This document shows positions 1-64,000 of a stretch of 64,000 bases of DNA, one piece after another. The stretch is from assembly GCA_951406725.2 (NCBI GenBank), contig OX597822.1:11594001-11658000 (forward strand). Reading direction: 5' to 3'. Source of the stretch: Octopus vulgaris. Its lineage: Eukaryota. The position numbers and the translations under genes are program-made. The stretch's first letter is position 1, and each line of letters begins with the position of its first letter. The notes under the pieces are model-generated. The model saw nothing but the letters and a program-made list of their open reading frames with translations. It made no database searches and was not told where the DNA came from.

Positions 1-990
1 CTCGTGATTCAAATCCAAAGAGTGACTCCTCGCGTTATCGATAAGAAGCAGCACCTCCAGTTCCATGCATACGTTATAGAAGTAATCCCTGGCTTGTGGG
101 TTGAAACATTAGTGAAACTAATTCGAAGTTAGACTTTTTGTAATCCAGGCCTTGGGTTATGCATCCAGGGAACAGGCAGCAGGTTTTTATTCTTATATTC
201 TTATTTTTGAAGGCCCTCGGGTTCGAGGGCTAGTAGATAAGTCCTGGTTTCATCATGGAGCAAGCGGCATTGCCACACATAATTACCGTCACTCTGTCCG
301 TCTGTGTCTTAAATCCTGGAGGTCCGGCCTTGACCTTCATGATGTACGTTCTGGCATCTTCTCTCAGAACAAGCCAGTCTCGTCCATATTGAAAGCATGT
401 TCCGGTTTGTATCCCTTGTCCTCGATGATCTGTCTGAAGGTCTCAAGGTACTTCTCGACAGCTCTTAGTGGCTGATGCTATTTCTCCATGCAGGGAAACA
501 CATTTTATGTTAATCTGTTTCTAGAAACGTTCAAACCATCCCTTGCTGGCTTGAAGATCCCCGGGCTCCGGTGCTATCAATGGTCTTCATTGCGGTTCTT
601 CGATGTCTTCTGCTCCGTCTCCCCTGTCGAACTGCTGGTATAACCTCCGCTCTTTCTCGCGGATGATGTTACCATCCAAAGGAGATGGTTTTGTTCTACA
701 ACGCCAAGGCAGCTTCCATCCTGACCAAATGCTTATTTCTCGCTGTCGTTATCTTTTTACCACTTTCACAGAAACTTACTGTTACGGTAGACCTGATCAC
801 CACCTCGTTCTTCCTTATGTAGCGTATGGTACATTCGTTGATACCACAACGGCGACCTACTGCAGCATAAATTTTACATTCCTGGAGCATATCCAGTAGT
901 TGTACCTTCTCATGGAGCGTCATAACCTTATTCTGGCGTTTAGGTTCACTGCCATAAGCCTTAGAATGTGTAGGGCGTTTGGGTCGTATC
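1..990 (-). pseudogene. pogo/Tigger-like transposase remnant (CENP-B-type HTH plus DDE_1), frameshifted, running off the window start
   Basis: ORF 696..923 (MTLHEKVQLLDML...VGRRCGINECTIRYIRKNE) is a psq/CENP-B N-terminal HTH, preceded in frame by PKRPTHSKAYGSEPKRQNKV. The minus strand near 350-400 reads FNMDETGLF*EKMPERT, the pogo DDE motif with an internal stop. Confidence 0.8.
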
Positions 991-1220
991 TTTGAGCTTT
1001 AATAACACGCTGCGAAAAGCACAGCGCTCAACAAAATACTCGAGATGGCTACTGGACGCAGTTTCCCACCCCCCCCCCCAAACGTACAAAAACGTCCCTG
1101 CGTCTAATATGCACATACCGCCAATGGGAGATTGAGCAGAGGTTGAAAATAATAATGGTTTTGAAAAATTTAATTTGTATTACCACTGGATACAGTCATT
1201 TAAGGTATAATGATAATGAT

Positions 1221-1284
<64 letters not shown>

Positions 1285-1552
1285 TGAGAGAGAAAGAAAG
1301 AGAGAGAGAGAGAGCGAGAGAGAGAGAGAGAAAGAAAGAGAGAGAGAGAGAAAGAGATAGAGAGTGGGGACCAGCAAGTAACCTAATTTAAATGAGGCTA
1401 TATTGTCTCACAACCTTAAAAATTATTCTGTTGAAATAAACAATGTGTATAATCAAATGTAGTGAGGATTTTAAAAAAGCGCTTCATTCAGTTTCGTGTA
1501 ATATGTATCTTTGATTTGTCATCGATAGCGTAAGTATTACTGGTACGATATA

Positions 1553-1619
<67 letters not shown>

Positions 1620-1759
1620 TAAATTAGAGACAAAACCACTATTAGGCAAATCAAACAATGAAAATCTTAAGCCAATACAATATAATATAATATTCTACTA
1701 TAAAATTGGATTCAATCCTAAATCTGATTTTTCCCTGTAAGTTTGGATTTATTCCCTAA

Positions 1760-1830
<71 letters not shown>

Positions 1831-1915
1831 TCACTACGATGCGAGAGAGAGAGAGAGAAAGAGAAGAGAGACAGAGAGAGAAAGAGAGTGAGAGAGAGAG
1901 TGTATGTGTGTGTGC

Positions 1916-1946
<31 letters not shown>

Positions 1947-2166
1947 TGTATGTGTGTGTGTGTGTAAAATACACATAGCTGTCGCTATACTGATTAGTAA
2001 GCTTTGACTGAAAGCAGGACTAAGAGATACGAAATACAGTGTAATTGTGTCCAAGTTACTCAAGCGACGTGCCGCGGGCCTATTCTAATCATTGGGAACT
2101 TTCAACTGTGAAGGGGCGTCCAATACGTCAGGAAATACGGTATATCGTTATTCTCTTTCCCTTTTT

Positions 2167-2380
2167 CTCTTTTACTTGTTTCAGTCATTTGACTGCGGCC
2201 ATTCTGGAGCACCACCTTTAATCGAGCAACTCGACCCCGGAACTTATTCTTTTGTAAGCCCAGTACTTATTCTATCGGTCTCTTTGGCCGAACCGCTAAG
2301 TAACAGGGACATAAACACACCAGCATCGGTTGTCAAGCAATGCTAGGGGGACAAACACAGACACACAAACATACATGCAC

Positions 2381-2448
<68 letters not shown>

Positions 2449-2610
2449 GAGGAGCTTCTTTCAGTTTCCGTCTACCAAATCCACTCACAAGGCTTTGGGC
2501 AGCCCGAAGCTATAGTAGAAGACACTTGCTCAAGATGTAACGCAGTGGGACTGAACCCGGAACCATGTGGTTGGTAAGCAAGCTACATACCACACAGCCA
2601 CTCCTGCGCC
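2167..2610 (-). mobile_element. tRNA-derived SINE family A (CORE-like block, internal TA/CA microsatellite)
   Basis: The minus-strand head ggcgcaggagTGGCTGTGTGG...GGTTCAGTCCC has A/B boxes and is followed by ttgagcaagtgtcttctactatagc. More than 15 related copies occur in the window. Confidence 0.85.
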
Positions 2611-2645
2611 TTAACTTAGCCTTAAAAAGTGTCTGAAAAAATATA

Positions 2646-3933
2646 CACTGCGCGTCAAATTATTAGGCAGCTCAGTTTTTTTCGCAATAACAGAGTATTT
2701 ATTCGTTCGAATCCAGATATTTTCCCACTGCAAGGATAACAAACACCTGCATCTATTATATCAAAATAAATCTGATCCATCCATGCTGAAAGAAACAACG
2801 GCCATTTTTGTAAATAAGCATAATTTTTTAGGCAAGTCTAATAAAAATGCTAATTATGCAAAAACGAACATTTATTTAATGCGGCAATTAATTTTTAACA
2901 ACAAATATAATCATAACGGACTTTATAATGAACATATTATGTTTGAATGGAAATAATACAAGAAATATGATGTCATAAAGTTCTTAATGATGGCTGTATG
3001 GTCCTGCACCTGAGATAAGGTCCCTGACGCGTTTATCCATTGAATTTGTCAAGGTAACTATTTCATCTGGTGTAATACTGTCTGCAGCATCCACAATAGC
3101 TTCCCACTGCGCATCTTTTGTTGAAAACTGTCGTCCATCTTGATAAATCTTCCTCTTCAGAACACTCCATAGAATTTCGGGTGAACACGCTGGCCTCTTC
3201 ACCAAACGGTGTACAGAGAAGCCTAATTGCTGTTGGTAGTCCAGAGATTTCTTAGCTGCATGGGAGAGCGCATTATCTTGCATGAACACCAGCGTTCGCT
3301 TTAATGGAACTTTCTGCTTCTTCAACTATGGCTTAAAATTATCCTCCAAAAAAGCAATAGAGGAATTGGATATCATCTTAGTTCCGTCTCGAACTTTCCA
3401 AGGACCAACTAACTTGTCTCCAATGATGTCAGTTCAAATCATGACTCCACCTCCTCCTTGTTGGCCTCTCAAACGTTGAGGACGATATCCGCTAATTGTT
3501 ACCCATCTTTTAATCCACCTATCTGGTCCGTCTCGGGTAGCATGGTATTCGTCAGTAAAGATGACTTTTCAAAAATCTATCTTCATGCAGTCTTCTGTCC
3601 ATTTGACTCTATTTTATTTATGTACAACCTTCAGAGGTGGGTTGTAACATGTTTTACGTTCTTGGCTACCTGCTTCGGGAAGCGGCACATGGTAGATTTC
3701 GAAATGTCTACCCTACCACATCGTTTAACCACTTCTCGACTAGTCAGACACGTGTTCTTCACAACTTCAGTCGTTATACGTGACAGGGTTCTCCTGGAAA
3801 CAACCCTCAATTTACCCTTGTCAACCCTCGAACGGACAGCAGAAGACTCCACACATTTCTTCACAGTTCGATGGTCTCCTCCCAGGATCTTCCATATTTC
3901 CAATGTCGTTTTTGCTTTTTTTCCAAGCTCTGA
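2646..3933 (-). mobile_element. Tc1-like transposon, 5'-truncated, with a degenerate transposase
   Basis: TA followed by CACTGCGCGTCAAATTATTAGG is a Tc1-type terminus at 2646. The ORF pieces give the HTH region (3631..3951) and FMQDNALSHAAK...RPACSPE ILWSVLKRKIY (2984..3325). Confidence 0.8.
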
Positions 3934-5227
3934 GACGACACACACACACATATTTATATACCAACATACGTATATGCATATACGTGTATGTGTGTGTGGC
4001 GGGGTGAGTAAATAATTTGCTTAAAATCGTCAAACCAATTATAAAAATTTCAGTCGTTATGATGTAATTCTATCAGTAGTTTGTACAATTCAAATGAATT
4101 TAATTCTGAAAGTAATTTAATTGATATTTTTTAAAATGTGTGAAAAAATCGGGAAATATATGTTACATTACGTTACGAATCAATTATAACATAATTATAT
4201 TTGAATTAATTGCCGCTGATTGATTTAGACACATATAAAATTATCGAATTTTCACCATAAGAACCTATATCGCAAATATTAAATGTGTATTGTAATAAAA
4301 AAAATATCACAGTTTAAAAATTTCTGTAAAATATTAATTATTAAAAGGGGAAATAAACAACTGCAACTTTGTAAAACTATTCTTATCGATTCTTAAATGG
4401 GCTGAAAGTTATTTGGAAGGAATTTAAAAGCTTTTTTATATGTAACCACTATACATAGTATCCATAAATTATCTTTACAACTACCACATTTTGTTATCTA
4501 GATGTGTGGCATGCAACCAATGGAGCCCATGTGGAAGTGTTCTGATATTTTAAATAAAAAATTATTTGATTGCAAAATCATCTTTCTGAATTTTTTAAAT
4601 TTTAAAGATAATTTATGGACATCCTCTATGTATGTCCATTGTCCTTACTGATATTATTAATAATGTTGATAATTCTGATGATTATAATCTTAAAAGTATG
4701 GCGGACGATTTAAATTCTAAATGTTCCGAAATATTTCCACCTGGGTTAGAATGATATATGAGCATGTAGAACACTGTTTGATTCCATCATGTTGCGCTGC
4801 ATATTATTTTTGTTGGAAGACATTTTGAAAACCCACATTGGTAAAAGACGTCCTGAAATTTAAAATACAGAACGGCAGATTAGGAGCGACCAATTACCGC
4901 GATTGAACTGCACAAATCGTTAAATATTAGAAGTGAAACTCTAATGTTCCCCTTTGTTATCAGTTTAAAGCCACAATCAGCTTGCAGACTGAAGAAATGT
5001 GTATCCCGTTTCAGGTATGATGAACTAGCTGATAAACTGGAGATTAGAAAAAAAAAGCTTCCATGAAATGAATTTTAACAATGCATTTGAAGCTTCAACC
5101 ATTTTGCTTGTGCATGTGCTAACAATGGAAAGGCCTGCGTATCGGACGCCAGTTAGTTTCAGGGGTCATTGGGAGAGCATGCGCATCTCTCGATGCACTG
5201 TCTACTGGATAGGCTGACTAGTATATA

Positions 5228-5426
5228 TATTTCTTTACTACCCACAAGGTGCTAAGCACAGAGGGGACAAACAAGGACAGACAAAGGGATTAAGTCGATT
5301 ACATCGCTCCCAGTGATGAAAGGCAAAGTCGACCTCGGCGGAATTTGAACCCAGAACGTAACGGTAGACGAAATACGGCTACGCATTTCGACCGGCCTGC
5401 TAATGTTTCTGCCAGCTCGCCGCCTT
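5228..5426 (-). mobile_element. SINE family B
   Basis: Minus strand reads aaggcggcgagctggcagaaa...gggttcaaattccgccgaggtcgactttgcctttcatc; same family as 63411-63639. Confidence 0.75.
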
Positions 5427-5839
5427 GCTAGTATATAGATGGCCGACTATATACTAGTCGGCTGACTAGTATATAACCGTCAGCATTCGATTTATGTCCT
5501 CATCTTGGGATCATCAGCACCAATAAAATTATGAAGTCCTGCAACCCTGACTTGCAATAGAGGCAATCATGGGCCTCCCTTGCGCCCATACAACACTTCT
5601 CTAACACCTACTTCATAGATCATGCTTGTAAACATTTTCAGCTTGTCTTGTTTTGACCCCTTCATTTTACCGAAGGGAAACGGAAATTGATTTAAATGAA
5701 GAATCACGAAAAATACTTGAGGAAACAAAGCCTTTCGGTTTTGAGTAGTACAAATGCTATTTGTTTATTTTCGCGGCGTCTGTTACATTTCAACTCACCG
5801 TGTGGTGTACCTGGGCAAAAACAATCTCTTTACCTCGTC

Positions 5840-6420
5840 ACTGCGACGACGAATGAAGAAGTTGTTAAAGATTTAGAAGTAATATTTAATCCGTTAAAAG
5901 ATTATAACTTAAAATTCCAGACTATACAATGCGATTTCTATTGCAGAGAATTCAGTTGTTTTCGCTATAGTGCTAGCTTTCCTGGTAAAAGATTGTCCTG
6001 CAAAATACAGACGCTGTCTACGAGTTATTAATTCCAAAAAATGCGGATAGAATATTTGTTTTTTAAATTTAATATTATTGGACATTCACTAAATAGATAG
6101 CAAAGGTAAATTTTATTGTCATTGTTTAATTTATCGAAAAAGAAGCGCCTTTGAAACATCTAAATGATTGTCAGCAACATTTTAGACAAGTTGGAACGAC
6201 AATAGTTTGAGACCAAAAATCTCACAAATTACAACAAAAATCCACCGATAATTCTCTGCACTCGATGCCATATTTGACTGTATTGGAGTTGTTCTGCTAT
6301 GAAGCAAAGTAAAATTGAATGAACATCAACAACGATATTCCGATATAGATAAAGCGATCTTATCTATTATATTCGATCTTCGTAAATTTAATCTATTTTG
6401 TATGGATAACATTTTTAGTT
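5840..6420 (+). pseudogene. Highly decayed Ty3/gypsy pol fragment (RT C-terminus/RNase H)
   Basis: EEVVKDLEVIFNPLKDYNLKFQTIQCDF resembles the gypsy H..DL..VF.RL....LKL...KC.F segment. Downstream pieces read AFETSK and LDA..DCIGVVL, resembling the RNase H DAS..IG.VL motif. Many stops. Confidence 0.55.
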
Positions 6421-7172
6421 AATCACCAATAACAAGCCATTAATGTACATAGGTGTCGATGAAAATATAGAATTATATACGTGGCAATGACAACTTTGGC
6501 GATATTATTGGCGTAGTACTAATACACTGTGCACGATAAAGCTTCGAAGCAACGAAAAAAAGCTGATAATACTAACATATTATTAAGGCTAAACTTTTAT
6601 TCAATCTAGCATCAAAATACAGTTTATTCTTCATGAATATCTTGATGAAACGCCAGTTATTAGTAAAGGCATTAAATCCGCCATAAAGTCTGATATCAAT
6701 ATTATTCGTATTAACAAGCAAATCATCGGTAATGGATGACTGTAAACCCAAAGTATTGAAGGCGAAAAACTAAAAGAATGTCGTATAAAAATGGATGCAA
6801 TTAATTATTTTTCAGTCAAATTTTCGCAGAGGAATTTCTTTTAGAAATAATGCAAAATAAATTTCGATTCAGCTGTATGAACTCATTGAGGTTTAGCCTG
6901 AATGAAATAAATGTGCTGCAGGCATTATTACAAGAACGAAAATATAATCCAGTATAATTCAATTGTGATATCAGTTTTAGAATATCAGTTACTTGTTAAT
7001 CCGCTTGATAAATGAATTGATGAATGGCCGAAAACATTTCATCACGACAGCCGCTACATGACGACTACGACGGTCCATGTTATGATAATATATATCTTAT
7101 CTTTTATCTTGTACTCGCTTCAATCAATGTATTGCAACTATCATGCTGGGCACCAACATGAACACAGACATA

Positions 7173-7213
<41 letters not shown>

Positions 7214-7450
7214 ACGCACATACACACACACACACACATACACATATATATATATATATAAATTTGGGAGCCCTTTATTATATTTGGGAGCCCTTTATTA
7301 TATTTCTATATGAATCATATTTTTCTATATGAATAATATTTTGTCTAATGACTAATTCGTCTTTTGTGCTAGGCCACCACTGGTAATAATAATCTATGTT
7401 ATTACCCTTTTTCATTATGTTCATATATATATATATATATATATATATGA

Positions 7451-7775
7451 AGGCACAGGAGTGGCTGTGTGGTCAGAAGATTGATTCCCAACCACATGGT
7501 TCCAGGTTCAGTCTCATTGCGTGGCACCTTGAGAAAGTGTCTTCTACTATGGCCGACGAAAGGCTTGTGAGCGGAGTTGATAGGCGGTAACTGAAAGAAG
7601 CTGTGTGTGTGTGTGTATATATATACACATCATTTGACAATGATGTTGGTGTGTTTACGTCCCCTTAACCTAGTCGATCGGCAAAAATGAACGATAGAAT
7701 AAGTAGTAGTCTTACAAAGAATAAGTTCTGGGAGTCAATTTGATCGACTAAAGGCGATGCTCCATCATGGCATGT
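7451..7775 (+). mobile_element. SINE family A, degenerate
   Basis: The ggcacaggagtggctgtgtggt head and the family A 3' half are recognisable. Confidence 0.7.
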
Positions 7776-8859
7776 ATGTGTGTGTATACGCAAGAGAAGA
7801 ATGCATATGAAGTTGTATTGAATTCAAAATTATTACACTTAACCGGTTTCATATTTCTATGATTTTATAACGTGTAAATTATGAAACTTCGTATATATTC
7901 TATGAGTACGTTTGCCTTCATTCATTTCTTCTGTACAACTGCTTGTATGGATGAGTAGCGATGTATGTATATTGAACGTGTGTATACACAGTTTACGTCT
8001 ACGAAACTTACTCGGGGCTATATTAGAAGTTATTTGCTCACGTTGATTCGCAGTGGTGTTAAACCCAAAACAACACTGTCACAAATCGGGCTCCTTAACC
8101 ACACAGCTTTGCCTGTACCTAATAGATTTGTTCTCGAAATTTACGCCTTCTGAACTTAAGCAATTTTGTTATCAAACCTGAATTCAACAATTGATATCCA
8201 TCTGTTTTTCATTCTGTCCCACAGCAGTTTTCTTCGTTTAAACGACGAAAGAAGCCAACTCGAAAATATGCGACGATTGGTGCTAGAACAATCACGTTTT
8301 TATTACATATTTATCTGTACCATAAAAAACATTGGGCTGGAAATCGTTGTTAGGGGTGACGATCATGGAGGGGAGACAATCACGAACGATTATTTCGTTA
8401 GTAATGCCGCCAAACCATGATCAGAGATATAACATACAAACTTTTTTAATAAATTATGTATAGGATAATCAGTATTTTTCGCGAATTAATTTTTTGAATG
8501 GTGCCACAATTACAAAGAAACTCGGTTCAACCCTGCAGTTGTTTCAAACAGAATAGAACTGCGCCAAAACAAATAGATTTGGTTTCTTGATTATCTCACG
8601 CCATCGTCGACCAAGTACATTTTTCGATTTCAAAGACTGGATTTTGAGCGAAATCAATTAATAAATATGTTCATTGATCTAAAGTTAATACTGCAGACCA
8701 AAATTACCACAAAAGGCACCACGACTGTGCATCAACAGGCACCAGCGAGGTACACGACATAAACAATTAAATAACGAAGATAAACAGCTTTTTGCTGTTA
8801 GAAATTGTGGGTTAGTGCTTTGTACTATTTATCAATTAATATGTATCTCAATGTTAATG

Positions 8860-9230
8860 GTGGCGCAATGGCCCAGTGATTAGGGCAGCGGACGCGCAGT
8901 CGTGCGACCGCGCTTTCGATTTCAGGCGTTGTGGTTCTTTATTGACCGAAAACACCTAAAGCTCCACGAGGCTCCGGCAGGAGATGATGGTAAACCCTGC
9001 AGTAGTTTTCACCTCAACTTTTACTATTTCTTCCTGTTTCTCTTGTACCTGTATTTGAAAGGGTCAGCCTTGTCACACTCTGTGTCACGCTGAATCTCCC
9101 CGAGAAATACGTTAAGGGTACACGTGTCTGTGAAGTGCTCAGCCACTTACACGTTAATTTCACAAGCAGGCTGATCCGTTCCTTTGAACGGATCAACTGG
9201 AACCCTCGTCGTCGTAACCGACGGAATACC
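8860..9230 (+). mobile_element. tRNA-derived SINE family C
   Basis: Head ggcgcaatggcccagtgattagggcagcggac and tail ggatcaactggaaccctcgtcgtcgtaaccgacgga are shared with the copies at 33497 and 60625. Confidence 0.8.
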
Positions 9231-9482
9231 ACGACGATCTCATTGTTGCACGAAATTCCTTTTGTATTATTGTGATGTATGCTAATCGTTACAAATTATT
9301 TGGCAAGATTGCAGACGACCATATTAATACATTCACTAATTTAATTAATATTAAGTTTTATTTCCTCAAAAAATAATTTATCCAATGTTTTAGACAAAAA
9401 TCATTTAAAAAAGAATAACATTACATCTCGTGTAACACAAAAAGAAACATAAATTTGAAAGCATTCATATATTTATTTCGTT

Positions 9483-9883
9483 ATTTCCCGGGGAGGGGTG
9501 GGGGCTAAACATAGAGGGAAAAACAAGGATAGACAAAGGGATTACGTCGATTACATCAACCCCAGTGCGTAACTGTTACTTATTTAATCGATCCCGAAAG
9601 GATGAAAAGCAAAGTCGACCTCGGTGGAATTTGAACTCACAACGTAACAGCAGACGAAATACCTATGTCTTTACTACCCATAAGGGGCTAAACATAGAGG
9701 GTACAAACAAGGACAGACAAACGGATTAAGTCGATTATATCGACCCCAGTGCGTAACTGGTACTTAATTTATCGACCGAAAGGATAAATGGCAAAGTCGG
9801 CCTCGGCGGAATTTGAACTCAGAACGTAACGACAGACGAAATACCGCTAAGCATTTTGCTCGGCATTCTAACGATTCTGCCAG
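9483..9883 (-). mobile_element. SINE family B, tandem (dimeric) copy
   Basis: Two consecutive copies of the gacaaa...aagtcgacctcggcggaatttgaactc body. Confidence 0.75.
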
Positions 9884-9896
9884 CATTCATATATTA

Positions 9897-10195
9897 TAGG
9901 TGCGAGCATGATTGTGTGGTAAGACGTCCGCTTCCCAACCACGTGGTTCCGGTTTCAGTCCTACTGCGTGGAACCTCGTGCAAGTCTCTTCTACTACGGT
10001 GGATTTGGTAATTTGAATCAACAACCAGAATTTGTGTGTTTACGTCCAAGTATCTTAGTGGTTCGGCAATCAAACAAAGGAGATGGGTACCGGATTTTAC
10101 TAAAAATAATAAGCATTGAAATCTATTAGCTCGATTAAAGTTTTTCAAGACGATGCCCCAGCATGGCCGCAGTCTAACGACTGAAACATAAAAGA
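9897..10195 (+). mobile_element. SINE family A, internally deleted
   Basis: Family A head and the ccagcatggccgcagtc...gactgaaac tail are present. Confidence 0.65.
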
Positions 10196-11924
10196 ATTCT
10201 AAAACCTGTTGTTTCCTCCTCCCTCCCCCCACTCGTACACAAATGTTTTTCCAGAAGAAATGGTTAAGTTTGAATGACTGTTTTTGCATCAACTGATAGA
10301 CATCATTCGCTTTACTCATTTGGGTTGGACAACTTGTCTCTACGAAAAGACTGCTCGACATAGTCCGCATCTGGTAACACGCTCATGTATTATCAAACAA
10401 AAACAAAAAAAAAAAAAAACTGCACTATAATTCATAATTTAGAAGCAGCACTGTGGATATGCCAACATACACGAGCTGGAGACATGGCTGCCCTCACGCC
10501 CTCATCATGAGGAATTCTGGAAGGAGCTCCATGAGACCACTGCAGAAGCGCTTCCGAAAAATGAATTTCAGCAACCGTTGGAAAACCGAACCTGGCACTG
10601 ACTCAATCAATTCCTAGCAATACCTGAAGAAGGAATTTTTATATTCCGAAATATATCAGACTAGGAATAATTGAATTATAACAGTTATTATAGTCCACTC
10701 TGCATTGTTGTGCTATTCAAGACACATTATATTTACTACATCATTCAATCAGACTCTCAGATGAGTTTTGAAGCTTTCATATCAGCACACTTCTACCACT
10801 ATCTTCCTAACCAGATTCACCTTGTCTGTGTCATCGAAACATTGTCCCCAAAGACTGACCGTCATTGGACCGAATAAGTGGAAGTCAGAGGAAGTAAGAT
10901 ACGAGCCGCATGGTGAATGCAGGAACCACTGACCAACAAAGTTTGCCATTTGTATTATTCATGGTGAATGTGGATTGCTAGCAGATTTTTGGCCGGTCTT
11001 TTCCTCCAAATGCGTTCCCTAAGCTTTTTGAATGTCTCAATCTTCCGCTCTTTCTTCACAGTACGGTCAGTTTTAAGAAAACTAACGAAGATGACTCCCT
11101 TCTTACATTCCAAACACTCAGCATGAACTGTTGTGCCAATCGTTGGCACTTGAACGTCTCAGTTCTTCGAGAAGAGGTGTAATGCCATTCCATGGATTGG
11201 AAGTCTATTTCTAGATTATAAAATGTTTGCCACATTTCATCCCCTGACACACCATATTGTAAAATATCTTTTCTATATTAGTTATAGATGCTTCCAGAAA
11301 CCAATCAAACTTCCACCCTTCTCTCTTTGAACTCGAGTCTCAGTCGCTGGCGCACTACCCTTTGAACTCACCGTGACACAAAATCTTTCAGCCTTTTCCT
11401 TACTGCATTGCTACCACAGCCCAGCTGTATAGAAAACTTACGGATTGTGACTCATATCTCCGCGCAAATCAAGTCGCCCACTTGTTACAGATGTGTGTCA
11501 GTTGTGGGAGACTCCAACAATCTCCAACAGCGTAACTTGTGTTCAATGCCTCTCCCCTCTTCATTAAACCACTTTATCTACTTATGCACTTTAGTCTTGT
11601 CACACTAAGACGCTTTAAACTTCTGTAGATATCGGACAACCATCCTTAGTCAAGAACTCAATGATGGTACAACGCTTCTGCTTGAAACATAGTTTGCATG
11701 AAATGAAGAACAGCAAGAAAAGCTAGTTTAGAGGAGGTTGCTATAGCAGCATGAACATCTTGAACTACATATGCCTATAGATAAATAAGATATGTCCTCC
11801 ATTGCATAACCTTCGGTAGAAAGCTAGGCTATATCTGTCTATTTTCCAAATGTCAGTAGCATAAAAGAATGCTTTTATATTCTTATCTCACAGCCCAAAA
11901 TATTTCCCCCTTTCTTTCTCTCTC

Positions 11925-11978
<54 letters not shown>

Positions 11979-11979
<1 letters not shown>

Positions 11980-12902
11980 GAAGGTGAATCAAAAAGTAAT
12001 GCCATTTTCTTTATTTCATGTGAAGTTTTTGATAAATTTTCTTAGTTTAAAATGATTCTATCATTTACGTTCTGAAATATTTTATTTCTTACTTTTCAGG
12101 TTTTTAGACTGGTAAGGAATATTCAAAGTGGCTGCCCCATCCCCACCCCTTAGAGTTACGCCAAAAACAAAGAGCAGTGACTGAATTTCTTGTTGCTGAG
12201 GGGGAAACCCCTGTGAACATTCACCAACGATTACAAAATGTCTTTGAGGACAATAAGTTAGATTATAGCAATGTATGTAGGTGGTTCTGTGCAGGTGGGT
12301 CCATCACCTGAAAGATGAAAAGGTGGAAACTGTCAGTGTAGGCGATAAACCCCGTTCCTGCCGTCCATCCGCTTCTGTGAATCCTGCCAATAAAGCCAAA
12401 GCAAATGCTCTGATCAGAGAAGACAGGTGCATAGCTCTTGATGAGTTGGCAGAAATCCTTGAAATGAACCATGGAAGTGCTTACAACATTGTCGAATCAC
12501 TTGGATTTTCAAAAATGTGTGCCCGTTGGGTACCGAGAGAGCTGACTACCGAACGCAAATCTGACAGGGTCAATGTCTGCACTCGAGATTTAGCGCCTTC
12601 AGACTATCATCTCTTCGGCCCCACAAAAGAGGGTTTGAGAGGCAAACATTATTCTAGCGACGAGGAAGAGAAAACTGTAATGAAGAAGTGGCTCAAAGAA
12701 CAGTCAACAGAATTTTAGAGAGCAGGGATACATGCTCTCATTCGAAAGTGGAACATTGATATTGAGAGAAACAGTGACTATGTTGAGAAGTAGGGACGGG
12801 ATGCACAGAGGACCAGCTTCATTTTGATGTATGATACATGTTCCTGTACAGGTAATTATACCCGTCCTAAACAAAATGGCATTACTTTTTGACTCACCCT
12901 CG
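11979..12902 (+). mobile_element. mariner element with both TIRs and an internally deleted transposase
   Basis: TIRs are cgaaggtgaatcaaaaagtaatgccatttt and aaaatggcattactttttgactcaccctcg followed by TA. ORF 12281..12718 has KMCARWVPRELT joined directly to DLAPSDYHLF, so the segment with the first two catalytic D residues is deleted. Confidence 0.9.
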
Positions 12903-13129
12903 TATATGTATAGTTCATATAAGTGATATCTACCATTCTATTTAAGTTGAACACTGATTTTCTTCTTACATCTCACTTCTACTAGGTACACCTATTTCCA
13001 AGCTTTTAAGCTTTCATTTTAATTCACATATCGCTCTATGTTTCTCCTTTATTAGTTTTCTGCTTATTCCTTTCTTTTACGCCTCCTCTTTCTATAGGCT
13101 ACCTTTAACGTTATATTTACTCTTTTTTT

Positions 13130-13524
13130 TTCTCTCTTTACTTGTTTCAGTCATTTGACTGTGGCCATGCTGGAGCACCGCCTTTAATCGATCAAATCGA
13201 CCCCAGGACTTATTCTTTGTAAGCCTAGTACTTATTTTATCGGTCACTTTTTTGCCGAACCGCTAAGTTACAGGGACGTAAACACACCAGCATCGGTTGT
13301 CAAGCGATGTTGGGGGGACAAACACAGACACACAAACACGCACATATAAATATACATATATATGAGGGCTTCTTTCAGTTTCCGTCTACCAAATCCACTC
13401 ACAAGGCTTTGGTCGGCCCGGGGCTATAGTAGAAGACACTAGCCCAAGGTGTCACGCAGTGGGACTGAACCCGGAACCATGTGGTTCGTAAGCAAGCTAC
13501 TTACCACACAGCCACTCCTACGCC
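13130..13524 (-). mobile_element. SINE family A, full length
   Basis: Close match to 2167-2610 and 24985-25393. Confidence 0.85.
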
Positions 13525-13551
13525 TATATATATATATATATATATATATGA

Positions 13552-13842
13552 TGGACTCTCCCATCATTCGACGTCGTATGAGGGGTCGACAATTTCTTAG
13601 CGAACAACCACAAAGATGATTTGTTTATATTGATCAACTGGTTGTTTACACATAGACTCACTCCTTACATCAAATCGACATCACCTGTACAGGTGCAACG
13701 GATGCTACAAGTCAGATGATGAAATGATCACAGAGCAACGTGAAATGAAGTGCTTTCCTCAAGAACATAACGCAACGCCCGGTCTGGGAATCGAACCCCG
13801 ATCTCACAATCATGATTGCAACACCTTAACCACTGAGCCGTG
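13552..13842 (-). mobile_element. tRNA-derived SINE related to family C and to the 35816 copy
   Basis: Minus-strand head gcacggctcagtggttaagg...gttcgattcccagaccgggcgttg. Confidence 0.65.
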
Positions 13843-14363
13843 CATATATATACGAAGTTATTAATGAGAGATTATTTATCCGGACAAAATATTTTTATAA
13901 ACTCTCTGTTAGTACATCAGGCGAACAATATTCCTTAGATTAGTCCACTGAGGTCGACTTTGCCTTTTATCTTTTAGGGATCGATAAAATATATAACAGT
14001 TGCAAACCGGGGTCGATCTAATCGTCTGGCCTCCTCCCCCAACATTTCGAGCCTTGTGCCTAGAGTAGAAAAGAATATTGTTTCGGTTAGTAAAGAACTC
14101 CACGTATTGTTGTGGGAGGGTCCGAATTTGTGGTTCATATTATATCCATGGTTGTGTTCCAATTACACAGCAGCGGGCTTAGGGAGATGTAGCGAGGTTG
14201 CCTCCCTTAGTCACTGGGCTAGTGTTTTTATTGAGTTGTTTTGACTCTTATTTCTAGCAATACTGGTGCTGATTAGTGCCGTTAGTCACTTCGATGGCGT
14301 CTATATTTCTGGCTTTATACAAAGCTTTACATTTTACTTTTGACAATCTTTTTCTAAAAAAGT

Positions 14364-14440
<77 letters not shown>

Positions 14441-14561
14441 AGCTTACTTGGAAAAGGATGCGTGGCGTTCGATCATATGATAATATAAATAATATATAAA
14501 TATATGCATATATACATACATATATGTACATAGCTACATATATGTGTATATATACATGCAT

Positions 14562-14960
14562 ATATGGGTACTGCACATAAAAAGAACTTTGAACACAATG
14601 AGAAACAAAAACATAAAAACAAAAATATAGAAAAATGAACTTTTTTTCGAACAACGAAACAAAACAAACAGAGAAACGAGACGTGCAACATAAAGAATAT
14701 TCCCCTTCATAAGTTGTCCCTGTTTCATCTTCTCCGCGTCCGAAGGCAAGGACAATATGCGGCTTCATTGAAACAGTCCTTCCCGCAAAGCAAATCAAAT
14801 AAAATTTGGGATTTTTTGTGGAGGGAAGAGGTGGTAACAAGAATAGGACAGTAAGAACAACTAAACAATAAAGACAAACGGTGAGGGCTGTTACGCCAAG
14901 ACGAAAGAAAAAATATTATGAGCGCTAGAAGAACTAGCTTATGAGAAGCGACTGGTATAA
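14562..14960 (-). mobile_element. Dispersed repeat (second copy 44713-45100) carrying a permuted hammerhead-like motif
   Basis: Both copies start at tatatgggtac.g.aca after TA-rich sequence and share the ttcccctt...gtttc...cgaagg.aagg.ca...gaaaca.tccttcccg.aaa...aatt.gggattttt blocks. Confidence 0.65.
14702..14761 (-). ncRNA. Candidate permuted hammerhead ribozyme, degenerate copy
   Basis: Minus strand: cgca-TA-ttgtcctt-g-ccttc-GGA-cgcg-(13 nt)-agggacaa-CTTATGA-a-gggg. The core is mutated. Confidence 0.35.
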
Positions 14961-15162
14961 GCACGTGGTTTTAATTCTAACTGGATGCAGAATTCTAGCT
15001 GCATTAGGTCTTTTGAATGTGATAAGTAGTACCTGATTCAACTGAATCTTAATTATATCCATATATATATATACATATATAACAAAGTTGAGTTGTGGGG
15101 TATCGCACTAGTGGAATTATATACGAAAGAAGGTTTGAAAATGCAATTTAAAAGATGTTTAT

Positions 15163-15207
15163 TTACTTAACCGGTTTCACTCTTTGGAAAAAGATTGTCA
15201 AAAGTAA
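15163..15207 (-). ncRNA. Minimal type I hammerhead, U3-A8 core variant (left arm)
   Basis: Reverse complement of 17744-17788. Confidence 0.6.
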
Positions 15208-15994
15208 CAGAATATTATGAATTCAAAAAAGTTCTTTACATAATTGCCACATTACATGTATATATACAGTCTTTGGTAACAGGGACATGTTAAGGACATA
15301 AGAAAGTACAACAGTATGATGAGAATATTTGAAAAAATGGGCAGAAAAGATTAAAACAAATATATTATACATCTCAGGGTCTGTACAGAATATTATGAAT
15401 TCAAGGCGAGGTGGTTTACTGACCTGTCCGTTTTAGCAGAAATGTAGAATTGAAAAAGATGTACCCGTTTTTTTCTTTTTTTGGCTTTCCTTCAAGCATC
15501 AATGATTTTGGGGTTAGGATGAGGTGAATATGTGTGTCTCTCTGCGTTTATGTGTGCGTGCATACACATAGATGTGGTGTGAATAGATGTGTCTGTGTGT
15601 CTGTAGTATTTGGTCAGATGCGTCTGTTTGTCAAGTGTGTGTGGTTGTCAAGGTGTTGTGTGTGCGTGTGTGTGCGCGTGCGCGTGTGCGTGTGCGTGCG
15701 TGTGTACGCATGCACGAGTGTGGATGGCATTCGACATGGTGCTGCGTGTGTATATATGTGCCTGTATGGAGGTGAGACTGGTGTGAGTGTGCGTGCCCCT
15801 GTGTGCGTGCACACACACGTATACAAGCGTCTGCGAGTGTGTGGGAGCTGTTTTTGAATGGTTCCAGGGTGGCGAAAATAGACGTGTGTTGTTTAAAGAA
15901 TTTTTGGGGGTAGGATGGTGTGTGTATATATGCGTGCCCGCCCGTGCGCGTGCGCGTCTACGCTTGTGTGCGGGCCATACACACACACTACATA

Positions 15995-16026
<32 letters not shown>

Positions 16027-16559
16027 TCATACACACACACACCACACACACACACACACACACATAATATACCCCCCCCCCACACACAACACACACACAC
16101 ATAATATACAAACACACAACACACACACACATACAGAACACACACACACACAACACACAACGCACACACATATAATACACACACACAACACACAAATATA
16201 ACATATATTTATATATAATATACACACATATGACACACACACACAACACACACACACACATAACACACGCACACATACATACATAATATAAATACAACAC
16301 AAATACACCTAACACATATATACATGCAATACACATACACAGCATATATATAATACACATACACAATATATACATATAACATACATACACAATACATACA
16401 TATAATATATATAGACAATGCATATACATATATACATATATACATATATATAGTGTTTACATACACATACATATACACATAGTGTACACATACATATACA
16501 AAACACATACATATAATATACATATACACAATGACCATGCATATAATGCACATATATAT

Positions 16560-16591
<32 letters not shown>

Positions 16592-17743
16592 TCACACATA
16601 TACACATACATATATATATAATGCACACACACACACACAAAATACATACATATAGCGTACACACACATATATATCTACATACCACACACACACACAAACA
16701 ATGTACTCACATATACACATATACAATGCATACACTCACAACACACACATATATACATATATATAAAACATATACACATACACATATAAATACATACACA
16801 CACACAATGCACACACAGACGCGCACACACACACACACACACACCATCCTACCCCCAAAAATTCTTTAAACAACACACGTCTATTTTCACCACCCTGGAA
16901 CCATTCAAAAACAGCTCCCACACACACGCAGACGCTTGTATACGTGTGTGTGCACGCACACAGGGGCACGCACACTCACACCAGTCTCACCTCCATACAG
17001 GCACATATATACACACGCAGCACCATGTCAAATGCCATCCACACTCATGCATGCGTACACACGCACGCACACGCACACGCGCACGCGCGCACGCGCACAC
17101 GAGCACGCGCACACACACACGCACATACAACACCATGACAACCACACACACTTGACAAACAGACGCCATCTGACCAAATACTACAGACACACAGACACAT
17201 CTATTCACACCACATCTATGTGTATGCACGCACACATAAACGCAGAGAGACACACATATTCACCTCATCCTAACCCCAAAATCATTGATGCTTGAAGGAA
17301 AGCCAAAAAAAGAAAAAAACGGGTACATCTTTTTCAATTCTACATTTCTGCTAAAACGGACAGGTCAGTAAACCACCTCGCCTTGAATTCATAATATTCT
17401 GTACTGACCCTGAGATGTATAATATATTTGTTTTAATCTTTTCTGCCCATTTTTTCAAATATTCTCATCATACTGTTGTACTTTCTTATGTCCTTAACAT
17501 GTCCCTGTTACCAAAGACTGTATACATACATGAAATGTGGCAATTTGCAACAACCAATAATTAACGCAACCAAACTTCCAATAATATATTTGTTTTATTC
17601 TTTTCTGCCCATTTTTTCAAATATTCTCATCACACTGTTGTACTTCTTTATGTCCTTAACATGTCCCTGTTACCAAAGACTGTATATATACATGTAATGT
17701 GGCAATTATGTAAAAAACTTTTTTGAATTCATGATATTCTGTG

Positions 17744-17788
17744 TTACTTTTGACAATCTTTTTCCAAAGAGTGAAACCGGTTAAGTAA
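17744..17788 (+). ncRNA. Minimal type I hammerhead, U3-A8 core variant (right arm)
   Basis: ttactt-TTGACAA-tctttttccaaagagt-GAAA-ccgg-TT-aagtaa: 6-bp stem I, a stem II hairpin and a palindromic accggt stem III. Confidence 0.6.
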
Positions 17789-17834
17789 ATAAACATCTTT
17801 TAAATTGCATTTTCAAACCTTCTTTCGTATATAT

Positions 17835-18012
17835 ATATATATATATATATATACAACAGTCCTCTTTCAGTTTCCTTCTACCAGATCCACTGACAAGGCT
17901 TTGGTCGGCCTGAGGCTATCGTAGAAAACACTTGCCCAAGATGCCACGCAGTGGGACTGAACCCGCAACCATGTGATTGGGAAACAAATTTCTTACCGCG
18001 GCCACTCCTGCG
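17835..18012 (-). mobile_element. SINE family A, 5' half
   Basis: ctttcagtttcc...cacgcagtgggactgaaccc...gccactcctgcgc. Confidence 0.75.
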
Positions 18013-18793
18013 CTTATGTAAAAAAGAACGCTTTCCTATTCGCGTAGGTCTCGAACTCACATCCTTTTGTTAACGCGACCAAGTGTTTTACCTTTATACT
18101 AGCGAATTATGTGTGTGTGTCTCTGTGTGTATTTGTGTGTGCATGCATCTGTCTGCGTGTATGTGCGTGTGTGTGACTGTGTGTGCGTATGTGTGTGTGC
18201 GCGCCAGTGTTTCGGTGTATATTCCAAGAATAACAGTTCTAAACGGAAGCAAACACAGTTAGAATTATTTTGTTATTAAAATCTGATAAACTATATCTTG
18301 TTCATAACTGGCAGTTTCACGTATTCCATGTTCGCATCACTTAACGGTGAGAACATTTGCAAATTCATAAGATATTTTTGAATACGTGCAGTCAGTATTT
18401 TCAAGTCGGATTTGATTGGTCAGCTGGGAGAATATGACAGAAGAATCGAACGTATGATGTCTTAAGCGTTGCGTGTCGTTATGCAATTAAATAAGGCATT
18501 CAGAAATTCACAAGGAATGATTGAGCGAAAAAGAATCTATAATGATTCTATGAATAGCATACAAATATTCCCCCGATCAAACCCGACAGACTTCAATAGA
18601 AATGGATTGTTTATCTTGCCCTAAATATAATGTTACATAGGGGTAGGTGTGGATGCGAGGTAACAAGTTTACTATCCAATTGCAGGAGTTCAGTCCCACT
18701 GCATGGCACATGAGGCGAGTGTATTCTGCTTTAGCCACAAACAGTCCAAGGGCTTGTGAGTGAATTTGTTAGACGGAAACTAAAAGAAGCTCG

Positions 18794-18856
<63 letters not shown>

Positions 18857-18937
18857 TAGATAGATAGATAGATAGATATAGATATATATATATATATATA
18901 TATTCATATCTACATATAGAGAGCTGGATATATATAT

Positions 18938-19310
18938 ATAACTTATAAAATAAGGGGAAAAGAAAATTTCTAATGCCAAATATGCCGAAAAAAAGACAAA
19001 ATTGTCAATAACCATTATAATTTATGCGTCTCGAAACAAGCCGATAGAAATTTCTAAAAAATCCGATACTACCGTATTGGTCCCAATTTCGGGGTTAATT
19101 TAGAAATTTCTATCGGCTTGTTTCGAGACGCATAAATTATAATGGTTATTGACAATTTTGTCTTTTTTTCGGCATATTAGGCATTAGAATTTTTCTTTTG
19201 CCCTTATTTTATAAGTTATTTATAAATTTAACCTTTAAAGGTATTTTTTGATATGCTGGCCATTGATAAAATTTCTTTTTTGAAAAAATGTTATCCTACA
19301 TTAGTTATAT
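18938..19310. repeat. Inverted-repeat insertion in (TA)n with ~120-bp arms
   Basis: 18938-19058 is the reverse complement of about 19099-19219 with few mismatches. The spacer is ~40 bp and the right arm continues ~90 bp to (TA)n. Confidence 0.85.
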
Positions 19311-19319
19311 ATATATATA

Positions 19320-19357
<38 letters not shown>

Positions 19358-19369
19358 TGTGTTATATGT

Positions 19370-19975
19370 ATGTATTGTGAGAATTTACAAAAACACAAAA
19401 GACGAAGACGGGTGTGTAAACAACAAAGAGTTGTATTAGTTTAACGCTCGGGAAGTGAGAAAGTCTTTTACGTTTCGAGCCTACGCTCTTCGACAGAAAG
19501 GAACACAGAAATAAACAGGGACAGAAAATAGAAAAAAGGTTTAGCGGTGATCGCAAAACGAAGGTGCACGTGCGTGTGTATGTGAGAGCGTCTATGTACC
19601 TGTGGACGGGGACTGGTGACCTTGACGTGTGCGTGTGTGCATGTGTAGGTGATGGGGTTTGTTTTAAGGAAGTGATCAGTGCTAGTGTGTGCGGGGGGTG
19701 GTGGTGGTTTGGTGTGGTGGTGTGAGGTGTGGTGTGGGTGCTGGGATGTGGTTACTGCATATGTGTGCGATGATGTGGCTGACACGCACGAACCTGTGCG
19801 TGCATGTATGATAAACTTTCTAAACAGAAATAGGTTTTCTTTACTTAGACAGCTTCTGTATGTTAAATTTATGAAGAAGGTAGAATCCAATGGTGTTCCA
19901 TGCGATGTAAATACGGTTTGGCGATGTCCAGTTCTGCATGGCTGCATATGACATTCACTGTGTTCTAGAGGAAAC
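19370..19975 (-). mobile_element. Penelope-like element 3' fragment (possible endonuclease C-terminus, CA-rich UTR, HHR)
   Basis: The minus strand reads ...YRSCLSKENLFLFRKF, loosely like a GIY-YIG C-terminus (R...E..FI), then a CA-rich tract, then a minimal HHR. Confidence 0.5.
19465..19500 (-). ncRNA. Minimal type I hammerhead of PLE type, A6U core variant
   Basis: cttt-CTGTCGA-a-gagc(gtag)gctc-GAAA-cg-TA-aaag, with a palindromic acgt stem III. Confidence 0.65.
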
Positions 19976-20144
19976 CTTTATAACGAGTGAAATCAATGAA
20001 GCGTCGACTCGTACACATTTACACACGCACGCACGCACACACACACAGACAAACACAGATACGTGATCACACTCATATATATATACATATATTTACATGT
20101 ACAAGCACTAACGTACGCACAAAGACTTATACGTATATATATAG

Positions 20145-20176
<32 letters not shown>

Positions 20177-20177
<1 letters not shown>

Positions 20178-20515
20178 TGTTTCTTTATTAGCCACACAGG
20201 GCTGCACACAGATAGAACAAATTACAAGGTAGAGCTTTTCTTTTGAAGGTTTAAAAAAAAAAAAAAAAAAAAAAAGGAAGGGGGAGTTTCGATCAAAAGG
20301 GATCGTAAAAGGAGAGAAAGAGGACAAAAAAAGGGGGTTAAAAAAAAAAAGGGGGAGAGGAAAAAAAAAAAAAAAAAAATTGATCAATAGGGATCGTTAT
20401 CACAGAAATGTCAATATGAAGTGTAAAGGGGAGGACAGGTGAGGTTTACCCGTGGAAAGAAAAGCCTACGGAAAAGACCACGGTAACCTCGGTCAATGAA
20501 GTCACATTTTATATT

Positions 20516-20549
<34 letters not shown>

Positions 20550-20716
20550 AGCAACTCTCTGTTTTCGATTTCTGGGTTCATAGGACTATGCTCAAGGTGG
20601 CTTCGTCATTCATACGTGCCATTCTTGCTACATTCACCCATCTTTTTTTAAAACATTCGCTAGACAAAACTTGCCTCTCTACTCTCACTTTCCTTTTCAA
20701 GTGGTACTTGAAGAAG
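20177..20716 (-). mobile_element. 5'-truncated LINE 3' end (L1/Tx1-like) inserted in (GATA)n
   Basis: Non-repetitive ORF end [45 protein letters not shown], then a T-rich 3' UTR ending aataaagaaacat. (GATA)n lies on both flanks. Confidence 0.6.
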
Positions 20717-20750
<34 letters not shown>

Positions 20751-20800
20751 TATAGATAAATAGATAGATAGATAGATAGATAGATAGGTAGGTAGGTAGG

Positions 20801-20875
<75 letters not shown>

Positions 20876-20887
20876 GTAGGTAGGTAG

Positions 20888-20942
<55 letters not shown>

Positions 20943-20955
20943 GTAGGTAGGTAGG

Positions 20956-21038
<83 letters not shown>

Positions 21039-21196
21039 GTAGGTAGATAGATAGATAGATAGACATACATGAGCACACAAACATATGTAGATCCATGGAA
21101 GTATCTCTGGCACGAAATTTGCATTTATATTTATATACATATATTGATGCACACACAAACACACACACACGCGCGCGCGCGCGCACGTATGTATAT

Positions 21197-21362
21197 AGGC
21201 GCAGGCATGGCTGTGGAGTAAGAAGCTAGCTTCCCAACCACATGGTTACGGGTTCAGTCCCACTGCGTGGGTGGAAAATTGGGCAAGTGTCTTCTACTAT
21301 AGCCTCGGGACGACCAAAGCTTTGTGAGTGGATTTGGTAGAGGGTAACTGAAAGAAGCCAGT

Positions 21363-21365
<3 letters not shown>
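21197..21365 (+). mobile_element. SINE family A, 5' half
   Basis: ggcgcaggcatggctgtgg...ggttcagtcccactgcgtgg...ttgggcaagtgtcttctactatagcc. Confidence 0.75.
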
Positions 21366-21417
<52 letters not shown>

Positions 21418-22005
21418 TGATAGATATATACATATATAAATATATATTTGTGTGTGTGTTTGTGTGCATAGATGTATGTATATACACAAACATACGTACA
21501 TTCCGGTGTAAATTTCTACGCATGAGTATCTTCCATTTTCTGTGCATTGAGTGATTGGCAGAATAGCAGAAAGTTTAGAGTTACAGGTGAAATGACATGT
21601 AGTGTATTTTTTTCGGTTCCTGATGTCTGGTGTTCAAATCATATAGGAATGAACGTTACTTTTCATTTCCACGTTGGTCGATTTTATTGGGGAAAGCAGT
21701 GCCCCTTAAATGCTTATCGGGGAACAAATGTCCGAAAATGATATCACATAGCCAGTTTAATAAGAAGAGGGGCGAAAAAATACTTACGGTATATATTTTG
21801 GTACTTGGTGTTCCCGGTTCTATTCCCGCTGAAAGCATCTTTATCATTCACCCCTCCCTCTTGGTTGATCAAAATTGAATATAGTCGTGTCTTTAATGTC
21901 GTATATTTCTGTGCAACATCATATCAACACATATATTTATAAATACATACATATACATGAATACACACACACACATCTATAAATGTATAAACAAACACAC
22001 ACATA

Positions 22006-23131
22006 TCTTTGTATATATAAAACTGAGAATGTGTGTATGTCTGTCTGTGTGTTTCAGTAAAACTTGAGAACTACACAACCATTTTCATTCAAATTTTACA
22101 TATGCCTTACTTAGGGTCCGGGGAGTGTCATCGGCAAAAATAATTTGAACTTTTTGCCTAGCAATATCATATCTTCTCCACTAAGATTCCCTAAAACTTG
22201 AGAACTGCACAACCAATTTCATTCAAATTTTACACATGCCTTACTTAGGGTCCATGTAGTTTCATGGGGTAAAAAAGGTTCAACTTCTTGCCTAGAGCGA
22301 GCCCATAGCAATATCATATCTTCTCCACTATTTCAGTATTACGTGTTAAAAGTGAAACAAAAACGTTTCTCTATTTTATGTCAGATACTTTCACTTTAAC
22401 AATAAAAATAATAATAACAAATTGAATTATATGTAGTAAGTAATAATTAAAATCAAACTAAAGTATAATATAATCGTAACATAACAAAAGTAAAAATAGC
22501 AATTGGTATAAAATTGCATCAATGATTTGAACTTCCATAAGTGGTTTCACATGAATGGGAATAAATTAAAAATAAAATTAGTGCCCCGAAATGGAATAGT
22601 CCAGATGGATAATAAAAAATTAAATTAAAGAAAAGACTATTGTCTATAAAGTATACAATGTAGAAAAAAAAAGAATATTTGAACACATGGAGGAAAGCAC
22701 CTTCGAAAAGTGTCTTGGTGCGACTATGAAAGATATCTAATCAAAGGCGGTAAATTCGCCACAATAGAAGCAAAGGGAGTACTCGACTCGAACGTGCAAA
22801 GTGGAAATATTTTATTTTTACCTTTATATCTGGGACGTAGGACGTCCCGGAAAAAAAAAGAAGTAGAGCTAGGCTGGATTGTAGCCACACTTCTATACAA
22901 GAGGGAGGACAAGATACAATTGATCGAAATTACAAGAGACGGGCTAACAATTCCAGTCTGTTATATATTTTGAGTATTATTATCACTAGCGATATCAAGA
23001 TATAACTTTGTATTTTGTATTTTATGTGTAGATGTATATATATAGATGTACATGTAATATGTACACATATATACACACATATATACATGCAATAGCACTA
23101 TGACCCGGCAACGACGGGTCTTTAATGCTAG
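22006..23131 (+). mobile_element. Non-autonomous Helitron
   Basis: Starts A|TCtttgtatatataaaactgag and ends with hairpin gacccg-gcaacga-cgggtc (23102-23120), 7 nt, then CTAG|T. Contains an internal ~135-bp direct duplication (22058/22192). No TSD. Confidence 0.75.
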
Positions 23132-23209
23132 TATGTTTATATATCAGTGTTTGTATGGAAACATCTACACACACGTTACCGTTCGTCGGAGAGTTGTGAT
23201 CATACTGTA

Positions 23210-23252
<43 letters not shown>

Positions 23253-23304
23253 GCGCGTGTGTGTGTGTGTATGTGTGTGCGTGTGTGTGTGTGTATATAC
23301 ATGT

Positions 23305-23469
23305 ATTTTATTCTTTTATTTCTTTCAAAAAATCGAACACAAGTCTTATTCTTTGTAAGCCTAGTTCTTATTCTATCATCTCTATTGCCGAACCGCTAAG
23401 TCACGGGGAAGTAAACACACCAACATTGGTTGTCAAGTGATGGTGGGGAAGCAAACAGATAACAAGCAC

Positions 23470-23530
<61 letters not shown>

Positions 23531-23692
23531 ACTGGCTTCTTTCAGCTTCCGTCTACAAAATTCACTCTCAAGGCTTTGGTCGGCCCGAAGCTATAGTAGA
23601 AGACACTTGCCCAAGATGCCACGTAGTGGGACTGATACTAGAACCATGTGGTTGGTAAGCAAGCTACATACCATACATCCATTCCTACGCCT
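23305..23692 (-). mobile_element. SINE family A
   Basis: Both family A halves flank an internal (TA)n. Confidence 0.8.
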
Positions 23693-24171
23693 ATAAGTAT
23701 ATATCTCACATGTCACATTATCGACCAGACCATCAAATGCTGTTATATACCGCTCGTCCCAATGCGCTTCCAATTCTATCTAGATTGCGCCATCCTTTTC
23801 CATTGTGACCCAAATATATATGAAATTATAATATAAGAAGATATAATGAACAAACTTTATATTCATATTCATATATACGACAGGCTTCCTTCAATTTACG
23901 ACTACTATATCCATTCACAAAACATTGGTCGTCCCCAGATGACAGACGAAGACACCTTCCGAAGTTGCCAAACATCGTGACCAAAGCCGGAGCCATGTAG
24001 TTGGGAAGCACTCTGCATACTAGATAGCCACATATATACACATACATTTACACACATATATAGACACACACAGACACACGGCCACATGTACACACACTTT
24101 CACACTCTTTGACATGTGAATGTAAGGATGATGGTATGTAGGTGTGCGGATGATGTGTGTATATATACATA

Positions 24172-24252
<81 letters not shown>

Positions 24253-24258
24253 TCTTTT

Positions 24259-24660
24259 AGGCGCAGGAGCAGCTGTGTAGTAAGTAACTTGCTTCCCAAC
24301 CACATTGTTCCGGGTTCAGTCCCACTGCATGGCACCTTGGGCAAGTTTCTTTTACTATAGCCTCAGGCCTACAAAAACTTTATGAGTGGATTTGGCTGAC
24401 GGAAACTGAAAGAATCCTGTCGTATGTATATATATATGTATGTGTGTATTAGTGTGTCTGTGTTTGTTACGCCACCATCGTTCGACAACCTATGTTGATG
24501 TGTTTGTGTTCCCGTAACTTGGCGGTTCGGCATAGGAGACCGATAGAATAAGTACTAGGCTTAAAAGAATAAGTCGTGGGGTCGATTTGTTCGATTAAAG
24601 GCTGTGATCCAGCAAGGCCACAATCAAATGGCTAAAAAAATAAATGGATAAAAGAATAAA
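24259..24660 (+). mobile_element. SINE family A
   Basis: Runs from the aggcgcaggagcagctgtgtagtaag head to the aaagaataa tail. Confidence 0.8.
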
Positions 24661-24984
24661 AAATATATATATACTTTATAATTATATACATAATTATAAC
24701 AAGGGGTCGGCTTTATGCCTCTCCACCCACCATAAGAAATAAACGGTAAAGTCTTTTTTTACTACCTTAAAATCTCCGAGAATAACACACTTTATTGTCG
24801 TCGAGTAAAAGAAAAATAATGAATCAATAAGGCTGATTTTAAGATAGTAAGAAAGACTTTAGCGTGGTGAGGCATAAAACTGACCCCTTCTTATAATTAC
24901 GTATATTATTATAAGATAATTTGTAAAATTTATCTATAAGGCTTTTATTTTCGCACTGGTTACCTAGTAAAATTATTACTGATC

Positions 24985-25393
24985 TCTTTTACTCTTTTAC
25001 TCTTTAACTTGTTTCAGTCATTTGACTGCGGCCATGCTGCAGCACCGCCTTTAGTCGAGCAACTCGACCCCGGGACTTATTCTTTTGTAAGCCCAGTACT
25101 TATTCTATCGGTCTCTTTTTTGCCGAACCGCTAAGTGACGGGAACGTAAACACACCAGCATCGGTTGTCAAGCAATGCTAGGGGCACAAACACAGACACA
25201 CAAACACACACATATATATATATATATACATATATACGACAGGCTTCTTTCAGTTTCCGTCTACCAAATCCACTCACAAGGCATTGGTCGGCCCGGGGCT
25301 ATAGCAGAAGACACTTGCCCAAGATGCCACGCAGTGGGACTGAACCCGGAACCATGTGGTTGGTTAGCAAGCTACTTACCACACAGCCACTCC
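24985..25393 (-). mobile_element. SINE family A, nested in the HHR element
   Basis: Full-length copy with ctgat on both flanks (possible TSD). Confidence 0.85.
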
Positions 25394-25599
25394 TGATTCA
25401 AATAATATTTGAATAAATTCACTCCATGATCGAAACTGCATTTACTACGGTCTTCAACTTAACACACACACGTGGGTATAAAAGAAAGATATGAATTATA
25501 CTCGGCAGTATATTTTTATGAGTGTGGATAGATATTGAACATGCGATAACGCTGATCGCGTGTATATTTTAAAATACTCGTGAACTTATACGAAATACT

Positions 25600-25654
25600 C
25601 TGATGAAGAGTAACAGTAAGAAAACTATCTTTTACTTTAAGTTCGAAACGCGTC
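25600..25654 (+). ncRNA. Type I hammerhead core with decayed stem I
   Basis: CTGATGA-a-gagt...gttc-GAAA-cgcg-TC with a palindromic acgcgt stem III. The flanks no longer pair cleanly. Confidence 0.55.
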
Positions 25655-25915
25655 CATAGTTAATCAGCCTCATTGATTCATTATTTTTCTTTTGCTGGCC
25701 TACAATAAAGTGTGTTATTCTTAGAGATTTTAAGGTAGTAAAAAATATTTTAGCGTCTATTTCCTACGGTGCGTGGTAAGGCATAAATCCGACCCCATGT
25801 TATAATTATGTATATGAGTATAAAATATTTTGTAAAATTTACTCATAATGTCTTTTTTCCGCACTGTAAGTAAAAATCAGCTGAAACCTTCGTCATGGTA
25901 ACCGACTGAGTGCTC

Positions 25916-25982
<67 letters not shown>

Positions 25983-26022
25983 CACATATACTTATGTACA
26001 TATTTATAAATATATATATGTA

Positions 26023-26310
26023 GAGGCGCAATGGCTCAGTGTTTAGGGCAGCGGTCTCGCATCGTGGTATCGCGGTTTTGATTCCAAGAGCAGGCGTTGT
26101 GAGTGTTTACCGAGCGAAAACACCTAAAGCTCCACGAGGCTCCGGCAGGGTGTGGTGGCGATCCCTGCTGTACTCTTTCGCCGCAACTTTCTCTCACTCT
26201 TTCCTCTGTTGGCCTGCTCGCTTAGCCAGCGGGGTGGCGTCATTTGAAGGCTAAAACAATGCGAAGCGCATTGTGACCAGCGATGTATAGCCTGGTCGGT
26301 CACAGTGATC
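26023..26310 (+). mobile_element. SINE family C variant
   Basis: gaggcgcaatggctcagtgtttagggcagcgg head with the aacacctaaagctccacgaggctccggcagg block. Confidence 0.7.
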
Positions 26311-26316
26311 ACGGTG

Positions 26317-26449
<133 letters not shown>

Positions 26450-27099
26450 TAGAAGTAGAGAGAGAGGTAGGTAAATATATTTGTGATCGGATAAGAAGGC
26501 TGCGTTGTAGAGCAAGGAAAATTGGGAAAAATTCAGCATATGGATTAACAAGAGGCCAGGAAGAAATAAAGCAAAGAGACAAATATTCCTTGCATCAGTT
26601 GTAGACTGATTTCCGGCGATTTGGGTTTTGATAGTTTAACAACGAGATCGCAAGTTGGGATAGTATTCTATAATGTCGAATTAAATGAATTTTCGTTTTT
26701 CCTTGCCAGAAATTGCTTTAAAACAGCGGATTAGAGAGTTGTATTATTCCAAAGTTGTATTATTTAAAGAGAAAAGTGAGCATAATCTATATTTTACAAA
26801 ACTCCATTTCATGTTTGTGTCTTGTGCATATCTTCACAAATATAACTTGTCCGTCACCATCGTTCACCATCTTTTGATACAGTTCCTGAAGAGATCTTAA
26901 TAGACATTGAAACAAGTCCGCTGACATGTTCCATCATGGTTTCAAAACATGCCTTGTACAAGGGTATTCTGAAAAGTTCCTGGCTTTGGGTAAAAGAAAA
27001 TATAAAACCCTCCTTCTTCCCATCCTTCCTCAGCGTCCAATAATACCATATTTGTTCCACGTCCTCGCGTTGTTGTGTTTTCTCTTTGTGTTTTCATGT

Positions 27100-31550
<4,451 letters not shown>

Positions 31551-31879
31551 GTTATCAAAATATTAATAAAGATCAAAACTAATTTATGAATGAGTTAAAT
31601 AGAATAAAGAGAATATTAATAATGGTATTGATTTACTTTGGCAGAAGGCCACATAATTTTGGAGAAAGAGAGAGAGAGAGCGGGAGAGGGTAGTGACAGA
31701 GATGCAGGAAGAGGTTTATATAGTGAAGTATAGTGTAGTGTAATATAGCGGATTTAATCAACCGCAGTGTATGACTGGTACTTTAGTGTAGCTATTCTGG
31801 AAAGTTAATCGACGAAATGCAACTTTAACTTAGAGTGTATATTATTTTGATCTCGGTAATCGGAAGAGTTACAAATGAT

Positions 31880-32283
31880 TTCTTAAGCGCATTCTCTAGA
31901 ATTAAACTGGAGCCCGAAGCAGTGATAGAGAGAACGAATTATAGGTATTTATAAAACTTCTCCATGATAACTGACCATATTATTGAAGCAACAAGATCGG
32001 ATTATAGAGGACAAGCGATACAAAAATTGAGAGATTATAGACTTTGCAATTTCATGTGATAACGGAATGGACACTAAAGAAATAAAAAAAAGAAATAAAA
32101 ACTTGAGAAATATCAGGACATAACGTGAGAGATGAAATGGAGAGATTGTGGAAAACTAAGATGACAGTTATTTATAAAGGAATTGGTGCTTTGCGAACTG
32201 GGATTAAGAATTGCATTGTTGACCTGCAAAAGAATGTCGTCTTATATTCTGCAAGAATTCTCAGAAAAGGTCATGATATTTGA
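31880..32283 (+). pseudogene. 3' end of an RLE-type non-LTR retrotransposon (R4/Dong-like restriction-like endonuclease)
   Basis: Frameshifted pieces read EPEAVIE, TDHIIEATRSD (the RPD motif), IIDFAI, KLEKYQD, RLWKTK, IGAL and LQKNVVLYSARILRK. Confidence 0.75.
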
Positions 32284-32344
32284 GGAGACTCACTGTCAAA
32301 AACTTCAAGACTACATCCCTGTTAAATAATGAAACATGTCATTC

Positions 32345-32722
32345 TTTTATTCTTTTCTTTGTTTCGGTCATTTGACTATTGCCAAGCTGGAGCACCGACT
32401 TTAGTCGAACAAATCGATCCCAGTACTTATTCTTTGTAAGCCAAGTACTTATTCTATCGGTCTATTTTGCCGAACGACTAAGTTACGAGGACGTGGTCAC
32501 ACCAACATCAGTTGTCAAGCGATGTTGGGGTATGGGGAAAAAAAACACACACACATGCATGTATATGTGTACGACGGGCTTCTTTCAGTTTCCGTCTACC
32601 AAATCCACTAACAAATCCACTATAGCAGAAGACACTTGCCCAAGGTGCTATGAAGTGGGACTATAGCTGGAACCATGTGATTGGTAAGCAAACTTCTTAC
32701 CACACATCCACGCCGCCTGCAC
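32345..32722 (-). mobile_element. SINE family A
   Basis: Family A sequence throughout. Confidence 0.8.
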
Positions 32723-32744
32723 CTACGTAATAATTGTATTGATA

Positions 32745-32960
32745 ATAATCCTTTATTACCATAGACACAAGGCCTGAAATTCTGGGGAGTGGTTAAATCA
32801 ATTACATCGACCCCAGTGCTGGACTGATATTTATTTTATCGACCCCGAAAGGATGAAAGGCAAAGCTGATCTGTGCGGAACTTGAACGCAAGAGGTAGAG
32901 AAGGGTGACATGCTTCTAAGCTCCCGCCCACGCTAAACTAACAATTCTGCCAGTACACAA
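32745..32960 (-). mobile_element. SINE family B
   Basis: atcgaccccgaaaggatgaaaggcaaag block. Confidence 0.65.
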
Positions 32961-32987
32961 CCTTAATTGTATTAATATTAATGATGT

Positions 32988-33351
32988 TCTTTTCTTTTAT
33001 TTGTTTCAGTCATTTGACTGTGGCCATGCTGGAGCACCGCATTTTGTCGAGCAAATCGACACCAGCACTTATTCTTTGTAACCCTAGTACTCATTGTATC
33101 GGTCTCTCTTGCCAGAGCGCTAGATGACGGGGATGTAAACACACCAGCATCGGTTGTCAAGCAATGTTGGGGAGACAAACACAGACACACAAACATATAT
33201 ATATACGAAGGGCTTCTTTCAGTTTCCGTCTACCAAATCCACTCACAAGGCTTTGGTCGGCCCCCGGTTATAGTAGAAGACACCTGTCCAAGGTGCCACG
33301 TAGTGGGACTGAACCCGGAACCATATGGTTGGTAAGCAAGCTATTTACCAC
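32988..33351 (-). mobile_element. SINE family A
   Basis: Family A sequence throughout. Confidence 0.8.
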
Positions 33352-33496
33352 GATGACGTTTTCTTTATTGATCACAAATGATTCATAAATACATCGAAAT
33401 CAGCACAGTGTGGGATTATTTAAAATCCAGGTAAAAAATATAAAATAACAAACAGAGAAGCAACAAAATTCAGAGAATGAATATGTAACTATGTTG

Positions 33497-33851
33497 GAGG
33501 TGCAATGACCCAGTGGTTAGGGCAGCGGACTCGTGGTCATAGGATCACGGTTTCGATTCCCAGACCGGCGAAAACACTTAATGTTCCACGAGGCTCCGGC
33601 AGAAGGTGGTGTCGAACCCTGCTATACTCCTTCACAACTTTCTCTCACTATTTTCGCCCGTTTCTGTTGTACCTGTATTTCAAAGGGCCAGCCTTGTCAC
33701 ACTTTCTGTCACGTTGAAACTCCCCCTAGAACTACGTCAAGGTTACACGTGTATGTGGAGTACACGGCCACTTGTATGTTAATTTCACAAGCAGGTTGTT
33801 CTATTGATTAGAAGAACTGGGATCCTCGTCGTCGTAACCAACGGAGTGCCA
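33497..33851 (+). mobile_element. SINE family C
   Basis: gaggtgcaatgacccagtggttagggcagcggactc head and cctcgtcgtcgtaaccaacggagtgcc tail. Confidence 0.8.
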
Positions 33852-33856
33852 AGATA

Positions 33857-33901
<45 letters not shown>

Positions 33902-34564
33902 AGGTATGTGTGTGTGTGTGTGTAACTCTGTGTGTTTGTATGCGTGGTTGTGTGTGTGCCAGTTGTTGTTGTTGCTGTGTGTGTGTGTTAGTATATTTAT
34001 GTATGTATAATGTGTTTTTGTCTGTGCTACGTTGCAAATATACTGCCCTTGACTGTTAAATATTGCCAAAATATTGTTGGAATATCATGACATAGTGGTT
34101 GGCCATCCAAAATTTGACGCTGTAAAAGTTTTCGGTCGCCCTACATAAAAGATTTTATCGAATAAAATTTAAAGGAAACCGAATGGATTTCTGTTATGTA
34201 AGGACAACTCCGGGCATTTCAAAGTCTTTATATAACATGTACTTACAATATGAAAATGTCATATGTATAAACAATGCTATGTCAGGTCATATGCGAAAAA
34301 TTTATCGAAAGATCTTCTTCGATGAAATTTACCGTTCAGTGTCTACGGATAGATATGAGTTTTAGGTTTAGAAGCGACTCCTTTATTCTTATATCGATTC
34401 TTAGTGTATACTCAGTTCTGTTTCTGTGGATGTTGTGATTTATATAGCGTTGTAATAGTATTTGACAAATCTTATTTTATTGGTGCCTAGAAGGATAAAA
34501 TACTTAAATCCTACGCCTCACCTCTATAAGCAGTATAATGCTAAGAAACGCAACTCAGTATTGA

Positions 34565-35235
34565 TTTCGAATTCTGGCAAAATGCCAGCAATTTTTGGGG
34601 AGGGTATAGGTCTGTTACATCGACCCTAGTGATCAACTTGTACTTATTCTATCGACCCGGAAATGATCAAAGGCAAAGCTGACATCATCGGTCTTTGAAC
34701 TCAAAAAGAAACGAGGCGAAAAAAATGGCGTATTTTGTTCATCATGCTAACGATTCTGCTAGCTTACCGCCTTAATAATGGTTTCAAATTTTGGCACAAG
34801 GACAGTAATATCGAGTCAGCGGGTAAGTTGATTACACTGATGTCAGTTCTTAACTGTTACTTATTCTATCAAATCTCAAAGGTTTCGAAAGGCAAAGTCG
34901 ACCTCGGCGAAATTTGAACTCAGAATGTAAAGATGGACAAGATGCCACCAAGCATTTTAACCGGTGTGCTAACGACTTTCCCAGCTCACCTCAACTCAAT
35001 ATCATATGCTGTTTTTTTAAAGGCATCGAGCAGACAGAATCGCTAGTACGCTAGGCAAAAGGCTTAGCGGCATTTCCTCCGTCCTTACGTTCTGAGTTCA
35101 AATTCCGCTGAGGTCGACTTTGCCTTTCATCTTCTCGGGGTCGATAAAATTAGTACCATTTACGCACTGTGGTCGATGCAATCGACGGCCTCTTTCCCCA
35201 AAATTTCAGCTTGTGTGTCTATACTAGAAAGGAAC
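34565..35235. mobile_element. Cluster of three SINE family B copies (two on minus, one on plus)
   Basis: The aaggcaaagtcgacctcggcg and gtcgactttgcctttcatc blocks recur. Confidence 0.65.
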
Positions 35236-35669
35236 ATCATATGCTGTTTTGTCTGGTGTTGCTCTAGTGAATATTCTCATTTAACAAAGGAAGCAAAGAG
35301 GGCAGGTATTTTAGAAGAATTCTCTATTTTTGAAATCAAATCCACTACGGCACATTCATTTTATTTTGTTACTCCCTTCAGAATAATTGCAAGCATGAAT
35401 CCTTAAATCCTCGTAGATCTTCGGAGCAACCTTCTGACACAGAGAATGTTACTCCGTTCAAAGAACGAAGAAAGTCCATCTTTCACCAGGACACACTGAC
35501 AAGGAAAACGAGATGCACAGAGAGCGGTACTTTACTGCCATAACCGGGTTTGACCAGCAACGCATTTTGAGGGCATTTAGGAATAGAAATTGTTCGAAAC
35601 CCAGTTGAATGTTTACACATGCCTGCGAGGGAACGCACACACACACTATATATATATATATATATATAT

Positions 35670-35722
<53 letters not shown>

Positions 35723-35815
35723 ATGTGTGTGTGTGCGCGTGCATGTGTGTGCACCTGTATATCAAACTAATGGGTGTCCTTTAGTGCTCGGAGAAGATAT
35801 AGTGACTGTATAGCT

Positions 35816-36135
35816 AGCACCCCGTCGGTTACGACGAGTGTTCCAGTTGACCACAATCAACAGCACAACCAGCTCGTGAAATCAACGTGCAAGTAGCTGT
35901 GTACCCCGCAAACACGTGTCCCCTTAATATAGTTCTCAGGGAGATCCAGCGTGACACAAAAAGTAACATGGATGTCCCTTTGAAGTACAGGTACAACTCA
36001 TTTTAGCCAGCTGATTCGACTGGGGCAACGTGAAATAAAGTGTCTTGCTCAAGGACGCAACGCGTAGCGAGGAACTGAACTCACAACCTTACGATCCTTA
36101 ACTGAACACCCTAACATCTAAGCCACCTGACTCCA
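35816..36135 (-). mobile_element. tRNA-derived SINE sharing the family C tail
   Basis: ccgtcggttacgacgag is the reverse complement of the family C tail; central block aagtgtcttgctcaagga. Confidence 0.65.
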
Positions 36136-37120
36136 CACATGTCTGTGCACAATACTAAATGTCATGAATTTGCACTACATTTAACTGAGGACACATTTAT
36201 GCGAGGCGTTTGATAAAAACCAGTCATCATCACCTGAGCTGAAGAGTCAGCTTCCATGAGCAGCTCATTAACGAGTGCCAGCTATACTCAATTCTTAGTG
36301 GACTTCCATCATCGTGTAATGTATGTATATTCCTGTGTACATGCATATGTGTGTATGTGTGTGCGTGTGTGTGGTGGTTAAATGATGCTGTAAGAGAAAT
36401 AAAACGAAAAGATCATAGATTTAACCTTATCAGTTCTGCTACTTCACATGGTTTATAAAATTCATATGCTGCTGGATTCCGTAAATACATGTGGAAAAAT
36501 TAAATGAAATGGGTTTTTTTTCAATATATTTCCATAGTTTTGAAATGCAGGGGAAATTTCACTTTTTTCTGCCTGTCTCGGACTCTCTTTACTCTTGTGG
36601 GTTCTAGGTAGTTAGCAGCTGCTAGTTTGATATGAATTCTTGTATATATAATGTATATTTCGTTAGGAACGTAGCAGAGTACAAAATAGAGCACGCTCCC
36701 CTTAGAATTACTTAATAGCCGCTAGTATTACGATACACGTCCAAGTCTAGGTTTAGGCGTTCGTGTGAAAATAAAATTGAATAAGATAGAGTCAACATGA
36801 AGTAGTACGGCTGGACAGTTATTTTGTAATCACTACACATGTCTCCAATCAACGTAATTTTTCTTTTATACAGGTATTTGCTTATGCAACAGTTTACCTG
36901 TATAATGGATGTGTTAGCATCGAAGTCGAAGGTCTTGTATGTAACGAGAACAGCAATTGAATACCACATGAAGAAATACAACTGCATACCATTATACAGG
37001 TAAACCGTTACATAATCAAACACCTCTATATATGAAGAAGTATGTTGTATGGAAACGTGTACTGATTAAAAAATATCTGTCCTACCGTACTCCTTGTTGA
37101 CTCTATCTTATGTATTCAAG

Positions 37121-37165
<45 letters not shown>

Positions 37166-37283
37166 AATCAAGGAACGGCCATAATAGGCCATTCACCCAC
37201 TAGAAATAACAGCCAAAAGCTTCAACCGCAAAATAACATCAATTCCGTAAACCAGGAGAAAATTAAAAAACATTTACCCTGTA

Positions 37284-37390
37284 ATTTCTTAGACGATGCA
37301 CCGTTTCGTCTACTGTTTAATGGTAAACTAACCTGATTAAATTAAATCAAGCCAATCTACCATAGGCCCTTAGATTCATCAGTAAGAAAT
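37284..37390 (-). ncRNA. Type I hammerhead ribozyme, unit 1 (repeated at 37775, 38267, 38761, 39253, 39746)
   Basis: atttctta-CTGATGA-atcta[long hairpin]tagac-GAAA-cggtgcatcg-TC-taagaaat: 8-bp stem I, intact core, GUC cleavage triplet. Confidence 0.85.
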
Positions 37391-40027
37391 AGCCAAGTCG
37401 GAACAGATATTTTTCACGAGGCATTCCCGTTGCTGCCTCGGCAATATCTGACCTAAAATTTTCAAATCGTCGCACTCGCGCCAAATTTATCGGCAGCAAA
37501 TAAATATAAGCCGCCGATTCCATTACGGAATTAACCAGAAAATTCATAATTAATCAATATAGGGTGGCAAAAAAAATTTTGTAGAATTCTTTTGCCACCA
37601 GCGGCCTAGTGGGAAAAAATTAAATAGTCATAAACCATTTTTAAGTTCAACATCACAATCAAGGAACGGCCATAATAGGCCATTCACCCACTAGAAATAA
37701 CAGCCAAAAGCTTCAACCGCAAAATAACATCAATTCCGTAAACCAGGAGAAAATTAAAAAACATTTACCCTGTAATTTCTTAGACGATGCACCGTTTCGT
37801 CTACTGTTTAATGGTAAACTAACCTGATTAAATTAAATCAAGCCAATCTACCATAGGCCCTTAGATTCATCAGTAAGAAATAGCCAAGTCGGAACAGATA
37901 TTTTTCACGAGGCATTCCCGTTGCTGCCTCGGCAATATCTGACCTAAAATTTTCAAATCGTCGCACTCGCGCCAAATTTATCGGCAGCAAATAAATATAA
38001 GCCGCCGATTCCATTACGGAATTAACCAGAAAATTCATAATTAATCAATATAGGGTGGCAAAAAAAAATTTTGTAGAATTCTTTTGCCACCAGCGGCCTA
38101 GTGGGAAAAAATTAAATAGTCATAAACCATTTTTAAGTTCAACATCACAATCAAGGAACGGCCATAATAGGCCATTCACCCACTAGAAATAACAGCCAAA
38201 AGCTTCAACCGCAAAATAACATCAATTCCGTAAACCAGGAGAAAATTAAAAAACATTTACCCTGTAATTTCTTAGACGATGCACCGTTTCGTCTACTGTT
38301 TAATGGTAAACTAACCTGATTAAATTAAATCAAGCCAATCTACCATAGGCCCTTAGATTCATCAGTAAGAAATAGCCAAGTCGGAACAGATATTTTTCAC
38401 GAGGCATTCCCGTTGCTGCCTCGGCAATATCTGACCTAAAATTTTCAAATCGTCGCACTCGCGCCAAATTTATCGGCAGCAAATAAATATAAGCCGCCGA
38501 TTCCATTACGGAATTAACCAGAAAATTCATAATTAATCAATATAGGGTGGCAAAAAAAAAAATTTTGTAGAATTCTTTTGCCACCAGCGGCCTAGTGGGA
38601 AAAAATTAAATAGTCATAAACCATTTTTAAGTTCAACATCACAATCAAGGAACGGCCATAATAGGCCATTCACCCACTAGAAATAACAGCCAAAAGCTTC
38701 AACCGCAAAATAACATCAATTCCGTAAACCAGGAGAAAATTAAAAAACATTTACCCTGTAATTTCTTAGACGATGCACCGTTTCGTCTACTGTTTAATGG
38801 TAAACTAACCTGATTAAATTAAATCAAGCCAATCTACCATAGGCCCTTAGATTCATCAGTAAGAAATAGCCAAGTCGGAACAGATATTTTTCACGAGGCA
38901 TTCCCGTTGCTGCCTCGGCAATATCTGACCTAAAATTTTCAAATCGTCGCACTCGCGCCAAATTTATCGGCAGCAAATAAATATAAGCCGCCGATTCCAT
39001 TACGGAATTAACCAGAAAATTCATAATTAATCAATATAGGGTGGCAAAAAAAAATTTTGTAGAATTCTTTTGCCACCAGCGGCCTAGTGGGAAAAAATTA
39101 AATAGTCATAAACCATTTTTAAGTTCAACATCACAATCAAGGAACGGCCATAATAGGCCATTCACCCACTAGAAATAACAGCCAAAAGCTTCAACCGCAA
39201 AATAACATCAATTCCATAAACCAGGAGAAAATTAAAAAACATTTACCCTGTAATTTCTTAGACGATGCACCGTTTCGTCTACTGTTTAATGGTAAACTAA
39301 CCTGATTAAATTAAATCAAGCCGATCTACCATAGGCCCTTAGATTCATCAGTAAGAAATAGCCAAGTCGGAACAGATATTTTTCACGAGGCATTCCCGTT
39401 GCTGCCTCGGCAATATCTGACCTAAAATTTTCAAATCGTCGCACTCGCGCCAAATTTATCGGCAGCAAATAAATATAAGCCGCCGATTCCATTACGGAAT
39501 TAACCAGAAAATTCATAATTAATCAATATAGGGTGGCAAAAAAAAAATTTTGTAGAATTCTTTTGCCACCAGCGGCCTAGTGGGAAAAAATTAAATAGTC
39601 ATAAACCATTTTTAAGTTCAACATCACAATCAAGGAACGGCCATAATAGGCCATTCACCCACTAGAAATAACAGCCAAAGGCTTCAACCGCAAAATAACA
39701 TCAATTCCGTAAACCAGGAGAAAATTAAAAAACATTTACCCTGTAATTTCTTAGACGATGCACCGTTTCGTCTACTGTTTAATGGTAAACTAACCTGATT
39801 AAATTAAATCAAGCCAATCTACCATAGGCCCTTAGATTCATCAGTAAGAAATAGCCAAGTCGGAACAGATATTTTTCACGAGGCATTCCCGTTGCTGTCT
39901 CGGCAATATCTGACCTAAAATTTTCAAATCGTCGCACTCGCGCCAAATTTATCGGCAGCAAATAAATATAAGCCGCCGATTCCATTACGGAATTAACCAG
40001 AAAATTCATAATTAATCAATATAGGCT

Positions 40028-40134
40028 ATTTCTTACTGATGAATCTAAGGGCCTATGGTAGATTGGCTTGATTTAATTTAATCAGGTTAGTTTACCATTA
40101 AACAGTAGACGAAACGGTGCATCGTCTAAGAAAT
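40028..40134 (+). ncRNA. Type I hammerhead ribozyme, inverted arm copy 1
   Basis: Same motif read directly on the plus strand. Confidence 0.85.
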
Positions 40135-40516
40135 TACAGGGTAAATGTTTTTAATTTTCTCCTGGTTTACGGAATTGATGTTATTTTGCGGTTGAAGCTT
40201 TTGGCTGTTATTTCTAGTGGGTGAATGGCCTATTATGGCCGTTCCTTGATTGTAATGTTGAACTTAAAAATGGTTTATGACTATTTAATTTTTTCCCACT
40301 AGGCCGCTGGTGGCAAAAGAATTCTACAAAATTTTTTTTTGCCACCCTATATTGATTAATTATGAATTTTCTGGTTAATTCCATAATGGAATCGGCGGTT
40401 ATATTTATTTGCTGCCGATAAATTTGGCGCGAGTGCGACGATTTGAAAATTTTAGGTCAGATATTGCCGAGGCAGCAACGGGAATGCCTCGGGAAAATAT
40501 CTGTTCCGACTTGGCT

Positions 40517-40623
40517 ATTTCTTACTGATGAATCTAAGGGCCTATGGTAGATTGGCTTGATTTAATTTAATCAGGTTAGTTTACCATTAAACAGTAGACG
40601 AAACGGTGCATCGTCTAAGAAAT
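40517..40623 (+). ncRNA. Type I hammerhead ribozyme, inverted arm copy 2
   Basis: Same motif read directly on the plus strand. Confidence 0.85.
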
Positions 40624-40852
40624 TACAGGGTAAATGTTTTTTTAATTTTCTCCTGGTTTACGGAATTGATGTTATTTTGCGGTTGAAGCTTTTGGCTGTT
40701 ATTTCTAGTGGGTGAATGGCCTATTATGGCCGTTCCTTGATTGTGATGTTGAACTTAAAAATGGTTTATGACTATTTAATTTTTTCCCACTAGGCCGCTG
40801 GTGGCAAAAGAATTCTACAAATTTATTTTTTTTTTTTGCCACCCTATATTGA

Positions 40853-40902
<50 letters not shown>

Positions 40903-41970
40903 GTGTATATATATACATACATAACAGTAATTGCACTCCAGGTTTTTAAAGTGAGATTACATTTTCCTAGTGAAACGTCTTATCGAGAACAGGAGATCCC
41001 CTACCCCAAGTGGTTCATATGTTAGTTGAACCATACCGGGGCACTAACGGGTGGTACTACTCTGGGTCAGAATTGATCTGGGAACAATAGTGGCTTAAAT
41101 CTGTTTCCACATCCCTGAAAACCTTGTAGCTCGTTTATCAGTGACCCACTTCCTGGTGGAATTTGAGGAAATTCGTTTGGGAGATTCTTCTTCTTGTGTA
41201 TAGTCCTATGGACGAAAGCGGTTTGATGTGGTTCCTTCTTTAACTAGAAAATTTAAAGTGGCGTCCGCGCAACGAAAGAAGCTTACAAACAAATCACCCG
41301 TTTTGCGCATGCTGTACACTGAGGCGTGAAAGTTGCAACAGAGGTAGTAAAACTGTCAAAGGGAGGAGTTTGGTGTTGATTTAGAGTTTTGATCGGCCAA
41401 AGAGATATTATCTTCATGAAATAATTATCGGACATAGAGTGAAATACGAATTACCAAACACATTTGAAACAGTTGATCCTATTGTAATACGAACCAGTTA
41501 GACTTAAGTCTTCGGTGATGAAGTATTAAGATTAAACAATTAAATTATTGATTTAATTATTTCGGCAAGTTTTAAGTATGTTTCTGTCTAATTCTGTTCT
41601 TTTCAGCGGAAAAAGATATCACTGAACTTGCCAAAGCTTATGACGTGGGAAGGACATTTTAATGCGAGAAATTACACAATGGCTTACGTAGAAAAATAAA
41701 TTTATTTATAGAATGGATATAACTAAAATGTCATCTGCACGAAAAATAACATTTAAATTGATGTTAACACATAAAATGCAACGATAATTTAGAAAGCTAA
41801 GTAGAAATGATTATGAATCGACGAAAAACAATTTTACTTAATGGCCAATCGTTTTAATTACTCCTATTTTGCTTTTTGATGCTTCCTGCATTAAATATAT
41901 TAGCATTAACTTTTTTTTTCACACGAATGACATTAGATTTATTTAATAATGATAATCATGATGATGGTGA

Positions 41971-42084
<114 letters not shown>

Positions 42085-42941
42085 CACAACAGCAATTCTA
42101 ATGTGTTTCATTGATAATATTTTATTTTAATGTTGTACTTTACTGCAATATATATGTATAGCTGTTTATCTAACACTATTTTTTTAGACAGACGTATGTT
42201 GTCTGTAGATAGAGTGCTGTCTAAAATCGATCGTCGAATCTGTCGAACAGTCCTTGAAAAAAATAAACCTCCGTGTGCTAGAAATATATTAACCAAACTT
42301 ACTACGAGACAAAACGCCATATATGCAAATTAGCCTTTCTAATTCACAAAGCTATCAACTATGGTAGGTTTACAGGCGGTGTCTCTATGCATACATGAAG
42401 AAAATATTCATTCATTAATGAAATACCAACGTAGGCTCGAGACTAGTCTTGTCTACAGCGCTACATCTCCCCACGAAGACATTGTATACATATAAAGACA
42501 AGCTCTTTGTGGCTTTGTAATTTTTAGCGTTGGCGAAAAGTTTCTACATCTCGTACAATATAACATCGGGATATATTGTCTTGCAATTTGTTGTACAATC
42601 TCGTTAACATACAATTTCCTTCACTGCTTCGCGGTACAAGTCGAAGTCTATACAACAAAATCCTCCCACTGCCACGTCCAATGACATCATCGGCACAAGC
42701 CATAGCACGGGTCCCGGACCCTATGTGTTGCATAGCATTTGTGAAAGCATTTTCGAATTTTCCAATCTAACTGCAGGTAATCTGTACGGCGAAACACCAT
42801 TCCCAATCTTACCTGAAAAACGTACGACGGATTGAAATTCTTAATGCACTTTCAGTCTACAGACAATGGAGCCCGGATCTCAGATCTTCGTGGTTGACAA
42901 TAATGAAAAATTATACGAATCGAGATCAAATTTGCACCACA

Positions 42942-43331
42942 TTCTTTTCTACTCTAGGCACAAGGCCCTAAATTTTGGGGGAGGGGGCCAGTCGATTAGA
43001 TCAACCCCAGTAGGCAACTGGTACTTAATTGATCGACCCCGAAAGGATGAAAAGCGAAGTCGACCTCTACGGAATTTGAGCTCGGAACGTAAAGACAGAC
43101 GAAATACCTATTTCTTTACTACCCACAAGGGGCTAAACACAGAGAGGACAAACAAACAGATTAAGTCGATCATATCGACCCCAGTGCGTAACTGGTACTT
43201 ATTTAATCGACCCCGAAAGGATGAAACGCAAAATCGACCTCGGCGGAATTTGAACTCAGATCGTATCGGCGGACGAAATACGGCTACGCATTTCGCCCGG
43301 CGTGCTAACGTTTCTGCCAGCTCGCCGCCTT
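42942..43331 (-). mobile_element. SINE family B, dimeric
   Basis: Two body copies ending ctgccagctcgccgcctt. Confidence 0.8.
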
Positions 43332-43616
43332 AAAAGTTCTTATTTTTTTATTGCTGCCTTTCAAATTTGCACCATATTGAGAGCTTTATAACTCAGCTGG
43401 TGAGACGGATCTAACTATTTAAGACTGCAATAGAAATAGAAATACCCTGTAAGCGCAGGCATGGTTGTATGGTAAAAAAGCTCGCTTTATAAACCAAGTT
43501 TCAGGTTCAGTGTAGCACCACAGTGTAGCACCACTGTGTAGCACCTTGGGTAAATATCTTCTATAGCAGCGTCGGATCGACTAATGGCTTCCGAGAGAAA
43601 TAGACAAAAACTGTGG

Positions 43617-43733
43617 GTGGAGGTAAAGAATACGCACACCACCAGTTTTCGCCATAAACCTAAACCTAAACGTAACCCTAACCCTAACCCTAAATACCAA
43701 AATCTGGTGGTGTGCGTATTCTTTACCTTCAAC
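43617..43733. mobile_element. Small fold-back MITE with a telomere-like core, inserted in a family A SINE (43452-43840)
   Basis: Perfect 25-bp inverted repeat aggtaaagaatacgcacaccaccag (43621-43645 and 43704-43728) around taaacc/taaccc hexamers. Confidence 0.75.
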
Positions 43734-44338
43734 AAACTGTGTCTATGTGTTTGTCTTTGTGTAAGTGTTTGTTCCACTATCGCTTGACAACCGGTGTCGG
43801 TTTGTTTATGTCCCTATTAGTCCACGGTTTAGCAAAAGAGAAAGTGTACAACAATTCTGAAAAGTTCCACAGAAAGAAATCCAGAACGTCTGAAACTGGC
43901 CTCATCACAGTACAATCCAACAGCAATAATTGCTGTAACTGCATTCGTAATCATCTGTTGACACCTAATAATCATTATATTGCAGTAAGATAATGAATGG
44001 ACGGTAAATCAGTGAATTAGAGGGATATCTATTGAGTGTAAGCAGTATACGAGGTTCGTTATTGAGTGTGATTGTCTGTGCTTGGGTTTGCGCGTGCGTA
44101 GAGTGAGTGAGAAGTAGTATTATGGAAGGATGATGTAACGTGAATTCTTCATGCGAAAATAAATTAACTGAAACGAAACGAGTGGCTCGGGAATGTTGGA
44201 TAAGAAAGTGAACGATACAGAGAGAGGAAATTTATGTGGAAGAAAGAGTCTTATGGAAAGGCAACACGTTAGGGTGTAAGATGAATCGACAGAGAAAGAT
44301 AAAATAAGTAAGATAGTGTAAGACGAAAGGAGAATGAC

Positions 44339-44380
<42 letters not shown>

Positions 44381-44712
44381 GAGAGACAGAGAGAAACAGA
44401 GAGAGAGAGAGAGAGAGGAGACAAAAACAGAGAGTTAATAGGGTTCGGGGAGTGAAAGAAACAGTTATAGAGAGTAAGTGAGTGTAAATATAATAATGAG
44501 AGACGTATACACAGACACCCATTAAATTTGCATTATACACACATACTTATATACATACAAACATACAAATTGTTATTATATTTATATATATATAAAAACA
44601 ATTTAATAAATAAAACATATGCATATATACATACATATATGTACATACCTACATATATGTACATGTCTACATCTATATACATACCTACATCTATATATAT
44701 ATATACATGCAT

Positions 44713-45100
44713 ATATGGGTACAGGACACCAAAAAATCCTAGAACACAACGAGAAACGAAAACTTAAAAATAAAAACATGGAAACAGAGTACAAGACATA
44801 CAACACAAGGAAGATTCCCCTTCCTCAGCTGCCCCTGTTTCGACTTATTGCGTGGTTCGAAGGTAAGGGCAGGACACGACCCCGCCGAAACAATCCTTCC
44901 CGTAAACCAAACCAAACAAATTTTTGGGATTTTTTTGCGGAGGGGTAAAAAAGTTACAAGAACAGGACAGTAGAAGCAATACAAATAAAGATAAAAACAG
45001 TAAAAGGCAGGACAAGGAGAAACAAACGATAAGGGCATCTTTAAGCGTAGACGGCGGAAAAATTCATTTGAACGCATTGAGAGAACGGCTTACGAAGACA
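44713..45100 (-). mobile_element. Dispersed repeat (same family as 14562-14960) carrying a permuted hammerhead-like motif
   Basis: Blocks shared with 14562-14960. The right boundary is uncertain. Confidence 0.65.
44817..44878 (-). ncRNA. Candidate permuted or pseudoknotted hammerhead ribozyme
   Basis: Minus strand: cgtg-TC-ctgccctt-a-ccttc-GAAC-cacg-(14 nt)-aggggcag-CTGAGGA-a-gggg. Stems I and III covary with the 14.7-kb copy. Confidence 0.5.
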
Positions 45101-45531
45101 GTAGAAGCCGTTGTTGACTTGTTGAAGGTTGTAGTCAGAAAGAAAGTTAGTAGCCCTCTGGTCAGCGACGAGAGGGAGGAGGAGGAGTGTGAGAGAGAGG
45201 AGAAGAAACCAGAAAGGATGAAAGATAAGAGAGGGAGAGAGACATTGTTAGATCGGATGTTCCTGGAAGAATGTAGCTCCTCAATCAGTGCGTGCCAGTT
45301 ATGTTTTGAATTATTGTTGGATTGCTTTGCTGTTTACAAAGAGGTGGGCGATTCATTGTTTTAAAATTTTTTGTTGAAACCATTTGGTTATTCGTGGAAA
45401 CTTTGTTGGACTGTTTTTGAAGACAATCTTTTTGTATGTTGCCCCCGTATGGGAAAGCTCGAAAATGGAAGAGTGAAGAAGTGGAAAAAATTGTTCAAAA
45501 AACATTAATAGAAGAAATTGAGGAAAAGGAT

Positions 45532-46345
45532 AGGATCTTTTCGCTTTGACCGGCAGATTTTCAAAAAAATTTCTTTGTAACTAAACACTTTTAAACTTCG
45601 TATATTGGTAGCATCTGTTTATAAAACATCCTTTTCTCTTGGCTTTCTTGAGAAAATTCTGTAGTTTTTAAGCTATTTTTTCTATAATTTCTTGCATTTC
45701 GGCAATTTCAACCAATCAATGATGTCTATTAAGGGGAATTCAATTTCTGCCGTAAACATTTCCTGGCGGTGTCATATGAAAATGTCCCTGTTATTTATGA
45801 GAAAAAAGATACCCTGTGGCCATAAAATGAGAGGTCACTCGTAAACAGAGCTGGATAACAAAACCGTTCCCTCTTTAGTGTGCACCCATAATTATGACCC
45901 TACTATCGATCTATTGCATTTCAATCTGTTTTACGGTTAGGGTTAGTGTAGGGTTAGGGTTAAGGTTAGGGTTAGATGTGGAGGAAAGGTATCTTTTTTT
46001 CTTCAGAAATGTAAATAAACCCAATCTGTTTCTTAACCGAATATGTAATGTGTGTATCTGTGCAACAGAGAGGAAACTTAAAACTGGAAATGCTGTGAAG
46101 TTAGAATATGTGTTTATTAATAAAAGTTTAATAACGATAATATTTTATTCATACGAACGTAACTGATATAAAGCATGCCATAAATAACAGGGGCATGTTC
46201 ATATGACTACGCCAGAAAATGTTCTTGACACACTACGGCAGAAATTGCTTTCACCTCAATACACATCATTGATTGGTTTAAATTGCCGAAATGCAAGGAA
46301 GTAAACAACAAATATCTTACAAACTACAGAATTTTCTCAAGAAAA
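45532..46345. mobile_element. Long-TIR fold-back element with a (TTAGGG)-like centre, right end truncated
   Basis: About 45643-45800 is the imperfect reverse complement of about 46178-46345. ggttagggttagtgtagggttagggttaaggttaggg lies at 45935-45975. Confidence 0.7.
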
Positions 46346-46465
46346 TGTATGTATGTATGTGTGTGTATGTATGTATGTGTGTATATATGTATGTATGTAT
46401 ATGTATGTATGTGTACAACCAGGGGGTGGGGAAGCAAGCTTCTTATAACACAGACACGCCAACGC

Positions 46466-46500
<35 letters not shown>

Positions 46501-46571
46501 TATTCTGACATACTTATGTGTGTGTTTATAAAATATATATGCGTATGAGTGTATGTGTGGGAGATTGTGTA

Positions 46572-46830
46572 CGAGGGGCGTTCAATAAGTAATGCCCCTG
46601 ACCCACTTGCAGTTGTTTGAAATTTTGCATGTGCACTTATTTATACCTCTATAGATTAAGTGGCGAATTACAGCTCTGAACTAATTGTGGTTTCTGATTT
46701 ACTTGAACTGAGTCAAGTGTGAAATGGAGCCTGTTGAGTGTCGAGCAGTGATCTGGTTTTTGTATTTGAAAGGACGCACACCACGGGAGCCTTTTGATGA
46801 AATGAAAGTAACTTATGGTGATGATGCCCC
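46572..46830 (+). mobile_element. Truncated 5' copy of the adjacent mariner
   Basis: TA plus the cgaggggcgttcaataagtaatgcccctgaccc TIR and MEPVECRAVIWFLYLKG, ending at gatgcccc. Confidence 0.85.
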
Positions 46831-47071
46831 TGTTCGAAATATCATTAAAAAAATGTAATTAGAAGGAATGTAAAGATTTTCTGAGTTACATGGTATACCA
46901 CAAAAATCACAAAAAATAAAGAATTGAGTTGCATATATGAAAAAACATCTTATATTATTTCACTTCTGGCAGCCTGAGAGCAGCGTAGCTGGATGACTTA
47001 AAAATTAGTGTTGAAGAAGGTCCTTTGAAATTGCTACATATTTTCACCAACTGTAAATTGTCTTTAAAATA

Positions 47072-48341
47072 CGAGGGGCGTTCAATATGTAATGCCCCTG
47101 ATCCACTTGCAGTTGTTTGATCTAGCTGAAATTTTGAATGTGCACTTATGTATACCTCTATAGATTAAGTGGCGAATTACAGCTCTGAACTAATTGTGGT
47201 TTCTGATTTGCAGGTGTTTGAACTGAGTCAAGTGTGAAATGGAGCCTGTTGAGTGTCGAGCAGTGATCTGGTTTTTGTATTTGAAAGGACGCACACCACG
47301 GGAGACTTTTGATGAAATGAAAGTAACTTATGGTGATGATGCCCCATCATATGACCTTGTAAAACGCTGGCATTGTGAATTTAAACATAGTCGGAACTCT
47401 GTGGAAACAGCTCCCAGATCTGGTCGCCCCCTTCTGCCGTTGATGAGACGTCTGTCCGTCAAGTTGAGGCTGCCATTTTGGAAGGTCAACGCATAACTAT
47501 TCGCCAAATAGCCCATAAGGTCAAGATTAGTACCGGGTCTGTGGAAACTATCATTCATGACCATTTGCATATGCAAAATGTGTCTGCAAGATAGATTTCC
47601 AGGTTGCTCACACCTTTCCAGAAGCAAGAACGCGTTGAGTGCTCGAGGATGAATTTGGAGATGTGCCAAGAAGATGAGTCAAAATTTTTCAAAAGACTGA
47701 TCACACAGGATAAAACCTGGGTCCATCACTATGATCCATAGACCAAAGCCCAGTCAATGAAGTGAAAGCACCGTGACTCACCTCCTCCAAAGAAGGCAAG
47801 GGTGCAGCCCTCCGCTGACAAGGTTATGCTCACAGTCTTCTGGGACCAGGACGGAGTAGTGATGACAGATTTCCTGGCAATGGGTACCACAATTACAGGA
47901 GCCTATTATGCTTCACTTTTGAGGAAATTAAGAGAAGCTATCAAAATCAAGAGGCGGGGCAAGATCAGCAAAGTCATCCTCCTCCTGCAGGACAACGCTC
48001 CGGTCCACAACTCGCGTGTCGCTAGACCAGAAGCACAGGCGTGCAGCTATGAACTCCTCCCCTTGCACCCTCTGATTTTCACCTCTTCCCAGCCATGAAG
48101 TTGATTTTGAAAGGAAGGCGTTTCCCAGATGATGCAGCCTTGATTTCTGAAGTCACGTTCAGGTTGGAGGACCAAGCTGGGGTCTTCTACAAAAACGGTC
48201 TCCAGAGCTGTATCAAACGATGGGAGAAATGAATAACTCTGAGTAGTTCCTATGTAGGAAAAGACTAATAACTGTGCCAAGTGTCGTTGCTCTACTGCTA
48301 TGGGAAGTGGGTCAGGGGCATTACTTATTGAACGCCCCTCG
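47072..48341 (+). mobile_element. Full-length mariner (1270 bp) with a pseudogenised DD34D-type transposase (47239-48268)
   Basis: TIRs cgaggggcgttcaat.. and ..attgaacgcccctcg with TA on both sides. Motifs ITQDKTWVHHYDP*, KVMLTVFWD, LLQDNAPVH and APSDFHLF; frameshifts and stops. Confidence 0.92.
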
Positions 48342-48792
48342 TATATGAACCTGACTTGGTTATATTGATGTGCTTGCGTATACAACTAATTCTATGTATT
48401 CCTTTTGCGATATTAATGGGTCGCGTTTGATATCTTGCGTTTCACCGATTGTCCGCATCTTCTGTGGATATAAGCAAATATATTTTGAAAGAAACGCACA
48501 TATGTACATACACAGATACATTATACGTATATCTAGACACTTTTACTGATAAATATATACCTACATATGTTCGCATATATGTGCTATACACATGTATGTA
48601 TATAAGTCTGTTTCGAAACTTATGAATATATATAAACATAAATATATACATATGTATAAATACACATACATACTCACACATGCACATACTCACACATACA
48701 TATACTCACACATACACATACACATACACATACAAACAGACACAAGCAGACATTAATTCTTAGCCACAATTGCGCAAATATATATACACACT

Positions 48793-48828
<36 letters not shown>

Positions 48829-48991
48829 ACACACATATTCACACACACACATACACACACACACGCACACACAAGCGCATATAAATTCTTAGTCATAATT
48901 ATACAAATATGTGTACGTATATAGATAAGATATATGACATATTAATACAAACATTCATACATACATATGTATATCTATGTAGCAATCTCTT

Positions 48992-49075
<84 letters not shown>

Positions 49076-49787
49076 TGCATGTATGTATATGCATGTATGT
49101 ATATGTATGTATGTATATGTATGTATTTGTGTGTATGTATATGTGTATGTATGTATGTGTATATATATGTATATATACATACACATATGTACATAAATAT
49201 ATACGTATACATACGTCGATTATGCAAGGAAGAATTCTGAAAAATAATTTCCAAATCACTGGTCATGTGTGGAACGGCGTAATGTCAGCGCTAATTTCAT
49301 TTTCCTCCATTAACGTTGGCTGCCTGAGACATCGAAACATTACAAATCATGGATATTGAAACTAATTCAATTGACTGTGTGTTTATAATTCATTTATAGC
49401 TGGACAATTAAAATTTACAAATAATATCAGATACTTGTCGAATGACTAAACATCTTAGATGTTTTCAGACTTCACAAAGGAAGGAAGCGATGCTGGATGG
49501 ATGGATGTTTTGTCGCTGTTGTTTGGTGAGGGTTCATATCTTTGATTGACTGCTTGGTTTAGTCATAAGAGTTGAAATCAAAAGTCTCTCCGTTGCTGTG
49601 TGTATCTGGGTATGTTTCTATGTAGAGTTTTCCATTAATCTTGCCTATCACTGTCTCTTCTTTTCTCCTTTGCTATCTCTCTGTTTGTCTTTCTTCCATC
49701 GAATCGAATCTGTGTGTGTCTCACAGTAATAAAATATATAGGATTCGAGATACACAAACATACATATATGTGTGTGGGAGGTGCACG

Positions 49788-49830
<43 letters not shown>

Positions 49831-49887
49831 ATATATATATGTGATTGTCTATACACACACATATCTATCTCTCTCTCTATGAATATA

Positions 49888-50890
49888 TTAGGTCATCCCA
49901 TAAGTTCTGTCCGATTTTACCATTTTTAAAATTGAATGAAATTTAATAGTATTTTAGAATGTCTAATGGAATTTAAAATTATTTTTATGCATTTATGTAC
50001 ATTTAAAGTAAGTAGCTATTACTTTACAGAATAATAGAATTAAAATTTCTTTGATTAAAACCCTTTCTAACATGGAAGTATCCAAAGAGCATTTAAGGCA
50101 CATAATGCTTTATGAGTACAAAAAAGGAGACACTGCAGCCGAGGGGACTCGAAACATATACTCAGTTTATGGGGAAGAATGCTTGAATGAAAGAACTTGC
50201 AGAAGATGGTTTGCAAAATTCAGAAGTGGAGATTTCAGCCTTGAAGATGAAAATCGAACAGGACGTCCAGTTGAATTTGATGATAAGCTCCTTGAGGCAT
50301 TACTTGAAGAAAATCCTGCATTATCAGTTGAAAAATTGGCAACAAAGCTTAATTCAAACCATACAACTGTTCATCGTCATCTTCAACAACTTGGAAAGTC
50401 TCATACACTTGGAAAATTGGTGTCTCATGAATTGTCCGAAAGTAACCGCAATTCCCAAGTTGACATTCTACTCTTCTCTCCATTCTCGCGAACTCATTTC
50501 ACCCTTTTTGGAGAGACTTGTGACTGGGGACGAAAAATGGATCGTCTATCAAAATATTAAACGTCGTAAGCAGTGGTAAAAGGGAAAAAGCTCAACTACA
50601 ATCGAGAAGGGAACTACATGGGGGAAAATGTTCTCTCTATTTTGTCGAATTGCAAAGTAATTCACTTTGAATTGTTAACACCTAATGCAACAATCAATGC
50701 TCAAGTCTACTGTCAGCAATTAGAACGTTTGAACCAAGGTTCGAAGAAAATAAGACACGCTTTAATGAATATAAAAGGTACGATGTTTCATCAGGACAAT
50801 GCGCGACCCCGCACTGCAAAGATCACATCACAGAAGATCGAAGAGCTTGGTTGGGAAGAAATTCCTTATCCACCTTATTCTCCCGAAGAC
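49888..50890 (+). mobile_element. mariner element (Hsmar/SETMAR-like transposase), 3'-truncated pseudogene
   Basis: TA plus the ttaggtcatcccataagttctgtccg terminus. Motifs HLRHIMLYEYKKG, RRWFAKFRSGDFSLEDENRTGRP, LVTGDEKWI, FHQDNARP and YPPYSPED lie across three frames. Confidence 0.88.
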
Positions 50891-51839
50891 TGATGAGAGT
50901 ATAGGAGCAGACGAGTTCTCGTTTCTTTTATTCTGCCTGAGTTGTGGTCCTTGTGTAACGAATACTCCTTGTTGCTGCCGCTATGATATTGTCTTCTAAT
51001 GTTTGTCATGTTCTCAAAAACACTTTAGTGCGATTGTCGGCCATTTCCTCCAGTATATATTTAGAGATAGACAGAGACATAACTAGAATGAAGAAATACG
51101 GAAGTGGGAGGGAAAAGGAAAGATTGCATAAGCTGCGCAAATCGATGAGTGTATATAATTTTTGCGGCTCGGCAAAAGAAACCGATAGAATAAGTATCAG
51201 GATTAACAAAAGTACTGGGGATAATTCGTTCGACTAAAATTTTTCAAGACAGTGCCCCAGGATGGCCGCAGATTACCATGCTATAATTTCGTATGGAAAT
51301 TGCAAATTCATTAGTAGCTTCTGCTTCGTCGCTGGATGGTTCAGCCTAAAACCTAACGGTCGGTATATATGTATTTACTATTAGAACGTAGGGCTGCTTC
51401 AGCAAGATGCTAATGTAAAAATTATAAATAATAAAAGTGGCGGTATGCAATATTAAACCAAGAAGGAAAAATTGAATTGTCATTTGTTGTAGCTGAGGAT
51501 GCAGGGTAGCACTTACATTACTAGAAATGTAATACATATACAAATATATGTTATTTAATAAACGCACTATAGGTTATTTATGTGCTACTAATAGCTACCT
51601 GTGCTGAGAACATGCCAAACTATGAATTATAACATGCGTAACAGGTCCGCATAGCCATCAAGCACAAGCCACATAGCATAACTAAAAATTAAATAAGAGA
51701 AGAAACGCGAAAATTCGAGAAGGAAGCATATAAAAACGCGCAAGATTAAAAAAAAAAACGGAAAACGAAAATGTAATCAGAAATAAATGACAAGGTAAAA
51801 GAGTTCTCTCCCTTATGCCTTAAATTAGGCATATTATTC

Positions 51840-52278
51840 CTTTATTCTTTTATTTGTTTCAGTCGTTTGATTGCGGCTATGTTGGAGCACCACATTTAGT
51901 CGAACAAATCGATTCCAGGACTTATTCTTTGGAAGCCTAGCACTTATTATATCGGTCTCTTTTGCCGAACTGCTAAGTTACGGGGACGTAAACACACTAG
52001 CATCGGTTGTCAAGCGATTGTGAGGGAATAAATACAGACACAGAAACACACACATACACAAACACACACACATACACAAACACACACACATACACAAACA
52101 CACACACATATATATATATACGATGGGCTTCTTTCAGTTTCCTTCTGCCAGATCAACTCACAATGGCTTGGTCGCCCCGGGGCTATAGTAGAAAACACTT
52201 GACCAAGTTGCGACGCAGTGGGACTGAACCCAGAATCATGTGGTTGGTAAGGCAGCTACTTACCACACAGCCACTCCT
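51840..52278 (-). mobile_element. SINE family A
   Basis: Family A sequence with an internal CA-type repeat. Confidence 0.8.
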
Positions 52279-53589
52279 TTACAACCGCTGAAAATCTCAG
52301 ACCTAGAATTCAATAGTGAATTAAGGATCTTAGATCTGAAAAGGATCTGAGATCTTTCAGCCAATCATAGCTTACAGCTAATCATAGCTTTCAGCTAATC
52401 ATAGCTTACATTTATTTGAACCATTAACATAAAGTGTGGAGTTTCGATTATTTCCCACTTAATCGTAAGTGGTGTTTCAAACTCCACATGTGGCCAGACA
52501 ACTTAGTAGATTTGCTTTTGTCCTTATGCCGGAAGGAATCTATGTGATTTTTTGACCAACGAAGTATGATTAAATCTGTTATATATGAGGCAGAAGTTGC
52601 TGTAACACTAGATGATAATACCTATATTCGGCTGCGTCAAAGAGAGTTGGTGTAGCCTTGTTGTTCTGTGTAGCTATCGCATCCTGAATGTTTCATTTCG
52701 TCTCTTCTTGAGACCGAAATTAATTAGCGAAGGCATGTTACATGTTGCCAATCAATACTCACTTGCGAGTGCCGGTTATCTGCACTTATTACAGATTTAT
52801 TATTCTGTTCATAACCCAAGGGCGATGTATTTTCTTCGATATCTCAGTATTTACAGCATATATTGTGCGGAACAAGGGAATTAAATAGATCGTAGCCGTT
52901 AATGTATTTCGCCTGGCAAGCATATTTCGCATATTCAACAATGGAGTATGAAGTTTTCTTTCAGCCAAAATCTTTTGGCCACTATCAGCTGTAGAAGTTA
53001 TTAAAGTTATTAAGTCCAGCTGTTTCTCAGCATTGTAATTATTTCCAGTGCATATCTTGAGATTCTCATTAAAAACATTACCAGTTACATTTACAATTCT
53101 TGCTCTTCTAGACGCTAGCATGGAACCAGCGAACTCATGCAAAAAGAAATGATAATAGGTTTAGTGCCAAAATAAATAGAAATACAGACAGGATGTCTCT
53201 TTGGAATATTGTAAGCATACATAATCTAAGATATAATAGTTGGGCTTTCAATTACAGGAAAGAAACTAGTTTATGATGTTGTTGCATTCGTACTTCCTGC
53301 AAAGAACAACTATTGAAGTTGTTATATTCACTAAATAATGGTGAACTTCCTTCTCAATTTCGATTTATGAACATAAAATTGTTCGGTCATCCGAACAACC
53401 TACTCATTGAGTTATCTTGCCAAATGGCTGGGTATTCCTCAGACGCGAGTACTCTTAAATTAACCCTCAAGTAAAATCCACATATCCATTTGTGCGATAT
53501 GGCTGGATCTTTGAGATAATCACCAGTGCAATCAATCCTGTAGATTTCTATTTATTTTCAGTGAGGTTAAATTCATTTACAGGTTTCCA

Positions 53590-53677
53590 GGTCGGTACGA
53601 AGCTACGGTAAATGCGTACGTCTAAGATGTCAATTCTATTATATGGCTCAGAAACCTGGACGTTATCAAAGAAGCTT
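53590..53677 (+). pseudogene. RTE-clade LINE fragment
   Basis: tcaattctattatatggctcagaaacctggacgttatcaaagaagctt encodes SILLYGSETWTLSKKL, the RTE post-RT motif. Confidence 0.6.
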
Positions 53678-54929
53678 GTTTGTCCCTTCCATGTCTAGCC
53701 CCTTGTAAGTAATAAAGAAATAGGTATTTCATCTCTCGCTATGTTCTGAGTTAAAATTCCACCGAGGTCAGCCTTGACTTTCTTCCTTTCGGAGTTAATT
53801 AAGTACCAGTTGCCTACTGAGGTCGATGTAATCGACTGACCTCCCCCCCACCCCAATTTCAGGCCTTGTGCCTCTAGTAGAAAGGATTATTTTAATTATC
53901 GTTACGATATGCAGGGGAGACAACTTCGTATATGTTTCAGTCTCATGAGACAATGGCTTCCGGGCGCCAGATTCACAGCTCTTGACGAGTATGTGTTCAT
54001 AGAATCACGAAATAGGCATACAACAGAGTGCAATTTGATAACCACATTACCGAGAGAGATTAAAGAGATCCTCCAAATGAGTTATCTCCCCTATTTACCT
54101 GAATTAAGCGTCGACGAATCCGGTAAATTTGAAACCAAAATTTTCAGGAAGAATAAGGCAGCGAACGGGCAGAATCGTTCCTATGCCGGAAAAACTGCTT
54201 AGCGGCATTTCTTCCGAATTTGTGTTTTGAGTTCAAATGTCGCTGGGGTCGACTTTGCCTTTCATCCTTTCGTGGTTGATAAAATAAAGATCAGTTGAGC
54301 CCTAGATTTGATGCAATCGACTTGCATGCTCTCCCCACAAACTGTTGACCCTTGTGTCAAAATGTGAAGCCAATTTTATCAGGAAGGATTACTTTACGAA
54401 TGTGGATTGGCAATTCGAAAAAAGGGCCACTAATTGTTTAAAAGATCCTTTATGCTTATATCCACTTTCCTTTTCCTCCAGCTGCATCCCCATCACTGGA
54501 ATGTGTTAAACTTGCAATGGCCATTTCGAAACTTGTTTATACGGATTCCTTTAAAGCTGATATATCACAATTTATCAAGCAGCAAAAGCGTTTTCTGCTA
54601 AACGGCTAATTCAATTCTGGGCTGCAAGGTTTGTCTCTTACAGAGGAAACCAGTTTCGTACGCTTAGGCTCGCCTTTCACAGTCTTGCTTTTTCTAAAGA
54701 TAGATTTGAATCGGCTTCTGTTTTGGCTGCCGACGTTTCTTACCGATATCCGGTTATGAAATCTCTTCCTTCCGTTTTTACATTATAAAGATTTCCGATA
54801 ATCGTGTTTCCCAACCGCGTAGTTTCGTATTTAATACCACTACTACTACAATAGCTTCGGACTGGCCAATGACTTGTAAGTAAATTCGGTGTTTGTGTGT
54901 ATGCATGTGTGTGTGTGTGTGTGTGCATT

Positions 54930-55108
54930 ACTCTTTTACTTGTTTCAGTCATTTGACTGCGGACATGCTGGAACACTGTCTTTAGTCGAACAAATCGACC
55001 CCAGGACTTATTCGTTGTAAGCCTAGTCTCTTTTGCCGAACCGCTAAGTTACGGAGACGCAAAAACACCAAGATCGGTTGTCAAGCGATGGTGAGGAGAC
55101 AAACACAG

Positions 55109-55169
<61 letters not shown>

Positions 55170-55435
55170 CGACCGGCTTCTTTCAGTTTCCGTTTACTAA
55201 ATCCTCTCACAATGTTTTGGCCCGAGGCTATAGGTTTCATGCAGTGGAACTGAACTTGGAACCACTGCAAATGGTGTTCATTTGTTTACTTGACCCAAGT
55301 TCAATTTCGTAAAAGCAAATCCACTCACAAGTGTTTGGTCTGCCTGGGGCTAAAGTAAAAGACACCTACCCAAGGTGCCACGCACCCAAAATCATGTGGC
55401 TGGGTGGCAAAGTTCTTAGCACACAACCACGCCTT
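54930..55435 (-). mobile_element. SINE family A, rearranged
   Basis: Family A 3' half plus duplicated 5' pieces. Confidence 0.7.
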
Positions 55436-56056
55436 ATTAATTAAATTTAGCTGAATGGGAAGAGACAGTTATCTCATCTACAACGGTTTCGAAATATGAA
55501 GACCAAATCATTGTCTTCAAATAGGACGTAGAAGGAAAAGACATACACAAGTAGAGTACAGGTTTAAACACACACACACAATACATACATACATACATAC
55601 ATACATACATGCATACATACATACATACATACATACATACAATACATACATACATACATACATACATACATACATACATACATACATACATACATACATA
55701 CATACTGCGTGCTTACACACGTACGCAGAGAAACACACACACAGACATGCAGCTGAATATTTCTATAAGAAAATATAGATAGAAATGTTACTGTGAAAAG
55801 AAAGATGAGACAACAACGGTATGAAGGTAAATTTAGTCTGATGATTAAACAAATGACATTTTGATTTGTGCCTTACAGGTGAAAATATTTAGCAGGAGAG
55901 TAATTAAATTGATAGAGTGACAGGAGTTAAAGAGACAGTTGTCATTCAATTAAGAGAAATATAAAATGGAGAGATAAGATTCATAAAACATATATATGCT
56001 TAAATGGAAAGTAGCTTGGAGGGTGTCAAGCTACACGTCGTTTGTTCAGAAAGTTC

Positions 56057-56130
<74 letters not shown>

Positions 56131-56256
56131 CACACGCATATGTAGACACACGCATGCCAATGTGTGGCACCTTTGGCAAGTGTCTTCTTGTATAGCCTCG
56201 GACCGACCAAAGCCTTGTGAGTGGATTTGGTAGATGGAAACTGAAAGAAGCCCGTC

Positions 56257-56296
<40 letters not shown>

Positions 56297-56298
<2 letters not shown>

Positions 56299-56914
56299 TC
56301 ACAATCAAGGAACGGCCATAATAGGCCATTCACCCACTAGAAATAACAGCCAAAAGCTTTAACCGCAAAATAACATTAATACCGTAAACCAGGAGAAAAT
56401 TGAAAAACTTTTACCCTGTAATTTCTTAGACGATGCACCGTTTCATCTACCGTTTGATGGTAAACTAACCTGATTAAATTAAATCAAGCCAATCCACCAT
56501 AGGCCCTTAGACTCATCAGTAAGAAATAGCCAAATCGGAACAGATATTTTTCACGAGGCATTCCTCTTGCTACCTCGGCAATATCTGACCTAAAATTTTC
56601 AAATCGTCGCACTCGCGCCAAATTTATCGGCAGCAAATAAATATAAGCCCCCGATTCCATTACGGAACTAACCAGAAAATTCATAATTAATCAATATAGG
56701 GTGGCAAAAAAATTTTGTAGAATTCTTTTGCCACCAGCGGCCTAGTAGGAAAAAATTAAATAGTCATAAACCATTTTTACGTTCAACATCACAATCAAGG
56801 AACGGCCATAATAGGCCATTCACCCACTAGAAATAACAGCCAAAAGCTTTAACCGCAAAATAACATTAATACCGTAAACCAGGAGAAAATTGAAAAACTT
56901 TTACCCTATATTGA

Positions 56915-56919
<5 letters not shown>
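56297..56919 (-). mobile_element. Dispersed ~1.25-unit copy of the 492-bp retrozyme-like repeat, inside the (TA)n of a family A SINE (56160-57207)
   Basis: Slightly diverged from the array. It has the same start (atcacaatcaagg) and the same inverted terminus (ccctatattgattaat). Confidence 0.9.
56421..56527 (-). ncRNA. Type I hammerhead ribozyme
   Basis: atttctta-CTGATGA-gtcta...tagat-GAAA-cggtgcatcg-TC-taagaaat. Confidence 0.85.
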
Positions 56920-56987
<68 letters not shown>

Positions 56988-57800
56988 GTGTATTTGTTAT
57001 TTGTGTCTGTTTGCCCTCTTCACCATCGCTTGACAACCGATGTTGGTGCGATTACATCCCGTCAACTAGCGGTTCGGCAAAAAGAGTCCGATAGAATAAG
57101 TACTAGGTTTACAAAGAATACGTCCTGGGGTCGATTTGTTCGACTAAAGGCGGTGCTCCAACATGGCCGCAGTCAAATGACTGAAACAACTAAAAGAATA
57201 AAAGAATAATCGAATATAGAAAATAGATTTCAAATATATTAATTTAATAACTACAATTAATAAATATGTGATCATTGTGTATTTTCGAGTGAGTCCTAGA
57301 AATAGTTGTGGGAGAAATGAAATATTTGAAATAGCAAGATGAACGATGGGTTCCCTATTCTTCTATTCCTATTCTTTCTATACTAGACCCCTATCCACTA
57401 GCTGGAGAAGCGGTGCTCTCAGACACGAAGCCTCCATTGATGATGTGGTGTTGAGTTATCTCCTATTTTCTCCATGTCTCTTTCGAAATACTTTTCGTTC
57501 AAGATTGATGAAATAACTAGCAGACAAAAGTAATGTTGTTATCGTAAGCGAATAGGAAGCTTGAAATCTTTGCCCCAGTATGGCCACAGAGAAACGATTG
57601 AAATCGGTAGAAGAAGAATGAAAGATGGCATCGCTTTGTTCTTCAAACAAAAGGTTAACTTTGATGTGAGGTAAAGATTCTGCAAGATATATTATGATTC
57701 GCGTTCACACGTAACAGTGCTCTGTCAATTCTCGTGTCCGGTTTCATATGGTTTGATGTGTGTGTGTATTTCTGTATGTATATATATGTATATATATGCA

Positions 57801-57874
<74 letters not shown>

Positions 57875-57876
57875 GA

Positions 57877-57931
<55 letters not shown>

Positions 57932-58302
57932 TCGTAGTATGCATCCACGCAAGTATGTATGTAGCTATCGATTGATCGATAGCTACAATTTGTCTGTCTG
58001 TCTGTTTATCAAACTATCGATCTATCAATACGTCTATTTATTTACCGATGGTACACACATTCGACTACACACTAACACAAACACATACTTGCGCACATTC
58101 ACACACACACACACATACACTCAGCACAAAGCCAGAAATTTTCACGCTGGAGGGCGTGCATTATTTACGTTCATGCTAATGTTCAAATGCTGCTTATTTT
58201 ATCGACCCTGATAGGATGACAGGCAAAAAAGGACCACGGCGGAATTTGAACTCACAACCTTAGCGGTCGAAATATTACTAAGCGTTCTTTTAGACGTGCT
58301 AC

Positions 58303-58390
<88 letters not shown>

Positions 58391-58470
58391 TATGCGTTTG
58401 CATACATGTGTGCATGTGTATTTATACTCAATCACACGCGTGCGCGCGCACAGGCACACACACACACACG

Positions 58471-58541
<71 letters not shown>

Positions 58542-60624
58542 TTTTATAGTATACATCTACCTATATACATGTACAGTTGTAAATGGATGATGTCTTGTCG
58601 AGGCAGAAGCGCGTGTCTACATCGCTCCTCTTGACGGCATGTCAACAGGGTATTCTTGATTCGCGAGATTGTCTCCTCTTAGTCACGTGGAGATATTCTT
58701 AATTGTCTTTGCTTACTATGACACATTCTCTAGAGACGGACATAATTTTAATAAATTAGGAATTTGTATGCTTTGCTATTTGATAAACATCTATTCGCCT
58801 ATATTTTATGTAGAAATAATTATGTGTACGTATATATTTATGTATATGTTTGTGTATATACATATATAAACATATATGTGTGTATATATATCTGAATGTA
58901 TATACACACTCATACAGATACACACACAACCTCACATACACACGCACATCCACACATCTATATATGGACACCGACACATTGACACGAACATAGACAAAAG
59001 AGTGAGAGAGAAGGAGAGAGAGAGAGAGGAAGAGGGAGAGAGATAGAATTGTTGAGTGTAGAGCGGGAGAGAGTGTAAGTGAAGGGAAGTAATCGATTGC
59101 CGTGTTCTGTCATGTTAGATTGCTGCTGCAGGTCAAACAAGTGGGTTGTTATCGACAAATTACGTCAGGTTGCTGGATTGAAGAATTATCGACTATTTAT
59201 GTCAGCAAGCCAGAGCAGATGGTTAAAATTACGTCAGAGTATTAGAGAAAACATGCAATTATTATTGTCGTCTGCGTGTATGTTTAGTCACAAGATTTTA
59301 GGGAATGGAGGTTGTCGGTTATGTCTGGTTTTAATTTATCAACTCCAGAAAGAAGAAAGGTAAAACCGATCCTGCAGAAGTTTAACTCTTGCACGTAAAA
59401 AATGGTAATTCAATAGTGTGGGGCATTTCGTTCTTTCGTCCAATGCTTCCTCTAACGAATCTCCTAATCCATTGCTGATAATCACAAGCTCAAGCTTAAC
59501 AACAATATGCACGTGAAAACATAACTCCCATCAATATGGGAAATTTAGAACTGCGATGTCTGAAGGGAAGAGAGAATATAAAACACCAGAGCACCAAATC
59601 ATGGCCTGACATAGCCTGCAACGAAATGACCAATATATTAAAAATTTCCAAGAAATTGTAAAGCCATTGGGATAAACAAAGTTACAAATATCTCCCAGAA
59701 GTAGCTTTTCAATGCCAATAATGCTGGAAAGGAAAACAGCATAAATTTCTAAGAACATACATATACCACAGAACTTCATAATTACGAGCCTATAACTTAC
59801 TTGCAAACTTCATAGAAAATTGAGAGAGTTAAAGGATACGCAGAGAAAATGTGAACTGGTAGAATTACTAGCATGCCGGGAAAAATTCTGAGCTGCATTT
59901 CGCCCGTCTTTACATTTCCGAGTTCAAATTCCGTCGAGGACACCTTTTTCTTTCGATTTTTTGATGTTAATAAATAAATACCATTTGAGTTATGGGGGTC
60001 GATGTAATCGACTTAAAAGCCTCCGTCACAAAATTATTGGCCGTGAAGTAAAGTTTGAAACAATATAAAACACAGCAAACGCCAATAATTTTCATTTGAA
60101 TTTTCATTAAATTCTCGCATGATGATTATTAAATCAAAAGTTGACCTCAGACAGAAAAGAGTATACAGTAAACATCATACTATAGTCTGGAGTAAATACA
60201 TCTACAATTTGATTGTTTTACAAAAGTACACACTCGGTTTTAAGTAGATCAACACGATATTCCAACAACCTCAGAAATCATTCACATATCATAATAAACA
60301 TGTACTTGACAGCGCAGGAATATCTTTCCTCTATTGTCTACACAGACGTACAACAACATCAACTCTACATCAATAGCATTAATGGTTGTCTAAAGGGAAA
60401 AAAAAAAGACATAAAATAGACCCTACCGAATCCTCTGTCGGATTTATTGATAGCAACAGCGTAGGACAACAGAAACAGCCAACATACACTTTTACCATAC
60501 ACCTAAAAAACCCCACAAAATACGGAGGAGAGAAGTATAGCAGAAGTTACCAGAACAATATTCAAGAGATATATAACGGCGCGTTTAAAATACATATCAT
60601 GGGGATACGTTTGATATATAGATA

Positions 60625-60982
60625 TAGGGCAGCGGATTCGCGGTCGTGCGATCACGGTTTCGTTTCCCAGACCGGGCGTTGTGAGAGTTTATTGAGCGAA
60701 ATCACCTAAAAGCTCCGCGAGGCTCCGGCAGGGGCATGTGGAGAACTCTGCTGTACTCTGTAACTACAACTTTCTCTCAGTCTTTCTTAATGTTTCTGTT
60801 ATCCTTGTATAACAAAGGGGCAAATCTTGTCATACTTTGTGTCACGCTGAATCTCCCCGAGAACTTCGTTAAGGGTACGAGTGTCTGTGGAGTGCTCAGC
60901 CACTTGCACGTTAATTTCACGAGCAGGCTGTTCCCTTGATCGGATCAACTGGAACCCTCGTAGTCGTAACCGACGGAATGCG
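60625..60982 (+). mobile_element. SINE family C
   Basis: Matches 8860-9230. Confidence 0.8.
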
Positions 60983-61790
60983 GAATATATATATATATAC
61001 ACGTGCTTTGTTCACAAGGAAGTGAAACATAATGGGAGAGAGCGAGAGAGAGAAACAGAGTTGCTGCCTAAGAGGGAAGAATCGCTTCCCCCCGTTTATT
61101 TTGTCATTCTCCCCACTTATTTTCAGAAATCACTATCAAACAATTAAAAGAACATACATACCTTTTTCCATATAATTATTTATTATTAAAGGAGTCATGG
61201 GTCGTTCTATTTCGCCTTCGTCCTGAGCTCTTCAGCACAACATAACTCGAGAGTTTTAAAATTAGCTAATCTAAAGTCACTTACATTTAAATCAAAGTCT
61301 ACCGATATATTTCGCGTATAACAGTTGCTATTGAGCAAACGAGGGAAGAGAGAGAGAGAAAGAAGGGAGAGAATGAGACGGAGAGAGAGAGGAAGAGTGA
61401 TGGAGAGAAGGAGAGAGAGTTACAGAGGAAAAACCTCTTACGTAATTTCGGAAAAACTTGCATATTTTTTCTCAATTTTTTCAAAGTTCCAGTATAGATT
61501 TGTCTTACGCATGTTTCTGTACACATACGCACGCGAACGCATACACTCACACACTTACAAACACACACATGAGTGTGTGTGAGTATGTGCATTTTATGGC
61601 CGAATTTACAAACAGGTGGATTAAAATGAAACGACTAATTAACGGTTTATAGCATGCTCTCAGTCTTCCCGTTAGTCACTATATTTTTCTCTTTTTTTTT
61701 TCTTATACACCGCACGTCAAACGAGAACATTAATTGAAACTGATCATAAACATACCAAGTGTAGAAGTATTATACAGAATAATTTCACAT

Positions 61791-61965
61791 AGGCGCAAGA
61801 GTGGTTGTGTGGTAAGTAGCTTGCTTACCAACTACATGGTTCCGGGTTTAGTCCCACTGCGTGGCACTTTGGAAAAGTGTCTTCTACTATAGCCTCGGGC
61901 CGACCAAAGCCTGTGAGTGGATTTAGTAAATGGAAACTGAAAGAAAAACGTCGTATATATGTATC

Positions 61966-62007
<42 letters not shown>

Positions 62008-62232
62008 TGTGTGTGTGTGTGTGTATGTATTTTTCTGTGTTTGTCCCCACATCATCGCTTGACAACCAATGTTGGTGTGTTTACGTCCACATAGCTTAAC
62101 GGTTCGGCAAAGACACCGATAGAATAAGTAATAGGCTTACAAGGAATAAGTCCTGAGGTCGATTTGCTCGTCTAAAGGTGGTGCTCCAGCATGGCCGCAG
62201 TCAAATGACTGAAACAAATAAAGGAATAAAAG
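61791..62232 (+). mobile_element. SINE family A, full length
   Basis: Runs from the aggcgcaagagtggttgtgtggtaag head to the gactgaaacaaataaa tail. Confidence 0.85.
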
Positions 62233-62399
62233 ACTACGTCAGTAATATAAATAATAGTTATGCAAAATGTTTCCTATTTATGGAATACTCTTTGAGTGTT
62301 ACCGATTCCATCCAATGTTGAGCAAATATAAGTCTGCGCAAAGAACGGCGTCTCGTTCTAGTAATATTAACACTGTAAAAACTGTGAAAACTAAGAACC

Positions 62400-62860
62400 A
62401 AACAGAAAATTCCAGAAAGTAGATTTATCTATTCCACAGCGTCCAGAACAGGAAATGTAATGTGCTAATATCTTCACCGGGTGTATGTAATATTATATAT
62501 GAGTCACTGGAAACTTGTTCAAAGATCACCAGCCCCAGCAACTGTATAATAACTTATTCTGCCGTAGATACCTGGAGAACGCCACAGCATCTCCACACAC
62601 GCGGGGGAAACAAGAGAAATAATGATCATAAGCAAAACACACACAAAATGTAGATTAGGCACCAGCATTTGGCAATGGATAGAAGCATTGAAGCCATTCT
62701 TTTACAGAGAAGCTTCTTACTGTTTCATTCTCAATAGCATTCTAACCAAAAGAAACTTATTTCGATCGTCTGGCATCCGGCCAAATACTTCCTCCAGAAA
62801 TTCAAAGCAGACCCTCCTGATGCATAGCGAATAACAATGGTCGACGAATAACACAAGATT
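62400..62860 (+). pseudogene. Possible decayed Penelope GIY-YIG endonuclease 3' end
   Basis: Pieces PGVCNI, SAVDTWRTPQH, SIEAI and KLISIVWHP resemble PLE GV.Y.I, SAVA.H.W and LS..W.P motifs, followed by a cctgatg core-like remnant. Confidence 0.35.
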
Positions 62861-63254
62861 ATACGAACACGCATCGAAGTTAATTTAAGCAGTTATTAAT
62901 CACTTCCTGATTCACTGGTGAGTATAGGGGACGAAAAGACAGATTGAAAGGAAACGTGGTTTGGATATAAAATCTTGTTTACTGTGTATATCAATAAACA
63001 TATATCATACTTTGCAAAATTCTGAAACACTGACATATTTAACACGTTTATCGTTTCTACCATTAATTTATCAAAAACGTATACGCACATATACATGCAC
63101 AACCACACATACACACACACAAACTCACACACGCAAAAACACAAACACACACATAAAAACACAAGCACACAGACAAATATATATAAATATAAGTAAGCAT
63201 ATATATATATATATATATATATAGGCACATATATACATGTATACACACATACAC

Positions 63255-63639
<385 letters not shown>

Positions 63640-63654
63640 ATATATATATATATA

Positions 63655-64000
63655 CAGTGGCGGCCAAAATGTTCAGAATAGCATTGTTTTCGTCAGAAAA
63701 GTAGATATAAATTTTGTCGCTGGCAACAAGATTATCAAAAGTACTAGCCCAAAATAGCGAGCAGATGGATCGAAACCCTCCATTTTGTGACTTTTAGGAG
63801 AAAGTTTTAAGCTTTCAGCTGTACTGAACGCACACAAACGAGGGTGTACTATAATGCTTCTCTCAAATTTCAACTTGATAAAACCTTGTTCTTATCAATT
63901 GCTTAAATGTGACCAACCGACATGTTTTGCCAGGCTTTCTTCATTCTCTATTCACCAATTTCCACTGTGTAATAGGTGAGAGCTCAGGGAATTACTCGAG
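63655..64000. mobile_element. Probable Tc1-type terminus, element running off the window end
   Basis: TA followed by CAGTGGCGGCCAAAA is a typical Tc1 TIR start. The partner TIR is not in the window. Confidence 0.4.

Follow-up and report, generated by a model that had tools for sequence, protein, structure and literature searches.

The window analysed here, 64,000 nucleotides of Octopus vulgaris contig OX597822.1 (positions 11,594,001 to 11,658,000), contains two copies of a dispersed repeat, each of which carries on its minus strand the three conserved strands of a hammerhead ribozyme in the non-circular order A-C-B (table 1; the strands are called blocks S, G and C there and below). In copy 1 they are read directly from the window sequence at 44878-44817, just as the original prediction placed them, and this site is the sole match to a relaxed descriptor of the arrangement in the 64-kb window, with no match in 100 first-order Markov windows. 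For the paralogue, copy 2 (14761-14702), the same layout had been described, and it is indeed present, but the CGCA/CGCG pairing put forward as a compensatory change in stem III is a mismatch due to decay, its subfamily having CGCG/CGCG. The 5' end of copy 1 lies about 400 nt ahead of the predicted cut site.

Table 1. Features of the two repeat copies (positions are those of the window; block S, block G and block C are also given by their parts)
Feature	Position	Strand	Evidence or remark
Copy 1, Penelope-like element without an ORF, subfamily A, 5'-truncated	44591..45244 (ends approximate)	-	3' end enters (TA)n
Purine box GGAAGGA	44894..44900	-	Complementary to II' (GAAGG/CCUUC); alternatively to downstream UCCUU
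P0 5' strand	44884..44893	-	5'-strand predictions; duplex-energy test
Block S: III' CGUG, U16.1, C17, stem I strand CUGCC	44868..44878	-	Predicted cut 44873/44872
Parts of block S	III' CGUG 44878-44875; U44874; C44873; stem I strand from 44872	-	Sequence
Linker, stem I to stem II'	44864..44867	-	3-5 nt across subfamilies
Block G: II' CCUUC, GAAC, III CACG	44851..44863	-	Family GAAA; A15.1 lost in copy 1
Parts of block G	CCUUC 44863-44859; GAAC 44858-44855; CACG 44854-44851	-	Sequence
P0 3' strand	44835..44844	-	Runs nearly straight into stem I'
Block C: I' GGCAG, CUGAGGA, extra A, stem II strand GGGG	44817..44833	-	Sequence and covariation
Parts of block C	GGCAG 44833-44829; CUGAGGA 44828-44822; extra A; GGGG 44820-44817	-	Sequence
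UCCUU, possible alternative partner of the purine box	44807..44811	-	Without covariation support
Copy 2, subfamily D, 30-40 nt 3' extension with GTAAG donor-like site, then (TATC)n	14439..14965 (ends approximate)	-	
Decayed SGC core of copy 2: CGCA-UA-UUGUC, CCUUC-GGA-CGCG, GACAA-CUUAUGA-A-GGGG	14702..14761	-	

Core mutations had been noted in both copies, and neither has the full CUGANGA/GAAA/U-H core (GAAC in copy 1; GGA and CUUAUGA in copy 2). GAAC is private to copy 1: among its 30 nearest copies, 29 have GAAA and 28 have CUGANGA. The mutated core positions matter for hammerhead function, and the one lost in copy 1 is, in hammerhead numbering, A15.1. With A15.1 lost in copy 1 and two core defects in copy 2, both window copies are decayed and probably inactive.

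The O. vulgaris genome is 2.8 Gb long and rich in microsatellites. A first look at the dispersed repeat in which the motif lies gave 3,219 candidates, 40 of which were scored; a genome search with exact patterns running from block G to block C then found 1,838 copies with CUGAUGA and 3,582 with CUGAAGA, and none with reversed-pattern controls, which puts the family at no fewer than 5,420 exact-core copies. Two of its subfamilies are young (96-99% identity among the best-scoring copies), and that of copy 2 is older (88-91%). The core pattern has no match in viral contigs and seven in metagenome contigs, none of which has the flanks of the family when inspected by eye. Among public sequencing runs no RNA run with the unit is on record; parts of the unit occur in 19 runs under four organism labels, and these were left out of the evidence. 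A GTAAG donor-like site lies just past the TA-rich unit end (L123:1080-1090 and 1520-1530; window 14441-14450), and in several subfamilies a pyrimidine tract with a CAG acceptor-like site stands just ahead of the purine box.

The consensus of the family has CUGANGA, GAAA and U-H in its core, and the covariation sought in all three stems is found in stems I and III and not in stem II, which is invariant within the family. In 48 aligned copies from across the subfamilies 97% of 664 cells pair, and 7 of the 14 pairs have changed on both sides; the covariation score of 0.373 was reached by none of 500 shuffles, the best slid control scoring 0.144. Because relatedness inflates covariation counts, the changes were also placed on a tree made from the 3' flank alone. 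On its internal branches stem I shows five double changes and no breaks, stem III three double changes, four changes that keep or restore a pair and one break, and stem II no change. In a blind test the unseen 5' strands at 29 loci were written down from their 3' strands and then fetched. Block S was lost at eight of these loci; at the 21 testable ones a 5-bp stem I was fully paired in every case and a 4-bp stem III in 17, although some predicted Watson-Crick pairs were wobbles. Subfamilies F, G and M do not form the predicted sixth and seventh pairs of stem I. Only five of the eight base pairs proposed for stem I are therefore supported, which makes the I-to-II' link 3-5 nt long instead of the single nucleotide first proposed.

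The "14-nt" stretch between stem III and stem I' (14-17 nt across the family) proves to be the 3' strand of a further covarying helix, P0, which closes the stem III hairpin across an internal loop and is followed by 0-2 nt before stem I'. In 19 representatives, hand-picked as intact, the duplex of a P0 strand with its own partner averages -10.5 kcal/mol versus -5.4 kcal/mol with partners from other subfamilies, a result that none of 20,000 permutations reached, and the own partner ranked first in 11 of the 19; several single P0 predictions in the blind test had one or two mismatches or a bulge. A second GAAA (44841-44838) was considered as the true block G and rejected, since it is part of P0 and other subfamilies have a different sequence there. 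In subfamilies B, D, L and N (for example L083:1547-1645), and not in A or C, P0 and stem III are separated by an internal loop GAA/AGUA that resembles a loop-E motif.

Stem II had been noted to be weak, and it does hold two G.U pairs; 98% of its cells are paired, yet it is invariant. Its G10.1-C11.1 and G.U pairs recur in the core of a Naiad element discussed below, in which further block C pairs fail. The invariance may also stem from the upstream purine box, which is complementary to II': GAAGG of the box complements CCUUC, and GACAC complements GUGUC at the matching Naiad site (by eye, in one comparison). Judged by complementarity, the box could either complete stem II or hold stem II off. 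There is in addition an alternative register in which G8-A9-A-G-G and CCUUC form five Watson-Crick pairs, and this would break the core. No covarying helix directly joining the two flanks of block C was found, and P0 and the purine box may stand in for one. Single-strand folds of nine sequences, a prediction that does not model pseudoknots, are no more stable than those of shuffled sequences (z from -1.64 to +0.35) and lack the full fold; copy 1 folds otherwise in them.

With its family core intact and stems I and III covarying, the motif appears to be what was first suggested, a double-pseudoknot hammerhead in a non-circular order, and the history of the subfamilies points to selection on that fold. 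Block C and its 3' flank do resemble by eye a canonical type I hammerhead elsewhere in the genome (L042), as they might if the arrangement were a chance one or type I debris passively amplified in a repeat. Compensatory changes, the blind test and the descriptor control all argue against such an origin, which we consider extremely improbable, and the repeated compensatory changes on internal branches seem largely to refute it.

The original prediction held that no such topology had been described. It has been: Eckert et al. (2023, PMC10085705) denote A-C-B as S-G-C, and their HRIMA-1 and SGC variants include type SGC ribozymes validated in vitro, with rates of 0.007-0.19 per min. That paper reports non-circular permutations from environmental sequence with no known host or role; its search covered RefSeq and gave SGC from metatranscriptomes and none in genomes of known organisms. 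The family studied here shares with the published type the S-G-C order, two pseudoknots, the conserved core, a 5-bp stem I and a short link between stems I and II (there typically of 3 nt). Common to both are also an extra nucleotide that can follow CUGAnGA and a helix strand directly 5' of block C. It differs in that the published helix pairs the 5' and 3' flanks of block C, whereas here the 5' flank pairs upstream of block S to form P0; in addition this family has A as the extra nucleotide, frequently A at N7, and 14-17 nt between stem III and stem I'. The published SGC descriptor requires CUGAUGAG or CUGAUGAUG and allows a III-to-I' distance of up to 15 nt; since the family reads CUGAnGA-A-G, that descriptor would miss it. 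Descriptors of types I to III miss the A-C-B order altogether, as had been foreseen, S-G-C not being a circular permutation of the three-way junction. The Rfam search recommended with the prediction brought no support: among the 150 of 319 matches listed at E<=5 there is no hammerhead and only low-complexity matches to miRNA models. In a full-text literature search that took in few subscription journals and was judged by titles and the openings of abstracts, the term "type-SGC" was found only in the Eckert paper, and a non-circular hammerhead in an animal genome or retroelement was not found. The topology is thus known, and it is the class of host, the periphery and the indirect evidence of activity that appear to be new.

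That evidence comes from the 5' ends of the copies. A tail sample was drawn with a word that lies in the tail some 170 nt downstream of the cut and has 1,678 matches in all; the first 51 matching copies on contig C1 were taken, among them two near-identical ones and a few that are tandem or inverted partners. A prediction fixed before sampling was borne out: counted from the predicted cut, nine copies begin at +6 to +13 (five at +6) and one at -70 to -16, and the interval -15 to -1 contains no start. The number expected in the 0-14 nt bin was 1.05 (Poisson P 1.7e-6, or 4e-5 allowing for 23 bins). In a second sample, chosen without sight of block S, 14 of 60 copies begin at 0 to +8 and again none at -15 to -1; 29 further copies without a tail anchor were dropped from it, several of which also begin in the bin when judged by eye, and one spike locus is common to both samples. 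Copies thus pile up just past the bond between 44873 and 44872 at which cleavage had been predicted. The earliest ends are at 0/+1. Of the copies long enough to reach the site, about one in four ends there and about three in four read through. Five tail-sample copies scored at -528 to -544 run on into upstream tail sequence, and L277, by eye, extends through one complete unit and has its 5' end at about +6 of the core that follows upstream. The peak is at +6/+7 rather than 0, so a further step is needed; microhomology between the UA of the linker and the TA target would best explain the offset.

This edge suggests cleavage in vivo, and the mixture of stopping and reading through would fit either a multimeric RNA that is cleaved incompletely or templates of two kinds, linear cut RNA and re-ligated circles, as proposed for animal retrozymes (PMC7229834; preprint 10.64898/2026.07.22.740005). 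The same spike could in principle arise on a conserved structure that does not cut and serves as a handle for a Penelope-like element (PLE) protein, through stalling of the reverse transcriptase (RT), an internal transcription start or a host nuclease. A weak and invariant stem II, the competing pairings and the reading through of most copies would all suit such a handle. We regard it as improbable: the stems change, yet at least 5,420 copies retain the catalytic nucleotides, and the edge falls at the predicted bond. Stalling at a structure should moreover leave a pile-up where the enzyme meets P0 and stem I' from their 3' side, about +35 to +45, and no pile-up lies there.

The carrier has the anatomy of a PLE. 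The 3' end of its copies is constant and lies in (TA)n, and their 5' ends vary through 5' truncation; tandem units of 758, about 800 and 836 nt and partial tandems occur, a 5' inverted piece is present in about 33 of 196 loci (a rough heuristic count in which some loci are duplicated), and 6 of 30 copies have a 30-40 nt extension. In the account of insertions given by Craig et al. (2021, PMC8557442), 5' truncation, partial tandems, a 5' inverted copy, a tail of 30-40 nt and a microsatellite target are the hallmarks of PLEs, and the family shows truncation, tandems, the inverted piece, the tail and the microsatellite target. The unit has no ORF of note. An apparent vestigial ORF resembling a PLE N-terminus was abandoned, as tblastn finds no such similarity even at E 50. 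None of the 53 GIY-YIG loci examined ends in the motif of the family. An intact PLE family encoding a 781-aa RT with C-terminal GIY-YIG domain is present in many open copies (L171-L173; C16:20835000-20842500); it and the other sampled coding families were rejected as sharers of the 3' end, their 3' ends being without the motif, and a scan of the 781-aa family found no hammerhead. At L194 an inverted end of this element is joined directly to the 5' end of a copy of the family. Tail-to-tail counts were discarded because the AT-rich tail is self-complementary.

In having a non-coding tandem unit with one hammerhead per unit and thousands of copies, the family resembles the animal non-LTR retrozymes described by Cervera and de la Peña (2020, PMC7229834) and Li et al. 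(2026, preprint 10.64898/2026.07.22.740005), which are proposed to derive from PLE pseudo-LTRs. Retrozymes are defined by type I hammerheads and units of 150-450 bp, whereas here the hammerhead is of type SGC, the units are 760-840 nt long and most copies are 5'-truncated and solo, many loci having a single core. We hold it highly likely that the family carries a genuine type-SGC hammerhead and that its unit is a non-autonomous, retrozyme-like Penelope-like element, which would be mobilised in trans by a PLE RT/GIY-YIG protein.

The fold and the insertion pattern can be combined into one scheme. Covariation shows that stems III and I form, and that P0 lengthens the stem III hairpin across the internal loop and ends beside distal stem I. 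Block C would then dock on the apical loop by way of stem I (5 bp) and a short stem II, with the extra A following CUGANGA. The purine box might complete distal stem II and so create a second junction of I, II and P0 that holds stems I and II together, or might sequester II' as an off state. The RNA would cut after N-U-H, incompletely if the genomic fossils are a guide, and the UA-rich tail would be where the PLE enzyme primes on (TA)n. With a cut template the enzyme would run off near the cut, leaving short copies whose 5' ends lie 0-14 nt past it; templates that are uncut, multimeric or re-ligated into circles would be read through to give longer and partly tandem copies.

The same core could act as a strand-swapped dimer, in which a rigid hairpin of P0 and stem III would receive, at its loop, block C from a second molecule or repeat. 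With 0-2 nt between the P0 3' strand and stem I', a monomer would have to make a U-turn at the internal loop (a geometric argument); tandem copies place two cores on one transcript, and PMC7229834 reports dimeric action for amphibian retrozyme hammerheads. On the other hand, some SGC ribozymes have a 0-nt link from the I-II helix to stem III, and the SGC RNAs tested cut during transcription (both in PMC10085705), and many loci hold only one core. We rate the dimer as less likely than not.

Naiad PLEs are reported by Craig et al. to be without canonical hammerheads, eight being marked "HHR_half_core", and the same source calls the role of hammerheads in PLEs unclear (PMC8557442). As it presents them, Naiads have the same insertion anatomy and (TA)n targets as our family, which differs in having no ORF and a different II', P0 and tail; its young subfamilies (96-99% identity) also contrast with the cephalopod Naiads, which are described there as old remnants. 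Several Naiad consensus sequences in the supplement of that paper were inspected by eye at their 3' ends. Naiad_Ovul, a coding Naiad consensus, and the record preceding it end in an S-G-C core. In Naiad_Ovul this has stem III AUGG/CCAU, a U-A site, stem I CUGCCC/GGGCAG, an extra U after CUGAUGA and just 2 bp of stem II from block C, and the upstream box GACAC that is complementary to II' GUGUC is accompanied by a short P0-like helix. Its motif has 129 exact copies in the O. vulgaris genome when searched by box, S and G and 100 by S, G and C (controls 0), so that a second, separate SGC family of at least 100-129 exact copies matches the Naiad_Ovul 3' end (e.g. C1:28004772-28004840). In the nematode Naiad_Hpol and the record preceding it the 3' end has type CSG cores with long perfect stems, an order that Eckert et al. 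knew from just two metagenome DNA sequences (PMC10085705). Among the other 3' ends inspected, again by eye, Naiad_Esco has the S-G-C order with stems I and III and without stem II, Naiad-3_Dst and its preceding record show no such fold, and those of Naiad_Omin and Naiad_Adux have no core.

We lean, with some reserve, to the wider view that non-circularly permuted hammerheads are a regular and overlooked part of PLEs across animal phyla (SGC in cephalopods, CSG in nematodes), which would explain part of the reported absence of hammerheads from Naiads. In O. vulgaris an SGC variant with a new cage-like periphery, made up of the P0 strut and a box that switches stem II, would cut germ-line RNA at a tuned, partial rate and so determine the 5' end in about one of four insertions that extend as far as the site. 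The family places a non-circular hammerhead in an animal genome in thousands of copies, whose 5' ends are a genomic record of the predicted position of the RNA cut, and their edge makes the role of PLE hammerheads testable from genome sequence alone. Surveys of eukaryotic hammerheads by type I-III descriptors would undercount, and a re-scan of supposedly "ribozyme-free" PLE clades with all six orders is warranted.

Other repeats share the window. A 492-nt tandem repeat at 37078-40860 and 56215-57004, with 99% identical units and an inverted block, has a canonical type I hammerhead with a long stem II insert and is a classic non-LTR retrozyme. Other short elements, at window 10624 and at further genomic loci (L042 minus 249, L020 minus 1173, L067 minus 1001, L254 plus 2657 and L039), have type I hammerheads or cores. 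A large inverted repeat at 15118-17833 has arms of 250-380 nt at 93-99% identity and an AC-rich core, and a SINE-like repeat of about 400 nt is present in about a dozen window copies (2137-2611, 13108-13525, 24243-25410, 51830-52278 and others).

Follow-up and report, generated by a model that had tools for sequence, protein, structure and literature searches.

The 56.3 kb locus of the window (the whole stretch of Octopus vulgaris DNA that was analysed, 64,000 nucleotides long) raises the question of how an insertion made of a long forward arm and a very short inverted tail is produced, and why a much longer array at 37-41 kb begins and ends in the same way. The locus is formed, in this order, by a (TA)n tract, a forward arm, a 17-nt inverted arm and a second (TA)n tract; the features of both loci are listed in Table 1. 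Monomer positions are numbered from window position 37161 as position 1, in a unit of 491 bp. The forward arm runs from monomer 491 through one full unit and on to 120 (i.e., a unit plus 120 nt), and it ends 11 nt before the predicted ribozyme cut site. The inverted arm is the exact reverse complement of monomer 405 to 389, and the description in the earlier note of a short inverted piece joined through ACCCT was correct, as was that of an inversion of about 840 nt joined through GG at 40 kb. In the array, the units of the site-A arm are ~99% identical and this arm ends at the foot of a hairpin (monomer 403); the two arms share the GG at their joint. The array copy and the 56.3 kb copy are 96% identical. 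It had also been claimed that the boundaries at both loci are the same; the shared (TA)n edges and the inverted tail stand, but the match is only within 1-3 nt, given that the 56.3 kb copy begins one base earlier (C at 56297, ATCAC at 56298) and that the right ends lie at monomer 389 versus 386-387 in the array, blurred by TA. The paired-boundary feature is real at both loci and, as described below, it holds genome-wide.

Table 1. Features of the two retrozyme loci and of the repeat that hosts one of them, in window coordinates.
Feature	Position	Strand	Remarks
(TA)n target, left of the 37-41 kb array	37121..37160
Site-A arm of the array, 2865 nt	37161..40025	+	monomer 1 to 403, 5.8 units
Site-B arm of the array, 837 nt	40024..40860	-	monomer 234 to 386, inverted
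(TA)n target, right of the 37-41 kb array	40861..40923
Older abundant repeat, left half (host of the 56.3 kb locus)	56128..56257		7 paralogues inspected
(TA)n target, left portion, 56.3 kb locus	56258..56296		sequence
Site-A arm, 56.3 kb locus, 611 nt	56297..56907	+	putative cDNA
Predicted type I hammerhead ribozyme, 56.3 kb copy	56421..56527	-	motif; below Rfam gathering scores
Internal copy of site B	56686..56701	+	source of the inverted tail
Strong hairpin adjoining site B	56699..56735		its foot is a stop for short tails and for many long arms
17-nt inverted arm from site B	56903..56919	-	putative second cDNA
ACCCT microhomology	56903..56907		overlap of both arms
(TA)n target, right portion, 56.3 kb locus	56920..56987
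Older host repeat, right half	56988..57215

The repeat unit carries on its minus strand a type I hammerhead motif, with an 8-bp stem I, CUGAUGA, a long stem II, GAAA and GUC, and a short stem III with a palindromic loop. It was found by motif, the Rfam scan of the 64-kb window having given no matches at the gathering score; in the 56.3 kb copy the predicted cut lies between 56429 and 56428. Hammerheads tolerate variation at the N position of CUGANGA and in GUC versus GUA, and across ~90 loci the core changes almost only there; stem II shows one compensatory change across these loci. The 491-bp unit is tandem and dispersed, has ~37% GC and folds far better than shuffled sequences (z -7.4), and a mid-unit 33-mer has 1659 exact matches in the 2.8-Gb assembly. 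No ORF of at least 130 aa is present at either window locus. A frame of ~67 codons, noticed by eye, was discarded because the differences between the two window copies alter its amino acids, and the unit was also rejected as an autonomous Penelope-like element (PLE), since the 64-kb window holds no RT plus GIY-YIG ORF. By the definition given in the available part of PMC7229834, the unit, judged by its sequence, is a non-LTR retrozyme with a type I hammerhead on the minus strand. The metazoan non-LTR retrozymes presented in the available parts of PMC7229834 and bioRxiv 10.64898/2026.07.22.740005 share with it tandem units that are non-coding, a few hundred bp long and low in GC, each with a type I hammerhead, as well as dispersed copies from monomers to multimers, target duplications of more than 4 bp and a proposed status as non-autonomous PLE derivatives; fixed termini, inverted arms and a priming mechanism are not described in those parts, and the word 'inverted' is absent from PMC7229834. 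None of the datasets listed as containing the unit is recorded as RNA. Elsewhere in the window, the frames at 12281-12715 and 50012-50576 resemble transposase fragments, with motifs that we take to be of mariner type, and short degenerate TTAGGG-like and TAAACC tracts were seen at 45931-45975 and 43655-43694.

The termini of genomic copies were mapped in three sets of loci: set U, all 38 loci among the first 100 matches of a mid-unit word; set T, the 34 top-scoring loci; and a third set of 39 loci picked by their B junction. From these, L136 (which overlaps L033; only its right end was used), an 18-nt spurious match in L104 and a divergent neighbour in L071 were dropped, and L051, which has a complex joint, was kept out of the junction counts. 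Mapping onto the monomer, as the earlier note had proposed, gives two sharp peaks in opposite orientation. The two end windows, A and B, together cover 29 of the 491 nt of the unit and contain 66 of the 68 outer ends in set U, and 118 of 122 in sets U and T combined; the outer ends of L083 and L121 fall at monomer 464, a possible minor start site. Loci with one A and one B end, with a single arm and with an irregular structure number 28, 8 and 2 in set U, 18, 14 and 2 in set T, and 26, 9 and 4 in the third set, so that 31 of the 111 loci have only one arm. Neither A+A nor B+B was found among the 111, and no non-convergent arms were flagged. In sets U and T, which were not picked by end, all 46 loci with both ends inside the windows are A+B (p 1.4e-14 versus independent choice). 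Across the genome there are 957 exact junctions of (TA)n to site B, and 465 and 434 of (TA)n to site A for two subfamilies; reversed-pattern controls gave 0 each time. Together with the mapped ends, these counts uphold the proposal of two fixed priming sites on the RNA. At two-armed loci the arms converge and are complementary to the hammerhead strand, read outward-in from the target 3' ends, which is what would be expected of priming on the hammerhead RNA from both target strands; either arm may be the longer one (38 versus 43 of 81).

On the other hand, the suggestion that annealing to (TA)n is what fixes the two sites failed. The homology available to the primer is ~2-3 nt, and a control position elsewhere in the unit that offers better TA homology (ATAT) has 2 junctions in the genome. 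Since annealing cannot fix the sites, protein or RNA structure must select them. In the predicted fold, sites A and B fall in linkers with little pairing, each directly 3' of a strong hairpin; they lie 103 nt apart and sit within one multibranch domain. UUGAUU precedes both sites in the subfamily of the window, and site A varies in other subfamilies; as a clue to recognition this motif may be taken as a weak lead. In the twin priming of L1, both target strands prime one RNA, giving an inversion, a microhomology join and target duplications; L1 primes at the poly(A) end and at a variable internal site chosen by annealing, and its two cDNAs copy adjacent stretches. In contrast, the retrozyme uses two fixed internal sites, and the stretches copied by its two arms overlap by several units. 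L1-type twin priming was rejected, given that there is no poly(A) end, that both sites are fixed and that the ATAT position is almost never used.

The 56.3 kb insertion has landed in an older, abundant repeat, inside its internal (TA)n; in the 7 paralogues inspected in the window, a plain (TA)n/(TG)n tract links the two halves of this repeat. This landing site belongs to an extremely abundant repeat with more than 10 paralogues in the window, which is presumably SINE-like. The 2-kb flanks of the two window loci have in common only weak matches of 35-64 nt; segmental duplication is excluded for these loci on this basis, and they are independent insertions, as the earlier note had argued. Where the target is not pure TA, target duplications of 14-15 nt are found (L032, L039, L048, L062 and L095, among others), with 1-3 nt of ambiguity in their length, and at the window loci the duplication is not resolvable within pure (TA)n. 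An AT-rich or microsatellite target together with a target duplication, as expected of an element mobilised by PLEs, is found among the genomic copies. It is true that inverted repeats beside (TA)n are hard to assemble, and that the public contigs from 4 runs over 55750-57750 are swamped by repeats and none of them spans the 56.3 kb locus. An assembly fold-back, a segmental duplication or a rearrangement of satellite DNA as the maker of the inverted structure would nevertheless have to account for some 900-950 junctions of each fixed type across the genome, for target duplications, for unrelated flanks and for three other families that obey the same end rule, and we regard it as very improbable. 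An assembly fold-back origin of the inverted arms, in particular, is unlikely: besides the target duplications, there are 23 loci out of 77 in which each arm includes some sequence outside the other, by more than 10 nt in 17 of them. This agrees with the argument already made that the 40-kb inversion is no such artefact.

The joints between arms and the positions at which the arms stop give information about the template. Fillers of 1-36 nt are present in 29 of the 81 joints and missing from the other 52; microhomology of at least 2 nt occurs in 35 of the 52 filler-free joints (17% expected), as predicted if two cDNAs are joined by microhomology. The fillers of L046, L052, L063, L124 and L139 consist of short retrozyme copies that include site A or site B motifs, and retrozyme-derived fillers of this kind suggest abortive priming or slippage at the joint. 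Stop sites were counted omitting L054, L070, L083 and L121, whose ends are irregular, and five loci that have one arm and a far end that is not TA. Monomer 100-132 contains 39 of 179 arm ends versus 13.2 expected; the stop windows were picked after inspection of the data, and in a scan control the maximum of 5000 null runs was 34. Inner arm ends cluster up to the predicted cut site and fall after it: the 11 nt leading up to it contain 15 of them and the following 11 nt contain 2; at L085 both arms end at 131, exactly the cut end. Among arms longer than one unit, 16 of 97 end at monomer 100-132 (7.0 expected). This distribution may be taken as indirect evidence of in vivo cleavage of the transposition template by the ribozyme. 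A second excess of stops (23 versus 9.5 expected) occurs at the foot of the hairpin beside site B, and it accounts for the tails of 15-18 nt, such as that at 56.9 kb, as well as for the end of the forward arm of the array. Both arms stop together at the cut site in 12 of 77 loci (odds ratio 21.6), and in 0 of 28 loci of the mid-word set, the design of which excludes short double run-offs. A/T-rich self-complementarity at monomer 100-132 could add to this joint stop. In four of the joint-stop loci the two arms have made unequal numbers of laps, so that the circle would have been opened midway or the two arms would have been primed on separate units of a multimer. Scar-leaving template jumps at the cut site were rejected, since monomer 126-137 shows no excess of changes across 222 passes; given these clean passes, the long arms would derive from a circle or an uncut multimer.

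Whether both arms were copied from one RNA can be approached through their variants. The arms of a locus diverge by 0.5%, versus 4.9% between loci (n=63), an identity within loci that could come in part from later conversion or assembly polishing. In 30 loci with at least 4 units there are 98 singleton variants, 12 that recur inside one arm and 2 that both arms have in common, and 12 of the 30 show fixed differences from their nearest neighbour. The pattern fits passage through a single monomer, i.e., a circular template, and could be mimicked by very young homogeneous source arrays or by later conversion. That both strands are primed on two separate RNAs, held by an asymmetric pair of enzymes, would be in keeping with arm lengths that are uncorrelated (rho 0.11, p 0.45, in the two sets not picked by end) and with the four run-off loci of unequal lap number; however, the arms of one locus are of the same variant despite several coexisting subfamilies, and the joint run-off of both arms is far above independence. 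We give this explanation a slim chance. A somewhat better one, still small, is given to a single TPRT event in which the cDNA or an antisense RNA folds back and self-primes, the second end being set by endonuclease resolution. Head-to-head PLE repeats have been attributed to self-priming (available part of PMC3846280), EN-mediated resolution has been proposed for the tail (available part of PMC8557442), identical arms and microhomology would both follow, and the joints of L042, L067, L085, L111 and L135 are near-symmetric. Nevertheless, a simple fold-back of cDNA needs one arm to lie within the other, so the 23 loci mentioned above fail unless a later central deletion is added; furthermore, either arm may be the longer one, and both arms pile up independently at the cut 5' end of the RNA. 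Priming of both target strands on one RNA with fixed ends, as first proposed from the window alone, is supported by the strict A+B pairing, the fixed outer ends and the microhomology at the joints.

A partner PLE was looked for in this genome. Next to L139 lies a fragment that codes for a thumb region of PLE type and weakly matches GIY-YIG (E 0.002, under the Pfam cut-off); it led to two young autonomous PLE families, whose motifs we take as those of the Neptune clade. These elements insert head-to-head in (TA)n, with one short end and one tail of ~58 nt, in 17 of 18 two-armed loci, the exception being the long/long locus L190. Family 1 (L183:4442-8380, G000:C15:42.99 Mb) is very young; many of its copies have frames of 1310-1312 aa that are open, and the RT is preceded by a long insert rich in Asn, similar to the N-rich inserts known from rotifer Penelopes. 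In family 2 (L172, L174-L182) the 3' region holds (CATA)n/(TA)n tracts, and L179 shows a clean target duplication of 12 nt at a site that is not a microsatellite. Neither family shows a canonical hammerhead under a relaxed pattern, and neither shares sequence or terminal similarity with the retrozyme unit. Among the 150 of 4276 and 150 of 2311 candidates that were scored, no partner PLE with matching ends was found. L163 was rejected as a retrozyme-PLE chimera, since its retrozyme part is a separate short insertion into the same (TA)n, made of a 65-nt B arm and a short tail of A type. A second retrozyme family (L071:2042-2692; L192-L221) has a unit of ~486 bp, is 71-73% identical to the first and gave 2352 candidates at first look; its hammerhead core appears by eye to be CCGAUGA, and at L071 the two families share one (TA)n, placed back to back. 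Among 30 of its loci, fetched with a B-start query, 11 of 13 two-strand loci use the homologous sites and none is B+B; no PLE was found around these 30 loci.

From these results, we consider it likely that this type I hammerhead retrozyme is non-autonomous, that a PLE RT/GIY-YIG enzyme mobilises it in trans and that it is double-primed on one RNA. The enzyme would nick each strand of a target that is AT-rich or (TA)n, with ~12-15 nt between the nicks and 3' overhangs as the result. Each 3' end would then prime reverse transcription on RNA of the hammerhead strand, one at site A and the other at site B, which lies ~103 nt to the 3' side in that one RNA molecule; the complex would be asymmetric and probably dimeric. 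Each cDNA would run for 15 nt to more than 4.5 kb, reading across the joints between units of a circular or uncut multimeric template, and would stop at random, at the hairpin foot or by run-off at the ribozyme-cut 5' end; the two cDNA 3' ends would finally be joined by microhomology or a short filler. The sequence itself displays the ribozyme motif, the fixed ends and their complementarity, the converging arms of one variant, the target duplications, the microhomology and the pile-up of stops, whereas the identity of the enzyme, the geometry of the nicks, the single template, the dimer and the circle are deduced from it. Against this reading count the failure to find a PLE with matching ends, the results obtained in vitro with a PLE protein (see below) and the 31 one-armed loci.

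In its sequence layout, this architecture is the 'inverted copy plus tail' known from PLEs and not a new class. An inverted 5'-truncated copy and a 30-40-bp tail at one end are PLE hallmarks, and the tail is called optional or often one-ended, in the available parts of PMC8557442 and PMC3846280; according to that of PMC8557442, how the tandem and inverted structures and the tails of PLEs form is undefined. EN+ PLEs resemble the retrozyme in their head-to-head arms, one-end tail, microsatellite bias, target duplications and microhomology joins. They differ in that the retrozyme has no ORF, a tail of ~103 nt versus 30-40, arms that are multi-unit concatemers, and a near-obligate A/B pairing where those parts of PMC8557442 and PMC3846280 present the tail as optional. 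In vitro TPRT by Poseidon PAc (available part of PMC11167929) cuts and extends both target strands, and two internal RNA starts bound the tail; a dimer is predicted, the target is AT-rich and primer homology is small. In that part of the work there is no difference in start site between strands and there are no reads ending at the ribozyme site, whereas the genomic retrozyme copies show both strand-specific starts and putative ribozyme-cut ends. Circles have been proposed as templates for PLE copies of more than one unit (PMC4209133, a text from which the word 'inverted' is absent), and the words ribozyme, satellite and circular are absent from PMC13282606. Fixed paired ends in a retrozyme, obligate A/B pairing and run-off at the ribozyme site were not found in searches of the open-access main texts of PMC and bioRxiv. 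What is added to the known picture is the strict pairing, the evidence for a single template and the ribozyme run-off.

A more general proposal, to which we assign an even chance, is that PLEs at large transpose by a double TPRT that is obligately asymmetric and takes place on a single RNA, often a circle. One protomer would prime at the site of the short end and the other at the tail site, rolling synthesis would yield tandems, and hammerhead cleavage in vivo would terminate synthesis. If this is true, a single mechanism would explain pLTR tandems, inverted copies, the one-sided tail and retrozyme arrays. The hundreds of young insertions in this genome offer sharp predictions, i.e., one A and one B end, arms from the same molecule and run-off at the cut site. 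So far, according to the available part of bioRxiv 10.64898/2026.07.22.740005, the link between retrozymes and PLEs has rested on homology and co-occurrence, with the mechanism of mobilisation left open; here the link is the insertion signature itself, in the absence of detected homology. This signature would be mechanistic rather than homology-based evidence that retrozymes ride on the enzymes of PLEs.
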